A stretch of DNA of 63,371 nt, counting the filler, from Lenisia limosa (lineage: Eukaryota > Protista > Breviatea), in NCBI GenBank assembly GCA_001655205.1. It is 14 parts of 14 records of this genome, joined end to end, with 100 filler letters (N's around TTAATTAATTAA, not from the genome) between each part and the next. Parts side by side here need not be neighbours in the genome. Positions count along the whole stretch, not along the records: positions 12,421 to 22,066 come from LPNZ01006768.1; 13 more parts are not named here. One strand, written 5' to 3'. Positions 1 through 63,371 of this stretch are shown here, in pieces (within the stretch, counting starts at the first letter, position 1; every line of letters starts with the position of its first letter). The position numbers and the translations under genes are program-made. The notes under the pieces are model-generated. The model was not told the DNA's origin. It did not search any database and was given only the letters and a program-made list of their open reading frames with translations.

Positions 1-547
1 AGAGGCGATTCAGGAAAATTCCCGATTCTGTATTGCCGCAAGGAGCGGCTTTGGGGTTTTGAATATGCCTTTTTTTCTTCTTTTTTTTTCTCTTTTTTCT
101 TCTTCTTTTTTCAAGGGAACTATCTCAAGTATCTCACTGATAATAAGAACAAGAATGATGTTTTGATACATTTAAATGGAAAGACACATAATTCAAACAA
201 TGCTATACAAGTTGTATGAGTAATGACTAGGATTTTCTCTCCGGTCCGGAAAAAGATCGGTACTTTATAGAAATATGTCGATGATTTATCGAGGGTTTCA
301 GTAATTTTATACAATAGAAGGCTCCGCCCCCACCTCCCAGGTTATATATTAGGATTAGGGTAATTCATTTTTGAATCAACAGAATTTGAATGTACATATT
401 TATTTAATTTATTCAGCGATTTTTTGAATGAAAAAATATTATTGAGGATGATTTCCTCAATTAGATCAGGCTAACTTAGTGAAGCTGGAATTATTCAATC
501 GATATTTTTGGTGTCATAAATTTTCCAATTACACCCCCCCCCCCCAG

Positions 548-3500
548 GCGAAGCTATCGTCGCAATGGGCCAAATTAGACATTCCCTCTGAGGGGGAAAC
601 AGCCAGATCCAAGCTGAAGGACAAGTGGGAGGGGGGGGGGGNNNNNNNNNNNNNNNNNNNNNNNNNNNNNNNNNNNNNNNNNNNNNNNNNNNNNNNNNTA
701 TATCTAATGTTTATCTAGATATATATCTGTATATTATATGATATAGATTAACTATTCACCACACCCTCCCCCAGAGATGATTTTGGGCTATTTTTTTTTT
801 CTTTTATTCTCCCAATTTTACCCCCGTCCCCTAGGGTGCGGAAAGGCGTGCCGGATATTTCACGTCGGAAAGCGTACCAGGCCATGACGGGAGGTCTGGA
901 ACTCTATCTCAAGGAACCGCTGAACTACCGTGTGGCCTTGGAGACAGCTTTTAAGCCGGATGGTGGGGGGTATACTTGTTATTAGGGCTTCTCTACGCTC
1001 CCAAAAATGCTCAATTACTCGATAAATCCTCGAAAATTATCGATATTTTACTGGTCTTTTTCGGACCGTAGGGAAGCCCTACTGGTTATACTTTGTTTTT
1101 GGTTCGGAAGGAGGAGGAGGGTTATGTACAATGTTTATACACTTAAAGTCTGTCTGCACAGAGTTGTAAAGCAAATGATTGGGTGAATGAATATTATACT
1201 ATAATCCAATATCTCTTAAAAGCGTGATGGTGTTGACGGTTTCAGCCAGATAACCTTATTTTTTATGGCAATCGAATGCAGCGTCATCCCCATTTCCAGT
1301 CAACTTACCCCTATAGAAGGTGAATGCACTGAAGTCCCCGATACCTTTAATACCCCTCTACCCGACAACAATGGACCCAAAGTTTCCGAATCAGTGAGAG
1401 GTTATTGTTATTACTTCTTCACTTAAACAAAAGGCGGAATTCTTGATAAACCCTCGAGAAATCCTCGATAAACGCTTGATAAATCCTAGATAAATCCTCG
1501 ATAAATATCTGAGATTTTGCTGGTCTTTCGGATTAAAGGCCTAATTCTATAATATCGATATCGATGTTTATATCATATTATAATACTCTAATCCAATATC
1601 TCTTCTAGGCTAAGTGTGAAGGTGTAGACGATTTAGGCTTGATACTACATGTTACCCCCCCCCCCCTCNNNNNNNNNNNNNNNNNNNNNNNNNNNNNNNN
1701 NNNNNNNNNNNNNNNNNNNNNNNNNNNNNNNNNNNTTTTCCGATTTTACGAGTGATGGGATGCGGTGCTGCAGAAGCGACTGGTCTTTTTGTTGTTATCA
1801 ACCCTCGTGTGATGTCAGCCAACAGAGTTGATTTTGGGCTGGTGTTGTTTAATAAATTTAACTCCACCCTCCCGCAGGTTCTCTCATTCCTCACCCCGAC
1901 TGGACGAAGGTGCCTGCATCGTCTGTTGACCGTTTTCGAGAAGACCAACAATTGCCTGTCAAAATCCGCCTCAGTCCCGCATTTGGGTGTGCAGGGAGAG
2001 AGACACACACACAGAGAGAGAAAGAGAGAGAGACAGAGACACACACACAGAGAGAGAGAGAGAGATTTCTGGGGGCTGATCAAATGTCCCAGTGTTCTCC
2101 CCTATTATTAACTATTTTTGTCTCAGCTATTATCTCAATATTATTAATATTTCCAGCTGCCCTCCTCCTCTGCTATCTCAACGAGGTTGAGACCTACTAC
2201 ACGCTCTCATCCATCGCTGAGATGTCTACCGTTGACGGCTGGTATCTTCAGCTTGGTGATGAAAGTAACAGAGTGAGGGGGGCTTTCATTGTTATTTATG
2301 TGTGTGTATGTTGGGTGATATGTGTTGAGAGAGGGTTTTTTCATAAGTCTTCCATTTTAAAGGCTGGCTCGGGCTTGTTTTTGTGTTTGTGTTTTTGTCA
2401 AGTTTTAGCGTTGGTTGTTGCTCATGTTTGTATTGCTTGTTTTTTGTTTGTTTGGAGTTTCAGATTATTCGGTTCGNNNNNNNNNNNNNNNNNNNNNNNN
2501 NNNNNNNNNNNNNNNNNNNNNNNNNNNNNNNNNNNNNNNNNNNNNNNNNNNNNNNNNNNNNNNNNNNNNNNNNNNNNNNNNNNNNNNNNNNNNNNNNNNN
2601 NNNNNNNNNNNNNNNNNNNNAAACTTCCTGACGTCTTTAAACGTAGGAGGAATATGCCTGTTAAATATGCCTGGGTGTCTTGGTTGGATAGGGCTTCCCT
2701 ACAGTCCGAGAAAGACCATTTAAATATCGATATTTATCGAGGATTTATCGAGAGATTCGGTCTTTTTTGGGACCATAGGGAAGCGCTAGTAATATTCCTG
2801 TTAAATATGCCTGTTTATTTTGGTTGGAACGTAAGCGTAATACATATACAGTATATAGCAATGAGAAATAAAAACCAAGGTTGCATGGGTAATAGTATTT
2901 AATCATATCAAGATATTGGTAAAAATGCTTGAATATCCTCATCCATCCAGACCTCACTTTTTTTTTTTTTTCATTTCACCCCCCCCCCCCCCCCCNNNNN
3001 NNNNNNNNNNNNNNNNNNNNNNNNNNNNNNNNNNNNNNNNNNNNNNNNNNNNNNNNNNNNNNNNNNNNNNNNNNNNNNNNNNNNNNNNNNNNNNNNNNNN
3101 NNNNNNNNNNNNNNNNNNNNNNNNNNNNNNNNNNNNNNNNNNNNNNNNNNNNNNNNNNNNNNNNNNNNNNNNNNNNNNNNNNNNNNNNNNNNNNNNNTAG
3201 TTTTCCTGGAAAAATACAGTGAAGTTTTTTTTCAATTTTCCGTTTTACTCCCCCTCCCCAGACCTGTCATCATTGGGAGTGGAAGCCTCGGATTTCGGCA
3301 GTTCCTGGTTTGACGTTCTCTTCCTCCACACCTTCACACCAACCGTTGGCGGGACGGGGGAGGGGTATTGTAATTAGGGCTTCACTTTGGTATAAATCAA
3401 GACTGTTCACCGATAGATCCTCGAAAGCTATCGATATTTTGCCGGTCTTTTCACGGAAGTGAAGCCCTAATAATAATCATCATCATTACAGTAATCTTCA

Positions 3501-3844
3501 CCATCATTATATTAATGCGGGTCTGTGGGGGGTTAGGGCTTCACTTCTGTCCGAGCAATCGAGAAATTCAGTCCTTTTTCGAAACGAAGTGAGGTTCTTG
3601 GTATCATATTATTTTACTGCAAAGGGGGAGGGGGCTATTATCTATCAATAATGTGAATTATGTGGGAGGTGGAGGAGTAATAACTGACATGTGACCGACA
3701 TTTTTTCACCCCCCCCCCTCCTTTTATTTTTTTGCAAATAAAAAACGATGTTATGTGATCTCACGATCCAGGAAGCCTTCAGAGTGCTTGACACCTATCT
3801 CTCCGAGGGAACAAAGGTGCTCTATCGTGTTTCCCTCGCTCTTT
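548..3844 (+). CDS. TBC-domain Rab GAP (TBC1D24-like), multi-exon, partial at both ends
   Basis: Hand-spliced exons give VRKGVPDISRRKAYQAMTGG (about 836-960), VLSFLTPTGRRCLHRLL (1878-), AALLLCYLNEVETYYTL (2158-) and EAFRVLDTYLSEGTKVLYRVSLAL (3771-3844). These match the TBC hallmarks RKGIP..LR..W and R.WD.FL.EG.KVLYRVAL. Boundaries are GT-AG. Confidence 0.8.
983..1081. mobile_element. Family A MITE copy
   Basis: tagggcttctctacg ... cgtagggaagcccta, with a TA duplication. Confidence 0.8.
1749..1877 (+). repeat. Family D dispersed repeat (about 140 bp) ending in a C-run at a 3' splice site
   Basis: gagtgatgggatgcggtgctgcagaagcgactgg...tgtcagccaacagagttgattttggg...aaatttaactccaccctcccgcAG; about 14 full or partial copies. 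Confidence 0.8.
1996..2064. repeat. Compound (GA)n/(CA)n microsatellite
   Basis: Directly visible; intronic in the TBC gene. Confidence 0.9.
3375..3469. mobile_element. Family A MITE copy
   Basis: atTA-gggcttcact ... aagtgaagccc-TAat. Confidence 0.85.
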
Positions 3845-3888
3845 NNNNNNNNNNNNNNNNNNNNNNNNNNNNNNNNNNNNNNNNNNNN

Positions 3889-3900
3889 TTAATTAATTAA
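3889..3900. other. Artificial contig-joining spacer TTAATTAATTAA (first of 13)
   Basis: Identical 12-mer with stops in all six frames, flanked by about 44 N each side, at 3889, 7487, 9590, 11133, 12365, 22111, 27610, 29087, 38626, 55393, 57305, 58738 and 61795. Confidence 0.97.
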
Positions 3901-4055
3901 NNNNNNNNNNNNNNNNNNNNNNNNNNNNNNNNNNNNNNNNNNNNAAGAGATATTGGATTATAGTATAATATTAATTCACCCAACCAATGTTTGTATCCTG
4001 AGATTTTAAATATCAACTAGTTCTATTGTGTATTTTTAAAATAACGTGTACCCAC

Positions 4056-7000
4056 CCCTCCTACCACTATATCCGTGACTGCGGATTCCTCATCAACATC
4101 ATCAGGTTCTTCTTCCAGCGCGCAGCACTGGGGGTAAAGGGAAGATTTATGAAACAAAGAAGAACCCAAAATCAACTGTTGGGGGTGAAATGGAAAATTT
4201 ATCTCTGAGTGGGGGTCAAATTCTCCAAAAATCTCAAACAAGATGTTCAAATTATCCTATTCTTCAAAAAATAGAAACAAGCACATAAGACCTTGAACAC
4301 ACCCCTCCAGAACTAATATCAACCATCTAAAATATGAAAAGATGTCTTACCCCTAGGCTTCACTATGGTTCGAAAAAAAGACTAAATTGCTCGATGAATC
4401 CTCGAAAACTATCGATATTTTCTCAAACCAAGTTATCCTCCCTCCCCCTCTTACACTGCATAAGCATCCCGAGATCATGGCAAAGTCACCGGACCGCAGC
4501 TGGACCTTGACCAGTTCAGAGGGCCGACGGTTGCATTTGACACAAGGCTGGGGGGGGGGGGGNNNNNNNNNNNNNNNNNNNNNNNNNNNNNNNNNNNNNN
4601 NNNNNNNNNNNNNNNNNNNNNNNNNNNNNNNNNNNNNNNNNNNNNNNNNNNNNNNNNNNNNNNNNNNNNNNNNNNNNNNNNNNNNNNNNNNNNNNNNNNN
4701 NNNNNNNNNNNNNNNNNNNNNNNNNNNNNNNNNNNNNNNNNNNNNNNNNNNNNNNNNNNNNNNNNNNNNNNNNNNNNNNNNNNNNNNNNNNNNNNNNNNN
4801 NNNNNNNNNNNNNNNNNNNNNNNNNNNNNNNNNNNNNNNNNNNNNTCCGCCCCTCCCCCCCACATCAACTTTAACCCCATCTCTCACCCACAATCCAAAT
4901 AATTTGAAAATAAACAGCTTGAATAGCTACCAATTTTAGGGTCTCAGTTCAGTTCACAATCCCATTAGTAGCTCCCCCCACATCCGCTTTGGCAGTATCA
5001 TCGGTCACACCATGGCCATGCAGTGAGGTTTCAAAAAGCATGTCGTAATTCTGCTTTTCCTTCATTACGTCCGAAGTGAGGTTGAGGAAAACAGATTGGA
5101 GGGAAGGTGGGGACATACCCTATATGGTAACACAACTGTTTTGAATTGCCTTAAATGATAACGAAACGGATTTGACCTGCCTTATATGGTAATAAAACAG
5201 ATTTAACTTACCTTATGTATATCATAGCTATGTGGTAATAAAACAGTTGACAAGCATTGTTATGAAAACAATGGAATACATTTGCCCTATTTTGCGCATA
5301 CTTTAGGCATTCAATCCCCCCNNNNNNNNNNNNNNNNNNNNNNNNNNNNNNNNNNNNNNNNNNNNNNNNNNNNNNNNNNNNNNNNNNNNNNNNNNNNNNN
5401 NNNNNNNNNNNNNNNNNNNNNNNNNNNNNNNNNNNNNNNNNNNNNNNNNNGATTGAGGCCTTGTCGAGAGTCATAACTACGTTTTCTGGGGAGGGAACAG
5501 ATGTAAATTGGAAATTAATGAATCAAAAATAAGCTGAAAATAACCTATCAGCTGACAACACCGAAGGGTTCAGAACAACAAAACAAACAAAGACCAGGCC
5601 GGTCGCTTCGGCAGTACTGCATCCCATGGTGAAATTGAAGAATATTGGGGATAGGGATATGATACGAACCATAAGCAATAGCAACGCAATCAACCCCTAC
5701 CGGCAGTGTCAAAGTTGATGGTGGCAACTGGAAGCATCTAAAGGTTATTAGGAGAGCCTCACTTCAGTTCAAAAAAAAAAGTGTCATTAGGGCTTCAGTT
5801 ATGGTATCCCTGTTTCCCTAGATTTATAATGTAGCTATATGATATAAATACATTATGTAATTATTTCTCTTCTTTGTTTTTAAACAATTCCACTCACCCT
5901 ATCAATAACACGAAGCACGACGTCCTTTCTAGCCGGGTCCACTCCCAATGTCACGTTGTACTTGCCACCTGTTGGGGAGAGTAAATACGATGAAATGGAG
6001 GGGTGTGTGTTTATGTGAGTGTGTGGATCGAGAGAAAGAAAGTGGTCCAAAGAGGGAAAAAAGTGGGGCCAAATAGACGCACCACATACACAAACAAACA
6101 CATAATTTTGGTACCGTACAATTAATTACTGCAATTAATTTCAATTATCTTTATTTTGGAAAAATAACTATCAATAATTCAAACTCCACCCCGCGCGCAC
6201 CGTGGACGGATTTGAGCTCCAGAGGTGTTCCATGGCACCGCAGTCGCTGTCTCTNNNNNNNNNNNNNNNNNNNNNNNNNNNNNNNNNNNNNNNNNNNNNN
6301 NNNNNNNNNNNNNNNNNNNNNNNNNNNNNNNNNNNNNNNNNNNNGGGTTGATAACAAACAACCAAACAAAGCCCAGGCCAGTTGCTTCATTAGCACCGCT
6401 TGTTCAGAATATCTCCATTAACTGCGGTCAGATACAACAAACAGTCATCATAATCATAACTAGGGCTTCACTTTTTTAGTTCGAAAAAGACTTGAAAAAT
6501 ATTGGTAGTTTAGGATTTATCGATAAACACTATTTAACAAGTGAAGCTCTGATTATATCCCCTGAACTCCCCCAACATGCATCATTGCAACATTGTCGGC
6601 AAGGTTGTCAACTTCCTCCAAGATGTGCGTGGAGTAGAGAATCTGAAGAGTTTTGAAAATCAGTGCTTCCTACTGGACCGATGTTCAGGGAAGTGCCCAT
6701 GTTTCTTACATATAATACCCTCCATAACAACAACCCATATTGTTTAATTGTTAATAGTACCACCAGCTATTACCATTCTTAGCCCCCCTTACGGCGGCAC
6801 CCGCATCACGTCGGCGCAAGATGGCGTTGGCAACGACCTCGCGTACTTTCGGGTCAAGACCACTGTGAAGGTTAGAGTTTTGGAACGGGATAAAGTTCTG
6901 TTGGACTCCGTGTAAGTGTTTTAAGGAAATTAAGTCACAAAATTTGACAATAATGGAAGTTTTATGCCGGACTAGCAGAGAGTTCAAGGGATAAAGAACC

Positions 7001-7324
7001 AATGTTAAAGAATAGCTCAGACACAAACAGACAGAGCAAACAAAATTGACATTAAACTGTCTCAAATATGTAATAATTATCCTAATTATTGTAATGAGTC
7101 CTAACTATTAGATAAAAACGGTAGATTCGCATCGGTTTGAAAAAGTTCTGTCAAGTATCGAAAATTTCCGAGCTTTTATCGATAATTCAGTCTTTTTTCG
7201 AACCGAAGTGAAGCCCAAACAGTAACACACTCCCCTCTCTCCGACCTAGCAGCCTCATCCAGAATGAGTAACTCAGGATCACCGATCAGACAGATCGCAA
7301 TTGACATCCGCCGCCGCATTCCGC
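4056..7324 (-). CDS. ABC transporter, ABCA-like nucleotide-binding domain plus C-terminal region, partial
   Basis: Minus-strand exons: GMRRRMSIAICLIGDPELLILDEAA (signature + Walker B, 7324-7248), GLDPKVREVVANAILRRRDAGAAV, LYSTHILEEVDNLADNVAMMH (H-loop), RLRCHGTPLELKSVHGA, GKYNVTLGVDPARKDVVLRVID. Confidence 0.85.
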
Positions 7325-7542
7325 CTATGAAGGGTGTTATATCGCAATAGGATAACTGTATTTATATACTATGTATTATGTACATGTGTGAAAACGTGTA
7401 ATACATATTCTGCATTTGTACCTGAGAGTTGGCAAGCTCTCTNNNNNNNNNNNNNNNNNNNNNNNNNNNNNNNNNNNNNNNNNNNNTTAATTAATTAANN
7501 NNNNNNNNNNNNNNNNNNNNNNNNNNNNNNNNNNNNNNNNNN

Positions 7543-9308
7543 CACCTCCACGACCTGCTACCAAGTCCTTTGAAAGGGTCACAGCCGCTGAATCGGTATG
7601 CGTCAGGGCCCAGGACCCCCCACTGCAAACTGATGTGACCGTTGCAATCACCTAAACGGGATTTATTCCACCAGAAAAAATTTGACTTGCTCTTGCCAAA
7701 CATAATTCAAGTCAATTATATTTCAAAACAAGGTTTCAAATGGGAATATAATATAGAGATTTGGCTAATATGAGAGAGATTTGTAATCACGAAATCTATT
7801 AAAATGCGATTAATACGACAGGATAACTGGTGTGATAAAATATATAATTAAAAAAAATGTTGTGTAATAATATATCTAAAAAAGCGTTTAGATGTACATA
7901 TGATATAGTATTTATACATATAATGAAAAACAAGGTTGTATCTGGCCGAATCCGCCAAACCATCCGGCTTATAAGAAATATTGGATTATAATATAATATA
8001 AATTCACCCAATTATTTGCCTTACAACTCTGATGCGTGCCTCCCATATCATAAAAGCACCTACAGTGAACTCTATTAATCAAATGCCTTGTAAAATATCG
8101 ATGTTTATCGATGATTTATCGAGAATTCAGTCTATTTTTGGAACAGAAGCTCTTGGAAGGAAATAGTACAAATATTAATGTAACGTAAGCAAACCTGTAA
8201 CGTATTATTAGACAGCTCAGCGACAGTATCTCCAAAGCGATTGCGGGCTACAGCACGGATTTTGATAGTTTTCCCTGCGGTAACTTCTGAAAGTGGCTCA
8301 GAGGTCTGGAGAAGTTACCATGTTCCAAAGAGAAGTAAATAGGGTTTTGTCTGATAACAGATAAACATAAAAGCATACAATTGGTTTTGGAAATATAAAG
8401 CAACCAAAATTAAGACAAGTATTAAGTAAAAGCAGCATCTTCAAAAGAAAAAAAATACAATATACTATACATAATATGTATTGTATATTAACAAGTCCTC
8501 ACATCATATGCGTTAACCCATATCAAGAGCGATTTTGATCATATAACCGATTTTCAAGTCGAAATCACACCACTCACAAGAGCATCCACAATCGAGAACG
8601 TGGTTGAAGACGGAGACAATCCGGCCATAAACATGATGTAGTCGGGAGTAGTGGACTGGATGGGTTAGCAAAGAATCCTTCCTAGAGCTTCGGTTCCAAA
8701 AATAGAATCTCGATAAATCCTCAAAGGCGTTTGATTAGTAGAATTTCACTTTAGGTTCCAAATGACTGACAAAATATCGATATTGAAGATTTATCGAGAA
8801 TTCAGTCTTGTTTTTGGAACCGAAAGTGAAGCCCTAATCATTCCCCTCCTCAAGGGCTTCAATTGGGTTCGTAAAAAGACTAAAGTTTTCAATAAATCCT
8901 CAAAAACTATCGCTATATTACCGGGTTATTTTAAGTTGAAATGAAGCCCCCCATTCTTTGCTCACAATCCCCACTCTTCTAAAGGATGGCAGAGACTATC
9001 TAATAGTGTTTATAAATTCTAAACTCCGTGCAAATGATACAACATTGCCCCAGCGCTCCATGCAATATAACCATGCAATATAAAAATTGTGGTTTATTAT
9101 TATCAGAAAAATAATTCCTACCCCCCACCCCGCGTGTTGTCAGCCAACAGAGTTGATTTTGGGTTTTTTTGTTTGTTTCATAAATTTTCAATTTAACTCC
9201 TCCCTCCCCCGCACATTTGTATACCACCCCCTCAATGGTACGGGGTTAATTGTGCCAAGGCAATCAGCACCATAAGGGCAGTCTTTACACAGTCCAAGTG
9301 AACCATAT
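7543..9308 (-). CDS. Fragment of a large Cys-rich/Ig-like surface protein
   Basis: Exon YGSLGLCKDCPYGADCLGTINPVPLRGWYTN (CPxGAxC...GW motif) and exon VTAGKTIKIRAVARNRFGDT (filamin/Ig-like). Product is inferred only. Confidence 0.4.
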
Positions 9309-9645
9309 CTAAAGAGGATTAAACAGACGGTCTTGGCTATTTCGAGTAAATAATCTTGGTAATTGTTTTGCACTGTATTGCTAAACACACCAACTGTACA
9401 GTATATCATCATAAAATTAGGATTTCACTTCGGTACGGAAATATATCGAGTAATTCAGTCTATTTTCGAACCGAAGTGAAGCCCTAGGTATGAAAATATA
9501 GCTAACATTAGCTGTACTCCACCCCCCCCCCACTGGCCAATCGGGNNNNNNNNNNNNNNNNNNNNNNNNNNNNNNNNNNNNNNNNNNNNTTAATTAATTA
9601 ANNNNNNNNNNNNNNNNNNNNNNNNNNNNNNNNNNNNNNNNNNNN

Positions 9646-10918
9646 TGGGACAGCGTTGAAGAAGTCATCGGTATGTATAAGTACAGCTTCACTTCGTTTC
9701 GAAAAATGACTGAATTTCTCGATAAATCATCGATGACTATCGATATTTTACCTGTCTTTTTTCGGGCAATAGGGACGCCAATCTGGTGACTCATCATTGA
9801 GTTGTCACAATTTACAGATTTAGAGTCTTTTTGTTTTGGATTCCATACTATTATGAGAGCGAATTTAGCAGAAAATGTGAAACGTAGAGATACATATCAG
9901 ACTAAGAATTCCAAAAATAAGATAATAATACCGCTAGTAACTTCTTGATATTTACTTGATAAATATTGGGTCTGAATATTTGGGTCAATATGAAATTCTG
10001 CCGTTTCCAACAATACAGAAGCACCCTGAGATGTCGCCCTTCAAAGACATACTGCACAAGCACAAAATCCAAGAGATTCCATCTTTATCTTCGGGTGAAT
10101 GGGTGTTTGTTCCAATGAAAATTATCATAGTATACTCTCTGATGGAGAATAGGGTATTTAGTTACCCATTGCTATCTTTATCAATAATTTCCAAAGTAAC
10201 TCAGCACGTAGACAATTACAACGACTCCGAAAACCCCCGGGTACAGGGAACTCAGATCCCGCGGTACGGCACTGCTTCAAAAGAGTGGGCGGGTGATTTT
10301 GGCAGTTTATTTGGGTCCCATGCATTGCTCATTTTATTGGTTTCATTTCACTTTTCCTCATTGAGCAGTCACCCCAAAACGAAGACCAAGCTAAAGAAGC
10401 TCTTGACGTCTCCTCGCAGGTCGGCGTTTTTGTTACAACAAACAATGTTTAACTTGTGTATACTCGTTTTCAATTTGTTATATTGTAACATATCACGTGT
10501 TTATATTGCATTTCAATCCAATATCTCCTTTAAGCATGATGGTATGAACGGCTTCGGCAGATACATCCTTGTTTTATTTTGCATCTCTATCAAAAAAAGC
10601 ATATTGTAATGTATCAGACTCAACTGGATATGATTGTTGTTGAAATGGTGTAATAGTAGTCCTCGTTTCGGCTGATGTTTAAATGGTTTAATAGTAGTCC
10701 TTATTTCGTTTGATGTTTAAATGGTATAATACTAGTCCTCATTTCTTCTGATATTTAAATGGTGTAATACCTCATTTTGTCTGATATTTTAATACTCCGG
10801 CTCATTTCGTCTGATGTTGGATGTCGTGTCACCTCCTTAGACTTCAACCTCAAAACCAAAACATCCCCAAAATGCCCCCGATGGTTGGTTTAAACAATGG
10901 GTTCTCTACCCGGTGGTG
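9646..10918 (+). CDS. Uncharacterised protein, 3' part
   Basis: Phase-consistent exons KHPEMSPFKDILHKHKIQEIPSLSS / TQHVDNYNDSENPRVQGTQIPRYGTASK / HPKTKTKLKKLLTSPR / LQPQNQNIPKMPPMVGLNNGFSTRW*. No family recognised. Confidence 0.45.
10643..10820. repeat. Intronic minisatellite, about 38-bp unit x4-5
   Basis: Unit like atggtgtaatagtagtcctcgtttcggctgatgtttaa, repeated and degenerating towards the 3' end. Confidence 0.8.
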
Positions 10919-10947
10919 AAACACATTACTATTTCTCGTCAACTATA

Positions 10948-11028
10948 CAGTAACTGGGATAAGGCTTGACCGATTTGCAAAGTGATTATTTCTCAAGGAA
11001 AGTTGGTCAAGACTTATCCCGGTCACTG
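10948..11028. mobile_element. Family C MITE copy
   Basis: TA-cagtaactgggataagg ... cttatcccggtcactg-TA. Confidence 0.85.
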
Positions 11029-11424
11029 TATATATATACATACATACATGTATATATATAATAGTATATATGCTATGTATCTCTCTCCNNNNNNNNNNNN
11101 NNNNNNNNNNNNNNNNNNNNNNNNNNNNNNNNTTAATTAATTAANNNNNNNNNNNNNNNNNNNNNNNNNNNNNNNNNNNNNNNNNNNNGAACAATGGAGA
11201 CTTGAGGCTAAAGATGGTCAGATAGGACTAAGATATTATAATTTGTTGAGAACGAACTATACTCATTAAAAAAAGAACAATTATACACTATGTATGCACA
11301 TCATATATACTATTACATATTATATTATACTTAGGGCTTTATTACGGTCCGAAAAAGATCGAAGGATATATTGAGAAATTGTGTGTTAGTGATGAGTCAT
11401 CATCCAATTTAGCGAGGATGTTTC

Positions 11425-11860
11425 AGGTGTTGTATTCTTGACCATGCTCACCAAACCCCAAAACCCCCACCAAAGACAACAAATTGATGGTCTCCTTTAA
11501 CAAGCTTCACCGGGGGGTCGGAAGAGGCGAATGGCACCTTTGAGATAAAGAGAGAGACGGGGTGTACAATTGGAAAATTTATTGAACAAAAAAATAACAC
11601 AAAAAAGTCATACTCCCCTTCGTTTCGAAAAAAAGACTGAATTTCTCGATAAATCCTCGAAAACTATCGATATTTTACCAGACTTTTCGAAGCGAAGTGA
11701 ACCCCTCCGCCATCCCCAAATAAGCAATAATATCTCCATATTTCACCGCCAACTCCCTACCCAATTCGGGGAGTTCACCTCAAAGTACACGGCCTTGACG
11801 CCGACAAAAGCAGGGTTTTCACCCGTCTCATCTGTGCCGCACGTCAACAGCGATCCGTAG
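11425..11860 (-). CDS. Uncharacterised protein, 3' exons
   Basis: Phase-consistent exons YGSLLTCGTDETGENPAFVGVKAVYFEVNSPNW / VPFASSDPPVKLVKGDHQFVVF / EYNT*. Confidence 0.35.
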
Positions 11861-11880
11861 TCTAAGAAGTTAGGGAATGA

Positions 11881-12131
11881 AAGGGTCCGATCAATTAATT
11901 GAAAAATTAAGTGACATTTTTACGAGAACCCCAATTCATGTAATATATAAACATAACTTAATTAAATAGGAAAAAGCAAATAGCAAGAAATGGCTTAGAC
12001 CGATAGACCAAAAGCATAAGATTGAAATGGTACTCTGAATTTAGGAATAATTAGTACGGCAGTAATGAATAGGAAAACGCCTCATCCCAATTTTATCATT
12101 TCCTCAAAAGAAATGAATTGCACGGAGCCCT
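11881..12131. mobile_element. Family F TIR element (TA-GGGCTCCGTGCAATTAATTG ends), degenerate
   Basis: Right end gaattgcacggagccc-TA at about 12115-12132; degenerate left end gggtccgatcaattaattg; the same terminus recurs at about 28800-28880, 43648 and 54022. Confidence 0.5.
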
Positions 12132-12510
12132 AAATTTAACATAATTCAGTACTGTTGGAGTGTTGCGCTATTCTAAGAGACTACTAGATACTCAATAAAA
12201 ATGTTCAAATTGTGTTTGGGATTTACAATTTTAATCCTGAACCCACTTCAAATTTATACCCCCCACCCCACGCACCACCCAGGATAACGGTTATCCCATT
12301 CTCCGCAGTGAACACTTCGGNNNNNNNNNNNNNNNNNNNNNNNNNNNNNNNNNNNNNNNNNNNNTTAATTAATTAANNNNNNNNNNNNNNNNNNNNNNNN
12401 NNNNNNNNNNNNNNNNNNNNACTTTACTTGGGGAGGGGGGGGGATCAAGGTTTTTTGAAAGATAATATTATTTTCTTTCATTGATGAGCCCCCCAATTTA
12501 CCGTTTTTAG

Positions 12511-15500
12511 TGAAGATCCGCGAATAGCTCTCTTGGAGGATTATAGCGAAGAAAGTAACGAGTGAGAGGAAGGATTTTAGTCAACAATATTCAATCTCTT
12601 TCTGCAGTGCCAAATGATTTGTACATTTGCGCTTTATTACAAGTAAATTGAAATTCAAATTAAAAATAGTAATCAAAATTACTATTACAGGAGGAATATA
12701 ATTATTACCCCGAAATCTCATTCTTTAGTAACAGCGAATGGGAGTCTCACTCTTCTGAAGGTAGGAGCAAGGGTGCTGCTGGTCAAACCTTTTTGTCCTT
12801 TGTTTCTTATGAACTACGAGTCTATTTTGGTATATTATTATGTTTTTTGTCGTAATCCCCATTCTGTGTTATCAATATTGAGCCGTCAACTGGATCATTT
12901 ATCAATAGTGTATTGTTTCAATCCACTTTGAATTGGCTTGTTGATGATCGCAAAGTTTGTCATCACTGACTCTCAATTTAAAATTGTCGAACATGAAATG
13001 ACCACTCAGAAAGCGAAGATGAAAACGAGGAGGAAGAAAAAGAGGGTGACCTTTTCGCGTCTCCAAAGATCCAGCGAATCGAGCAACAGGTGAAAGAAAC
13101 CAGAGCCATCATGCATGAGAACATNNNNNNNNNNNNNNNNNNNNNNNNNNNNNNNNNNNNNNNNNNNNNNNNNNNNNNNNNNNNNNNNNNNNNNNNNNNN
13201 NNNNNNNNNNNNNNNNATGACTTTTAAGAACGGGGGATAACAAAACAATGAATGCATTAAATAATATAACCTGTGTCCATATTCATTTGCTGTATTATAT
13301 GATATACACTGACCGCGATAAGTCCTGACACGATTTACTCCAGATAAAGCGCATTATCCGTGTCAGGATTTTTCGTGGTCAGTATATATTTCATTTGCTG
13401 TATTATATATCATATGTAATACATATATACAACATTTCATATGCCACTGAGTAATTTAGTTAGGGGGGGGGGGGTGATGGGATACTGAGGGGGACCACAT
13501 TTGACCAATCTAGGTGATGGAAAGAGGCGAAGCGTTAGATATGTTGGATGAGAAGGCCATCTGTCTGGAAAAGTGGGTGACTGGCTGGCTTTTGATTGTT
13601 GTGGTATTTATTATTGTTCACATTTTTGTTAGCAAGGTTCTCATAGTTATTCCTATCACTTTTGTTTTCAATTTGGCTTCTACATATAACTAATACATTT
13701 GTCACATCATCATACATGCTTGTATGATCCAGTTTTAAGCAGGCGATCAATCTTACCATTTAGTTCAGCTCAGCAGTTTAACATGAAAGCTGCCTCAATG
13801 AAAAAGAAAGGTGAGCTAACGGTCGGTTGCCTTTTAGCAAAGGTTCATTTAGGGCCAAAAAATAGACGATCTTGACATTTTACTGCTATTTTTGTTATGG
13901 ATTTTAATTTGTTGCAGGAGGAGGGTTCTCTCGCCAAAGGAAGTTCAAACCTGAACCACCTATGAGTATGTCTTTGATTTAAAAACAGTATTTTGAAGGG
14001 TTATCCACGTTATTATTAACATGGGAACTAGTAGAGAAACACAGCTATGTAGGGTATATATAGCAATAAGAAATAAAAAACAAGGTTGTATCTGGCCGAA
14101 GCCTTCCACACCATCACGCTAATAAGAGATATTGGATTAGAGTATAATATTAATTCACCCAATCATTTGTCTTGCAACTCTGTGTACACAGCTTTCTGCG
14201 TGCTCTCCAGCATAGGTATTCTGTGACATATTGGGATAGTTCTTCATTTCAATCCACGGTGTCTTGAATCGGAATATCACACTGCCAGAAGAAGCCAACG
14301 CTTATGACGACAGTGATGCAAAACCCTCGTTACCCGATGACAGCAAGGTGGGAGGGGTATGGCTTCTAAAATTCATAAAATTTGTCAAATATTTTTATTG
14401 CTATATAATACCAGAATACGTATCATATGCAAAATAGAAAATGTTTATCAATTGGTACATCAAGGAGAAAATAAATAAATATTGCGTTTTCTGTGCAATA
14501 TGGATATCATACGGATTTTCACCCAATTCCTTGTTAAATGACCCTCAGCCATATCAGGAGCCGGTTCGTACCGGCAAAATGAAGGACGAAGGTTTGTGGT
14601 GAGAGTAGACACTGGAAGTTAATAGAGGGTTTTGTGTTATGTATTCCTAACCTTCATCTCACAATGCTCCCCGTATTGAGGTCTGCATATATTTACAGAC
14701 TTGAACACTTTTTTCGCGTCAGCTATTCGTTCTCTCATGGATAACAATTCTAGCGCCTTCAAAGCCCCAAAGGAAGCGAAAGTCAAAAAAACATGTGGAT
14801 AGCGATGATGATGATCGTGTGAGGGCCGAACTGACGGAATCGACTTTCGCTAACACCGGCCTGGGCTTTGTTTGTTTTGTTGTTGTCAACCCATGTGTGT
14901 TGTCAGCCAACANNNNNNNNNNNNNNNNNNNNNNNNNNNNNNNNNNNNNNNNNNNNNNNNNNNNNNNNNNNNNNNNNNNNNNNNNNNNNNNNNNNNNNNN
15001 NNNNNNNNTTGGAACCGAAAGTGCAGCTCTAGTTAGTAGCATCAATTAACACCGACAGTCGATCTCCAGGCCCTGGCTGACGCTTCGCATTGCAATGTCG
15101 GCAAGAGCGGACCAATTGAGGTGGGTCCGCTTTGGGTTTGACTGTTTTTGTGTCCGCTTATGTGAAGGATAGAAGACCATTCAGCTAAGATTACTGCGAA
15201 TCTCTCTCTTGGTTAATCTCAAATTTGAAACCATGTATTATCATCAGATATAACATCATATACAGAATTGGGGAAGTCTTTTCATTTTTCTGGTTATTTT
15301 CTTTGACCTAATGATATCACCATGACTTCCCAATTACTTTTACCACTCAGTACATTCCCACCGTCTTCGATAACTACTCTGCGAATGTTATTGTCAACGG
15401 CTGTCCCATGTCGGCATCGTACAACGAACTCAGTAGCCAGGTAGGCACATGGTGAGGGCAGATCGAATGATATTGCGAGGCAAAAGGATTCATGCCGCCG

Positions 15501-17575
15501 GGATGAACTGCCTCTACCGTTTTTTTAGGTTGCTACTTGTCTTCCCTTTGTGTAGACAATATCTGTTACTAGGAGTCCTTTGGAATATGTGTTGAATCCC
15601 AGTATGGGGTTTTAAGGTGTGTTGATGCCTTGTATATCCTATACAGAGTCTAGTAGAAGATGTGTATTGCAGATTAGTGGTAAGTCTTGACCATCAACCT
15701 CTGCTGCATTATCGCTTCTGGTCTAACTCGTGACAGTATATGGAAACCAGGCTCCTCCCCATCATTGTCAGCTGCAACCAAGTCAACATGCTCCTCTTCA
15801 ACCCCTGGGTATGTCAGAATCCTCTTTTGCAAAAGAATAATCTTAATTGGCGCTTCACTTTCTCTTTTGCAAATGATGTAATATCATTGGTACCGTATGG
15901 ATGGAACGTCTTCGGTATAATATGATATCTGATATAATATATTGATAAATAGTATGCATTTCATACTATAATATCATATCATATGATGTGTATTTAGAGA
16001 ATGTCATGTGTCTAATTCCCGAAAGTAAAGCTCCAGTTTTGACCCTTTACAGGTCCGGGAGTCCTTTGAGTTCCTCGACACGTTTATTGCGGCATNNNNN
16101 NNNNNNNNNNNNNNNNNNNNNNNNNNNNNNNNNNNNNNNNNNNNNNNNNNNNNNNNNNNNNNNNNNNNNNNNNNNNNNNNNNNNNNNNNNNNNGGTTGAA
16201 TAATAATTCTTCTATTTATACCTTAGGAGCAAGTTAGCTGCATAAAAGATGAAGCAGTCAAGGCTGACCTGTTTAGCGTGAATGTCTTCCGCAATGTCAC
16301 CCCAGCCTGTGAGGATATCCCAAAAACGGAGTTCCCTCTTGGAGTCGTTGTTGCAACCCAGGTATACCGTGAGGGCGGATTGATAGGTGGCGTCTTTTGA
16401 GATCAATATGGGATGTGTTGATTATAATATGATATGTATTTCTATATTTCTCATTATTTTGTTCAATAATGATTCTACTCAGCTCACTAATGTGTTTGTT
16501 TATCATGTCTTTCAATTTGGGTAACAAAAGACTGATCTCCTAAGATTGATCGCCATCCTTCCACTCGGCTTGTGACTGAAGAAGAGGTATGTAAGGGAAG
16601 GACGGAGCATTAACATATTAATCGTAGTACTGATTGACCCATTTGTATAGTTTATATTTACCCTTTACTTCAATAACGCACCAATCCAGGGCAGGATCTG
16701 GGCCAAAGCGCATGGGATGCCCTACGTCGAGATCTCAACCTTTGACGGTATAAACACCCCAGTACCCTTCGACATCATGCACCAAATTGCCTTCAAGCAC
16801 TTAGGGTGGGGGCTAGATCAGAATCATAATTTGAGTTTTTGAAGTTGAAGGCAGATTGGCCTTATTATGAAAATTTAGTGGCCTAAGATGATGATATTGC
16901 TTGTAATATGGAAATAGATTTTTCCTTGACGCTTCCAGCCCCAAGAAGCTGAAGAAGCTGAAGAAAGGACAGTTCCATTCCCACGCTTCTGGCTTCTTCA
17001 GCGTGCGATTTGGCGTCGGTGGAATGGACGGAAGCGGCAAGACGCATCTCATAATGAGCTACACTTGTGGTCCAATGCCAGCCTATGGTTTGGAAGGGCT
17101 TCATAGCAAATGGGCTCCAATTGTCTTGGTGCTAGAGGAGATAGGTACTCCGAGGTAGTCTTAAAAGCCACTTTCCGAGTGACATTTTTTAACTTTTTTA
17201 AATGCTGTTTTGTCAACTTCTGTCAGAAGATACTACCAAGCATCATCCCATTCATTCGTAATTTGTGTTTTTGCGATCCCATTCATTCGTAATTTGTGTT
17301 TTTGCGTCGAACTATTTCAGAATCCTTTTAAAATTTAGGATGATTAAAATTTTGTGAAAGGGGGAGGGGCTACATGGATTTGATTTGTAAGTCATTTTTC
17401 TTCTAACCTGTCAGATATGAAGCCCGAGATCCCGGATCCTGGAGTGCTCTGGAAGGCTCCAAAGGACCCTCATGGCAACCCGCCCCCTGGTACCATCCAG
17501 GAGATTGGCAAAGGAAAGTCCTTCGGCTACCCCTGTAGGAGGACTGATTACGACAAGGAGTTGCTTGATGAATAA
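12511..17575 (+). CDS. R-SNARE coiled coil (no TM helix) fused to degenerate Rho/Ras-like GTPase sequence; 5' partial
   Basis: SNARE exons: KIQRIEQQVKETRAIMHENI / VMERGEALDMLDEKAICLE / NSAQQFNMKAASMKKK. GTPase exons: YIPTVFDNYSANVIVNG (15351-15440), MLLFNPW/VRESFEFL, GVVVATQ/IDRHPSTRLVTEEE/GRIWAKAHGMPYVEIS, and VRFGVGGMDGSGKTHLIMSYT (16939-17087). Splice phases are consistent wherever there is no N gap. Confidence 0.65.
14055..14182 (+). repeat. Family B dispersed repeat (about 130 bp, no TIRs), best copy
   Basis: tagcaataagaaataaaaaacaaggttgtatctggccgaagcc...aagagatattggattagagtataatattaattcacccaatcatttg..caactctg. Copies at about 1158(-), 1585(-), 3945, 7921, 10505(-), 25915(-), 28965 and 41355(-). 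Confidence 0.85.
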
Positions 17576-17682
17576 AGTACACCACTCTCCAACTTGTACA
17601 AACTCTTTACACCACCACACACAATATTAATTAGCGGAGATGATGCAATAGTTTTGTCTTTCTTCTTACTTGCCCTTTACAG

Positions 17683-18374
17683 TCCGATTGATGCCGCCCT
17701 ACGAAATGCTTTACGCCGTTACCGAATCTTGCCAAAATTCCGATGGCATTGAGTGGGAAAGGGGGGAACCATTCCGACAAGAGAAGCACGAAAACTTTAT
17801 ATATAGTGTCTGCTCATAAAATTCTGAAATATTTCTTCTTAGTTGCGTGTATGTGACCTGGTTTAGAGAGGGTATCAAAAGAAGGTTCCTCAGTGCTGCA
17901 TTCGAGGAGAATGACCCCGAGCTGCCCTTGTCTAAAGTGGACCTGGAGTGAGAGGAAGGCCTGCTGTTTATGCTGTTAGTACAAAGTATATTAACTGGGG
18001 TAGAAATTGCTTTTGGTGTGTACCATTATGCTCAAATTTTGATGCTTCTTCTTTTTGGTATTGCTTTATTATAATATTACATTATCCTGATAACCGTGTA
18101 GGAGTGCTTTCATCGAGACCGACAGCGACTCACTTATGTGCTTGGATGATAGCAACGCGGCTCTCATACCCACACCCAAGAGTAGGCAACAGGGGGTATA
18201 TGGCTTATGAGTAAAAGGAGAGGGGGTCATTGTTGACAAATCCCTTGAAATGACTATTCCCTTCACAACGCAGACACCACCCCCAGAGTGTCTGTTCGTC
18301 TTACAGCAGGCCGCGCGCTGATTCTTTCGTCGTCAGATTCTTGTCGTGGCTCAATTTCAATTGATTGGAGCGAG
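17683..18374 (+). CDS. Further exons, possibly continuing the preceding gene as a second degenerate GTPase domain
   Basis: Exons FRLMPPYEMLYAVTESCQNSDGI / EGIKRRFLSAAFEENDPELPLSKVDL / SAFIETDSDS. They are in phase if a donor near 17534 is used instead of the stop at 17575. SKVD and FIET weakly resemble G4 and G5. Confidence 0.35.
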
Positions 18375-18706
18375 GTTGGTGGTGTTGATCTTTACTTATG
18401 TCATTATTAATATTATTCTTTCTTTGACTTTTTTATGAGAGACATTAAATGAGTACAAGTTAAGGTTTGCTTTTCCCTTTTTTATGTCACTCTTTTCTCC
18501 ATTTGTTATCCTTTTTTATATTCTGAGTTTTAATTTTTTCGTTCATTGGTTTTATATAACGAACAATCTCAACAATTATCCATTCGTATTGACCTTGTTT
18601 CTATTTTTCCATCAGTATGTTATTATATATCATAAAAAAAATATATTAAAAACAAAAAAAAAACTGACTGCACATTCTCTTGAGGTTCAAAGAGCTTGGT
18701 AGAATC

Positions 18707-20510
18707 ATTTTATACGCCCGTCTTCGTATCATATACCAAGAGCTCACTGGAAACATTGTATATCGAGGGACTTAAAAATTGATGTGACACCCATAATAGT
18801 TTTCCCTCAATAATAAGAGACAGAGCAACGCGTACAAAAATGAAAACAATGTATTGAAGATGCAGTAAAATGAACAAGCTAGTTCACCTGAGCTGCTCGT
18901 CTGGAACACACTGTACAATTTTGGCCGCAAAGTTGGTGTGTTCACAGGAACATTTTCCTAAGAAGATATAAAACAGAAAAAACAAAATCTATTCAAAAAG
19001 GCAATTCTAAAATGCTTGGAATGTGCCATTGACATTACCAATGAGGCTGACAGGAGATGTCTCAATGTCATCAGTCCACGAGGGATAACATTTGGCACAC
19101 ATGTGCACTGCTGTTCTGTTTACGAGGAAATGGTATGTAACCACAGCTATCCTAAGAATTAGCTTGGTTCCATTAAGCAAGTTTTACCTTAGAAACAGAG
19201 TTCCCTTTAGCCGATGTTAGTCTTTGGATAAGAGTGCCAGGGCGTACTTAGCAAGGCCCTAGCAAAGGTGAGCTGAGATACATCGTCACACCTAAGAAGA
19301 AAATAACAAACGAGTTCAGTCCTCAAATTTGGTGTATCTTGAAATATCAAAAGGAGAGAGCTATATTGTATATCATAAAACCACCCAGCTACTTACGTTA
19401 AACAGCAAGTGAAGGCAAATCTGCTTACAACAAATTATTTAGAACAACTTTCAAGCCTGAAGGGCTTTTGATCAGCCCGGTCCTTCAGTATCAGCCGCGC
19501 TCTTGATACCGTCACTGCCGCATCTTATTCTACCAAAGCAGACTTCCCACTTGTTACGATTCTGAATAATGTGTATCCTCTCTTGACTACGGGGTTACGC
19601 TTTCCTGCCAAGAAGTGCATGGACTAAAATTTAACTGTTTGTATCGAGAGGTCAGTTTCCTCAACAATTTTGCGTTATAATAGAATCGGCAGTTCGCTAA
19701 AATATAAAATATTAAAATAATGCCACAAGGCATTAAACGGTTGTTCTGCAGGCGACATATACAGAGAGTGTTTTTGCTCCATTGGGAGACACGAGGTCTA
19801 CAACCTTGCCTCCTAAGGCGCCTTTCTTGGACTTTGAAGCATCTCTGACACAGAATAAGACCTAAAAAAAATTACATTAACAAGAATGATGCTAATTAAA
19901 ATTCACAATGTATCTCTGGATAAGCATCTGCGACATGGATGATGTTGGTACATCTGCCCTGACACTACAAACATACGGACACTTGGCCTCAACCAACCAG
20001 ATACCTTTGGGCGAGAGAACCAAGAGGTCCGGAGACGCCCCGATCCGTGACTGGGTGTCACCAACAAAGCTTCTCACAGTTAACAAGCCGACTGTCAGCA
20101 CCAGGAATGTCTTCGTAGTGTGGATCATCCTGTCGAATTATTCAAAATAAATCCCCAAACAAAAACGTGACAAATGAGGGAAATAATATCTCGGTGACTC
20201 ATCTTGCAGCGGAAATCAAATCCGCTCTTTTTTGAATCGAAGAAAGCTCTTGTTATGCAATTTACTTCTTGATTTTCCTTTGTCGTTTTTCTCTCTCAAC
20301 TATCGTGAATGTTGTCTTTGTATTTCTCCATGTTCACCAATAAACGATCTGTAAAACAAAGAGATGGATAACTTTACGTAACTAACACCATGCTATCTAG
20401 ATACATACATCTACATTTAATGTAGAATGACTTATCCCTTCACGTTTCGGACCGTCTGACTCATCCAGGAAGGACAACTCAGCTGCACTCCGACAACCGC
20501 CTCAATAGAC
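18707..20510 (-). CDS. YqaJ/lambda-exonuclease-like PD-(D/E)xK nuclease, multi-exon; boundaries approximate
   Basis: Exon 19920-20110 encodes RIGASPDLLVLSPKGIWLVEAKCPY...SQMLIQRY, matching the GASPDG...EIKCPY...QxQ motif of YqaJ-type nucleases. Flanking exons are not recognisable. Confidence 0.55.
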
Positions 20511-22279
20511 CTTTTCACTGGGTGTTGGGAGTACGGTCGAAGATGCGGAGTGGTAGGATATTGTCAAATACTGACGGTTTTGTTTTCATAAGAGTAATCA
20601 ATTTTAAAGCGGGGAATAACCACAAAAGGTTTGGAGTTGTACTATTTACTTCAGAAATCTTTCTCACCTCTTCTTTTTGTATTCTTAACATGGGCGAAGG
20701 TCTGCGGCCGGCTTCAGCCAACGTCTTCCCTCATTTTGAGTTTATCTTCTCAAGGTTGGGTTCATATTCCCTGAAAAGGGGGGTTATATAGCATGATGAA
20801 CTGTGCTATGATAAGTAATGCTCAGCAGTGATGATATAATATATACTATACAACATACAAAAAGCGAGGATCACATCAGGAATATTTATTCTAACCATGG
20901 TTGAGGATGTTTTGTTTCACCCCCCCCCCCCCNNNNNNNNNNNNNNNNNNNNNNNNNNNNNNNNNNNNNNNNNNNNNNNNNNNNNNNNNNNNNNNNNNCT
21001 TGGTCCAGATTGGGTCATGCACAATGCTCTATCTCACTCTCCACGCCGCTGTGATCATGAAGATAGCTAAAATCCGTGGGGCTGAGAGTGACCCTAATGT
21101 TGTGTTTTTACTCAACATCGAAATGCATGGCTTTTTAATCCGAAGTAAATCCCTGTTTCTCAGTGAAGAGCCTGGTTATGTTCCGTGTTTTGGGCGTCCT
21201 ACGCTCGCAAAAAATACGGAATTGTTCGATAAATATCGTAATTTTAAGACGGTCTTTTTTGGGACCATAGCAAGGGCTATGATAAATCTCCATTTTCGAT
21301 TCCAAAGGCGGATTCTCATTATTACCGATAATGTTCATGGTTGTATTGACCATACTGAGGGAGTGTGTTCGTCCTGAATACTTCCCATTAACTCCTTAGG
21401 TCGACCAAGGCTTTGCCTGCATAAGGTTCCAGAAGGCTTGGATGCTAAAGGTTGGTCGCATAGAATAGATCACAGGTCACTTTTATCAACATGTCACGAT
21501 TTTTTTTTTTCTTTTCTGAAGTATGGCATATCATATATTCTCATTTAGTATTTCGAATCTTAATGGATTTTAGATCGAGAATCCCTTATGAAAGAGTTTA
21601 GGATACCCTACTGTAAGAGGAGTGCTCACTTTTGTTGCAAAATACCATTCTAATGGGTAATACATAGGGCTTCACTTCGGTTCCAATAATACCAGTAAAA
21701 TATCGATAGTTTACGAGGATTTTTCGAGAAATTCAGTCTTTTTTTGAATCGAAATGAAGCCGAAAGCATACATACTATGATATATACGCGGGAAATTCAC
21801 CACTTTTTGGGGATGGAAAGCCAAAAGTAGCATGTTGTCATGGTGTAGGAGATAAATAGCTACAATATCTTGCCAGTATTTTCAGACTGAATTATGTATT
21901 TATTCACTAAACATTTAGCGGTTTACGGAGTTGAGAGTCACAGCTGCCGCCTGCTTAGGGATGCATTACGTAGGTCACGGACTGTTTAATTATGCCCCCC
22001 CTCCCCCAGACCTATCCGATACTCAATTATTAAGTCAACAGAGTTGATTCAGTTTCATATTATCTCNNNNNNNNNNNNNNNNNNNNNNNNNNNNNNNNNN
22101 NNNNNNNNNNTTAATTAATTAANNNNNNNNNNNNNNNNNNNNNNNNNNNNNNNNNNNNNNNNNNNNTTTTTAACAGTATGAAAACCCACTCACAATATAC
22201 CCACACTCCCCTCCCCCCCACGTTTTTTTTTCCTTTTTACAACCAAAAGTAAAGTATTTAAATTCAATCTACCACCCCC

Positions 22280-23576
22280 ACTCTGAAAAAGATGTCATGG
22301 TATTTGAGGTGTTTCCAAAGGACGGTCATATTTCCAGCCGCTATGTCTGAAGAAGGGATTGGGAGGCTACGGAGCCCTAAGGTACTAACTCGATACTGCG
22401 GGGGGGGGGGGGNNNNNNNNNNNNNNNNNNNNNNNNNNNNNNNNNNNNNNNNNNNNNNNNNNNNNNNNNNNNNNNNNNNNNNNNNNNNNNNNNNNNNNNN
22501 NNNNNNNNNNNNNNNNNNNNNNNNNNNNNNNNNNNNNNNNNNNNNNNNNNNNNNNNNNNNNNNNNNNNNNNNNNNNNNNNNCAAAACAAACAATATCCCC
22601 CTGTTTTTTACGGAGCACCCTTTCATAGCCCAAACACCTCAATAACTGCAGTACCGTCTGGTTTATCTGCAAGAGGGGCGAGGCGACTAAGATCGAAAAT
22701 GACGTCCCCATTGAAGATGTCGACTTTGGCCACATCAACACAGGTGTGAACTGCGGTGTAAAACGAAGGGAATTTTAGAATATTGGCGTAACGGTGCGTA
22801 AAAATGGAAACTATATAAAACAAAAAGAAGCCCAGAATCAACTCTATTGGCGTAACATTTGACAGCCACTTTTGCTGGAGGAGGAGTAAATATGCTATGA
22901 CCCATCATCATCACTGAAATGATGGTTCACAATTGTGAAAATGACCCAAAAAGTGATATGGTAATTAGGTCTTCACTTCGGTTCGAAAAAAGACTGAATT
23001 TCTCGATAAATCCTCGAAACTATCGATATTTTAACGGTCTTTTTCGAACCGAAGTGAAGCCCTAATGGTAATACTACACCCACTATGATTATGCATCAAC
23101 CATAACGAATATATCCTGCCATAGAATCGCGATAGCTCATAACTGTACCTGCACAATATGATCATGCATAACAAGGTACCCGCATACTATACGAACCCGA
23201 TCCTTCTAAGAGCTTCGTCAAGGTTGAGCGGATGGCAATATCTAACAGATGTGAATAATGTGTTTATCGGATTAGTATCGAGTAAAAAATGCAACCATTT
23301 GCCTTAAAACTCTGTACATGTGCCTCCTTTCTATCTTCCTCTCAGATAACATATATAGCATTGCGTTGAAAGTACCAAACTTAAAAAGAATTGCTGATGA
23401 TTGGGAGATTGGGAGAGAACCAGTGAGAGTTTGTCCGACGGAAAGGGAGGGGAAGGAAATATCAAGTTCAAACCTTCTGTATACAGTTCGCCATTGCTAG
23501 ACACAGATGCTGGAACAGCGAAGGCTCCAAGAACAAGCGCCAGGAAGGAGATTAGCCAAAAGGTCGTCATCGACAT
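22280..23576 (-). CDS. Uncharacterised secreted protein
   Basis: Starts MSMTTFWLISFLALVLGAFAVPA (signal-peptide-like). Later exons VDVAKVDIFNGDVIFDLSRLAPLADKPDG and YRVSTLGLRSLPIPSSDIAAG. Confidence 0.5.
22966..23064. mobile_element. Family A hairpin MITE (about 95 bp), best copy of at least 20
   Basis: TA-GGGCTTCACTTCGGTTCGAAAAAAGAC ... GTCTTTTTCGAACCGAAGTGAAGCCC-TA. Other copies at about 983, 2690, 3375, 4354, 6460, 7130, 8690, 9418, 9686, 11615, 21200, 21665, 24785, 26039, 28260, 42130, 59098 and 62162. Confidence 0.9.
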
Positions 23577-23887
23577 TCCTGTGTTCGTTCTATCTTTGTG
23601 TCTGTGTGGTTGTTTGCAGGTTTCAGGGTGTACTGTTCAGGTGCTGTGGTTTGTTGCAGTTTACTTTTTCATCAACCATATAAAGGAGCTTGGACCAGTA
23701 TATATTTATAAGATTCGAATATTATTTTTAGACCTTTACGACACAGTCAAACATCCATAATAAGTTAGAGTGATTGGAATAAAGACAAGGAAAGTGAATT
23801 AGACAATATTAGTGCGAGACTTGGTTTTGTTATTGGCTTATTTCAGTTCTCTGACCCTTGGTGTTCCTCGCTTAGTGCTTGGTAAAG

Positions 23888-26800
23888 ATGTCAGCCCTCG
23901 AGTTTCTCAACAAGAAGGCGTTTCATCCCAAAACTGTCAAGTTTCAGGAGAAAGTTTGGCTTGGTAAGTGGTAGTGGACCCCTTTCATGCTCCTTTATTT
24001 AGTATTCTTTTAATAAAGGTTGTTTCTTGCGCATGATAGTTGAATAATACACAAGTCACATTGCTATCTGTTGATCATCTTGTGTTTCTATTCTACTCAT
24101 AAATCCAAATGATAATCCCCTGTGTTGTATCCAAAAGGAGAATCATCAAAGTTTCATTCCTGTAATCTTATTTTTGCGTGTTTACTTTTGATAAAGTTTA
24201 ACGGACTTGAGTGGGGGTAAAGGAAGAATGATTGAGTTTGGCTGGCTTTGTCTTTTGTTTTGCACGCTGATGTTTAACCATTTTCTTCTTTATTTTTATA
24301 TTATTATATATTTATTGTCGGGTCTGTTGCTAAGAGGATAACACTATAATATGACAGATGGAATTGGAATGCATGAACATAAATTTACTTTTACTTTAAT
24401 AATAATTCTATTGATTTTCTTTTTTGTTGAATAAATTTTCCAATTTTACCCCCCCTCCCTCAGCCCAGCAAAAAGAAAATGAGGAAAAGCAACGGGTGAA
24501 GGAGCTCGTGAAGGAGCGCATGGAAGAGAGGGAAATGGAAGACCTCATTAAACTGCAAGAAGCTCATTTGCCCCCTGAGAAGTGGGTATTTTCCGCTGAA
24601 CTATTTATATATTTTTTTGGCCTTTTAAAATATTTCTATTAAACTTGTTTATTGACATTACACTGGTTACGTATTTTATTTAAACTGTTTGCACCATTGC
24701 TTTTTTAAAAATATTTGCATTATTTACATACATGAGATTTATCCTCGTTATCAGTCTTTATTTATCTCTATGAACTCTCTTTGCTTCACTTTCGGTTCCA
24801 AAAAAAGACTGAATTCTCGAAATTCCTTTTGGATATTTTGTCCGTCTTTTGGAACCTAATGTTTTTATTGACATTATTTGCATAATTTACAAAAGGTTTA
24901 CCCTCTTCATTAACAATATTAGCACCCCCATACCGCCCGCACCATAATGATTATTTGCACTGTTAAGTCTCTTTATTGAATTTTTTGCATTATTTACATT
25001 ATTAACACTCATTATTGAATTTCTTTGCATTATTTGCCTTACACATCAAGGCGTCGAGTCCGCCGGCTTGACTGGATGTACGAGAGACAGGCAAATGACA
25101 TTGGCGATGATGAAACTGAGGTATGGGGCGCGGGGGTATTGTGTTTGTGTGTGGGGGTTATCATTACCACTCACAATACACTTATCTTTGATCTTTAGAT
25201 CGGTGCTGCGGAGCAGGAGGCATATCTCCTGGGCAAACCTATTGAAAAACTTCCTGGAGATGATAAGCCCGGACCGGAAGAGGAAAAGAAGGTGGGTTCT
25301 TTGTAGGCTTCGTACAATAATTGTAAAATTTGAAGTGGGAAATTGTAACAGATCTCCATTTCAGACCCTTTATATCAGTGAATTTGAACATTAATTACAC
25401 TGAGTCCAAATTTTTTTTGATAGCGTGGGCATGGATTTTACAGATTTTTTTGGTTTATTGCATTAATGACACGGTTTCTATAGATACGCTTTTGATACGC
25501 AGTATTTGCATTTTTAAGGCTTCAGATAATTTTTTTTAACATTACTCCTTTTGCTGAGAAACAACATAGTTGCAATGATTGGGTGGATTATTTATTACTA
25601 CATAAGAATTTCGTCATTTTTCCTTGCTCGTTCTCACAATACAGTGGCAATCTTGGGCTGAAAAACTGACCGTTACTGCCAATGGAGATCTCGATATGAG
25701 AAATAAGGTGCGGGGAGAGTTTGGACTCATGCTCATACATACAGTGATTGGGATTATAAGTCTTGACCGATTTTCCTTGGGAAATCATACAGCATATCGG
25801 TCAAGACTTTTCCTGGTCTGTATTTCAAAAAGCGGTCAAGACTTTCCATATTCCAAACATATTCCAAGCTCATTACGTATTCCTAATAGATATGATATAT
25901 TATTGCGTTATCTAGCTATAAGGCAAATGATTGGGTGAATTCATATTATACTATCACCCAATATCTTTTATAAGCGTGATGGTGGACGGCTTCGCCAGGT
26001 ACAACCTTATTTTTTATTTCTCATTGCTATAGTGTATCTAGGGGTTCCTACGGTCCCAAAAAAGACTGAATTTCCCTATTAATATCGATATTTTGACAGG
26101 CGACCATAGGGAAGCCCGAGGTAAATCTGACCTTTCCAGGTTCGAGAGGACCCCATGATGGCAATTAAAAAGGCCGAGTATGAACAACGTCAAGCCCTTC
26201 TCAACAACCCCGTTCAGATGGAAAGGATCCGAAAGGTGAGCCTTTTGGATCTAAGCGGCATCATTTGTAACTCTATGTCTTTACTGTATTGTAATATGTT
26301 AGAATTTGATATTATGTGATATTTCATTTGAGCAACAAAAAAGAATATCAGGCTAAGACATGTTGTTTTTGTATCGTATCATATGATATGTATATGTATG
26401 TGTGATTTTTTTTTTCAAATTCAAGTGGTAAAAGTGGTATTTTGATATATCAATATTTCAAGAAAGCTAACATGAGAGAATATTTCTTTTGAGCAAGATG
26501 GGAGAATACATTTGAGCAACGTAAAGAACTGACGCTCCCTCTTAGATGTCAGAGATTCTCAAAAGAGAGAAAATGTCCAAGTCTGAGCGGAAAATGGACA
26601 AGAAGCGGAGGAAAGAGGAGAAACTTCTGGCTAGGGAGGGAAAGTGAGCGGGGGGGGGGGTAAATATGATATTGCAAGCCAACAAAGTGATTCTGGGCCT
26701 TTTTTTTTGTTTCACAATTTTCCATTTTTAGTGGAATATTTCTCTTCAACTGTTCCTTCCTACATCGTCCTTACTATTCCTCTACTTGTTCCCTCCCTCT

Positions 26801-27552
26801 CTCAATGGTTCGTAACTGTTTGCTACTTTGTGTTATCTCAGAGTTTTGTTTTTCTCTTTTCTCTATTTATTCAAAAACAGTGTTTTACCTCCCTATCAAC
26901 CCTTGTGTGTTGTCAGCCAACAGAGCTGTTTTGGGTTTTTTTGTTTCATAAAACTGTACGCTGGAGTGATGAGATGCGGTCAGCCAACAGAGTTGATTTG
27001 GGCCTTTTGTTTCATCATTATTACAATTTTATCTCCTCCCCCAGATTGCCCTCATCATCGCGAAAATCCGAGAGGTCTGGAAGAGATGACAAGTGAGGGG
27101 GGGCTGTAAGGCGCAGGAATGTTATTTTCCCATTTCCATTCCATGGATTATAATAACAAACACATAACACAAATAAAACAACTCTAGTTGTTGTAATATG
27201 CAAATAGTGGTAACCCCACCCCTTTTCTTTTCCACTTACCATATAGGGATAGACGAAGCGACAGAAGAGATTATGATAGAAGAGACGACAGAAGAGATGA
27301 TAGAAGAGATGATAGAAGAAGTGATAGAAGAGATGACAAAAGAAGTGATAGAAGAGATGACAGAAGAGACGACAGAAGATCTTCCAGTTCCTACAGGTGA
27401 GAGAATCTTCATACGTGAAGACACCAAAAGAACATATAAAAAGTCTTATTTTGCGAAAAGTTATCCCATTTTGCCAACTTCCGATTTAGATCTGAAAGAT
27501 CTGAGCGCTCTCCCCGCCGATCTCCACCACCGTCATATGATGCCAGCACGCT
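23888..27552 (+). CDS. CWC25: Pre-mRNA splicing factor CWC25, 3' partial
   Basis: MSALEFLNKKAFHPKTVKFQEKVWLAQQKE (Cir_N-like), RLDWMYER, EAYLLGKPIEK, VREDPMMAIKK..LLNNPVQME, followed by an RD/RS-rich tail (27247-27396). Confidence 0.9.
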
Positions 27553-28371
27553 GTATGGGGGGGGGNNNNNNNNNNNNNNNNNNNNNNNNNNNNNNNNNNN
27601 NNNNNNNNNTTAATTAATTAANNNNNNNNNNNNNNNNNNNNNNNNNNNNNNNNNNNNNNNNNNNNTCCCATCCTGCGTCCATAGGCATCATGAGTCTGCT
27701 CCCATGGAAGAGACTCTGACTCCATGATGATCTAAAGGTGGATTATATACTCTTCGAATCCTTAATGGCAAGAAATGCAAAAGAAATGTCCGTAAACCAA
27801 ATTAAACGGACCAATTTGTGATAGCGTGTCTCACTAGCCGCTTGATCACGATATGAGGGGCTTAGCGGTGGAGAGTCAATTTGCATTTTAGCCCTCAGGA
27901 CAAAACATCTAAATTTAGTAGTGAGTTGTTCACGAGTTGTTCAGGAGTTGTTGTTGTTTTATTGTTTGGTTGAGGCCAGGTTGAGGCAGAATCGGCAGAA
28001 TCCGTTTTTGATAGAATTTTAAATGATGGGGGGGACCAAATTCGCGCATTTTCTAAGTCAACTCAAAATTCCTTCTGCTCCGCTGGTGTACTTTGAACGT
28101 ATTGAGCCTCAAAAAAAAAAAAAANNNNNNNNNNNNNNNNNNNNNNNNNNNNNNNNNNNNNNNNNNNNNNNNNNNNNNNNCTAGACATGAAGTTTTCTCT
28201 CTTGTTTCTCCTTTATTAATACAACAGGTGATACAACAATACTTAATGGACGAGAAGGAGTGGCTAGCTTCTCGATTATAAAAATATCGATATTTATCGA
28301 GGATTCAGTCTTATTTTTGAAACCGAAAGTGAAGCACTAAAAAAAAGCTGAATTGGGGTCCTGGGAAGGCA

Positions 28372-28946
28372 TTAGAGGTTGTAGACCTCCTTGAGGGTCT
28401 TCTTAAGGCTGTCCATGTCACCCTTCATCACAACGGGGGCGGCGGACACGGACTTCTGAGCAGTTGCAACGTCCTTATAAATGAGACTGGTACAAACGTA
28501 TTTTTTTATTTCACATGGCTAAAAATAATAGTGCTATATTCCAATATCTCTTATACTCGTGATAAGGCAACCTCTAAATGAGATTGTTATACATATCCAA
28601 TATCTCTCAAAAGTGTTGTTATTTGGTATTCGGTTTTGAGACATACAAGTTTTGACGGTATCTCATTGTACTATTTTGAATAACAGGTTCTTATTGTGTG
28701 ACACGATACGTCCTGATACGATTGTCGTAAGATAAAGCTTAATATATAATTGGAGTTCTCGTTACAATATGTCCCTCTTCAAAACTTGAAATCAATTATC
28801 CAATTAATTGCACGGATCCAAGTTTCAATTGAGACTTTATCGTTATGATCCTAGTTTCAATAAAGACTTATGAGCCCTAATTAGCTAACCTTCAATCCGT
28901 TTCCGGTGATAACGAGGCAAGCAGACTCGTCAGGCTTGATGATGCC
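28372..28946 (-). CDS. thrC: Threonine synthase (PLP fold type II), last two exons
   Basis: GIIKPDESACLVITGNGLK / DVATAQKSVSAAPVVMKGDMDSLKKTLKEVYNL* matches the conserved C-terminal TGNGLKD motif. Confidence 0.65.
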
Positions 28947-29258
28947 CTAGGTTTATTATATTGAGATGAGCAATAAAACAAGCTTGTATCTGGCCGACGC
29001 CGTAACAACAAGGACATGTGATAGAGTTACCCCCCCCCCCCCNNNNNNNNNNNNNNNNNNNNNNNNNNNNNNNNNNNNNNNNNNNNTTAATTAATTAANN
29101 NNNNNNNNNNNNNNNNNNNNNNNNNNNNNNNNNNNNNNNNNNTTCACGTTCACTCAATCACTTTTGGGCGACAATCACAATTTAGAGGGATATTGAATAT
29201 TGTATTATATGCGTGTAAGTGACACACCACATCTCTCAACTCTCTCTTACCAACCCAG

Positions 29259-30954
29259 CCTGGAGTGTCTCTTGAAGACAAGCTCCCAAACGGCCGGAAA
29301 CTGCCGCAGTATGCCGCCGCAATTGGAGATGTCCAAACAGTGGGGTCTCAGGTCTTGTGTCTCGGGTCTCAGGGCTTGTGTCTTATGTTGCCGTTCTCCG
29401 AGGGAGACTGCACTAGGCTCATTTTATTGCTGGCATCCCGCATCAATTGATTGGTTGTATTTGATACGAGTAGTTGATTGCTCTATAAAGCTCACACCCT
29501 CAGTGCGTATCTCTCCTGGGCGAAACTATCGGCGTTACTAAGCCCCACGCAGTGCTCTCCCCCCTCGCTACTGCTGCTTACACGGGTATGCTCATGTCCA
29601 GAAATCGGGCTACCAGAGCTCCTGTTTATCAGAAATATTCAGTCTTCGTTTTGTGGCTTTTCTGACCCTTCTAGGAGCGCACTTCTTCGTTCCTCGTACC
29701 CCTGGTCTGCAACCGTTCGTACGTGTCAAGGAGGTACGACCCTTTTTCTAAGGATTCCCTTAATACTCTAGGACAATGGTACTCCATTTGCCAGTATCAC
29801 CACCGCTAACGTATCTGAAAGTCTCCTCAGAGGTTACAAGGTTGGTCCATTTCACCGTGAATATTATTTAAATATTCTTCATCGAAGTTTTCTTTGTATT
29901 ACCCCCCCCCCCCCCNNNNNNNNNNNNNNNNNNNNNNNNNNNNNNNNNNNNNNNNNNNNNNNNNNNNNNNNNNNNNNNNNNNNNNNNNNNNNNNNNNNNN
30001 NNNNNNNNNNNNNNNNNNNNNNNNNNACAGAGGCGCTGCAGCTCTTCATGTCTATCCTGCACGAGTCGGCCATTGCAGTGTCAACCAGCACAAAGGAGGA
30101 CACCAGTCTCCGCAACCTTGTTGAGATCGCCAGGAACTACTGCCAGGGTATCATGTGCGAGATGAAGCGCAAAGTATGTCCCGAATTGTCAACCCCATGT
30201 GCACAACTAAATACCTGACTTCTTAGGAGTCAAAGGACCCCGTCCGGGCCTGTGAGCTTGCCTGCTACTTTGCGGACACGTCAATTCAGCCAGCACACGC
30301 TAGTCTCGCTGCCAAGTGGGGGGGGGGTATCAATCATTTGCAAACGGAGGAAATCCACAGATATTGCTGCAACGATTACTAAACATGGAGTGGGCGGCTT
30401 AGTCAGGTAAAGAACCGCCTTAATGTTTCTAGGGGAGCAATGGTTGCCGCATACAAGCTGAAGGCGTACGTGACTGCAGGAATCTTGGCACACAAGTTGT
30501 CGAACTACCACCCCCCTGCCAACATCGCTACCCAGGCCAGAAAGGTCCTGAGTGTCGCTGATAAGGCCACTGCTGACCAGGTATGTTCATTTTTAGATTC
30601 GGCAGAATGAGAAGAATTATGCGTTTGTTAAGCCTCATATTTTCCCTCAATTGCTTCTGACCAAACCCCAGGTTGAGCTGAAGTACGACAGTCGTAACCC
30701 CTATGTCCTCTGCTGCGGCTCTTTCACCCCCATCTACGCAGGATCGCCATCCGTGAAGTGTCCCTTCTGCGGGTCCCACTACCTTCCTGGGGTGGGTAGT
30801 CTTTTCATTGCTAAGAATTGTTGAGGACCCATATTTTATATCTGAGCTTTGACGGTTTTTAACCTTACTCTAGTACTCAAATTCGCTGTGTACTATTTGT
30901 GGCCTTGGTGAAGTTGGCGTTATTGCTTCTGGTCTGCGCTCTACTCTTGATTAA
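29259..30954 (+). CDS. COPA: Coatomer subunit alpha, C-terminal part
   Basis: DPVRACELACYF..IQPAH, ATQARKVL, LKYDSRNPYVLCCGSFTPIYAG..VKCPFCGSHYLP, LCTICGLGEVG..SGLRS match the alpha-COP C-terminal zinc-binding region. Confidence 0.93.
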
Positions 30955-31060
30955 TTTATTTCTTTCATCCCATCCACCCCCCCCCCCTCTTCTAGGGTCA
31001 ACTGATTGAGAGTCAGATATCGATATTGACATTATATTATTTAGTAGCTCTAAAACAGAT

Positions 31061-32510
31061 TTAAAGGAGGTGTTGAACCTGACTGTAGTGATGTTCGGGG
31101 AGAGTTTCTAAAGTGTAAGTGAGGCCTAAAGGGGTCCAGGGCGACTTACCAGGACAGTAGTAGTCGAAAACAGACTCAGGGTAGTCTTCTTGACTGAAGT
31201 TGAAGAATTCCTATGATGTCAGAACTGTGTCAGAAAGTTTCAGAACTTCAAAAAAAAAGAAAAAATAGGGAGGAGCTCAGAAGCTGACCATTGAGAAAAG
31301 GCCAGTGAGTTCCAGACCCATGTACTGTGACGAGGTATAGTCGCGGTAGATGACGGCTCCAACTGAATAGTGAGATCAAGCAAAATGAGAGTGGAAATGA
31401 TGAAACAAAACTGAGAGATAAAAAAACAACAGTATTGATCCAAAATATATTGCGCTTGGTTGTCATGCTCACTGTCAGCGTAGTCAAATTTGTACATCGG
31501 TCTTTGGCGAATGACCATGTTCTACAAAAGTCATAAAAAATGAACATGATAAAATAAGGAGCATAAGCCTCTTTAAGTGATAAAGGAAAGTGCAAATATT
31601 TGAAGCATACCTCAACGCTTGTGGGCTGGTCTCCGATGCTCCATTCTTCATATTTGTCGTCTTGGGGCTAAGCAATTAGCGTCAGTGAGAAGCCAGAACT
31701 TGTTTTATAAAATTTGACGGTTATGTTTAGTAGTCAAAAGTCATAAAGATCATATGGCCAACCCTGCATCCGAGATTCTTTCCAGAGAACAGGTCATACA
31801 TCACGAGAGTAGCACCCTGAGGAATGAGAGTAGAATCAACTGAACTGTGAAAGAAATTGGCTTCTCATCTGAAGTATAAATTAGACTTCGTATAGTTATT
31901 GGTTTTCAGGATATTACACTTTTATAGGTATGAATACCGGAATAAGGCCAAGAGTGCTTTCAAATTGTGACAACCACAATCATATCTCAAATGTGAATAT
32001 TTTTGTTCTTTAAATTCTTGAGATACTAATTAAAAATTGTAAACAACAATACCAAATGTGACTCATATCATCATAATAATTGCCCCTCTTAACAGTGGAG
32101 TTCTTAATGGTGGAAAGGTAGTAGTTTCCACTATCAACGGTCAAGATGACTGAAACGTGAGCAGGAGGTGATTGCAAAGATGGTGGTTAAAATGAGCCGA
32201 GGTAATCATCACGCACAACGCAGAAACGCCAAGCCTCATACCATCAGTACGCTCCTTCTGATAGGCGGCATGATGCCACATTTGACCAACAAACTGGTCG
32301 AGGCTGTCTGAAAAGAAGAAGGATAAGGGGGTAAGTCAAACAGTTGCCAGTTTAGATCAATCAAATACCTTGGGATTGCGAGAGAGCCTTGGTAATAGCT
32401 ACACCAGTCGTGAAGATTTTGAAGTCAAAGACATCAGGCTTCACCGGACCAGCTGCAAAAATGCAGGACACAACTGCCAGACAAAGGAAAACTAGGGATT
32501 TCATGTACAT
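31061..32510 (-). CDS. Secreted/lysosomal ependymin-related (EPDR-like) protein
   Basis: Signal peptide MYMKSLVFLCLAVVSCIFA; FVGQMWHHAAYQKERTD; C-terminal EFFNFSQEDYPESVFDYYCP resembles the ependymin F.nF....P.svF..C ending. Confidence 0.5.
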
Positions 32511-32786
32511 TCTTGTTTTTATACTACTCCGCCCAGTACACTCTATTTAATTATGGAAACTACTGTAATATAATACTGCCGTTCTACTGTACTACTCTGT
32601 GATCAGAATATCGGTGAGTTACACTGTGGAAGAGGGGAAGGGAGGGGAGAGGGTGAGAGAAAAGAGAAAGAAGAGCGAAAGAAAAAGCAAAAGCAGAATG
32701 ATCAATTCACGGATTTTTAGTATTTAAAATATGTTTTTTTTTTTTTCAAACTTCTTTTTTAAAACGGTTTAGACGTTTTTATAGCC

Positions 32787-35700
32787 ATGTCCAAGTTTTG
32801 GCAAAAGGACTCTTCATCTGGCGAATCTTCTGAGGAAGAGGAAGTCACTAAAGAACAGAAGAAGTGGATCAAAGTTTGTAAAATGAGTTGCTCCTGTTTA
32901 TTTACTGTTGTGTAGAAGGAAGAGGAGTCTGAGGAGTCTTCTTCTTCTGAGGAATCATCATCTGAAGAAAGCAGCAGCGAGGAGGAGGAGGAGTCTTCCT
33001 CTGAGGAAGAAGAATCAGAAAAGGAAAAGGAAAAGGAGGAAGAGAAGTCTGAGTCTGAGAGTGAGGAAGAAGAGCCTTCAAGCTCTTCTGACTCTGACAG
33101 TGACTCTGATGATGGCAACTTCTGGAAGAAGAAGGTTTGTAGAACTAATCAGAGTTTATGATCGCCTGACTTTTTCTCATTTTTTAGAAGGGTGCTGAGT
33201 CCAGCTCTGAGTCTGAAAAGGAGGAAGTAGTTGAGACTAAGAGAGTGAGGGGTGGTCTACATCTTGTTTTATTTTCCCGCTCTCTCTTCCTCCCTTGAAC
33301 TCACCATTCAGACTCGCCGCCAGCGTGAGAAGAAGGAGAAGGTGTTCATGACCACCGCTGAGCGTCTTGCCCAGCAGAAGCAGGTCGACGAGGCCGCCAC
33401 AACCGCTGTCCTTGATGATACTGGTGCTGAGAAGCGTCTCAAGGAAATCTTGACCTCTCGCGGAAAGAAGGTGGGGTTTTGACTCTTTTTGTCCACTGTT
33501 TGTCTTTGTTGTCCTCTTCTTATCTCATTTAGGGTGTTGACAAGCGTCAAACCAACCAGGAACTCTTAAAGCTCGCCGAAAACTGCAAGAGCCCTGTCGT
33601 CAAGAGTGATAGTATGTGGGATCTTCATAGTTGATCACTTAAGGTCACCTCCCCATTTACAATGAGGCTTCCATGCTAAATCTGATCATGAAGATAACCC
33701 TTTTTTCACTGAGTATTTTATCTTTAACACATTTCCTCTCCCCCCTTCTGGGATAACGATTTAGTCCTCCTCCACCTGTCGTCTTCATTGTGTGACTACA
33801 ACCGTTCCCACCTCAACCATCTCCCCATCAACACATGGAGATCCGTAAGCAGGCCTCCCGCACCCTTCTGTTCATTCAATGATGTTTTCTATGCTAAACC
33901 CTATCCTTTGGGAGATGCCGAACACTTCTAACTGAGAATTACGTCTTTTTCTCTCCTTCTTCCTATCTTGATCTTGTTTACCCCCCTCCCCCTCCCCAGG
34001 TTCTCGGACACATTCAGACCATCACCAAGCTCTCCATGGAGAACCGCGAGACTTTCGTCAACATCATGAAGGACTTCGAGATGAACGTAGGCCTGGGGAT
34101 AATGGTGACCCAACTTATGGGAGTGATGATACCTTTTATGGCCTGAACGAGCACCTCCTTCCATCGGAAAGAGGATTCCTCAACTGTAGGACCATTGCTA
34201 GATAGTACCTGAACCCAACTCTTTCTCCCTTTCATCCGCATACTCCAGAGACAATATTTGACCTCCCAGGCCAACACAGAGGACTACGAGGATGAGGAGG
34301 ACCGCAACGCCCTCAATGCCGCCGACTCCGGCGCCCGTGCCGCATCCTTCCTTTTCTATCTCTCTTCCCGTCTCTCAGAGGAGTTCGGCCGTTCTCTCCG
34401 GTGAGCAAATATCCGAGTCTACTGTTAGATTTACAATGTGATTTCATCTGACATTGCAGCTTCCTGTCACAGTCATCACCCGAGTACGTCGGTCGCCTCA
34501 AGGACGAGGCCATGCTTGTCAAGGCTCTTGACGAGCTTCTCGACCTCTTCATTGAGTACAACCTCAGGTTCGTGCTATTCCTTTCCATACTGACCATCCA
34601 GCAAACTTGCCGCTCGCATTGCCGCTCGTACTCTCGCCCACACCTACTACAAGGTTGACCGCCAAGGCACTGAAAGCAGCGCCCCTATGGTTTACAGACT
34701 TGCCGTTATGGTCTACAAGCATGGTTCTGACAACTCCCGCTCTCGCGCCATGCTTATGCACATCTACCATCATGCCATCCACGACAGGTTTGTGGTACCT
34801 CCCTGCCTTTCCTTCCTATTCAATGATGTTTTCTATGCTAAACCCTATCCTTCGGGAGATGCCGAACACCTTTAACTGAGAATTTCGACCTTTCCTTCTC
34901 TTTCCTTCTCCTACTCTTTTTCATACTCCAGATTCTACGAGGCACGTGACCTGATGCTCATGTCGCATCTTCAGGACACCATCCACTATGTCGACGTCTC
35001 CACCCAGGTTCTCTTCAACCGTTCTATGGCTCAACTCGGTATGCTTGTTTTGATCTTTTGATCCTGGTTTCCATTCCGAGCTTTTCTCACCCCGCAGGTC
35101 TCTCCGCCTTCCGTACCGGACTGTTCCTCGAAGCCCACAGCTGTCTCCAAGACCTCTGCTCGTCCGGCCGTATCAAGGAGCTTATTGCCCAGGGTACTAC
35201 TGCTTTCCGGTAAGCCCAGCTCCCTTATTGCTTATACGTACACCATGCCGTTGCATATCGCCGTGTAGACGAAGTCACTAATCCTGTAGCAACCAAGAGC
35301 GTACTGCCGAGGAGGACGCTGCTGAGCGTGAACGCCGCGTGCCTTTCCATCAGTACATCAACCTCGACCTCATTGACGGATGCCATCTCGTCTCCGCCCT
35401 TCTGTAAGCCTTTTCTGCTCTATTTGCTCCCCAGCTTTCACAATCCTTAAAATTCCGCTATGTTCACTACCCCATTTACACTGCAGCCTTGAAATTCCCA
35501 ACATTGCCGCTCACGGTTCGGACCGTCGCAAGGTCATTTCGAAGACCTTCCGCAAGTTCAACGACTTCTCCACCCGCCAAGTCTTCCGTGGCCCCCCCGA
35601 GACCACCCGTGAAATTGTGCTTGCAGCCGGACGCCATCTCAACGAAGGCAACTGGCAGGAGGCCCACAAGATGCTCTTCGGCTTGTCATCATGGCGCCTT

Positions 35701-36186
35701 CTGCCCAACAAGGAAGCCGTCTTGAACAAGGTCAAACGGTAGGTGGGTTATCGCTTGAAGTCTTGTCTAGCTCCACACATTGCGTCCGAAATCTCACGCT
35801 CGCAGTCGTCTCCAAGAAGAAGGCCTTCGCACTTTCCTCTTCGTCCACGGCTCCTTCTACACCTCCATCACCACCGCCGCCCTGGCTAAGCGCTTCGAGC
35901 TCGAGGAAGACGTCACCCACGCCATCGTGTCCAAGGTTTGAGGAACTTTCTTTGTCCCCGTTTCGTTCTCTTTTGCAATGACAACCGTCTGACTCTTCAG
36001 ATGATTCTCAACGACGACATCGAAGCTTCATGGCATCAACCCACTTCATCGCTCATCATCCATCGTGTCCTTCCGTCTCGACTCCAGTCCCTTGCTCTCG
36101 AGTTTGCTGACAAGGCCGCCATCTTTGTGGACATGAATGAGAAGACCCTCGACGCCCGCATTGGCCCCGTGTCCTCTTCGTCTTAG
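32787..36186 (+). CDS. EIF3C: Translation initiation factor eIF3 subunit C, complete
   Basis: Acidic/Ser-rich N-terminus; SRGKKG; [10 protein letters not shown]; [31 protein letters not shown]; [12 protein letters not shown]; [11 protein letters not shown]; GPPETTRE; [12 protein letters not shown]; PCI domain ending ASWHQPT. Confidence 0.96.
33658..33715 (+). ncRNA. Intronic box C/D snoRNA, snR53-like (18S 2'-O-methyl guide)
   Basis: C-like AATGAGG 33661, D' CTGA 33682, C' ATGAAGA 33688, D CTGA 33709, terminal tac/gta stem. Guide TTCCATGCTAA is complementary to conserved 18S UUAGCAUGGAA; the +5 rule points to the A equivalent to yeast Am796 (from recall). Confidence 0.75.
33875..33938 (+). 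ncRNA. Intronic box C/D snoRNA, copy A of a near-identical pair
   Basis: ttc-AATGATG ... CTGA-gaa. Guide TTCTATGCTAA pairs with the same 18S site (one G:U). A near-identical copy is at 34819. Confidence 0.75.
34118..34217 (+). ncRNA. Intronic box C/D snoRNA, snR65-like (LSU guide)
   Basis: Box C GTGATGA 34123, D' CTGA 34143, D CTGA 34209, ggg/ccc stem. Guide GCTAGATAGTA is complementary to conserved LSU UACUAUCUAGC; the +5 position is the U equivalent to yeast Um2347 (from recall). Confidence 0.8.
34819..34882 (+). ncRNA. Intronic box C/D snoRNA, copy B of the pair
   Basis: About 60 nt nearly identical to 33875-33938 while the rest of the two introns is only loosely alike (pyrimidine-rich); C and D boxes and terminal stem are intact. 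Confidence 0.75.
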
Positions 36187-36340
36187 GTTTTTGAAAGGTT
36201 TTCGGAACTATCAATTTCATGAGATGCACTATTTAATAAGTCCAAATGGTTTTCTGTTACATTAAAGACACTAACTAAATAATTAATAGAGCTTGGAACA
36301 AAAGCAAGAAACGGGAGTTGTTGTGGTCCATCAGACATGA

Positions 36341-38558
36341 TCATTGGGCTCTTCTGAAATAATTAGAATGTGGGTCGGAAGTTGGTTTACATGTAAGTAC
36401 ACTAGATTCCCATGTAAGTACACCAGATTCCCATGTCAGCACAGCAGATTCCCATGCAAGTACGGTTGGAACCAATGTGGAGCGCTTGGCAAAACAAGCT
36501 AGCGGGTACTCTGAATGACCTACCTGAACTCCTGTGCCAGTCGCATGAAGTGGTCGGCAGACGCGATCAAAAGCGCATATGTTGGACCAATCTAACGGAT
36601 AATCAAGGGGGATGATCTTCAAAAAATAGAATTACCAAAGGCTGACTTTGATGTGAATTCATAATTACTTTTCGTGAGTTTCATGAATACAAGGTAAAAA
36701 TTAGCCCTTATTACAATCTAAAATAGTCCCTGATTTGATACTTTTACGACCATAGCTTACTTTCAAGAAGTTAAGGGCCCAGCCACGGTAGAGCCCTCTT
36801 AGACCCTCTTTTTTGATGAGGTTGAAGGCCACTCCTGACATGGCTAAAATGTTCACGATTCATTTCCAAAATGTGTCTCAAATCACAAATGATACGATAC
36901 GTATTATTATATTATGAGCACATGCTGCATAAAATAGCGAGATACATAACATCCCTACATTTTGATGAGATGTCCGGAATATTATGAACAGCAGCCATTC
37001 CATGGCCTTGAAGGACTTTTCTTAGAGTATCGAAGGGGTACGCCAATGTCTAAGGATAGTGAATACAAGTGGAATGAAGGAATATCTACACCGTGTGATT
37101 GAATTGACCCAGCCTCCCCACCTGAGCAACTGTAGCAGCCACGCACCCGTTAAAAGCTGATTCTAAAGGCGCTAAATAATAACACTGGATCAAATGTGTC
37201 TCAATAAAAAACAGAGCGAAAAAGGCTCAATTATGCTTACAAATCTTTCTTGTTTTAGGTTTTCCAAAGACCGAGTAAATGGAAGTATAAGTCAGGAACG
37301 TTCCCCCTGCAAGAGGCACGGTACCCAACATTGTGGCTGTACACCCTCGAAAAAGTCCTGCCATGCCTAAATAGATTTGAGAGGGGGATACCCAGATTTG
37401 AGGATAGAAGAAGACCTGTTATGATGACTATTTGACATGCTGAAGGCAGCAATGATTTAATAATAATCAATAAGGGTCCCCCCCCCCACCTTCGGCTTGA
37501 CCAACTTTGATAAGACAGTCCACTATTCCATTATAAACGCGAGGGACTCCCTTTAGCCTAAAATGGGAAAGCGTCACAAATGAGAAGGGATGTTTTTTAA
37601 TTGCGATCTCCAATGGCATACCCCTAACCTTGGCTGTATCACAAGCCGGGTTTTGACGACATCAAGAGGGTATATCGCCAAGGACGCTACACAGCCACTG
37701 GCTAGCCCTGCCATGAAAGCCTTTTCAGTGCTAAAGGGGAAATTACGTTTGCATGTTCATGTGAGGACTAGTACCTCATATCTTTGACAGGCACTCCCGG
37801 AGAAAACGTCCTATTAAACGCTTGGAAACATGCGTAATGAGCGAGAGCAAAAGGCGCAATTTTCGCGATGGACACCCATGAGCCTTTTGTGTCAGAACTG
37901 CGGTAAGTTCAAAACCCCCCAATAATGTCTATCCTTGAACAGTATCTGAATATGATATGTTTCTTGTAAATAGTACTTCGCGGGACCAACCTTTAAAGAG
38001 AGCCTGGAACCCCTCTCTATACGCAATCTTGGTGGCTGCAATGGGGAAGAAATGGTTTGCAATCGGACTGCCACACTACAATTCAATTATCACGTTTTAG
38101 ATTCTTCATATACCTCTTGCATTACTCTATATTTTTGTTGCTTGCACCCACTCCTCACCTGGCGCATAACTTTTACTGCATCTATTGGCCCAACCGCTAT
38201 TCGAGAAAACACCGCCGCACCAGCACCTATACCGTTAAGGCACAAAAAAAGCTGCAGGGTTGCAGGCAAGGCAGTAGATCAATGGACTTTTATTGAGCAT
38301 ACGAATAGTGAAAATATTCCTTTTCTCACCAGAAAATAAAGTCGTAGCCCCAGGGAAGCGAGTGTCCAGCTTGTGGAAGGTAACCATTAGCTATCACATT
38401 AGTTGACAACATCATATTATCATGGATTGGGGTTCAGAACTGAGATTACCAGGTAGAATGGACCTGAAAGAATATCTGCATACATTGTCCGAGAACGAGA
38501 GTGGAGACGGCTGAGGTGGTGGTGGTGGAGGCTCAGGAGTTGATGAGAACGGCCACAT
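36341..38558 (-). CDS. Mitochondrial carrier family (SLC25) protein
   Basis: Three PxD/ExxK/R signatures (GPIDAVKVMRQ, YPLDVVKTRL, YPFDTLRKVLQ) plus EGFQALFKG, GMAGLFRG and EGLRGLYRGW. The 3' exon structure is uncertain. Confidence 0.85.
36390..36463. repeat. 21-bp tandem repeat x3.5
   Basis: Unit catgtaagtacac(t/c)agattcc; reads VLTWESx on the minus strand. Confidence 0.85.
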
Positions 38559-38754
38559 TGTATAGGTGTGTGTGTGTGTGTNNNNNNNNNNNNNNNNNNN
38601 NNNNNNNNNNNNNNNNNNNNNNNNNTTAATTAATTAANNNNNNNNNNNNNNNNNNNNNNNNNNNNNNNNNNNNNNNNNNNNCCAACAAGAATTCCAAATA
38701 CAAGAAAGAAGAATAAACAAAGCTGAAAATTTTGAGGATTTTATCAAGACTTTC

Positions 38755-40330
38755 TTACCTCAGGAGACAAATGAATATTATGACCGTCTGTCATTTCCAG
38801 ACAAGGGTTTGAAGGCCTGCTGCTCATCTCAACAGACTTTCGACGATGGGCTTGAATATAGGTAGGTATTGAGAACATTGCGGGATTTGAGACTCCTTCA
38901 CATTTGTACAGCGACTCAGCATCGCCTTCAATGACTTCAATAGATGGGGGAAACACATTGGGGTCACATCCAGGATCGTCGAATTCGGGGCCCCAACCAT
39001 CAATTCTATCCAAAGCCGATTTGAACCACGCGCCTATCGCTGGAGGATGATGTTTTGAGGCGCCGTTTTCTTGATTTTCCTTGGCCTTGCTTGATATATC
39101 ATCACCTCCCAGAATATAATGGCTTGTTACCATTTCACCTGCAAGAGATAGGACAGTCAGACATGAGACACGAGGGTTTCCTTCAAAATCACCAAAGAAT
39201 TTGCCCATGAATGCAGTCTCATCCGAAAACAGTATTCGACTTGGAGAAAGGGACACATTGGGGGTAGAATCTAGGTAGGCAGCAGAGAGAACTCGTGCAG
39301 CCTTCATTGCTCGTGATTTTTGGTACTTTTCAACAATAGACTCAATCTCTTGCAAACTAATTTTCACGGGTTCACTGAAGCTTTCGAAAGCAGTGGCTCT
39401 TACAGACTCAAGCATTGGCGAAAGATCTTGGTTGATATTCAAATAAGGATCTAAAAAGGAATCAATCATGTAAGAGTTTCTTACCATCTTTGTTATAGCC
39501 GTCTGACAAAGCTCGGCAGGCAGATAAGTAGATTGAAATGATAGATTCTCTTGCGAAAAATAGTTTCCATTCACACACAGCTTTTTCATCAGCATCCAGT
39601 CCATCAGAGCATTCACACCCCTTCTTAATATATTTCATCGCCCTGAGTAACTGATTGTATACTCTTCCATTGAACATGGTGTATTCAACCTATAATAAAT
39701 TATAATAACTAATCACATACCCAATACTAGGTAACACATTTCCTACCTGGCATTTTCTCTGACGATTGCTGTCCATGGACGACGTATGCAGAGAATCCTT
39801 CAAGATATTGTAAGCCGTACTTCTCTTTGAATTGAAGCCATTTTGCTGTGAAAGATGAGCAACAACTTTGGCGTCAATTTTCAGTCCATTCTAATGGAGT
39901 TAAAACAGAAATATTGACAAACGGAATGCATTTCTTTGATTTTCGACACTGTTTTCCTCCTCTTTTGGTCATTGGATTTTCTTCCAGGTGTAAGGTTATG
40001 AATGTCTTTCCCTTTTCCTTGATTGTAAAATACATAACTCACACTAACCTTCTTTATAATTGGTGGAAGAGTTAGTTCATCATTTGCATCATCATAATGT
40101 TGTACATCAGGGATATATTGAGTAAATTTTGAAAGAAAACATTTTGACTGAAAAGGGTGAATGGGTGTACCAAATATGCAAAATTTACTCTTACATTGGT
40201 ACTTGCTGCCAAGGCAAGAGCATCTTCATACTTTCTGCACTGTGCTAAAAGATACGCTTGTTGTACGTCATCAGGTATGTCAGTCCACTTTTCGTATCGG
40301 CCAACATGCTGATCCAAAGTGATCATCTCC
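38755..40330 (-). mobile_element. Intron-containing DDE-transposase-like gene (IS66/MULE-like motifs), partial
   Basis: RILFSDETAF ... VIEGDAESLYK ... YIQAHRRKS in the 290-aa ORF. Upstream exons are joined by GT-AG introns (e.g. 39446-39479), and a donor near 38758 shows the gene runs off the contig. Confidence 0.45.
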
Positions 40331-40814
40331 TGGAAGTTTTACGAGATAACTCAACAGAACAGCAAATTTACTGAAAACCTACCTCATAAACGTGTTCTCC
40401 AGCGAATTCTGCGTTTCCAAGTGTGTTACTTTATAAGGCANNNNNNNNNNTTTATTATTATTATTATTTTTCCTGCAGCTTTCGGTGGTTTTTTTCTTTT
40501 TTTCTCTTTGAAACAAAATGTCTTTTTTAGTTATCATTGGGAACATTGACTTTGCATATTCAACGGCTTAGTTGCAAATTTGCAGGTGTTTTAGCTGTTG
40601 TAATGAGTAGTTATGCTTCCATCTTTACCATTTTTTTTTCAAAAAACACAGATATCGAAAAAAACACAGATAAATGGACGGTGTGATATATTATCATATA
40701 TGTAGCCACGTGGTTTTTACGAGACTTGTTTTCAGCCCCCGTGTGTTGCTAGCCAACAGAGTTTATTTTGAGCTTTTATATTGTTTCATAATTTTTCCAA
40801 TTTTACTCTCCCAG

Positions 40815-43800
40815 AAGAGCCCTATGACCTCATTCTGGGCAATGATGTGATGTCGCAATTTAAGTATCAAATCACTGGTACTACCCTAGTTTATATGATG
40901 CCTGTTCTTCCAAGAGTTGGGGGGGGGGGGATCATGAATTAAAAATTGGTCTTATTTTTATGNNNNNNNNNNNNNNNNNNNNNNNNNNNNNNNNNNNNNN
41001 NNNNNNNNNNNNNNNNNNNNNNNNNNNNNNNNNNNNNNNNNNNNNNNNNNNNNNNNNNNNNNNNNNNNNNATACTGATCATACCATCTAAAACATAGGCA
41101 TACAATGAAATTATTTCATTTTTTTATCGGTGAATACATATCCGTTGAACTGTGTGATTATGTAAAGAGTATCATATGATATATTATATTTGTTTTTATT
41201 ATTTATTTTTTTTGCAAGTGTAGAAACGTTAATTTGTAAAGAAGAAAAGGAAACGAACTATACAAAAAATAAAATGATTAGAGCTAGATGTGGAAGATAG
41301 TCACCAGGGGAGAATTGGGGGGGAGGGGAGAGGTAGTGCTTATCCTCTTGTATTTTAGAGTTGTAAGGCAAATGATTGGATAAATTAGTAATATAACAGT
41401 ATAATCCAGTATCTCCAATAAACGTGGTTTGGACGGCTTCGGTCAGATTCAGCCTTTTTTTATTACTCTTCTCTATGTTATACTATGGTACACTTTATGA
41501 TGTGATAATGGGGTTTCCATTATCATTAGGTTTATTCTGAATAATGTTGTGCATTTCTTAACTGTCTTAAAGGACCCGATTAAGGATCCTTATGAAGTCC
41601 TGGCGTCCAACAAAACCGTTTTCCCCTTCCTGCGCTTGAACGGAGAGAGTACAATAATCAAGAGTATCAACCTTACGTATGCGATTGTTGAAGAGGGGGA
41701 TACAATGGAACACTGACCATGAACCACGAAAAAATGCACTGTGAAAATATGTACCATAGAACCGGCTTGTTTCACAAAGGCCGTTCCATACGAACTATAT
41801 CCTATGTTGTATGTATATCAAGTTATAGCATATCATATGCATATTATATACTGTATATCATAAAAACCACACTATTACTGTGTTTATAGAGAATTTATTG
41901 AACATTTCATCCAATGATTTTTTTTAATTTATCCATAGATTATTGTTATTTTGATAGGCATATGTAATAGTTCCTGTTTATGGTTTAGATTTTCTGTGAT
42001 CCCCGTAGGTCACTGATAGATGACGCCACTATTCGCTTATCTCCCGGTCACTTCAAAAAGACTACGAAGGACCCACTGGCCTACCTTGTGCGAACCAGTG
42101 GGGGAGGGGGTCTAAATAAGCAAAACGATCAGTGAAATATCGATATATTTCGAGGATTTATCGAGAAATTCACTCTTTTTTTCGAACCGAAGTGAGTCCC
42201 GAGTTCTGAAAACACAAATCAAAAATTCATTCGGTTTTAGTACAATTGTAATTGTTGCAAGATTGGTGTCTCATCTTACATCTCGAAATGACGGGTTTAG
42301 AAGAGCTACTCTTCCGAAACTTCCCCCTCGTCACTTTCTGTGAACGTTACGTCGACTTCAGCGTAAGCTGATACCGTTAACTATGATTACGGAATCTTTT
42401 TTTTGCAGTATATTTTATTTTATGTATATATATAATACTATGTAAATAAATATGCACTGACCCAAATAGTCTTGATCGATTTTCCTGCGGAAATCACATA
42501 CCAAATCGGTCAAGACTTATCCCGGTCACTGTATAGTATTTAATATAACTTTTGATTCCCCCTATTAGCCTTGATCTCAGTCCATTCCCTTAACCTTCTA
42601 GATTTCTGTGTACACCAAAAAAGGCATTTTTGAAGTTAAGTTCCAACACCCTTTCATAGGTGAGTATTGACTGGGACCCCTTTAGTGAATTGAGACATCG
42701 ATTCATCACAAATAATGGCATTTGGATACTGTAACGAAAAAAACAATTGCATTTGGATATTGTAACAAAAACAAACAATTGTATTTGGATATTGTAACGA
42801 GAACAAATAATTTTGGATATTGTAACGAGGACTTCTAACGCTTTAATTACATACTTTGTCCCTGTATTTCCTCAAAACATTAATTTCTCTGAAGCCCAAA
42901 TATAACACCTAACAGACTCTTGTTTAACTGGTTGATCAACCCTTTTTTCAATATTTCGAAGGCAGATTTAATTTCTCGTTTCTGTTTTTGAACATCTGTC
43001 GCTTTACATTTGGTACATCTTTTTGGTGACAGCAACTCCACAGCCGAACCTGTGAGTAAATAGATCAGCATTACACGTACAGACAACTTATTTAGAGGCT
43101 TGACTGTCGACAAATCGCTACAGCTGTCTTAACTACTAAAGTTCTACTGAATTCCAATTTTATATTGCCTCAAAAAGCTGTGTAAAATAACGCAAACTAC
43201 CACTTTTAGAATACAAAACAAGCTAGCATTATATTTTTGGAGGTTGAACTCCCCCATCTTTTTATCTTTGACATTTCTTCATCATGAAGTTGGTCTTTTT
43301 ATCATTGACATTGCTTCACCATGCAGTTCACTGGTTTGTTGAGGGCATGGCGTCGGATCTGCCTGTCACACTGCATCTTGAATATAATGACCTAGACCAT
43401 TCGGTGGGGGGAGGGGGGTAAGCAAGAGAAATAATATGTTACATTAGAATTATTAGGATCTGTTTTCACTCTGTCATCAGATGTTGTTTTTCTTTCGTAT
43501 ATCAAGGCCCCATATACCAATAGAAGAAGCAACATACTTGCTATCATTTCGAGATTCAACAATTACGTCCTCTTATCATTTAGAGTGAAAAGGAAACTGT
43601 TGAGGAAGATCCACCCCCGGAATTTCTTCTTGAAAATGTAGGCCTTTTAGGGCTCAGTGCATTTAATTGAAAAATTAATTCCAAAATTTTTAAAGTGGGG
43701 CATTTTTTAACGAGAACAGGGTCTGAAATGGCTTTCTCGTAACAACTCATAACGCGTCAAATTTTTAAACCAATATCACGGGGCCCTACCTTAGATTTTT

Positions 43801-44567
43801 AACAAGTTCAAGTTCATCATTTCAGATCTTCAAGGATATTATGTCCACATTCTTTCTTTTCATATACAATGACCAGGATAAGTCTTGACCGTTTTTTCCT
43901 TTGACAATCATTGGGCAAATCAGTCAAGACCTATCCCGGTCACTGTATATCACGTAGCAAATCGGTCAAGACTTATCCCTATATCAAACTGGTTACTTTA
44001 TTTTTACAACGCAGAAGCAATTCTGGCTGCAAGTCTTCGTCAAGTCTCTTGAGGTTTGCGGTATAGTGAGTAGTGTCTTTTCCTCAGAAAATGGTCTTGT
44101 TAGATGGACATTCGTGGTGAAGGTGGTGATGATGAAGGTGGTGATGAGTGTGATGATGGTTGTGGTGATGATGATAATGGTTATGGCGATAGATAGTGGT
44201 GATGATGAAGGTGATGATGAAGGTGGTGATGATGGTGATGATGATGGTGATGATGATGAAGATGGTGGTGATGATGAGGATGTTCCTTTACCTGGTAACT
44301 TGTGCAGGTATCACCCCATACTTAAAGCAGTTTTCATGTGATATTGAGTATTTGTATGGCAATTGGATTTTCGGACAGTATTATGTCACTGGAATGAGCT
44401 GAGGTTTGTTNNNNNNNNNNNNNNNNNNNNNNNNNNNNNNNNNNNNNNNNNNNNNNNNNNNNNNNNNNNNNNNNNNNNNNNNNNNNNNNNNNNNNNNNNN
44501 NNNNNNNNNNACCGAGACCTTCGAATGGACGCTCTCATGAAATTTGCTCCTTCAAAGGTATTTTGGT
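40815..44567 (+). CDS. One or more uncharacterised multi-exon genes
   Basis: Exons with canonical boundaries: EEPYDLILGNDVMSQFKY (40815-40915), SLIDDATIRLSPGHF, HWFVEGMASDLPVTLHLEY, SEKETVEEDPPPEFLLEN, RDLRMDALMKFAPSK. Linkage between them is not established. Confidence 0.35.
42721..42829. repeat. About 31-bp tandem repeat x4
   Basis: Unit tttggatattgtaac(g/a)a..acaa(a)caattgta repeated. Confidence 0.8.
44110..44282. repeat. (GAT/GGT)n low-complexity trinucleotide tract
   Basis: Continuous gatgatgaaggtggtgatgat-type sequence. Confidence 0.8.
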
Positions 44568-45345
44568 TTTCCTTTAAGCAGATCTCTGAAGTAAGTGGTT
44601 CTTATGCCCATATTAAATGCGATTCATATATCTTCATAATTCCTTCTTGTCTTTCACAGTTGATTTTAGCCGCAACGGTCAAAATATCTTCCATTTTCTT
44701 TCATTTCGGTCCTTACCTGTGTTCTTTGGTCTGAAAACACAAAATTTACTCCAAACAAACAAATAATTGCATAGTAAAAGGCCTAACATTCGTTTTAATT
44801 GACTGCAAAAACTGTCCAACTTGGAAACCTGCTTAAAGTTACCATATAAAGATCAAAAATTGTAGTCCAGAGTTTAGAGAGTTACTGGTGTAGTGGAACC
44901 TGGAGGTTGCTGAAATCTGCCTTCGCAATCTAGCGAAATACTCTCATGAAAGCGACATTTTCAAGNNNNNNNNNNNNNNNNNNNNNNNNNNNNNNNNNNN
45001 NNNNNNNNNNNNNNNNNNNNNNNNNNNNNNNNNNNNNNNNNNNNNNNNNTTGTCATCATCATATAATCTCTCTCTTCTACATCATCACTATTATCGACAT
45101 ATTTTGGCCCCATCCTCATGCACCATATTAATATCGCACTATTTTCATTGCCATGATCTTCATCAATCGTGACTTTATTCATCTTATCATCAATACATGT
45201 CAAAATCACTTGTTTTTATAGAACGAAAAACACATTAAATCAAATTCATGGATGCAAACAAGTACATACCATTGGGGTTTATTATCGAGAAATTTTGTCT
45301 TTTGTAACGGCAGAGAAGCCCAACATAAGGTATATATGTGTGTCC

Positions 45346-45900
45346 TCAAAGCTCCGGACAACATTCAAAATTCACCGGACACATCAAAACTCCCGGACAG
45401 CTTGAAGTTAACCCCTTGTATGGGTCAACGGTAGTTTAATACAAAACTGGTTGGACAGATATATAGAGAAAATGACCTCTTAATGTTCCCCAACTTTTTT
45501 TTTTCAATTTTGAGCAAGTGTCAAAAATCCGTGAATTTGGTCTCCCGGGGGTGTCCCCTTTTGCCTTTTCACGTCTAAATCTATCCCTCTTTTAGTGTTA
45601 AGAAACAAAAATTTGTACCCCTCGGAGTAATTGNNNNNNNNNNCTATTCCTTGAATGTGGCCGATTATAACGGTTTTGGTTCTTTTTGGCAGTTTAAGGG
45701 CCGCAAAATGGGTAGCCAAGTGACTTAATTTGGGTTTGAGCCAAGAATATGTAAAAACGGCATTCTATCCTGTGATTATGACTGAAATTACTTTCGAAAA
45801 TAACGGGAATATGAAGTTTATAGTACTTTTATCGGGAAAATTCAAGCTGTTCGGGAGTTTTGATGTATCCAGATGTTTTGAATGATGTCCGGAGCTTTGA
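45346..45900. mobile_element. Non-autonomous element of about 555 bp with about 60-bp imperfect TIRs
   Basis: tcaaagctccggacaacattcaaaa...tcccggacagcttgaa (45346-45406) is the reverse complement of 45841-45900; no coding capacity. Confidence 0.75.
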
Positions 45901-45924
45901 CTATACAGTATATACATATAAATA

Positions 45925-48524
45925 CCCCGGTCTGAATGCGATCACCAGTATGAATGCGATCACCAGTATGAATGCGATCAGGNNNNNNNNNNCAACATGA
46001 CGGCCACGTCCGCGTCCACGTCCGCGTCCACGCCCACGTACTCTTCCAACAGAAGGTTGGCTTCTCTCTCTACTACCTCGTTTTCCTTACGGGCCTTTTC
46101 TTGTTGGCGCTCCTTTGCTATCTCGGCGGCAACTATGTCGATGTTGGTGCGATGAGCTGTTGTTGGAGGACCGTGCTTTCCAAAGACTTGCGTTTCAATG
46201 GAGAGACGGGTTCGTCAAAGTTGCCTCCAATGAAACCAGGACAGCGACGGAGTAGGACAGAAGGACGGATCTCAATCTTGGGTTCGTCTGAAGTGAGTGC
46301 ATTCCCAAAGATACCAGCACGTTCAAAAGCGCTTTGAACGGAAAGAGGATCAAGGGCTTGGGAAAGTGCCGAGAGTCCGGCAGCAAGAAGTAACACTCGA
46401 AGGCCAAGGGACTTGTTGCTTGTTTCAATGGGCTTTGAGATGCGGTCAAGAATTGAAGACAATTTTGACTTGAACGAAGGTGACAAGACAAGATCGAGTG
46501 GTTGGGTGCCGTGAGAAGTGTGGGAAGGGAGAAGGAAGAGTATTATGTTCTCCTCAGCCAAGATATCGAGAGCAGCAGGGGTGAGCCGAGAGGTGTGGCC
46601 GTTGGTGAGCAGAAGAGCAGGAGCATCAGCAGGAAGAGAACCATTTTGGCGAGATCTTCTGACGTGGGGGACAATGACGCTGCGAACATAGTGGAGGAAA
46701 GAGTCGGAATTCTGAAATAATTATTAACAGTTTCTCAAAATACAGTGTCTCCATCATACAATCCATCCTTTTGGCGAATACACTGCTTCAGCTTTGTAAG
46801 CCTCTAGGAGCGGTTTCTCTTCGGTGATGGTCTTCTGGGGAAGAAGAACAAGTTTCTTGACTTGTTGCAGGTTGGTTCTAAAAAATATTATTTTCAATAA
46901 AAAAAAATAGTTAATACGAACCCGATGGTTGTGACAAGAGTCATATGCTTGACTGAATCGCCTTTAGTCTTGACGGCCTCTTTCGCTTGCTTCAGAGTGA
47001 TGACCTTGGTCTTCCTTTCAATGATGTCAAGCATTGTCTCATCCATATTAAAAATGAGCCTCGGGTGAATCTGAAGATGATACATAAATAAAATGAACAA
47101 ACCTTGAATTTCTCAAGTACCTTGGTAAGATTTCCAATATAGGTTTGGATTTTATTGACATTAAATGAGTCAACATGTGCCTTAGTAACACGACGAGGCC
47201 ACTGGAATTAATTATATTATATTAATTGTATTCTTTTATAAAAGTGATTAAATAAACCCAACATACAACGCACTTGAGAGAAGGGTGACGGTTAATGAAT
47301 CCATCAACAAAGTCAGGACCAGGGGAGATAACCTTGCCTTCAAGCATATAAGCAAGTCTTTTTGCCTATAGTATGTCAGTCAAGCGTATAGATGACACAG
47401 AATAATAAATCACGCCTACAATTTCAATAACGTCATTCTTTGTGATGTGCTGATCGTCCATGATTTTGATGTAACACTCAATCAAAAGTAAATCTTCAGT
47501 GTCTTCAGAAATGACTTTTTGACCTCCTCGCGTCTTAATGGACTCACTTCACTTCCTTCAGCATTGATATATTTGGAGACAGTAGAAGTTGAAACACAAT
47601 ATGACGCAATGTACCGGTTGGTCATGGTGACTCTTTTCCCAATTGAAACATCATAAAAATTCACTCTCTTGAGGGCTTTGACCTTCATAGTGAATAATAA
47701 TCAGGTTTAACAGTGTTTTGGAATAGACAGATTGAATAGTGAGGTCATAATTTTCCTAGACAGATACATACCTGTTCAACAGGAAGGGCGGATCTGAAGG
47801 GAACTGCAGTTGACTCAGAAGCTACAGTCATTGCATCAATGGCTCTGCGTGCAGGGAGAGAAATACACTCAGGGTAGAAAGTGGTGAAAGCTACAGCTAA
47901 AGTGGTTGGATGTAGCTGTTGATTCCGGTATCAATGTTTATCAGTAGGTATTTTATAATTCCAACTAAGAGAAAGAAGAGAAAAGAAAAAAACAAAAAAA
48001 GAAAAGAAAGAGAAGAAAAAAGAAAAAAAAATAGCCCATACTTGGATTCGAACCCTTGTGGGGAGACTTGACGCTGTTGCTGGCCATGTTGCTGTTGTTA
48101 TTGACGCTAAAGGGAGTTAATATAAGGCCATATGTTACGGAATAACCTACTTCTGCTTTGTAGCTCACTCCTTGAAGGTCCGTTCTAATGTTCTCTTGAA
48201 AAGAAAAGTATAAATTTTAAATGTTCAAAATCAAAGTAAAGAGGTCTATTTTTCAAAAAAATAAAGCTGATAAAGGAATTGGATGACCAAAGTTCGGTTC
48301 AAAAATTAGTCTCTTAAATATTATTTTCTAATCTGATTTAAAATACTCTCAGGATTAAAACGCACATATTTTGTCAAAAATACTTGTGTTTTTGGGATTA
48401 TAGGGATTATATAATAAAAAAACACTACCTTCCTGATCGCATTCATACTGGTGATCGCATTCATACTGGTGATCGCATTCATACTGGTGATCGCATTCAT
48501 ACTGGTGATACATTCAGACCGGGG
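45925..48524 (-). mobile_element. Complete pogo/Fot1-like (Tc1/mariner superfamily) DNA transposon, 2.6 kb
   Basis: TIRs begin CCCCGGTCTGAATG and contain tandem 18-bp units (gaatgcgatcaccagtat). TA flanks both ends (45923-24, 48525-26), and the element encloses a transposase gene. Confidence 0.92.
46133..48087 (-). CDS. pogo-family DDE_1 transposase with spliceosomal introns; second catalytic Asp reads Asn
   Basis: CVSTSTVSKYI (HTH), GPDFVDGFINRHPSL (CENP-B-like HTH), LIFNMDET, HMTLVTTIG, LLLTNGHTSR, LPSHTSHGTQPLDL. 35 residues separate N from the last D. The start codon is a guess. Confidence 0.88.
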
Positions 48525-49726
48525 TACTTATATATCATATGTAGGTATACAATATAAAATCCTGTTTTTTTATGCACTTAGTCCTTCGTCCAAATACTAA
48601 TCATATAGAAAGGTGTCGGTGTGTTCCACCATTTCTTAGAGGTGGCAATTGATTGGAGAAAGGTGTTTGGGGGTAATTTAGATAATAATAAATGATAAGC
48701 AGTTTAAATAATAGAGCCCAGGCTTCAGGAGAAAAAAAGATTGGAAATTCCTTAGATGAAGCTTCAGATTTATTACATCTTTAGTTTTCAGTTTCTGTTA
48801 AATTGACTACTTTTATATCTCGGAGGCCCATAGTAAATCTGTCAGTTTAAAGCGGAAGTCTGCTTAAATTGCGAAAACATTGTTTTTTTTTGGAATTTCG
48901 CCCGCTTTTCCATGTAAGATTGCAAGAAAGATGCACTTTTCTGAGTCAGCTCCAAGAGAATTGGAAACATTAATATTGTGTTGTTTTCTAGGTCTTTTCC
49001 TGAAATATTGGTCAAATCATATAGTTTTCAAGTCTAAAATAACCCATAGAAAGTGCTAAATTGCCTTAATTTAGATCACTATTTCACAAAGTGGTGTAAA
49101 ACAGAGACATTACTATGCCCGATAAAGGAATTCAGCTGATAATCTCACAGAATTATACATTTGTCCACCCCAGAACAATAATTGTACAAATTTGCTCTAA
49201 AAATTAAGCAGACTCCCATTTTACTTCTCAGTCTACAAGCTCTCACTCACCCCCCCCCCCCNNNNNNNNNNNNNNNNNNNNNNNNNNNNNNNNNNNNNNN
49301 NNNNNNNNNNNNNNNNNNNNNNNNNNNNNNNNNNNNNNNNNNNNNNNNNNNNNNNNNNNNNNTTGTTGCGGTGGGATGAGGAAATAATGGTTCAACTTTA
49401 TTACGTGGTGATATTATTTTTAACATTGATAGGACATTACTGATACTCATTATACGACTAAATCAAGCCTTAATATATATTGTTTTCATTCCTTTCTTGA
49501 TGTAAACAGAACACCTTTTCAGCCACTATATTTGAATTTTGGCAATTAATTTCCCCCAAGTAATATTGTGATGATACATCAAACTATTGATCAAAGCAGT
49601 ACTGCTGAATAGAACTTGGTTGAAAGGAAATACAGAGGTGCTCTTTATCGTTATTTATCAAGGATTTATCGATATTTGTATCTTGCATTTATCAATATTT
49701 ATCAAAAGCGATATTTTCTGACTTTC

Positions 49727-51570
49727 ACAGCGAAAATCATCTCGCCACCTCACAAGAAGCCTCATTTTCAAGCTAGCTCATGTATGGGAGGGGGGGGGGT
49801 ATTATGAAAGGAATGTTGTCGGTTCTTGTGGTGGTAGCAACAAATTTACTTCTGTTTGAAAAATACTGTGTAGATTTTATTTGATATTGTCCAACCATAT
49901 CAAAAGTTGCCAAATTTTAATCACTTTCTTTCAATGATTTGTCTATCTCTAAAGCTGATCAATATTGTTCATTTCTCCAGGATAATGATGCCAACACCAT
50001 CAGAGGACTGGCGCTATACTTTAAGTTTAATTTTTACTGTGAAATGGTAGGGGAAAACGTGTTAACAACAGTGTGATATTTACGCATTATTGTAGGGCTT
50101 TAACTCGGGTGGCATTACCGAATATGGTTAAATAAAGGGACATGAGACCTTTTTTAAAAAAAAAATCTTTGAGTTGTAATGTACCTACATCCGAAGCTTA
50201 CATTGTAAATAATATTCTATTCAATCCCATATCCACCAGTGTGGCGATGATTTTTGAGCATATATCTTCATAGCTACTCCATTTGTAGTTTTTTCCCCTC
50301 GTATCAATTACTTTGCCGTGACTCCTCCAAATTGAGTACACTTCTCTTCATTAGTTACCCATATAATGAAGTTTTTTTGGTAAAATAAACTTTTTTTGAA
50401 CACTGGAGTGATAGGTTTAAATGCTGCAGAAATCGACTGAACTGGGGGCTTTGTTTGCGGTTGCTTTCAGCCCTCGTGCGTTTCTCAAATTTCGATCAAC
50501 CAACAGTGTTGATTTTGGTTTTTGTTTGTAGTTTCATAAATAGAACCACCCCCCACCCTTCATTGTCAAATATAATCCGCTTTCCTATTTCGGTTTTTAA
50601 TCACCCAGACCTCCCAACAACCCCTCTACGAAGCCGTCCAAAATGTTGGTAGTTACCAATCATTTTTGTGCTTTACTGTAAAACAAAAAATATAACCATC
50701 GTAATTCCCAATGTTCTTTATTATTAATCGCAAATCTCAACACTCCTGTCTGTAGTGTTCCCTGTTTACGTTGTAGTCAAGTTGGAAAGCCGCGTCAGCC
50801 TTGGTAGAGGCAGGAGTGGACATCAATTTCTACACCCGTTTTGTATGAGGGTCTTTATTGTGAAGAAAATGACTTGCATTAAAGGCATACTGTCAATGAA
50901 AATACTGTTTGAATAATATAATATCATAGTATACCATTATAATATATAATATACTACTATATGCAAAAGCCATCGCTTACCCCCCCAGGGAAACTCGATC
51001 GATCATAAGCTTGAGAAATTGGGCACTAACCCGGCTTTGGCTCTTTTGGAAGAAATCAAAGCCAAAAGGCGACTTCTTGGCCAAAAAGAGGGTGAGTTTT
51101 TGGGAGAGCAAAAACACATCTACCATATTCAAAACTGTATATGTCAAGAACACCTATTTCTATTGAAAATCAAAACTTATCGGTATAGGACAATAAACAT
51201 ATCATGAGGGTGCACAAATCAAAATACAAAACCCAACTTACTAGCGGCCGTTCCTAGTTACACTGTTATTTTGCTGCAGTTCAATAAATATTCGTCATTT
51301 TTTATATGAGTTTTAATGGTAATGATTGATTCATGGTTGTGAAGGGGCAATTAATATTGATGGTGGTAACGATGGCTGTGGAGTAATGATGATGATGATG
51401 ACTGTGGATGATCGATGATATATATCTGTGTCAAGCAGTCGCTCATTTTTTTAGAACTGAAACCCCGGTCATGGTTTTGATACTCCACACCGACTTAATT
51501 CGCAGCCTCGGGCAATGTTAGCCAAGAAGACTGTTCAAAAGTGTGGGGTGCTCCAGGTCCAGCAATATTT
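49727..51570 (+). CDS. Ankyrin-repeat-containing protein, partial model
   Basis: Spliced QPLYEAVQN/SSWKAASALVEAGVDINF fits one ankyrin repeat; neighbouring exons are unassigned. Confidence 0.45.
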
Positions 51571-53837
51571 GCTCCTGAGGGCGATTGTCATGTTCTTCAA
51601 TTTCATCAATCTAGGGCTCCATTACCTTGCAACCTACGATGCCCCCCCCCCCAAGTTCTGTGATTTATTGTTATAAATACACTCTGAACCTCANNNNNNN
51701 NNNNNNNNNNNNNNNNNNNNNNNNNNNNNNNNNNNNNNNNNAAGCTATACAATAGGTGATTGATGAGATTCACAATCAGAAATCATATTTCGGAAATCCA
51801 TATTTTTTTTGAAAAAAAAAAAATCATTCTAATATATCACACACACACCAAGGTTATTTATCACACAATTTGCAATATAAACTGTAAGTAGAAAGAAACG
51901 TAGTAGTGGAAGCAAACTAGCAGGCCAGACATGAAGGTTCAATTCATAAAGTGTTAGAAGAACAATATCTCAAAACATTTCTTCCTTTATAATATGGAAG
52001 AAGATTCAAAACGCAATTGAGGTTACAAAAACAAGCGATACAGAAGTTCAAATAATTGAAAATTTAAAATCTAATGATGTAGATTATAAAATTTCAGACA
52101 ATGAATGTTTTATAAATTGTTGAGAAATTATTTGCTCACTAGAAGAAAGGCGCTCACATTTTTAATTTCCCAAAATTTTCCTGTTCCAAGTCAGAGTAAA
52201 AATGATAATTATTTTATATTTAATGTTCCGAAGAAATTAACAGAGGGACCTGGAGCTTAACACGTTGCCACCACAATATCAACTGTCCAGCAAAATTTCA
52301 CAAGAACCAACCAGGTATCAAGTTCGATTCCCGAAATTTCCTTCATTTTGATTGACGAAATCCTGAAAATCGGGAAATGCGGCTGGCTCTGGAAACGGAA
52401 TGAGCGGAATGTGCTGAATTGTATTCGTTTTCATTCAAGACAATATGGACACATTCAGCCCTGTATTGTGCACAATATCGGTGATATTCCAGCTGAGGGC
52501 AAACAAAGATGCCTCTAGCTAAGACCTACGTTTATAGATAAGACACCCACACGCATTCAGTCATTTGAACATTGTTCACATTGTTCTCCTCAACAGAAGA
52601 CATTGTTATTACTCACTCCCTGTAATAATATCACATTCAACTGGTATCCTGGGAGTATGATGACTTAGTAGACCAAAGAAGATGCGAGTATCAAAATGAA
52701 AAAAAAAGCCTTCAACTCATCCACTCCCATCATACTGCAGTGGTCATTTGTTTCCTGGGTTAGGCATTGACCTTCACTATTGGAGCGTTGGGGATGTCCT
52801 GTATAAATGAGTGCGAAGACATCATTTCTGAAGTTAAAGCTGACGCTGACGTTTGAAACAAAAGCAGGCCAGGATATGATAAAAGAGGGAAAATACACGG
52901 AAACTGTAATTAATGCAATAAATGTAATAGTTGCTGGTCTTCAATATCTACCACAGGGGGCTCCAGTAAAAGTTACACCACACTTCAGTGCGTCAGCGAG
53001 TCAAGTGTTTTTTGAGTCCGACTTAATTTTTTTCTTTTTCAATACAATACCACGTGAATCAATTTGTGTTTGTAAAATTATGTCACCTATATTGAAAATT
53101 CAAGTTCAAGCCATATTTCTAAGAAAATTTTGGAAAAGTCCGGACTGGATATCACTCTTCGCACATGGAAAAAAGTAAGTCCTGACTGGAGGTCGAATTC
53201 CTCAAACATTTGTTAAAAACAATAGAGAAACTTACTATTTTAGGTTGAAAAAAAAGTAAAATATTCTCATTCAGTAAGGGGTACGGCGGGCAGACATGGA
53301 ATTAAAAACACCTGGAGATACGCCACGATTCAAAGTAACACCAGCAAAATACCAAAACGCACCATCACACCAGCCAAATTCTACCATAGCACCATCACAC
53401 CAGCCGTGCTGAGTGCTGGTTTAACATTTCCTGGGAGTGACCCCCCCCCCTTGCAATATCATGAAGATTCCTAGCCACAAGGGAAATGAAAAAGCCAACT
53501 ACATAATCGATCGGAAAACACTAAAACCATAAATAAACAATATTTAAACTTCCTTCAAAGGCACTTTTCTGTTATCGTGTACAGTAGGGTGCGAAAACGA
53601 CTCAATTGCGTGAGTGAATTGGAGCTGAATGTGATGGGAGAGAGGGGAGTATAATCACTTCGAAAGAATTGATATAAATAGCTTCACTTTCGCTTCAAAG
53701 ATGCCCAATAAACTATTGATACTTATCAAAGAGGATTGTGGAAAACACTGTTTTGGAACCCACGGAGCATTGACTTGATTATGAAAAGTTGGATTCCCAT
53801 TATGAAACCCATGTAATATCATGAAATCTGAAGAACT

Positions 53838-55265
53838 TTATAGGGTTACCAAATACTACATCGGGGATCAGAGATTATTAACAATTCATTTAACGCACTA
53901 CCTACCTGGCATGCAATGGAAAAGTGGTCACTCGGGTACCCGGCGTAGGGAATTCCTACATTGTTACTTATATTTGATAGGAAGAAATCATGAAATAAGC
54001 AATCTACGATCACGGAATAATTAGGGCTCCGTGCAATTAATTGACAAAAGTATTTATCTTCGTTTCTCATTTCGACTCGAAAGTCGATGGTATGATATAT
54101 GTACATGCTGCCGATGTATGGTTTGGTTATCATTATCCACGCGATGATTTGATACCTCATATCCACTCGTGTGATAATTGACCAAAAAGACCCAATGACA
54201 CTCTGATACACTCTGGGTGATATCTTCGTTCAATTAACCCCCATATCCACTTGTAATAAGATCGATTCTAGACAGTCACTTCGCACCTATTGTACCCCTT
54301 TTATTAACTGGTAAATAATTTTTGTCTACTCGTGTGCTTTTTTTTACATTACTCTTCACACCGGCAGCTGGCAGCTCTGTCGCCCCGGGTAGGGATAGTA
54401 GGCGACATGTTAAAACATCTTCCGAGACGAATATGTAGTCTGGNNNNNNNNNNNNNNNNNNNNNNNNNNNNNNNNNNNNNNNNNNNNNNNNNNNNNNNNN
54501 NNNNNNNNNNNNNNNNNNNNNNNNNNNNNNNNNNNNNNNNNNNNNNNNNNNNNNNNNNNNNNNNNNNNNNNNNNNNNNNNNNNNNNNNNNNNNNNNNNTA
54601 GAGGGAGGCGGGGGAGGGGGGGGGGTAAAAATGGAAATTCTGAAAACAAAACCCAACAACTCTATTAGCCCCAAATGGAAAGAATGACCACTCCTACCGA
54701 TGACGTGGCAATCAAGTGTTGTGGTCCTCATTTTATACGTTGTGAACTGGGGCTCTCCTGAAGTGTCAAAATATACCACAACAGTGCCATATACTACATA
54801 TACACAAATCATGCATCTGCGGATATGATATACAGTACAGTGGATGAGTCTTGACCGATTTGCTATGATTTCCCAAGAAAATCGGTCAAGTCTTATCCCG
54901 GTCAGTCACAGTATGTATAATACTTATTATCACCTTCCTCCCGGTAGTTCGAATAGACACTTCTGAGGCACATATCCGCATCTGTCATTTCTCTGTAAAC
55001 TGACCGTTCGGGCGAAGAATTGAAATCTCCTACAGCAACATTAAGTGAAATCTCTAATGCTGGTAATATTAAAATATTTGATTTTTGTCTGGTATCTCAA
55101 TGTATTTTATGTTTTCTCTGTAATATTACTATTATTTCTTTTTCAAAACATGTGATGGTAATACGTGGAATGATGATGTCATAGTCCTGACACCATGATA
55201 CCTCCAACAATGACAGCATCACCATCTTGCCGAAGTTGTTGAATTGCATCCTTCAGCTGCTTCAC
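53838..55265 (-). CDS. Nocturnin/CCR4-like EEP-family phosphatase, 5' partial
   Basis: GDFNSSPERSVY, EPQFTTYKMRTTTLDCHVI/DYIFVS and IPYAGYPSDHFSIACQ match nocturnin EPPYTTWKIR..LDYIW..YPSDHLSL. Confidence 0.85.
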
Positions 55266-55529
55266 CTTGAAAGTTAATATCAATGTATGAGTAGTGTATC
55301 GTAATTCCCCGAATACCCAGCAATACCTTAAGCAACTTGCCCCCCCCCNNNNNNNNNNNNNNNNNNNNNNNNNNNNNNNNNNNNNNNNNNNNTTAATTAA
55401 TTAANNNNNNNNNNNNNNNNNNNNNNNNNNNNNNNNNNNNNNNNNNNNCTTCAAAATGTATATATGTCTTCAAAGGTATGAGACAATATTCGGGTTTGAT
55501 ATTTGATCCCACCAGCCCACACAACCAAC

Positions 55530-57200
55530 ATTAAGTCATGCTGCAGAGTATAAGAGGCCCAGGGCAGGAGCTGGCTGGTTGCGAGGGGTGTTGCCGACTG
55601 AATGGTAAGTACTGAACAAAGCAAAGGAAGAGATGTACACAAGATAAGTATTGAATCAAGAAGACTAGTAATTCTCCAAAGTAGCCACAATGAAAAGAAG
55701 CCATCCTACGTGATTTGAATGAGCAGAGTAGGCCCAATTAATGGTGATTTTCAGGTATTTTAGGGGAACCTTTGTGCTACTTTCAACTGAAGAAATAATT
55801 GAAGATAGCTTTTGGTCATAAATTGCTTGACAAATCTTGAAAACTATCGATATTCTATCAGCCACCCAATTGTGCCCATTGTACCTTCAATCGGTCCGGT
55901 TTCCACGTCCTCTGTAAGGGCTGAAACAACCAACGTTCGGAAGTACTCTGATCGAGCCGCTACCAGTCCGGCATGGGCTGTTACTACCTGGGGAGGGGGG
56001 TAAAACGAAGGAATTTTCGATGAAGAATATTGGAGTAAACGTACTAATCACGAACTGAATAATCTGAAACTCCAAACAAACAAAAAAAAAACAAGCAATA
56101 GCAAACACGAACTACCTGGGTGGTGGGGGATCGTAATTATCAACCCAACTGCCAAATAATTTGACATACTATAAGAGTTTTCCAGAAAAAAAGAAATCCT
56201 TAGCAGAAGACAAGATCAACCTCATGGGGATTGTCTTCGTAGAAAACCTTGGCGGTTTTCCATTTGTCCAAAAGTGCGTCCTCGTTGTGGTGGCGTCTGA
56301 AGCAATTAAAAACAATCTGAAGACTATCACGCTGCGTTACATATGATTATTTCTACGCTATGTTGTCAGAGAACCACATAGTTAAGATTTATAATATCAA
56401 TACATTTGATATCATAACTAAAAAATGAGACAAGTGTAATATATAAAGCATGCTCTTAACCCTCCGTCATTAATACATACTCACCACTTGATCGCCAATG
56501 ACCCCCTCACGGAATAATAAAGTCCGGGTCTTCAGCCCAGGTAAAGGGCTTTTCCTCCAAATGGTGGCTAGCCAGGTGAACAAGATGACCTTCTAAAGTA
56601 CCCACAGGCTGAGGCAGGTTTGATTCTTCTGCATTGTTAAGCACAAGCAGTCCAGAGCAAAAAGAGACCACAAGGCGATATAGGCTAACAATTACACAAA
56701 AGACTTATATTATCGAGACAAACTGATGCCAACCATCTCATGATAAGTTCGAAGACACCCACCAATCTCTTCCTCGACCTCCTCCTTTTCCTCTTGGTCA
56801 CTCTCCGACTCCTCATCGTCCTCGTCAGCAAAAGCTTTTTGAATGTTTAGCGCCGCAGCCGGGGCTCTGATGCTTCCTGTGGGTATGAGAGAAAGCCACA
56901 ACAGGAACNNNNNNNNNNNNNNNNNNNNNNNNNNNNNNNNNNNNNNNNNNNNNNNNNNNNNNNNNNNNNNNNNNNNNNNNNNNNNNNNNNNNGCTTTCTT
57001 CAGATTCAAGTGTTCCATCGCGCTCACCCAGTTTGGGAAGTGGGAGCATGACGCGAGGCATTGCAGTCATTGTTTTAACAAGGGGGTCAATCGGCCATTT
57101 GGTGGAGACATTGTGGGGGTTTTGGAGGTTCAGGATCGAAAGCGAAAGGTTCGGAATTGGAGGTTGCAGGATTGGCGCTGTCTCAGCAAGACTGAACATC
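55530..57200 (-). CDS. BTB/POZ-domain protein, partial
   Basis: EVDLVFC / VVTAHAGLVAARSEYFRTLVVSALTE / VPLKYLKITINWAYS fits the BTB pattern D..F...AH..vLaaRS.YF...Y. Confidence 0.7.
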
Positions 57201-57479
57201 AGGCTGGGAGGAAAGCCTACGTGATGAAAAAATGGGATTTATTGACAAATAATAATAATANNNNNNNNNNNNNNNNNNNNNNNNNNNNNNNNNNNNNNNN
57301 NNNNTTAATTAATTAANNNNNNNNNNNNNNNNNNNNNNNNNNNNNNNNNNNNNNNNNNNNGGGGGGTGGGGGAGAGCAAAATTGGAAAATTTCTGAAACA
57401 AAAAAAAAACCCAAATTAACTCTGTTGGCTATCAAAGAGTTCCCAGATTATTGAAAAGATTTCCAAGTATACAAAAAGT

Positions 57480-58330
57480 CTTCTGGGACTGCACCTCAGC
57501 ACATTACTCTTGTCGCCACAATCTCGTGAGATTCTTGTTTATAACGTTTTGTGAAGCAACCTAACTATTTTTGACCCTTTGTTCATTGTTGGCCAAAAAC
57601 CACCAAAGAAAAAGAGAATATTCTGAAAAGTTACAACGCACAAAATGATCCAAGCAGGCAGGTAAGAGCAAACAGGCTGTAGTATTTAAAATTTAGAGAT
57701 TGTTGATACTTTCACTGAATACGTCTTTTCAGAGCTGATTCCGAAGGTTATTAAGGACAGAGAGCGATTTAACCTTGACCCTGCTACTTGGGCTCTGTTC
57801 CTTGTGGATGACCATACTTTAAGATACACACCCCTTTCATTGCAATACCTCTTGGGCAATCACATCATCCTCCAACTTCTTCCTTCCCACACATTCAGTG
57901 TACTCAACCTCTCGACCTTGTCACATTTGGTGTTCTTAAGACCGTTTTCTACCCGCAGTACAGTTCACTCCTTCGTGAGTATCAACCTGATGATATCTCC
58001 AATGCTGCTGTTAACCGCTGCTGTGATATTTGGCGTGCTTGGAAGGACTGACTGTCTCAACAACTCAACGTAAGATATAAAAGGCGTGTGACCGTTCCTC
58101 TATCGTCGTTCCAATCTCTGACGAACCCATTTGTTCGATTGACCCTTGGAAACTTGCAGAGCACCTTCCCAACCCAGATGCTGCCTTCATGACCCTCCTC
58201 GAACCATCTTGAATTTTTTGGAAAGACTCAATCTCAACCTTTTGAGAAAGAGCATTGTTCCACATTCTGCTGAATTGGACGGAAGTAATGCTGGAAAACA
58301 GAAAGAAAGAAATGGCAAGGATCAAGAAAG
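57480..58330 (+). pseudogene. Decayed pogo-family transposase
   Basis: HITLVATIS|intron, ALFLVDDHTLR and LLPSHTFSVL, then a frameshift near 57905 into QPLDLVTFGVLK; D35D spacing; no TIRs seen. Confidence 0.8.
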
Positions 58331-58929
58331 CGAATGTTGAATATAAGAAGAATAAAGCAAGAATTGGTTTGTAGAAACTGTGCAAATAACTTTTTAGTAA
58401 AGGGGAAGGCTAAGGCAACCAAAAACCGACCGAAATAAAATTTTGCCTTTTAGATTTGTGACTTACGTTTAGCAGACATGACTATGTTCTTCCATTATTT
58501 TGTGTGACTCTTTCATATTGATAAATACAGCTAAATATGATCGATACACTGAGGACAAATATTGACTTTTACTTCTGATTTTTTTTGTTTTATAATTGAA
58601 TTAGTACTATTTTAAAGAAAAGAAAAAGTGGACACGGTCATGTCCCCCCCCCACCTGTATATACATGTAGATATATACCGGTATATAGTATAANNNNNNN
58701 NNNNNNNNNNNNNNNNNNNNNNNNNNNNNNNNNNNNNTTAATTAATTAANNNNNNNNNNNNNNNNNNNNNNNNNNNNNNNNNNNNNNNNNNNNAAAAAAA
58801 AAAGGAGCCCAAAAACTCATTAAACGTAAACAGTGACATGAGGGGGAAAGAATACTAATATATCATATCATATGCATAGTACATGTACATGGCAAAAAGT
58901 CACGGACTGGGGAGAGAACCAGCCAACAA

Positions 58930-61420
58930 GCTCCCCTCAACCTTTACAGGCGCGATCGAGCCTTGTCCCCTTGACGGGTGTGGAGAGGTCCGATAGCGGC
59001 CCCATGTAGTCCTCAAATTCTGCAGCGTAAAATACCCAGCATAATGTTGACAAGAGGCTCAATGTTTTAATCCAGGCTTCTGGGTAACGGGTGGAGCTAG
59101 GGCTTCACTTCGATTCGAAAAAAACTGAATTTCTCGAAAAATCCTCGAAAACTATCCATATTCCATAGGTCTGTTCGAACCGAAGTGAAGCCCAGTCCTT
59201 AATGCATACCGCTCTCAACCGGTGCATCGTAGTTGATGAGACCTGATTTGTCGATGTTGTCCATGTGCGGCGGCATTGGGACCGGACACTGCTTGCCCTC
59301 CACCACCATCGCGTTCATCGGCATGGCCTTGAGGTACCGCATGGAAGCCTCGCGAAGGGCTGTGACGTCCGGCGAGGGGGCGGACTGCGGGGGGGGGGGG
59401 ANNNNNNNNNNNNNNNNNNNNNNNNNNNNNNNNNNNNNNNNNNNNNNNNNNNNNNNNNNNNNNNNNNNNNNNNNNNNNNNNNNNNNNNNNNNNAGCACCA
59501 CATCCCATCACTCCAGTGGGGGGAGAGATGAAGGAAATATTAAAACACAAGATCTGCACATGGATAAAACTCAGGTAATGATGATTCAAGAGTAAGGGTG
59601 AATTACCAAACAAATGAAACAAGCACCATGAAGTATCACCCTAAATCGAACCACTAAGAATCATATTTGGCATGGCCCACCTTTCCTCGAGGCTTGGAAG
59701 GGTCCTTCAGTGTCACAAAGCACGCACCAGTACCAATAGCCTGTCAACGTCAGAGGAAAATGGAAGGAATGGGTTCTAGTTGGATAACCAAAATAATAAC
59801 AGCATCCTTATCAACAAGAGAGATTTAAAAGAAAGAAGCGAAAGTCATCTGTATATCTTATGTTGTAAAATAAACTAACTCTGAACCATCGTATTTATAG
59901 TAGAGGCAGTGACATATTCTCAACCTTTCGCTGTCCCAAGCGCTGAAGTGGGTTGTTTTAAAGACTGTTTGGATGATATCAGGCCCGGAATTGCTCGCTT
60001 TGTTGCGTCAAAGCAGAAGTTACCGAGGATAGTTGACTGTCAGACGATGTGCTTGGCCTATTCAGTATGGAATTAAATGTTGAAATAAATTACTGACATC
60101 TATGAGGCCATAGCAGGCAAGATGGCCACCCTCGGCGATACCATCCTTGCACCCGACCTGAAAGAAAGTCCTCATGTTGGAGTGCTTTATCTACCAGCGT
60201 GCCAGCCCTCACCACCTTCTGAGGTTTTCGAGCTGCCAACAGTTACAGTTGTTCAGGACGCACTATCTTCAGTTCCCCTCACGCCTGTGGGATATTTTTT
60301 GGTTACTGTTTTGGTTGAACCTTTTTCTCTCACCATACTCTGGACCCACTGTGCAGAACTGTCGAATAGACTCAAACTAAATAACAATCCCTTGAACATC
60401 TGGTGTGAAGCAAGTAACAATCCCTTGAACATCTGGTGTGAAGCAAGTAACAATCCCCTGCACATCTGGTGTGAAGTATTCCGGCTGAGACAACTACTCC
60501 TCAAACACAGAAACGCTTGCCAGCTCCTCAAACACAGAAACGCTTGCAGCTATTTGGTGTCAGGTTTTTAAATGTACCCCCGTCAAACCGTCAATCCCAT
60601 TCCCTATCCCTTTTACATTAACAACACAGCATATTCGACGAATTGTCGTGAGGAAGCGAGGCCCAGAAATCAAAGAGAGCACAATCCAGCTCAAGTTCAA
60701 CAAACCAACAGACCTCAAGACAGTATCCGCCGGAAACCGCATTGTACTCATATCAGTTATGTACCGAAATATAAACTGTTTCTCATTGTACTCCTTGCGA
60801 AATTGGAAAATGACCCCATATTCGTTAAGCAAGTGTTGCCAACGTAGCTGTGATTTGATCTATGAGTTCTCTGGCATGGCAAAGTATTGGAATGCTACCT
60901 CCGAAATGGCCCTTCATTCGGTCAATCCGCGGGCTGGGTGCTGTTTTTGTTGGAGAGAAAAAACGGGGGTATTTGTCTAAACCACATTTTTTCTTTGTTT
61001 TCAGATATTACTTTCGTAAAAACAGTTGAACATAGATACAGTAAGGCAAACAAATAAGGAAGAATAGAACAAATGCAGAGGGAGAAAGGAACAGAATAGA
61101 GAGAGTGAAAACATAAAAGAAAACCACGAAAAAAAACATACCACGAAAGAAAACATGCCACGAAAGAAAAATAGTGGTACAATTAACCCCAACCCGGCAA
61201 GAGGGGAGCATACAGAATACTGCTCCAACTCAAAGTCGGTAGCCAAGGTGTCTTCTTCCTGGGGAGGGGTGAACATGATGTGTCCGTTTAGCCCAGGATG
61301 GAAGAAACACAGAAGAACTGAGTATCCTAACAGAAACAATCCTCCTACTTGCTCTTCGGCCCCGTTTGCATCCTTCAAATAACGAACAGTTGCCACTCTC
61401 TGCTTTGAATCTACCTGCAC
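58930..61420 (-). CDS. Uncharacterised multi-exon gene(s); weak SAM-methyltransferase-like motif
   Basis: Exons VDSKQRVATVRYLKDANGAEEQ, EEDTLATDFELEQYS, FQVGCKDG..ACYGLID, IIQTVFKTTHFSAWD and ALREASMRYLKAMPMN. Phases are not fully resolved. Confidence 0.3.
59098..59193. mobile_element. Family A MITE copy
   Basis: tagggcttcacttcgattcg ... cgaaccgaagtgaagccc. Confidence 0.85.
60383..60551. repeat. 33-bp tandem repeat x3 followed by 27-bp repeat x2
   Basis: aacaatcccttgaacatctggtgtgaagcaagt x3; ctcctcaaacacagaaacgcttgc x2. Confidence 0.85.
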
Positions 61421-62037
61421 GCGTCAGAATTCACTGCTATATCCCCATATAGTACTGCTTTAAGAACACTTGAACCAACAACGGCTCTTTTGTCACATTT
61501 ATCAATCTCATCATAAAACCTCTCCAAAACTGAGTTTTTATGTTACAAAAATCCGCTCACTTTGACGACTCTGCCCGCCAGTAACTTGTCCTTATCCTGA
61601 ATTGTGAACCTCAAACCAAGGCAAAGTTGGAAATTTAAGGACCTCTCAGAATGTCAAAGTAGGAAATTTAGAGAATGCTAAAGGATAAGAAGAAGAAGAA
61701 GAACACGCAAAACCATCAACAAGAGAATTGACACTCTGCCCCCCCCCCCCNNNNNNNNNNNNNNNNNNNNNNNNNNNNNNNNNNNNNNNNNNNNTTAATT
61801 AATTAANNNNNNNNNNNNNNNNNNNNNNNNNNNNNNNNNNNNNNNNNNNNGCCTGGGCTTTGTTTGTTTTATATATATACATATATCATATATTACATGT
61901 ACTTCCAACCTGCGTGTGTTTTCCAAATGCTAGGCTTTTGTTGTTGTTGTTTCACCACATTAACACACAGACCCATTAAACTTTAATATATCTTTCATTC
62001 TCCATTAATTTTTCCAATTTTACCCCCCCCCCCCGCA

Positions 62038-62656
62038 GCATCCGGAGGAAAGAAGAGAGCCAAGAAAACTGAAGTTGATATTTTGGCTACAGCACAAGAC
62101 ACCGATGCCCTCACCCTGATTGCTATTGTGCTAGAAGGGATTTCGGTAGGACGGTGCAATTGGGGCTTCACTTCGATACTTTTCGAGGAGTTATCGAGAA
62201 ATTCAGTCTTTTTTTTTGGATCGGAGGCCCTAGCTATATGACATTTATTGTGCTTTGTCATCAACAATTGATATATTGTACTAATGCTGTCAGGTTCGCG
62301 AGGATTTCACCACCCCTATCGCCCTTATCAAAGCGCTCCACGCACTTGCTGAAGTAATTCACGGAATTGCGACCCCTGATTGGCCTGTTAGAGCCCCAGT
62401 ATCCAAGGAGTACATTCTTCAGGTATGTAATAGAAATGATATATGATATAGCTATATGATATGATATAATTCTAATGTTAAGGCTGAGTGTGGAATGGAA
62501 TCCCCCTCACCCCCTACTACTCCATCATCCTTGCTTTCAACCCTTTTTGTGTTGTGAACCTGCAGAGGTGCTTGTTTCATAAATTTTTCAATTTTACTCC
62601 CCCTCACCCGTTCAGCTCTGTCTCAACGCGATCACTTGCTACCTCCAAAACAACGT
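62038..62656 (+). CDS. Exons of a helical-repeat protein, possibly HEATR1/UTP10-like
   Basis: GGKKRAKK..DALTLIAIVLEGIS and KEYILQ/LCLNAI resemble HEATR1 VTLILELL...EYTKQLILSCL. One internal exon frame is ambiguous. Confidence 0.3.
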
Positions 62657-63199
62657 AGGCGGGGGGGGGGGGGTAAAANNNNNNNNNNNNNNNNNNNNNN
62701 NNNNNNNNNNNNNNNNNNNNNNNNNNNNNNNNNNNNNNNNNNNNNNNNNNNNNNNNNTCATCCCAAACAATTATAACGTATTTTTCCAGACACTGTTTTG
62801 AGAGTGGTGTAGCGACGAGTTCGGTCAAAAACTACCAAATTTCATTTCTCTTTTCAACACTCAATACAAATAATACATGTGGGCTGACCGCGATAAGTCC
62901 TGATACGGATATTAAGCTTTATCTTTCAATCGTGTCAGGACTTCTCGCCGTCGGTTTATATAGTATATTTTATTCTTCTTTTTTTTTGTTCTTTATTCTC
63001 GCAGGAAAAAAAATATTTTAAATTTTTGTTATATCTGTATTTTGTTCTTTATTCTTTCAGGAAATATCTTCATTTTTTATTCATTCTTGCAGGAGATATC
63101 TGCCAGTGACCTGAAATATGACCTGTACATTTCAGTTCTTCAGGAGGCCTCCTACCCGTCAATCCAGGTAGGAGAGGGGTATTGTCATATACTATAGTA

Positions 63200-63276
63200 C
63201 AGTGACCGGGATAAGTCTTGACCGATTTGCAAACTGATTTCCAAAGAAAATCGAGCAAGACTTATCCCGGTCACTG
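63200..63276. mobile_element. Family C Tc1-like mini-MITE (77 bp), best copy
   Basis: TA-CAGTGACCGGGATAAGTCTTG ... CAAGACTTATCCCGGTCACTG-TA. Copies at 10948-11028, 25742-25820, 42455-42531, 43867-43945 and 54838-54911; a subfamily at 13307-13382 and 62883-62955. Confidence 0.9.
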
Positions 63277-63371
63277 TATGTATATCATACACACACAAAC
63301 ACATACATACAATCTCCATATATGATATAACATAACGTTCGCTGGAGTGATGGGATGTGGCGCTGCAGAAG

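Follow-up and report, generated by a model that had tools for sequence, protein, structure and literature searches.

An anchorless R-SNARE motif joined to a degenerate Rac-like domain in a candidate single gene of Lenisia limosa

Gene model and source sequence

The piece examined here spans positions 12511-17575 of a 63,371-nucleotide stretch of Lenisia limosa DNA (the window), in the part derived from LPNZ01006768.1; all coordinates are positions in that stretch. We model a single intron-rich gene at this locus, with 18 exons that would encode a cytosolic protein of ~494 residues. From N- to C-terminus its predicted order is an acidic N-terminus, an R-SNARE motif, a linker, a Rac-like domain, a polybasic stretch, a partial Rho segment and a tail. 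The introns are rich in very high-copy repeats.

Three assembly gaps interrupt the locus, and a G or C homopolymer run is found at every one of them. They were filled from an ENA contig (L001) that contains no N and is 100% identical to the piece on all flanks. Gap 1, after 13124, corresponds to 73 nt in L001, comprising 7 exon bases (TGATAAA), which are the last 7 of a SNARE exon, a GT donor and then intron. A Logan DNA contig also bridges this gap with the same 73 letters. The second gap (14913-15008) is filled by 106 nt in L001, all intronic, and the third (16096-16193) by 109 nt that include 7 exon bases, a GT donor and a run of 23 G (G23). L001 and the other DNA sources probably stem from one sample and are thus not independent. 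RNA evidence consists of spliced contigs from one poly(A) RNA run, at low depth (2-7). The modelled features are as follows.

L001 4630-4680: predicted, possible ATG exon, outside the piece
12691..12760, + strand: predicted acidic N-terminal coding exon; in-phase donor PWM 9.9, the best upstream of 13010; acceptor 7.6; no RNA
13010..13124, + strand: acidic stretch and R-SNARE layers -7 to -2, continuing 7 nt into gap 1; RNA record 8 over 13036-13124; PF00957 positions 3-22
13514..13572, + strand: R-SNARE exon with the zero-layer arginine (VMERGEALD...); length arithmetic of record 8, profile positions 26-43, VAMP2 alignment
13764..13810, + strand: last R-SNARE exon, layers +5 to +8, ending KKK; arithmetic of RNA record 8, PF00957, VAMP alignment
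13918..13965, + strand: linker exon 1; arithmetic of RNA record 8 (161 nt = 7+59+47+48), depth; acceptor PWM 7.6
14289..14347, + strand: linker exon 2; RNA record 8
14549..14591, + strand: linker exon 3; depth in bin 14421-14620, unlisted ends of records 8 and 12; canonical AG/GT, in phase
14754..14816, + strand: linker exon 4, basic then acidic; RNA record 12 (14752-14816)
15059..15120 (start at 15071 possible), + strand: junction exon, P-loop relic ..NVGKS followed by GPIE; depth, with 48-51 nt of record 12 and 22-24 nt of record 13
15351..15440, + strand: Rac switch I, beta2, beta3 and degenerate G3; RNA record 13; Rac1 32-53
15737..15808, + strand: switch II, alpha2 and beta4 equivalent; RNA record 13; gapless Rac1 alignment
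16053..16095, + strand: alpha3 equivalent, continuing 7 nt into gap 3, GT donor before G23; RNA record 13, L001; donor PWM 6.5
16238..16361, + strand: predicted exon with an insert, beta5 and degenerate G4 (TQ|ID); acceptor PWM 3.9, best nearby, in phase; coding score 22 bits over 16227-16361; no RNA
16545..16586, + strand: predicted exon (IDRHPSTRLVTEEE); in phase; GC 0.50 vs 0.33-0.36 in introns; within the PF00071 match; no RNA
16690..16805, + strand: predicted exon with alpha4, beta6, G5 (STF) and alpha5; PF00071 108-154, E 0.0047; coding score 10 bits; no RNA
16939..17144, + strand: predicted exon with the polybasic stretch, Rho-type beta1, intact P-loop and alpha1; Cdc42 match; in phase on both sides; no RNA
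17415..17575, + strand: predicted last exon, 53-residue tail ending in TAA; coding score 26.8 bits; in phase
17571..17576, + strand: AATAAA, read from the sequence, overlapping the stop codon

The R-SNARE motif and its transcript

When spliced, the exons 13010-13124 (plus 7 nt), 13514-13572 and 13764-13810 match positions 4-60 of the 89 in the Synaptobrevin profile PF00957, with 53.9 bits (E 1.6e-14) against a curated cut-off of 26.4 bits. Gapless alignments with Nyv1, VAMP4 and VAMP2 (E 1.5e-7 to 8e-7) place the R of VMERGE opposite VAMP2 R56, so that the zero-layer arginine is kept. With the layers numbered as is standard for VAMP2, the small or hydrophobic heptad residues from -7 to +8 are I,I,V,T,M,N,V,R,L,L,A,L,A,F,A,M, and all 16 layers are intact. 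The motif covers residues ~60-116 of the 494 modelled, after ~58 predicted residues, and the gene model contains no longin domain.

The anchor part of the profile (positions 61-89) is unmatched in the spliced product, and no hydrophobic stretch was found in the product from 13010 on, where the top 19-residue Kyte-Doolittle mean is 1.12. In the RNA, the splice from 13810 to 13918 enters a charged linker, not an anchor. Neither a juxtamembrane WW after the motif, whose last exon ends KKK, nor an anchor-coding exon was found. A preliminary description of this DNA had proposed a synaptobrevin-type coil in exons 13010-13810, with its zero-layer arginine retained and no membrane anchor, and had suggested a profile search for the SNARE and Ras parts; both features hold, and the SNARE part passes its PF00957 cut-off.

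Between 13036 and 16095, spliced RNA contigs tie the SNARE and Rac-like exons together through five linker exons that are short and charged. RNA record 8 (326 nt) aligns at 13036-13124 and 14289-14347, and the number of unlisted letters between these two blocks, 161, is exactly the summed length of the intervening exons (7+59+47+48 nt). Record 12 aligns at 14752-14816, while record 13 aligns at 15349-15437 and 15734-15807 and extends 4 nt into gap 3; per-bin depths place the remaining ends of these two records in one shared exon of <=62 nt within 15021-15220. The joins between records 8 and 12 and between 12 and 13 follow from this length and depth arithmetic, not from a single contig. The RNA-supported region has 0 stops in 228 codons in its frame, compared with 7 and 19 in the others. 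For the linker the stops by frame are 0, 2 and 8, and the chance of 71 stop-free codons is 0.028. The splicing from SNARE to Rac exons, together with a frame open throughout, indicates that the fusion is real at the RNA level, and we are confident that a single fused reading frame runs through the first Rac-like half.

The preliminary description had proposed confirming one transcript across 13010-15440, and records 8, 12 and 13 do link both parts, although partly by arithmetic. Its phase-compatible exons leading through a charged linker into switch I are likewise RNA-joined and open, but its linker boundaries required correction: the linker exons begin at 14289 and 14754, downstream of the starts first given, and an additional one lies at 15059-15120. 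It had also pointed to a stop or a transcript end before 15351, for example in the gap at 14913-15008, as a sign of two separate genes. Neither occurs between 13810 and 15351, and that gap is intronic.

The Rac-like module and the 3' half

The exon at 15351-15440 matches Rac1 residues 32-53 (E 5e-6), and the spliced first half aligns gaplessly with Rac1 28-91 over 64 residues (E 2e-8), most residues having diverged. The G2/switch I/beta2 segment YIPTVFDNYSANV corresponds to Rac1 32-44, with 13 identical residues that include the conserved threonine (Rac T35). Upstream, G1 is reduced to a relic (..ADASHCNVGKS) followed at once by GPIE (Rac1 28-31): an insertion breaks up the P-loop, helix alpha1 is missing, and the Rac1 alignment begins at residue 28. 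The DxxG of G3 is lost, with ELSSQ opposite DTAGQ and Q61 retained. The second half matches Ras PF00071 weakly, over profile positions 108-154 (E 0.0047; 17.0 bits vs a cut-off of 21.6). Read inside this weak match, G4 ([NT]KxD) is degenerate as TQID, its lysine replaced and its aspartate retained, and STF stands at the aligned position of G5 (SA[KL]). The order beta5-G4-alpha4-beta6-G5-alpha5 is preserved, ~25 extra residues separate alpha3 from beta5, and the polybasic stretch follows alpha5. The product ends ..KELLDE, with no CAAX prenylation box.

The Rac-like switch I and the degenerate G3 and G4 given in the preliminary description are all recovered by these alignments. The Ras part of its profile search did not succeed: with the halves scored separately, neither reaches the PF00071 cut-off, and the first has no Pfam match at all. 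The loss of alpha1, the relic G1 and an intact P-loop after G5 are features absent from that description.

RNA support ends at 16095 (+4 nt), and no RNA contig covers 16221-18400. The protein might accordingly stop around residue 280, within gap 3 or close to it, as an R-SNARE, a linker and a Rac-like fragment (28-100 equivalent), with exons 16238-17575 being untranslated, part of another unit, or relics. Besides the end of the RNA contigs, such an early end is favored by the TAA met right after the G23 run when the gap 3 donor is read through, and by the acceptor at 16227, which has a better pyrimidine tract than 16238 but is out of frame and leads to a stop after 6 codons. The frame across gap 16096-16193 depends on the choice of acceptor. 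Nevertheless, the top-scoring donor (6.5) is in phase with 16238, the best acceptor nearby (3.9), and the five further exons are in phase and stop-free and continue the Ras fold in the correct order (profile 108-154). Their composition is exon-like (GC 0.50-0.54 vs 0.24-0.36 in flanking introns), and in the predicted frame all five have positive coding scores, which are highest there for four, 16545-16586 nearly tying with the next frame. The full 494-codon model is stop-free, compared with 21 and 37 stops in the other frames. Phase, composition and weak Ras similarity suggest that the 3' half (16238-17575) probably belongs to the same reading frame, and an early end is unlikely.

The second-to-last exon (16939-17144) encodes, downstream of G5, an intact P-loop (GMDGSGKT) and an alpha1 of Rho type. 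It aligns gaplessly with Cdc42 5-52 over 48 aa. None of 20000 shuffles reaches the score of this match, and with the P-loop masked 29/20000 do, so the likeness to the Cdc42 N-terminus extends beyond the P-loop itself. Atlas feature matches for the exon include Ras/Roc clusters; no homologue of it was found among 1.84 billion representatives. We read the C-terminal segment as a putative second, partial Rho N-terminus (GxxxxGKT plus alpha1), followed by the 53-residue tail (17415-17575), for which no known family was found. The junction peptide likewise yielded no homologue.

These pieces could also be viewed as a lineage-specific chimera of duplicated VAMP, Rac and second Rac N-terminal fragments, transcribed at a low level without selected function, in a decaying or very young gene. 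The degenerate catalytic motifs, two incomplete Rho pieces, the low RNA depth and the failure to find relatives would all fit this scenario, as would the high-copy repeats filling the introns, which suggest active mobile DNA able to shuffle exons. A decaying or newly assembled gene is difficult to reconcile with 16/16 intact SNARE layers in a gapless VAMP alignment, with 494 stop-free codons, or with canonical splice sites throughout. Furthermore, Rac spacing is exact over 64 residues despite the divergence of most of them, pointing to an old divergence without indels or stops. We consider this explanation improbable, to about the same degree as an early end.

In a further scenario, two adjacent genes, VAMP-like and Rac-like, would be joined by rare read-through, their main products being an anchored VAMP and a separate Rac-like protein. 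Low RNA depth is compatible with this, as is the usual skipping of terminal and first exons in conjoined transcripts, and splicing to another acceptor, at 13866, would add a short hydrophobic tail that ends in a stop. Yet that acceptor scores -4.0 vs 7.6 for the one used, its hydrophobic run is just 13 residues long and derives from a pyrimidine tract, the resulting form is in no RNA contig, and no anchor-coding exon was found. Moreover, both parts are connected by five linker exons of their own, spliced in frame, and the G1 relic lies in frame within the junction exon, which argues that no Rac first exon was skipped. Read-through is therefore quite unlikely. Least probable is an assembly or scaffolding artefact joining unrelated loci over N gaps or G-runs: the three gaps on homopolymer runs and the probable single DNA sample would allow it, but spliced RNA contigs run across both gap 1 and gap 2, the Logan DNA contig spans gap 1 with the letters of L001, and the Ras fold continues past gap 3 in the right order on the same strand.

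Proposed role and comparison with known systems

The most plausible reading, to which we assign a probability of roughly 60%, is a single gene combining an anchorless R-SNARE with a Rac-derived pseudoGTPase module in what would be a soluble SNARE regulator. We found no published description of an anchorless R-SNARE combined with a degenerate Rac-like domain.

By analogy, we tentatively put forward the following mechanism. The SNARE coil would zipper with Q-SNAREs but, having no anchor, could not draw membranes together, and the protein may compete in, or regulate, the assembly of SNARE complexes, like tomosyn and amisyn. Alternatively, it might serve as a peripherally attached R-SNARE, like Ykt6. 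The Rac-like module would be a pseudoGTPase whose conserved switch I face, together with the polybasic stretch, serves to localise the protein or bind partners, with no GTP-driven switching.

A more speculative, and in our view doubtful, possibility is that the Rac-like module is a circular permutation in the making, the C-terminal segment folding into the truncated core to give a working nucleotide-binding domain. Two tandem Rho domains would have fused and then been trimmed, copy 1 losing beta1, P-loop and alpha1 and copy 2 retaining just those, and GMDGSGKT plus alpha1 would fold back to yield the order G2-G3-G4-G5-G1. The topology permits such a permutation: alpha5 ends on the side of the Ras fold where beta1 begins, and the cut is in the alpha1-switch I loop. 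We know of no small GTPase with this order. If true, nucleotide state or Rac-effector binding could be coupled to SNARE availability. A classical circularly permuted GTPase (G4-G5-G1-G2-G3) was considered and rejected, the order here being (relic G1)-G2-G3-G4-G5-G1.

The soluble-regulator reading can be set against several known systems. With the brevin R-SNAREs (VAMP2, VAMP4, yeast Nyv1/Snc; PF00957) the predicted protein shares a complete gapless motif, the zero-layer arginine, VAMP-like layers and a short acidic N-terminus before the motif, with no longin domain in the model. It differs in having neither WW nor a transmembrane anchor and in the ~378 further residues after the motif.

Tomosyn (STXBP5) and amisyn (STXBP6) are anchorless proteins with an R-SNARE coil and act as decoys regulating SNARE assembly. 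This shared feature is the reason why we propose a decoy or regulator role here. In both, the coil forms the very C-terminal end, preceded in tomosyn by a WD40 domain and in amisyn by a PH-like domain, whereas in our model it lies near the N-terminus with the Rac-like module after it, and its best matches are VAMP-like, not tomosyn-like. Such soluble R-SNARE-motif regulators are the subject of a review (PMC8377282).

Ykt6, to which the motif is weakly similar (E 0.003), is also an R-SNARE without a transmembrane domain that needs another route to membranes. However, a longin domain and a CCAIM lipidation box at the C-terminus, both part of Ykt6, are missing from the predicted protein, which ends ..KELLDE.

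The module resembles Rac1/Rac3 in the 13 identical residues of switch I/beta2, the gapless alignment with Rac1 28-91, the order from beta5 to alpha5 and the polybasic stretch. In contrast to them, it lacks alpha1 and a CAAX box, has a broken P-loop and degenerate G3/G4/G5, and is embedded in a larger protein. A non-consensus Rho-derived domain within a larger, vesicle-traffic-linked protein recalls the pseudoGTPases and atypical Rho proteins such as RhoBTB. In RhoBTB, insertions flank switch I on both sides and BTB domains are present (PMC4931677), while here switch I is canonical Rac and BTB domains are absent. Finally, an intact G1 after G5 in the primary sequence is shared with the circularly permuted GTPases of YlqF/RsgA type; the present protein departs from these in its order G2-G3-G4-G5-G1, in belonging to the Rho family and not being TRAFAC translation-factor-like, and in keeping an N-terminal G1 relic.

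Contig, gaps and gene model

The features on which the analysis bears are as follows.

12511-17575, + strand: the predicted gene
13125-13216, 14913-15008 and 16096-16193: N gaps inside it
15351-15440, + strand: exon with the Rac-like switch I
16238-17575, + strand: the 3' exons
16939-17144, + strand: 3' exon with a second Rho-like piece

The piece that holds the gene (12421-22066) is eukaryotic: its exons are short (42-206 nt), and its introns, AT-rich and bounded by GT-AG, measure about 100-390 nt. Between 94 and 99% of sampled words, including those of introns, are present in the public run X1, which is thus DNA-like; run X2 of the same study is a poly(A) RNA library. A 52-residue ORF in the last exon led us to a 14.8-kb contig of an ENA assembly (L001), which has no N and is 100% identical to the piece in all flanks. 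Contig and window probably come from one sample, and gap filling by L001 is not independent confirmation. In L001 the gap at 13125-13216 has a true size of 73 nt, of which the first seven bases, TGATAAA, complete the SNARE exon (reading ..IMHENIDKVMERGE..) ahead of a GT donor; a Logan DNA contig of X1 spans this gap, also with 73 letters. The gap at 14913-15008 is 106 nt long and intronic, and that at 16096-16193 comprises 109 nt, with seven further exon bases, a GT donor and a G23 run. Each N gap of the piece falls on a homopolymer run of G or C (L001 5717-5729, 7524-7535, 8678-8700 and 13504-13516), and these runs are the reason for the gaps.

Eleven such runs of 12-23 nt occur in L001, roughly one per 1-2 kb (the four N-gap sites and seven others). 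Intronic elements at 14063-14203 and 14858-14912, the latter adjoining the second gap, are present at very high copy, with X1 summed word depths of about 1.4e5 and 8.3e4 against about 35 in single-copy flanks; at 13221-13420 the depth is about 1.5e3. Chimeric joints and loose ends accumulate in all three intervals, and the high-copy elements look like short mobile elements of the MITE type. The last-exon ORF (17417-17572) is found letter-identical in the ESM Atlas and in the ENA metagenome assembly ERZ3820729 (NODE_424, 25 kb), indicating that DNA of this eukaryote has also been assembled and gene-called as "metagenome" with prokaryote-style ORFs. The 5 kb upstream of the gene (L001 1-5002) contain long ORF-like stretches, with prokaryote-style gene calls that have no Pfam matches.

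The resulting model has 18 exons and 494 codons without a stop, against 21 and 37 stops in the other frames; it starts at a possible ATG that lies beyond the piece, at L001 4630, and ends with a TAA at 17573-17575, and its two 5' exons are predicted. An exon at 12511-12554 (..RIALLEDYSEE), which may resemble the VAMP4 N-terminus, was dropped given its weak donor, while 12691-12760 has a far better in-phase one. An AATAAA at 17571-17576 overlaps the TAA; it may be a poly(A) signal, in which case the 3' UTR would be very short, or may stand there by chance.

An anchorless R-SNARE coil joined in frame to a Rac-derived region

Single SNARE exons give weak Synaptobrevin matches in Pfam, at consecutive profile positions; the spliced motif of 61 residues matches PF00957 with 53.9 bits (E 1.6e-14, profile positions 4-60 of 89). 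The alignments with Nyv1, VAMP4 and VAMP2 are gapless (E 1.5e-7 to 8e-7) and place the arginine opposite VAMP2 R56, confirming the synaptobrevin-type coil with a retained zero-layer arginine of the preliminary description. In the standard VAMP2 layer numbering all 16 layers are suitably occupied, 12 as in VAMP2. This complete R-SNARE coil has no membrane anchor, as had also been proposed: the anchor portion of the profile is unmatched in the spliced motif, the residues after ..MKKK are GGGFSRQRK.., and the Kyte-Doolittle mean over 19-residue windows reaches at most 1.12 in the product translated within the piece from 13010 onward. A hidden anchor entered through an alternative acceptor at 13866 (13866-13951) was rejected, its PWM score being -4.0 against 7.6 for the acceptor used; the tail-anchor-like product, ..KKKDDLDILLLFLLWILICCRRR..stop, owes its 13-residue hydrophobic run to the pyrimidine tract and is absent from the RNA.

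Spliced RNA links the coil, in frame, to the Rac-derived region. RNA record 8, a 326-nt poly(A) contig, aligns at 13036-13124 and 14289-14347, and the 161 letters between the two blocks are the exact sum of 7+59+47+48 nt, the lengths of the gap portion of exon 13010 and of exons 13514-13572, 13764-13810 and 13918-13965; bin depths over those exons (1.0, 0.77 and 0.85) agree with 3.4 times the exon lengths. The record continues for 17 letters in the exon that follows. Of record 12 (164 nt), 48 letters (the 43-nt exon 14549-14591 plus five) precede the block at 14752-14816 and 51 follow it, and record 13 (233 nt) covers 15349-15437, 15734-15807 and 47 nt of the exon starting at 16053, with 22-24 letters before. 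The depth of bin 15021-15220 (1.27 x 200 = 254 = 7.2 x 22 + 2 x 48) places records 12 and 13, each by its free end, on a single in-phase exon, 15059 (or 15071)-15120, where they overlap by less than one assembler word. Spliced RNA thus supports the chain from SNARE through linker to Rac-like exons between 13036 and 16095+4; two of the joints are inferred by arithmetic, with no single contig across them. Over the 228 codons of this stretch the SNARE frame has no stop, and the other frames have 7 and 19. In the linker alone (71 codons) the frames hold 0, 2 and 8 stops; from composition, a stretch of that length would lack stops with a probability of 0.028, excluding the one-in-three chance of meeting the Rac frame. 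Two separate genes would have been indicated by a stop, or by the end of a transcript, in the stretch from the SNARE exons to 15351; neither was found, spliced RNA and open frame running through and the gap at 14913-15008 being intronic, and the single transcript foreseen earlier is supported.

The Rac-like domain and a second Rho-like piece

Exon 15351-15440 corresponds to Rac1 32-53 (E 5e-6), bearing out the earlier assignment of a Rac-like switch I, and the first half of the domain, once spliced, has a gapless alignment to Rac1 28-91 (E 2e-8). Thirteen residues of switch I and beta2 are identical to Rac1; the effector loop is canonical, and the nucleotide motifs of the region are degenerate. 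At the G3 position ELSSQ stands in place of DTAGQ, with the catalytic Q61 retained. Before the equivalent of residue 28 there is only ..ADASHCNVGKS, joined straight to GPIE; this is a P-loop relic with an insertion, helix alpha1 being missing. Further on, the predicted G4 reads TQID (consensus [NT]KxD) and the predicted G5 STF (consensus SA[KL]). The degeneracy ascribed to G3 and G4 thus holds in the Rac1 alignment and in the match of the G4-G5 exons to Pfam Ras, TQID lying in a predicted exon. That match is sub-threshold (17 bits, E 0.0047) at the expected profile positions 108-154, and the first Rac-like half gave no match to Pfam Ras; of the two Pfam domains expected of the spliced protein, Synaptobrevin was recovered, and Ras below threshold in the G4-G5 part. 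Kinship with RhoBTB, considered for its Q in G4 and its FD after G5, is not supported, as insertions flank switch I of RhoBTB before and after and the domain here has none.

No RNA contig of X2 was found over 16221-18400, and exons 16238-17575 are therefore predictions. They have a GC content of 0.50-0.54 against 0.24-0.36 in introns. In a coding model trained on RNA-supported exons only, the predicted frame is positive in all five and the best of three in four; in 16545-16586 the next frame scores almost equally. Exon phases are compatible, and the elements of the Ras fold follow on in the correct order. The junction across the gap at 16096-16193 is the weakest joint of the gene model: the best donor (PWM 6.5) leaves two bases over and is in frame with the acceptor at 16238 (3.9, the top score nearby), while the acceptor at 16227 leads to a stop after six codons and read-through to one right after the G-run. 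We infer that the remaining Ras fold, and an extra P-loop segment, belong to the same protein.

This segment is encoded by exon 16939-17144, which is in phase, follows alpha5 and the polybasic stretch PKKLKKLKK, and reads ..VRFGVGGMDGSGKTHLIMSYT.., with GxxxxGKT intact. Over 48 residues it matches Cdc42 5-52 with no gap. Against that target alone, none of 20000 shuffles reached the score, and 29 of 20000 did so once the P-loop core had been masked in query and target; the likeness hence reaches into beta1 and alpha1. Atlas features point toward Ras/Roc N-terminal fragments (0.89), as a lead only, and the switch I equivalent is degenerate. Taken with the losses of the first copy, the Cdc42 match implies that the first has all except G1 and alpha1 and the second only those, the pattern expected if a duplicated pair in tandem had been trimmed at either end. 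When the model was compared by tblastn with all of the 14.8-kb contig, no more Rho-like exons appeared downstream, so the rest of the second copy does not lie there. If the two complementary fragments fold together, they would capture in nature a rare intermediate stage of permutation by duplication.

Relatives and proposed role

Relatives were sought with parts of the protein, namely the C-terminal exon, a junction peptide and the two longest 3' exons; single exons are too short for Pfam to be informative, and matches came only from the spliced SNARE motif and the G4-G5 part. With the C-terminal exon, an exhaustive search of representatives gave seven matches, all bacterial FG-GAP repeat proteins (P0001-P0007), rejected as kin of 16940-17143 and attributed to repeat noise, with GVGGMDGSGK aligned repeatedly to GDxDGDGK. 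The segment GVGGMDGSGKTHLIM imitates the FG-GAP repeat core GDxDGDGKxDhhW, and summing four to five repeats yields nominally significant E values of 2.6e-6 to 8.7e-4; this mimicry is a trap for short P-loop queries. The 86-residue junction peptide had no match in a word-indexed search. The two longest 3' exons, scanned against JGI metagenomes, gave nothing related, one having no match and the other a single unrelated contig (59% GC, with DPHGNPPPG alone in common). In the part of the literature that was covered, no account of a fusion between an R-SNARE and a Rho-like domain was found.

Cells are known to restrain SNARE assembly through soluble proteins with an R-SNARE motif, tomosyn and amisyn among them, and Rho GTPases mark sites of exocytosis and actin remodelling. 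With tomosyn and amisyn as model, the coil would compete for, or regulate, Q-SNARE acceptor complexes without driving fusion, and the Rac-like module with the polybasic stretch would serve to target the protein or to bind partners, and not as a GTP switch. Alternatively, the coil could work as a peripheral R-SNARE in the manner of Ykt6. A natural protein with a complete VAMP-type coil and a Rac-derived module of intact effector face would compactly connect the SNARE and Rho systems and enlarge the small group of anchorless R-SNAREs by a new architecture; should it instead be a functionless lineage-specific chimera, it would merely exemplify exon shuffling in a repeat-rich genome.

Among known systems, the protein departs from canonical VAMPs in having no anchor, from tomosyn and amisyn in the position of its coil and in having neither WD40 nor PH-like domain, and from functional Rho GTPases in lacking an in-place G1, intact G3, G4 and G5, and a CAAX box. 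It is best placed among anchorless R-SNARE proteins and pseudoGTPases, as a new variant.

Follow-up and report, generated by a model that had tools for sequence, protein, structure and literature searches.

In the YlqF/YqeH/YjeQ (YRG) GTPases, which are TRAFAC proteins of ribosome assembly unrelated to the Rho family, the G motifs stand in the order G4-G5-G1-G2-G3. The pseudoGTPases and atypical Rho proteins (p190RhoGAP pG1 and pG2, RhoBTB, Rnd and RhoH) have G-domain ancestry and the canonical topology, have lost motifs, and are presumed to act as scaffolds or in effector binding; we know of none whose sole P-loop is C-terminal to helix 5, and to our knowledge only one permuted family exists in the Ras superfamily. 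The cpRAS proteins are Ras-family members (TIE motif) in which the motifs run G3-G4-G5-G1-G2 and the break falls after strand 2 and before strand 3; all G motifs are intact, the domain adjoins VWA or COG2373-like regions, and its conservation extends from Naegleria to metazoans (PMC2430557; Elias and Novotny 2008). An earlier note on the DNA studied here, which gave G4-G5-G1-G2-G3 as the order of characterised permuted GTPases, was incomplete in omitting cpRAS (PMC2430557).

The locus at 14579-17575 on the + strand of a window from Lenisia limosa (GCA_001655205.1; the window is the whole stretch of DNA analysed, 63,371 nucleotides with filler) is best read as a spliced, species-restricted gene that comprises about one copy and a third of a Rac-type GTPase, and for that reason its sole intact nucleotide-binding loop lies after the end of the domain. 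It has in common with Rac and Cdc42 the helix 1 signature GKTxLIxSYT, a Cdc42-type G4 (TQxD) and a polybasic stretch resembling the Rac tail, and its switch I and strand 2, YIPTVFDNYSANV, are identical to Rac1 at 20 of 22 residues. Whereas G1 is N-terminal in Rac and Cdc42 (PF00071), the intact G1 of the locus follows helix 5; DxxG, the Rho insert and the CAAX box are missing, it also carries a basic/acidic extension at the N-terminus as well as a P/G-rich tail, and most of the core has diverged past detection. The loss of catalytic or nucleotide-binding motifs is shared with the pseudoGTPases and atypical Rho proteins. YRG proteins carry their permuted G motifs in a single G domain, but in the locus G2 precedes G4. 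In cpRAS, strand 1 and helix 1 come directly after helix 5, a natural precedent for the connection at the locus (PMC2430557); the locus instead carries G2 and strand 2 on the N-terminal side, its break falling between helix 1 and switch I, and it is Rho-derived, degenerate and an orphan, with a Rho-type G2 and no VWA or COG2373-like neighbour (Pfam found no domain in the flanking ORFs). The features are as follows, with a slash marking a splice junction.

14579..14591, + strand: proposed first coding exon, predicted to read ATG AAG GAC GAA G, donor G/GT, phase 1
14754..14818, + strand: proposed exon X5, basic/acidic N-terminal extension PSKPQRKRKSKKHVDSDDDDR, donor CGT/GTGAGG
15070..15120, + strand: E1, vestigial P-loop exon ALADASHCNVGKSGPIE, first Walker glycine gone, without helix 1 and strand 1
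15351..15440, + strand: E2, switch I (G2, T35 retained), strand 2 and strand 3, YIPTVFDNYSANVIVNG..., equivalent to Rac 32-61
15737..15808, + strand: E3, coding exon, best gapless register the colinear Rac 62-85 with a score inside the noise
16053..16095, + strand: E4, optional exon VRESFEFLDTFIAA..., interrupted by the N run, phase 2
16096..16193, no strand: N run, 109 nt in the ungapped contig (L121 3669-3777), with a G23 homopolymer
16227..16361, + strand: E5, coding exon, its end ...FPLGVVVATQ the putative strand 5 and first half of G4
16545..16586, + strand: E6, IDRHPSTRLVTEEE, completing TQ/ID (Cdc42-type G4) at motif level only
16690..16805, + strand: E7, GRIWAKAHGMPYVEISTFDG...FDIMHQIAFKHL(G), Ras-like end of helix 4, strand 6, G5 and helix 5
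16939..17087, + strand: E8, polybasic linker PKKLKKLKK, strand 1, Walker A GGMDGSGKT and helix 1 HLIMSYT, to the Y32 equivalent
17088..17155, + strand: continuation of the ORF after E8, GLEGLHSKWAPIVLVLEEIGTPR then stop, probably intron
17415..17575, + strand: E9, proposed last exon, P/G-rich tail to ...KELLDE, stop TAA at 17573-17575
17683-17816, 17843-17944, 18102-18195 and 18274-18321, + strand: four GC-rich ORF islands, proposed earlier as the remainder of a second domain

The proposed model consists of ten GT-AG exons from an ATG at 14579 to a stop at 17573 (297 codons), which by phase arithmetic sum to 894 nt, divisible by 3, with no internal stop; the exon boundaries were picked by eye, so the phase consistency is partly a selection effect. 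The GC content of exons is 0.49-0.59 versus 0.32-0.44 for introns, and composition by codon position shows strong periodicity (chi-square p=2e-9, C3=0.42). By a codon-position score trained on independent exons and compared with a null of 364 ORFs, E3 (0.086 bits/nt), E5 (0.074 bits/nt) and E7 (0.064 bits/nt) exceed the 99th percentile, E1 (0.046 bits/nt) is at about the 98th and E9 (0.028 bits/nt) at about the 95th. The periodicity, the GC contrast and the ten-exon model indicate a coding gene, the exons of which would belong to one common transcript. The 5' exons are uncertain, X5 because its codon-position score is null-like, and an upstream exon chain starting at ATG 13783 was rejected, as it has poor codon scores and lies before + strand AATAAA sites at 14072 and 14470-14479. 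No relative was found in any database searched, Pfam applied exon by exon gave no match at E<=10 for any single exon (PF00071 included), and comparison of the locus with itself as DNA revealed no duplication at that level.

The switch I exon, E2, is homologous to Rac: among PDB sequences it matches Rac1 residues 32-53 (phmmer, E=5e-6), a local Rac HMM run on 485 ORFs gives it E=5e-9, a gapless profile comparison gives 83.6 at Rac 32-61, and it carries the Rho-type switch I/strand 2 signature Y(I/V)PTVFDNY. Identity by residue count on the alignments is 20/22 in the first part of the exon and about 22% afterwards. The G3 motif DxxGQ is absent, positions 57-61 being ELSSQ where Rac has DTAGQ, with both D57 and G60 gone.

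Upstream of E2, the reading of 15070-15120 agrees with the earlier description of a truncated HCNVGKSGPIE as all that precedes switch I, with no beta-1 strand: five residues separate the GK from Y32, versus 15 in Rac, which means that helix 1 is missing, and no hydrophobic strand 1 stands ahead of VGKS. Against the Rac profile the exon scores p=0.6, and the proposal that it is visibly E8 with helix 1 deleted was rejected (DNA alignment of E1 and E8, p=0.2). A search for an unrecognised exon that might supply an N-terminal P-loop found none hidden, as the + strand of 18.7 kb carries a single Walker A, that of E8, and the gap upstream of the locus is a repeat. A word search with the upstream ORF matched solely a repeat-derived ORF; GLGFVCFVVVNP, a lookalike of Rac strand 4 before the gap, is part of an interspersed repeat with a second copy on another contig.

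As homologues of Rac, E3, E5 and E6 are indistinguishable from noise, and a spliced profile alignment of Rac 62-177 after E2 stays within the null. E3 carries xRLLP at the position of DRLRP in Rac; E5 has no significant GTPase similarity, hhalign placing its start on helix 5 instead (P=0.045); and G4 is the tetrapeptide TQ/ID across the E5/E6 junction, a resemblance at the level of the motif. The Rho insert is missing, with 8 residues between the equivalents of D118 and T138 versus 19 in Rac on a weak alignment, and the spacing of E6 leaves no space for it. The ungapped contig L121 (ENA ERZ3820729 NODE_424), which agrees with each of the five window blocks at 100% identity, contains no exon inside the N run. 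In that contig E4 either continues WR and then GA/GTGGGG or enters the 23-G tract; its frame reads ...FIAAWREWGGGGGGG and then stops, and all GT donors in that frame are in phase 2, whereas the frame of E5 at acceptor 16226/16227 requires phase 0, so E4 and E5 can be joined in frame only via a second AG at 16236-16237. E3 joins E5 in frame directly.

E7 resembles the closing part of a Ras-like domain, with strand 6, G5 and helix 5. In the ESM Atlas 28 of its 30 matches are Ras PF00071 (0.94), its sole match in the PDB is Rab27A 136-180 (E=1.1), hhalign aligns it colinearly with Rac 152-177 (P=0.06), and its G5 reads STF where SAx is usual. Its donor GG/GTGGGG at 16805/16806 is in phase 2 and E8 begins at 16939 after ...CTTCCAG; GG plus C makes Gly, placing PKKLKKLKK...VRFGVGGMDGSGKTHLIMSYT in phase with E7, so the polybasic linker does lead in phase into a beta1-P-loop-alpha1 unit as previously claimed. 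E8 matches Rac 8-31 by hhalign (P=6e-5), with a gapless profile score of 36.7 versus a shuffle mean of 3.5 (p<=0.0005), a likeness to Rho proteins that is beyond chance; it has E=0.1 against the local Rac HMM and E=1.4 against Cdc42 3-53. Taken by itself, the Walker A pattern falls short of significance, because a second G....GK(S/T) arises by chance on the antisense strand of the same 9.8 kb. The acceptor of E8 is strong; its donor, TATG/GTTTGG at 17087, is weak and in phase 1. A full HMMER search of 1.84 billion representative proteins gave no relatives of E8, matches to bacterial proteins with GDxDGDGK (FG-GAP-type) repeats being rejected as spurious, and neither E8 nor the E2 ORF had a relative in word searches.

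The continuation at 17088-17155 has no similarity to Rac, switch I or strand 2, lowers the profile score when E8 is extended into it and has a null-like codon score. GTPase similarity was not found in E9, and there is no CAAX box, the model terminating ...KELLDE with the polybasic stretch internal. Eye-catching matches in dot plots with the Rac profile were rejected as chance because noise reaches 36; these were RHHAPN (another frame of E7), KPCIIIRYNIIYRIGE (intron 1), GGSALGLTVFVSAY (after E1) and, downstream, LYAVTE and FIETDS.

The motif order G2-G3-G4-G5-G1 put forward earlier stands for G2 in E2, for a Ras-like G5 and for the intact G1 in E8, fails at G3 (ELSSQ) and reaches only motif level at G4. 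As an order in the sequence it is real, running from a vestigial G1 through G2, a lost G3, a G4 motif and G5 to an intact G1, and it fits the idea of duplication plus trimming; we infer a history of this kind. A Rac/Cdc42-type GTPase gene would have been duplicated in tandem and the copies fused in frame, after which they would have decayed in complementary fashion. Unit 1 would have kept switch I and strand 2 nearly unchanged and retained the Ras-like strand 6/G5/helix 5 end, with its own strand 1/P-loop/helix 1 shrunk to the VGKS vestige, DxxG turned into ExxS, and both the Rho insert and the CAAX box absent; unit 2 would have shrunk to the polybasic linker, strand 1, intact Walker A and helix 1, before an unrelated P/G-rich tail. 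The product is most likely a non-switching, pseudoGTPase-like Rho derivative that would still show a Rac-type effector face. Taken jointly, the elements of this best explanation (a real coding gene, intron-bearing and lineage-restricted, arisen by tandem Rac/Cdc42 duplication, fusion and complementary decay, with a pseudoGTPase-like product) have about an even chance of being correct. Even without permutation, this would be a gene of Rac descent in which the effector-binding face is kept and the switch machinery discarded, and its product could serve as a decoy or scaffold.

It is considerably less probable that the locus is a genuine circular permutation, with one G domain into which the strand 1, Walker A and helix 1 of E8 are packed back against unit 1 and a guanine nucleotide is bound; such a domain would have the order G2-(G3)-G4-G5-G1, connected via a polybasic linker of roughly 20 residues. 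Every element is kept in just one copy, G1 being intact solely in E8 and T35 (G2), TQxD (G4) and S158 (G5) being found solely in unit 1, as a permuted domain would have them, but G3 is without D57 and G60, and the Walker loop of E8 has Asp at the G12 position. The exons of unit 1 look coding although unit 1, which has no strand 1 and helix 1, therefore makes no G domain by itself, and neither another P-loop exon nor a second domain is detectable; the codon score of E8, however, is neutral (-0.005 bits/nt, the two other frames -18 bits), and AlphaFold2 applied to E8 alone produced a meaningless model (pLDDT 56.6). cpRAS indicates that a Ras-like fold can tolerate strand 1 joined on after helix 5, but the prior is very low, with one permuted Ras-superfamily family known, and the locus is an orphan with no conservation. 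That this is a natural permutation in the Rho family, in a motif order without known precedent and with vestiges of both parental copies visible, the stump VGKS on the upstream side and exon-like islands in decay on the downstream side, is given a small chance. If E8 does complete unit 1, the topology would be only the third known among permuted GTPases and the Rho family's first, with a break between helix 1 and switch I not seen before, evolutionary intermediates readable in the DNA, and a direct illustration of the duplication-fusion-trimming route to permuted proteins; this importance is conditional because the orphan is known from one organism and by its sequence alone.

Just as unlikely is the explanation that the locus consists of non-functional remains, two tandem Rac-derived copies decaying as unprocessed pseudogenes, whose open in-phase chain is fortuitous or only recently dead. 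In its favour, key motifs are gone (helix 1 deleted in E1, DxxG lost), the G23 tract enters E4, E4 is out of phase with E5, codon scores are neutral or null in E8, E10 and E13, ORF lengths on the + strand are unexceptional compared with the minus strand, and homologues and transcripts were not found in any collection searched. Against these stand the strong codon periodicity and C3 bias of E3, E5 and E7, which have diverged past recognition from Rac and must therefore have done so under coding constraint, the exon/intron GC contrast with all splice sites intact, and the conservation within E2, so sharply uneven that uniform neutral decay does not fit.

The earlier alternative of two complete degenerate GTPase domains in tandem, the second running from E8 through 17683-18374, is by far the least probable reading: the GC-rich ORF islands do extend to about 18390, and by reading of the sequence 17843-17944, 18102-18195 and 18274-18321 can be joined in phase to finish ...PPPECLFVLQQAAR and a stop, loosely like a Rho tail, but no GTPase similarity emerged from islands 17683-18321 by any method used (PDB, hhalign, ESM Atlas, and a spliced profile alignment of Rac 32-192 after E8 that scored 26.4, equal to the null), the donors of 17683-17816 are in phase 0 or 1 where 17843 requires phase 2, leaving that island and 17843-17944 mutually out of phase, and E9 with its stop and AATAAA intervenes. 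The codon scores of the islands divide likewise, with 17843-17944 and 18102-18195 at about the 95th percentile, in favour of two domains, and 17683-17816 and 18274-18321 null, against them. As regards the comparison with proteins that have two G domains in tandem (Miro or EngA type), there is no GTPase signal downstream of E8, yet the middle exons of unit 1 are equally undetectable. The stop TAA of E9 at 17573-17575 overlaps the sole + strand AATAAA between 14480 and 20146.

The piece of the window from 12421 to 22066, which had no match in an Rfam search, is organized like eukaryotic DNA, with GC-rich islands of 40-160 nt (GC 0.49-0.59) separated by AT-rich spacers of 100-300 nt (GC 0.32-0.44) with GT...AG borders. 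It does not resemble human DNA. A coding-looking gene in it contains an exon for Rac switch I and, about 1.3 kb downstream of that, a Ras-like C-terminal exon; a polybasic linker and a Rho-type strand 1/P-loop/helix 1 unit are fused in phase to the Ras-like C-terminal exon. With roughly even confidence, we read the locus as a Rho derivative that was duplicated and fused, has degenerated and probably does not switch. In the simplest history, a Rac/Cdc42-type gene would have been duplicated in tandem, the two copies would have fused, and each would then have decayed in complementary parts. The proposed gene has ten exons.

Exons of the ten-exon model
14579-14591, + strand, exon X4, with ATG
14754-14818, + strand, exon X5
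15070-15120, + strand, exon E1
15351-15440, + strand, exon E2
15737-15808, + strand, exon E3
16227-16361, + strand, exon E5
16545-16586, + strand, exon E6
16690-16805, + strand, exon E7
16939-17087, + strand, exon E8
17415-17575, + strand, exon E9

Every intron of the model is GT-AG and its 894 nt contain no internal stop, a consistency verified exon by exon rather than on a joined protein; its stop codon overlaps the sole + strand AATAAA in 14480-20146. Across E2-E8, base composition by codon position shows strong periodicity (p=2e-9, third-position C 0.42). When scored by codon position, with training on only the adjacent SNARE-like exons and E2, E3 (0.086 bits/nt), E5 (0.074) and E7 (0.064) all exceed the 99th percentile (0.055 bits/nt) of a null of 364 ORFs from the same contig. 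E1 lies near the 98th percentile, E9 and the downstream islands E11 and E12 lie near the 95th, E8 is neutral, and the ORF extension after E8, the islands E10 and E13 and the far-upstream candidate exons score at null level. The E8-E9 intron contains a perfect 31-nt tandem duplication (17245-17306, two copies of ATCCCATTCATTCGTAATTTGTGTTTTTGCG).

The 52-residue ORF of E9 is recorded exactly once, in the ENA metagenome-assembly contig ERZ3820729 NODE_424 (25,195 nt, coverage 25), of which a stretch free of N (L121) matches each of the five blocks of the window at 100% identity and supplies the sequence of the N runs.

N runs and their sequence in L121
13125-13216, 92 N, L121 707-779, 73 real nt
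14913-15008, 96 N, L121 2476-2581, 106 real nt
16096-16193, 98 N, L121 3669-3777, 109 real nt
20933-20998, 66 N, L121 8517-8558, 42 real nt

The first three runs contain, in order, G13, C12 and G23, and the fourth begins immediately 3' of a C12 run; homopolymer tracts of 12-23 nt probably caused the gaps. To E4 (VRESFEFLDTFIAA...), the exon cut by 16096-16193, L121 adds WREW, seven glycine codons of the G run and then a stop. All GT donors in the E4 frame are phase 2 whereas the E5 frame at its first acceptor (16226/16227) requires phase 0, so the reading frame does not simply carry on from one side of this run to the other; splicing of E4 to E5 works in frame only with a second AG, at 16236-16237, while E3 can be spliced to E5 without a change of frame, and the L121 sequence of the gap holds no hidden exon. 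The stored gene calls at L121 811-1017, 3022-3510, 5720-6286 and 8491-9108, which are prokaryote-style and run through TGA codons as if under an alternative code, are artefacts on eukaryotic DNA.

E2 (YIPTVFDNYSANVIVNG) corresponds to Rac1 32-53 (E=5e-6 among PDB sequences) and matches, at E=5e-9, an HMM built from 59 Rac ORFs of metagenome and metatranscriptome loci; judged by sequence, its identity as Rac is beyond doubt. Its final third is not Rac-like, and ELSSQ at positions 57-61 (Rac1 numbering) replaces DxxG, so that G3 is missing from the order G2-G3-G4-G5-G1 proposed in the earlier note. In some metagenome Rac loci (L023, L001, L018, L037) introns fall directly after Q61 or just before GE/YIPTV, and an E2-like exon (about Rac 32-61) is thus not unusual in some lineages. 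E1 (ALADASHCNVGKSGPIE) keeps GKS, has lost the first Walker glycine and has no hydrophobic strand 1; it places five residues ahead of Y32 versus fifteen in Rac, and therefore helix 1 is missing. The same note was right that only a truncated P-loop without beta-1 precedes switch I, and the unrecognised N-terminal P-loop exon that it named as a counter-case was not found: neither L121 nor 8.9 kb farther upstream has a further + strand Walker A or Rho-like fragment, and the upstream gap (14913-15008) is an interspersed repeat that a second contig of this assembly also carries. Copies of this repeat, bordered by poly-C and poly-T tracts, occupy 14855-14912 together with the gap fill, in the intron directly upstream of E1, 21665-21758 (- strand), and 135-192 and 441-535 of that small contig (L120), with 93% and 87% identity.

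E7 ends in GG/GTGGGG and a strong acceptor precedes the start of E8 (16939); GG plus C encodes Gly across the junction, which is therefore in phase, as had been claimed for the passage into the P-loop unit. E8 aligns with Rac 8-31 (hhalign P=6e-5) and has a gapless profile score of 36.7, compared to 3.5 +/- 4.8 in shuffles; the Walker pattern alone is not significant, because a second one arises by chance antisense, and the structure predicted for E8 folded alone is uninformative. Three weak but concordant results support E7 as the strand 6/G5/helix 5 portion of a Ras-like domain: 28 of its 30 nearest ESM Atlas clusters are in PF00071 (at 0.94), its sole PDB match is Rab27A 136-180, and hhalign places it colinear with Rac 152-177. 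The best gapless register of E3 is exactly colinear with Rac 62-85 at a noise-level score, resemblance goes no further than the level of motifs for E5, E6 and the G4 'TQ/ID', and when Rac 62-177 is aligned as a spliced profile to the DNA that follows E2, the score is 35.5, versus 21-46 elsewhere.

A true circular permutation of the G domain is an unlikely reading. Every G element is intact in just one copy (G1 in unit 2, which is E8; G2, G4 and G5 in unit 1, which is E1-E7), unit 1 cannot make up a G domain while it lacks strand 1 and helix 1, and cpRAS is proof that strand 1 can viably follow helix 5 (PMC2430557), but the prior is low, G3 is lost, the codon score of E8 is neutral, and neither fold nor conservation lends support. 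That the locus is the remains of a pseudogene is similarly improbable: E3, E5 and E7 keep coding periodicity despite having diverged from Rac past recognition, which implies that they diverged as coding sequence, and a long-dead pseudogene is therefore an unlikely origin, whereas one that died recently could fit these data. Two full tandem GTPase domains are very improbable, since the second domain that, in the note's alternative, continues into 17683-18374 gave no GTPase signal there by PDB searches, hhalign or Atlas, spliced profile alignment downstream of E8 scored 26.4, equal to the null, and, by reading of the sequence, islands 17683-17816 (E10) and 17843-17944 (E11) permit no in-phase join; this negative is weak evidence because the middle exons of unit 1 are equally undetectable. 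The GC-rich + strand islands 17843-17944, 18102-18195 (E12) and 18274-18321 (E13) can be spliced in phase and end in ...PTPKSRQQG/TPPPECLFVLQQAAR and a stop, a loose reminder, without statistical support, of a Rho hypervariable tail with a former CAAX box.

No relative came up in word searches with either E8 or the E2 ORF, and each ORF of the organism is a singleton in the searched collection, so the locus is an orphan without an expression record. A full HMMER scan with E8 returned only bacterial FG-GAP-type repeats (GDxDGDGK), which were dismissed as spurious. On the + strand, an R-SNARE gene (VAMP4-like) has two exons at 13012-13124 and 13514-13690, with an acidic stretch followed by KIQRIEQQVKETRAIMHEN and, past the intron, VMERGEALDMLDEKA and a hydrophobic anchor; they match Pfam Synaptobrevin weakly, short of the cut-off (E=0.011), and the L121 fill of the gap (13125-13216) reads ...IDK/gt and keeps colinearity. 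On the - strand, an 81-residue ORF at 19895-20137 with a PD-(D/E)XK-like motif (...GIWLVEAKCPY...) weakly matches the Pfam NERD nuclease (E=0.046) and is possibly a transposon remnant.
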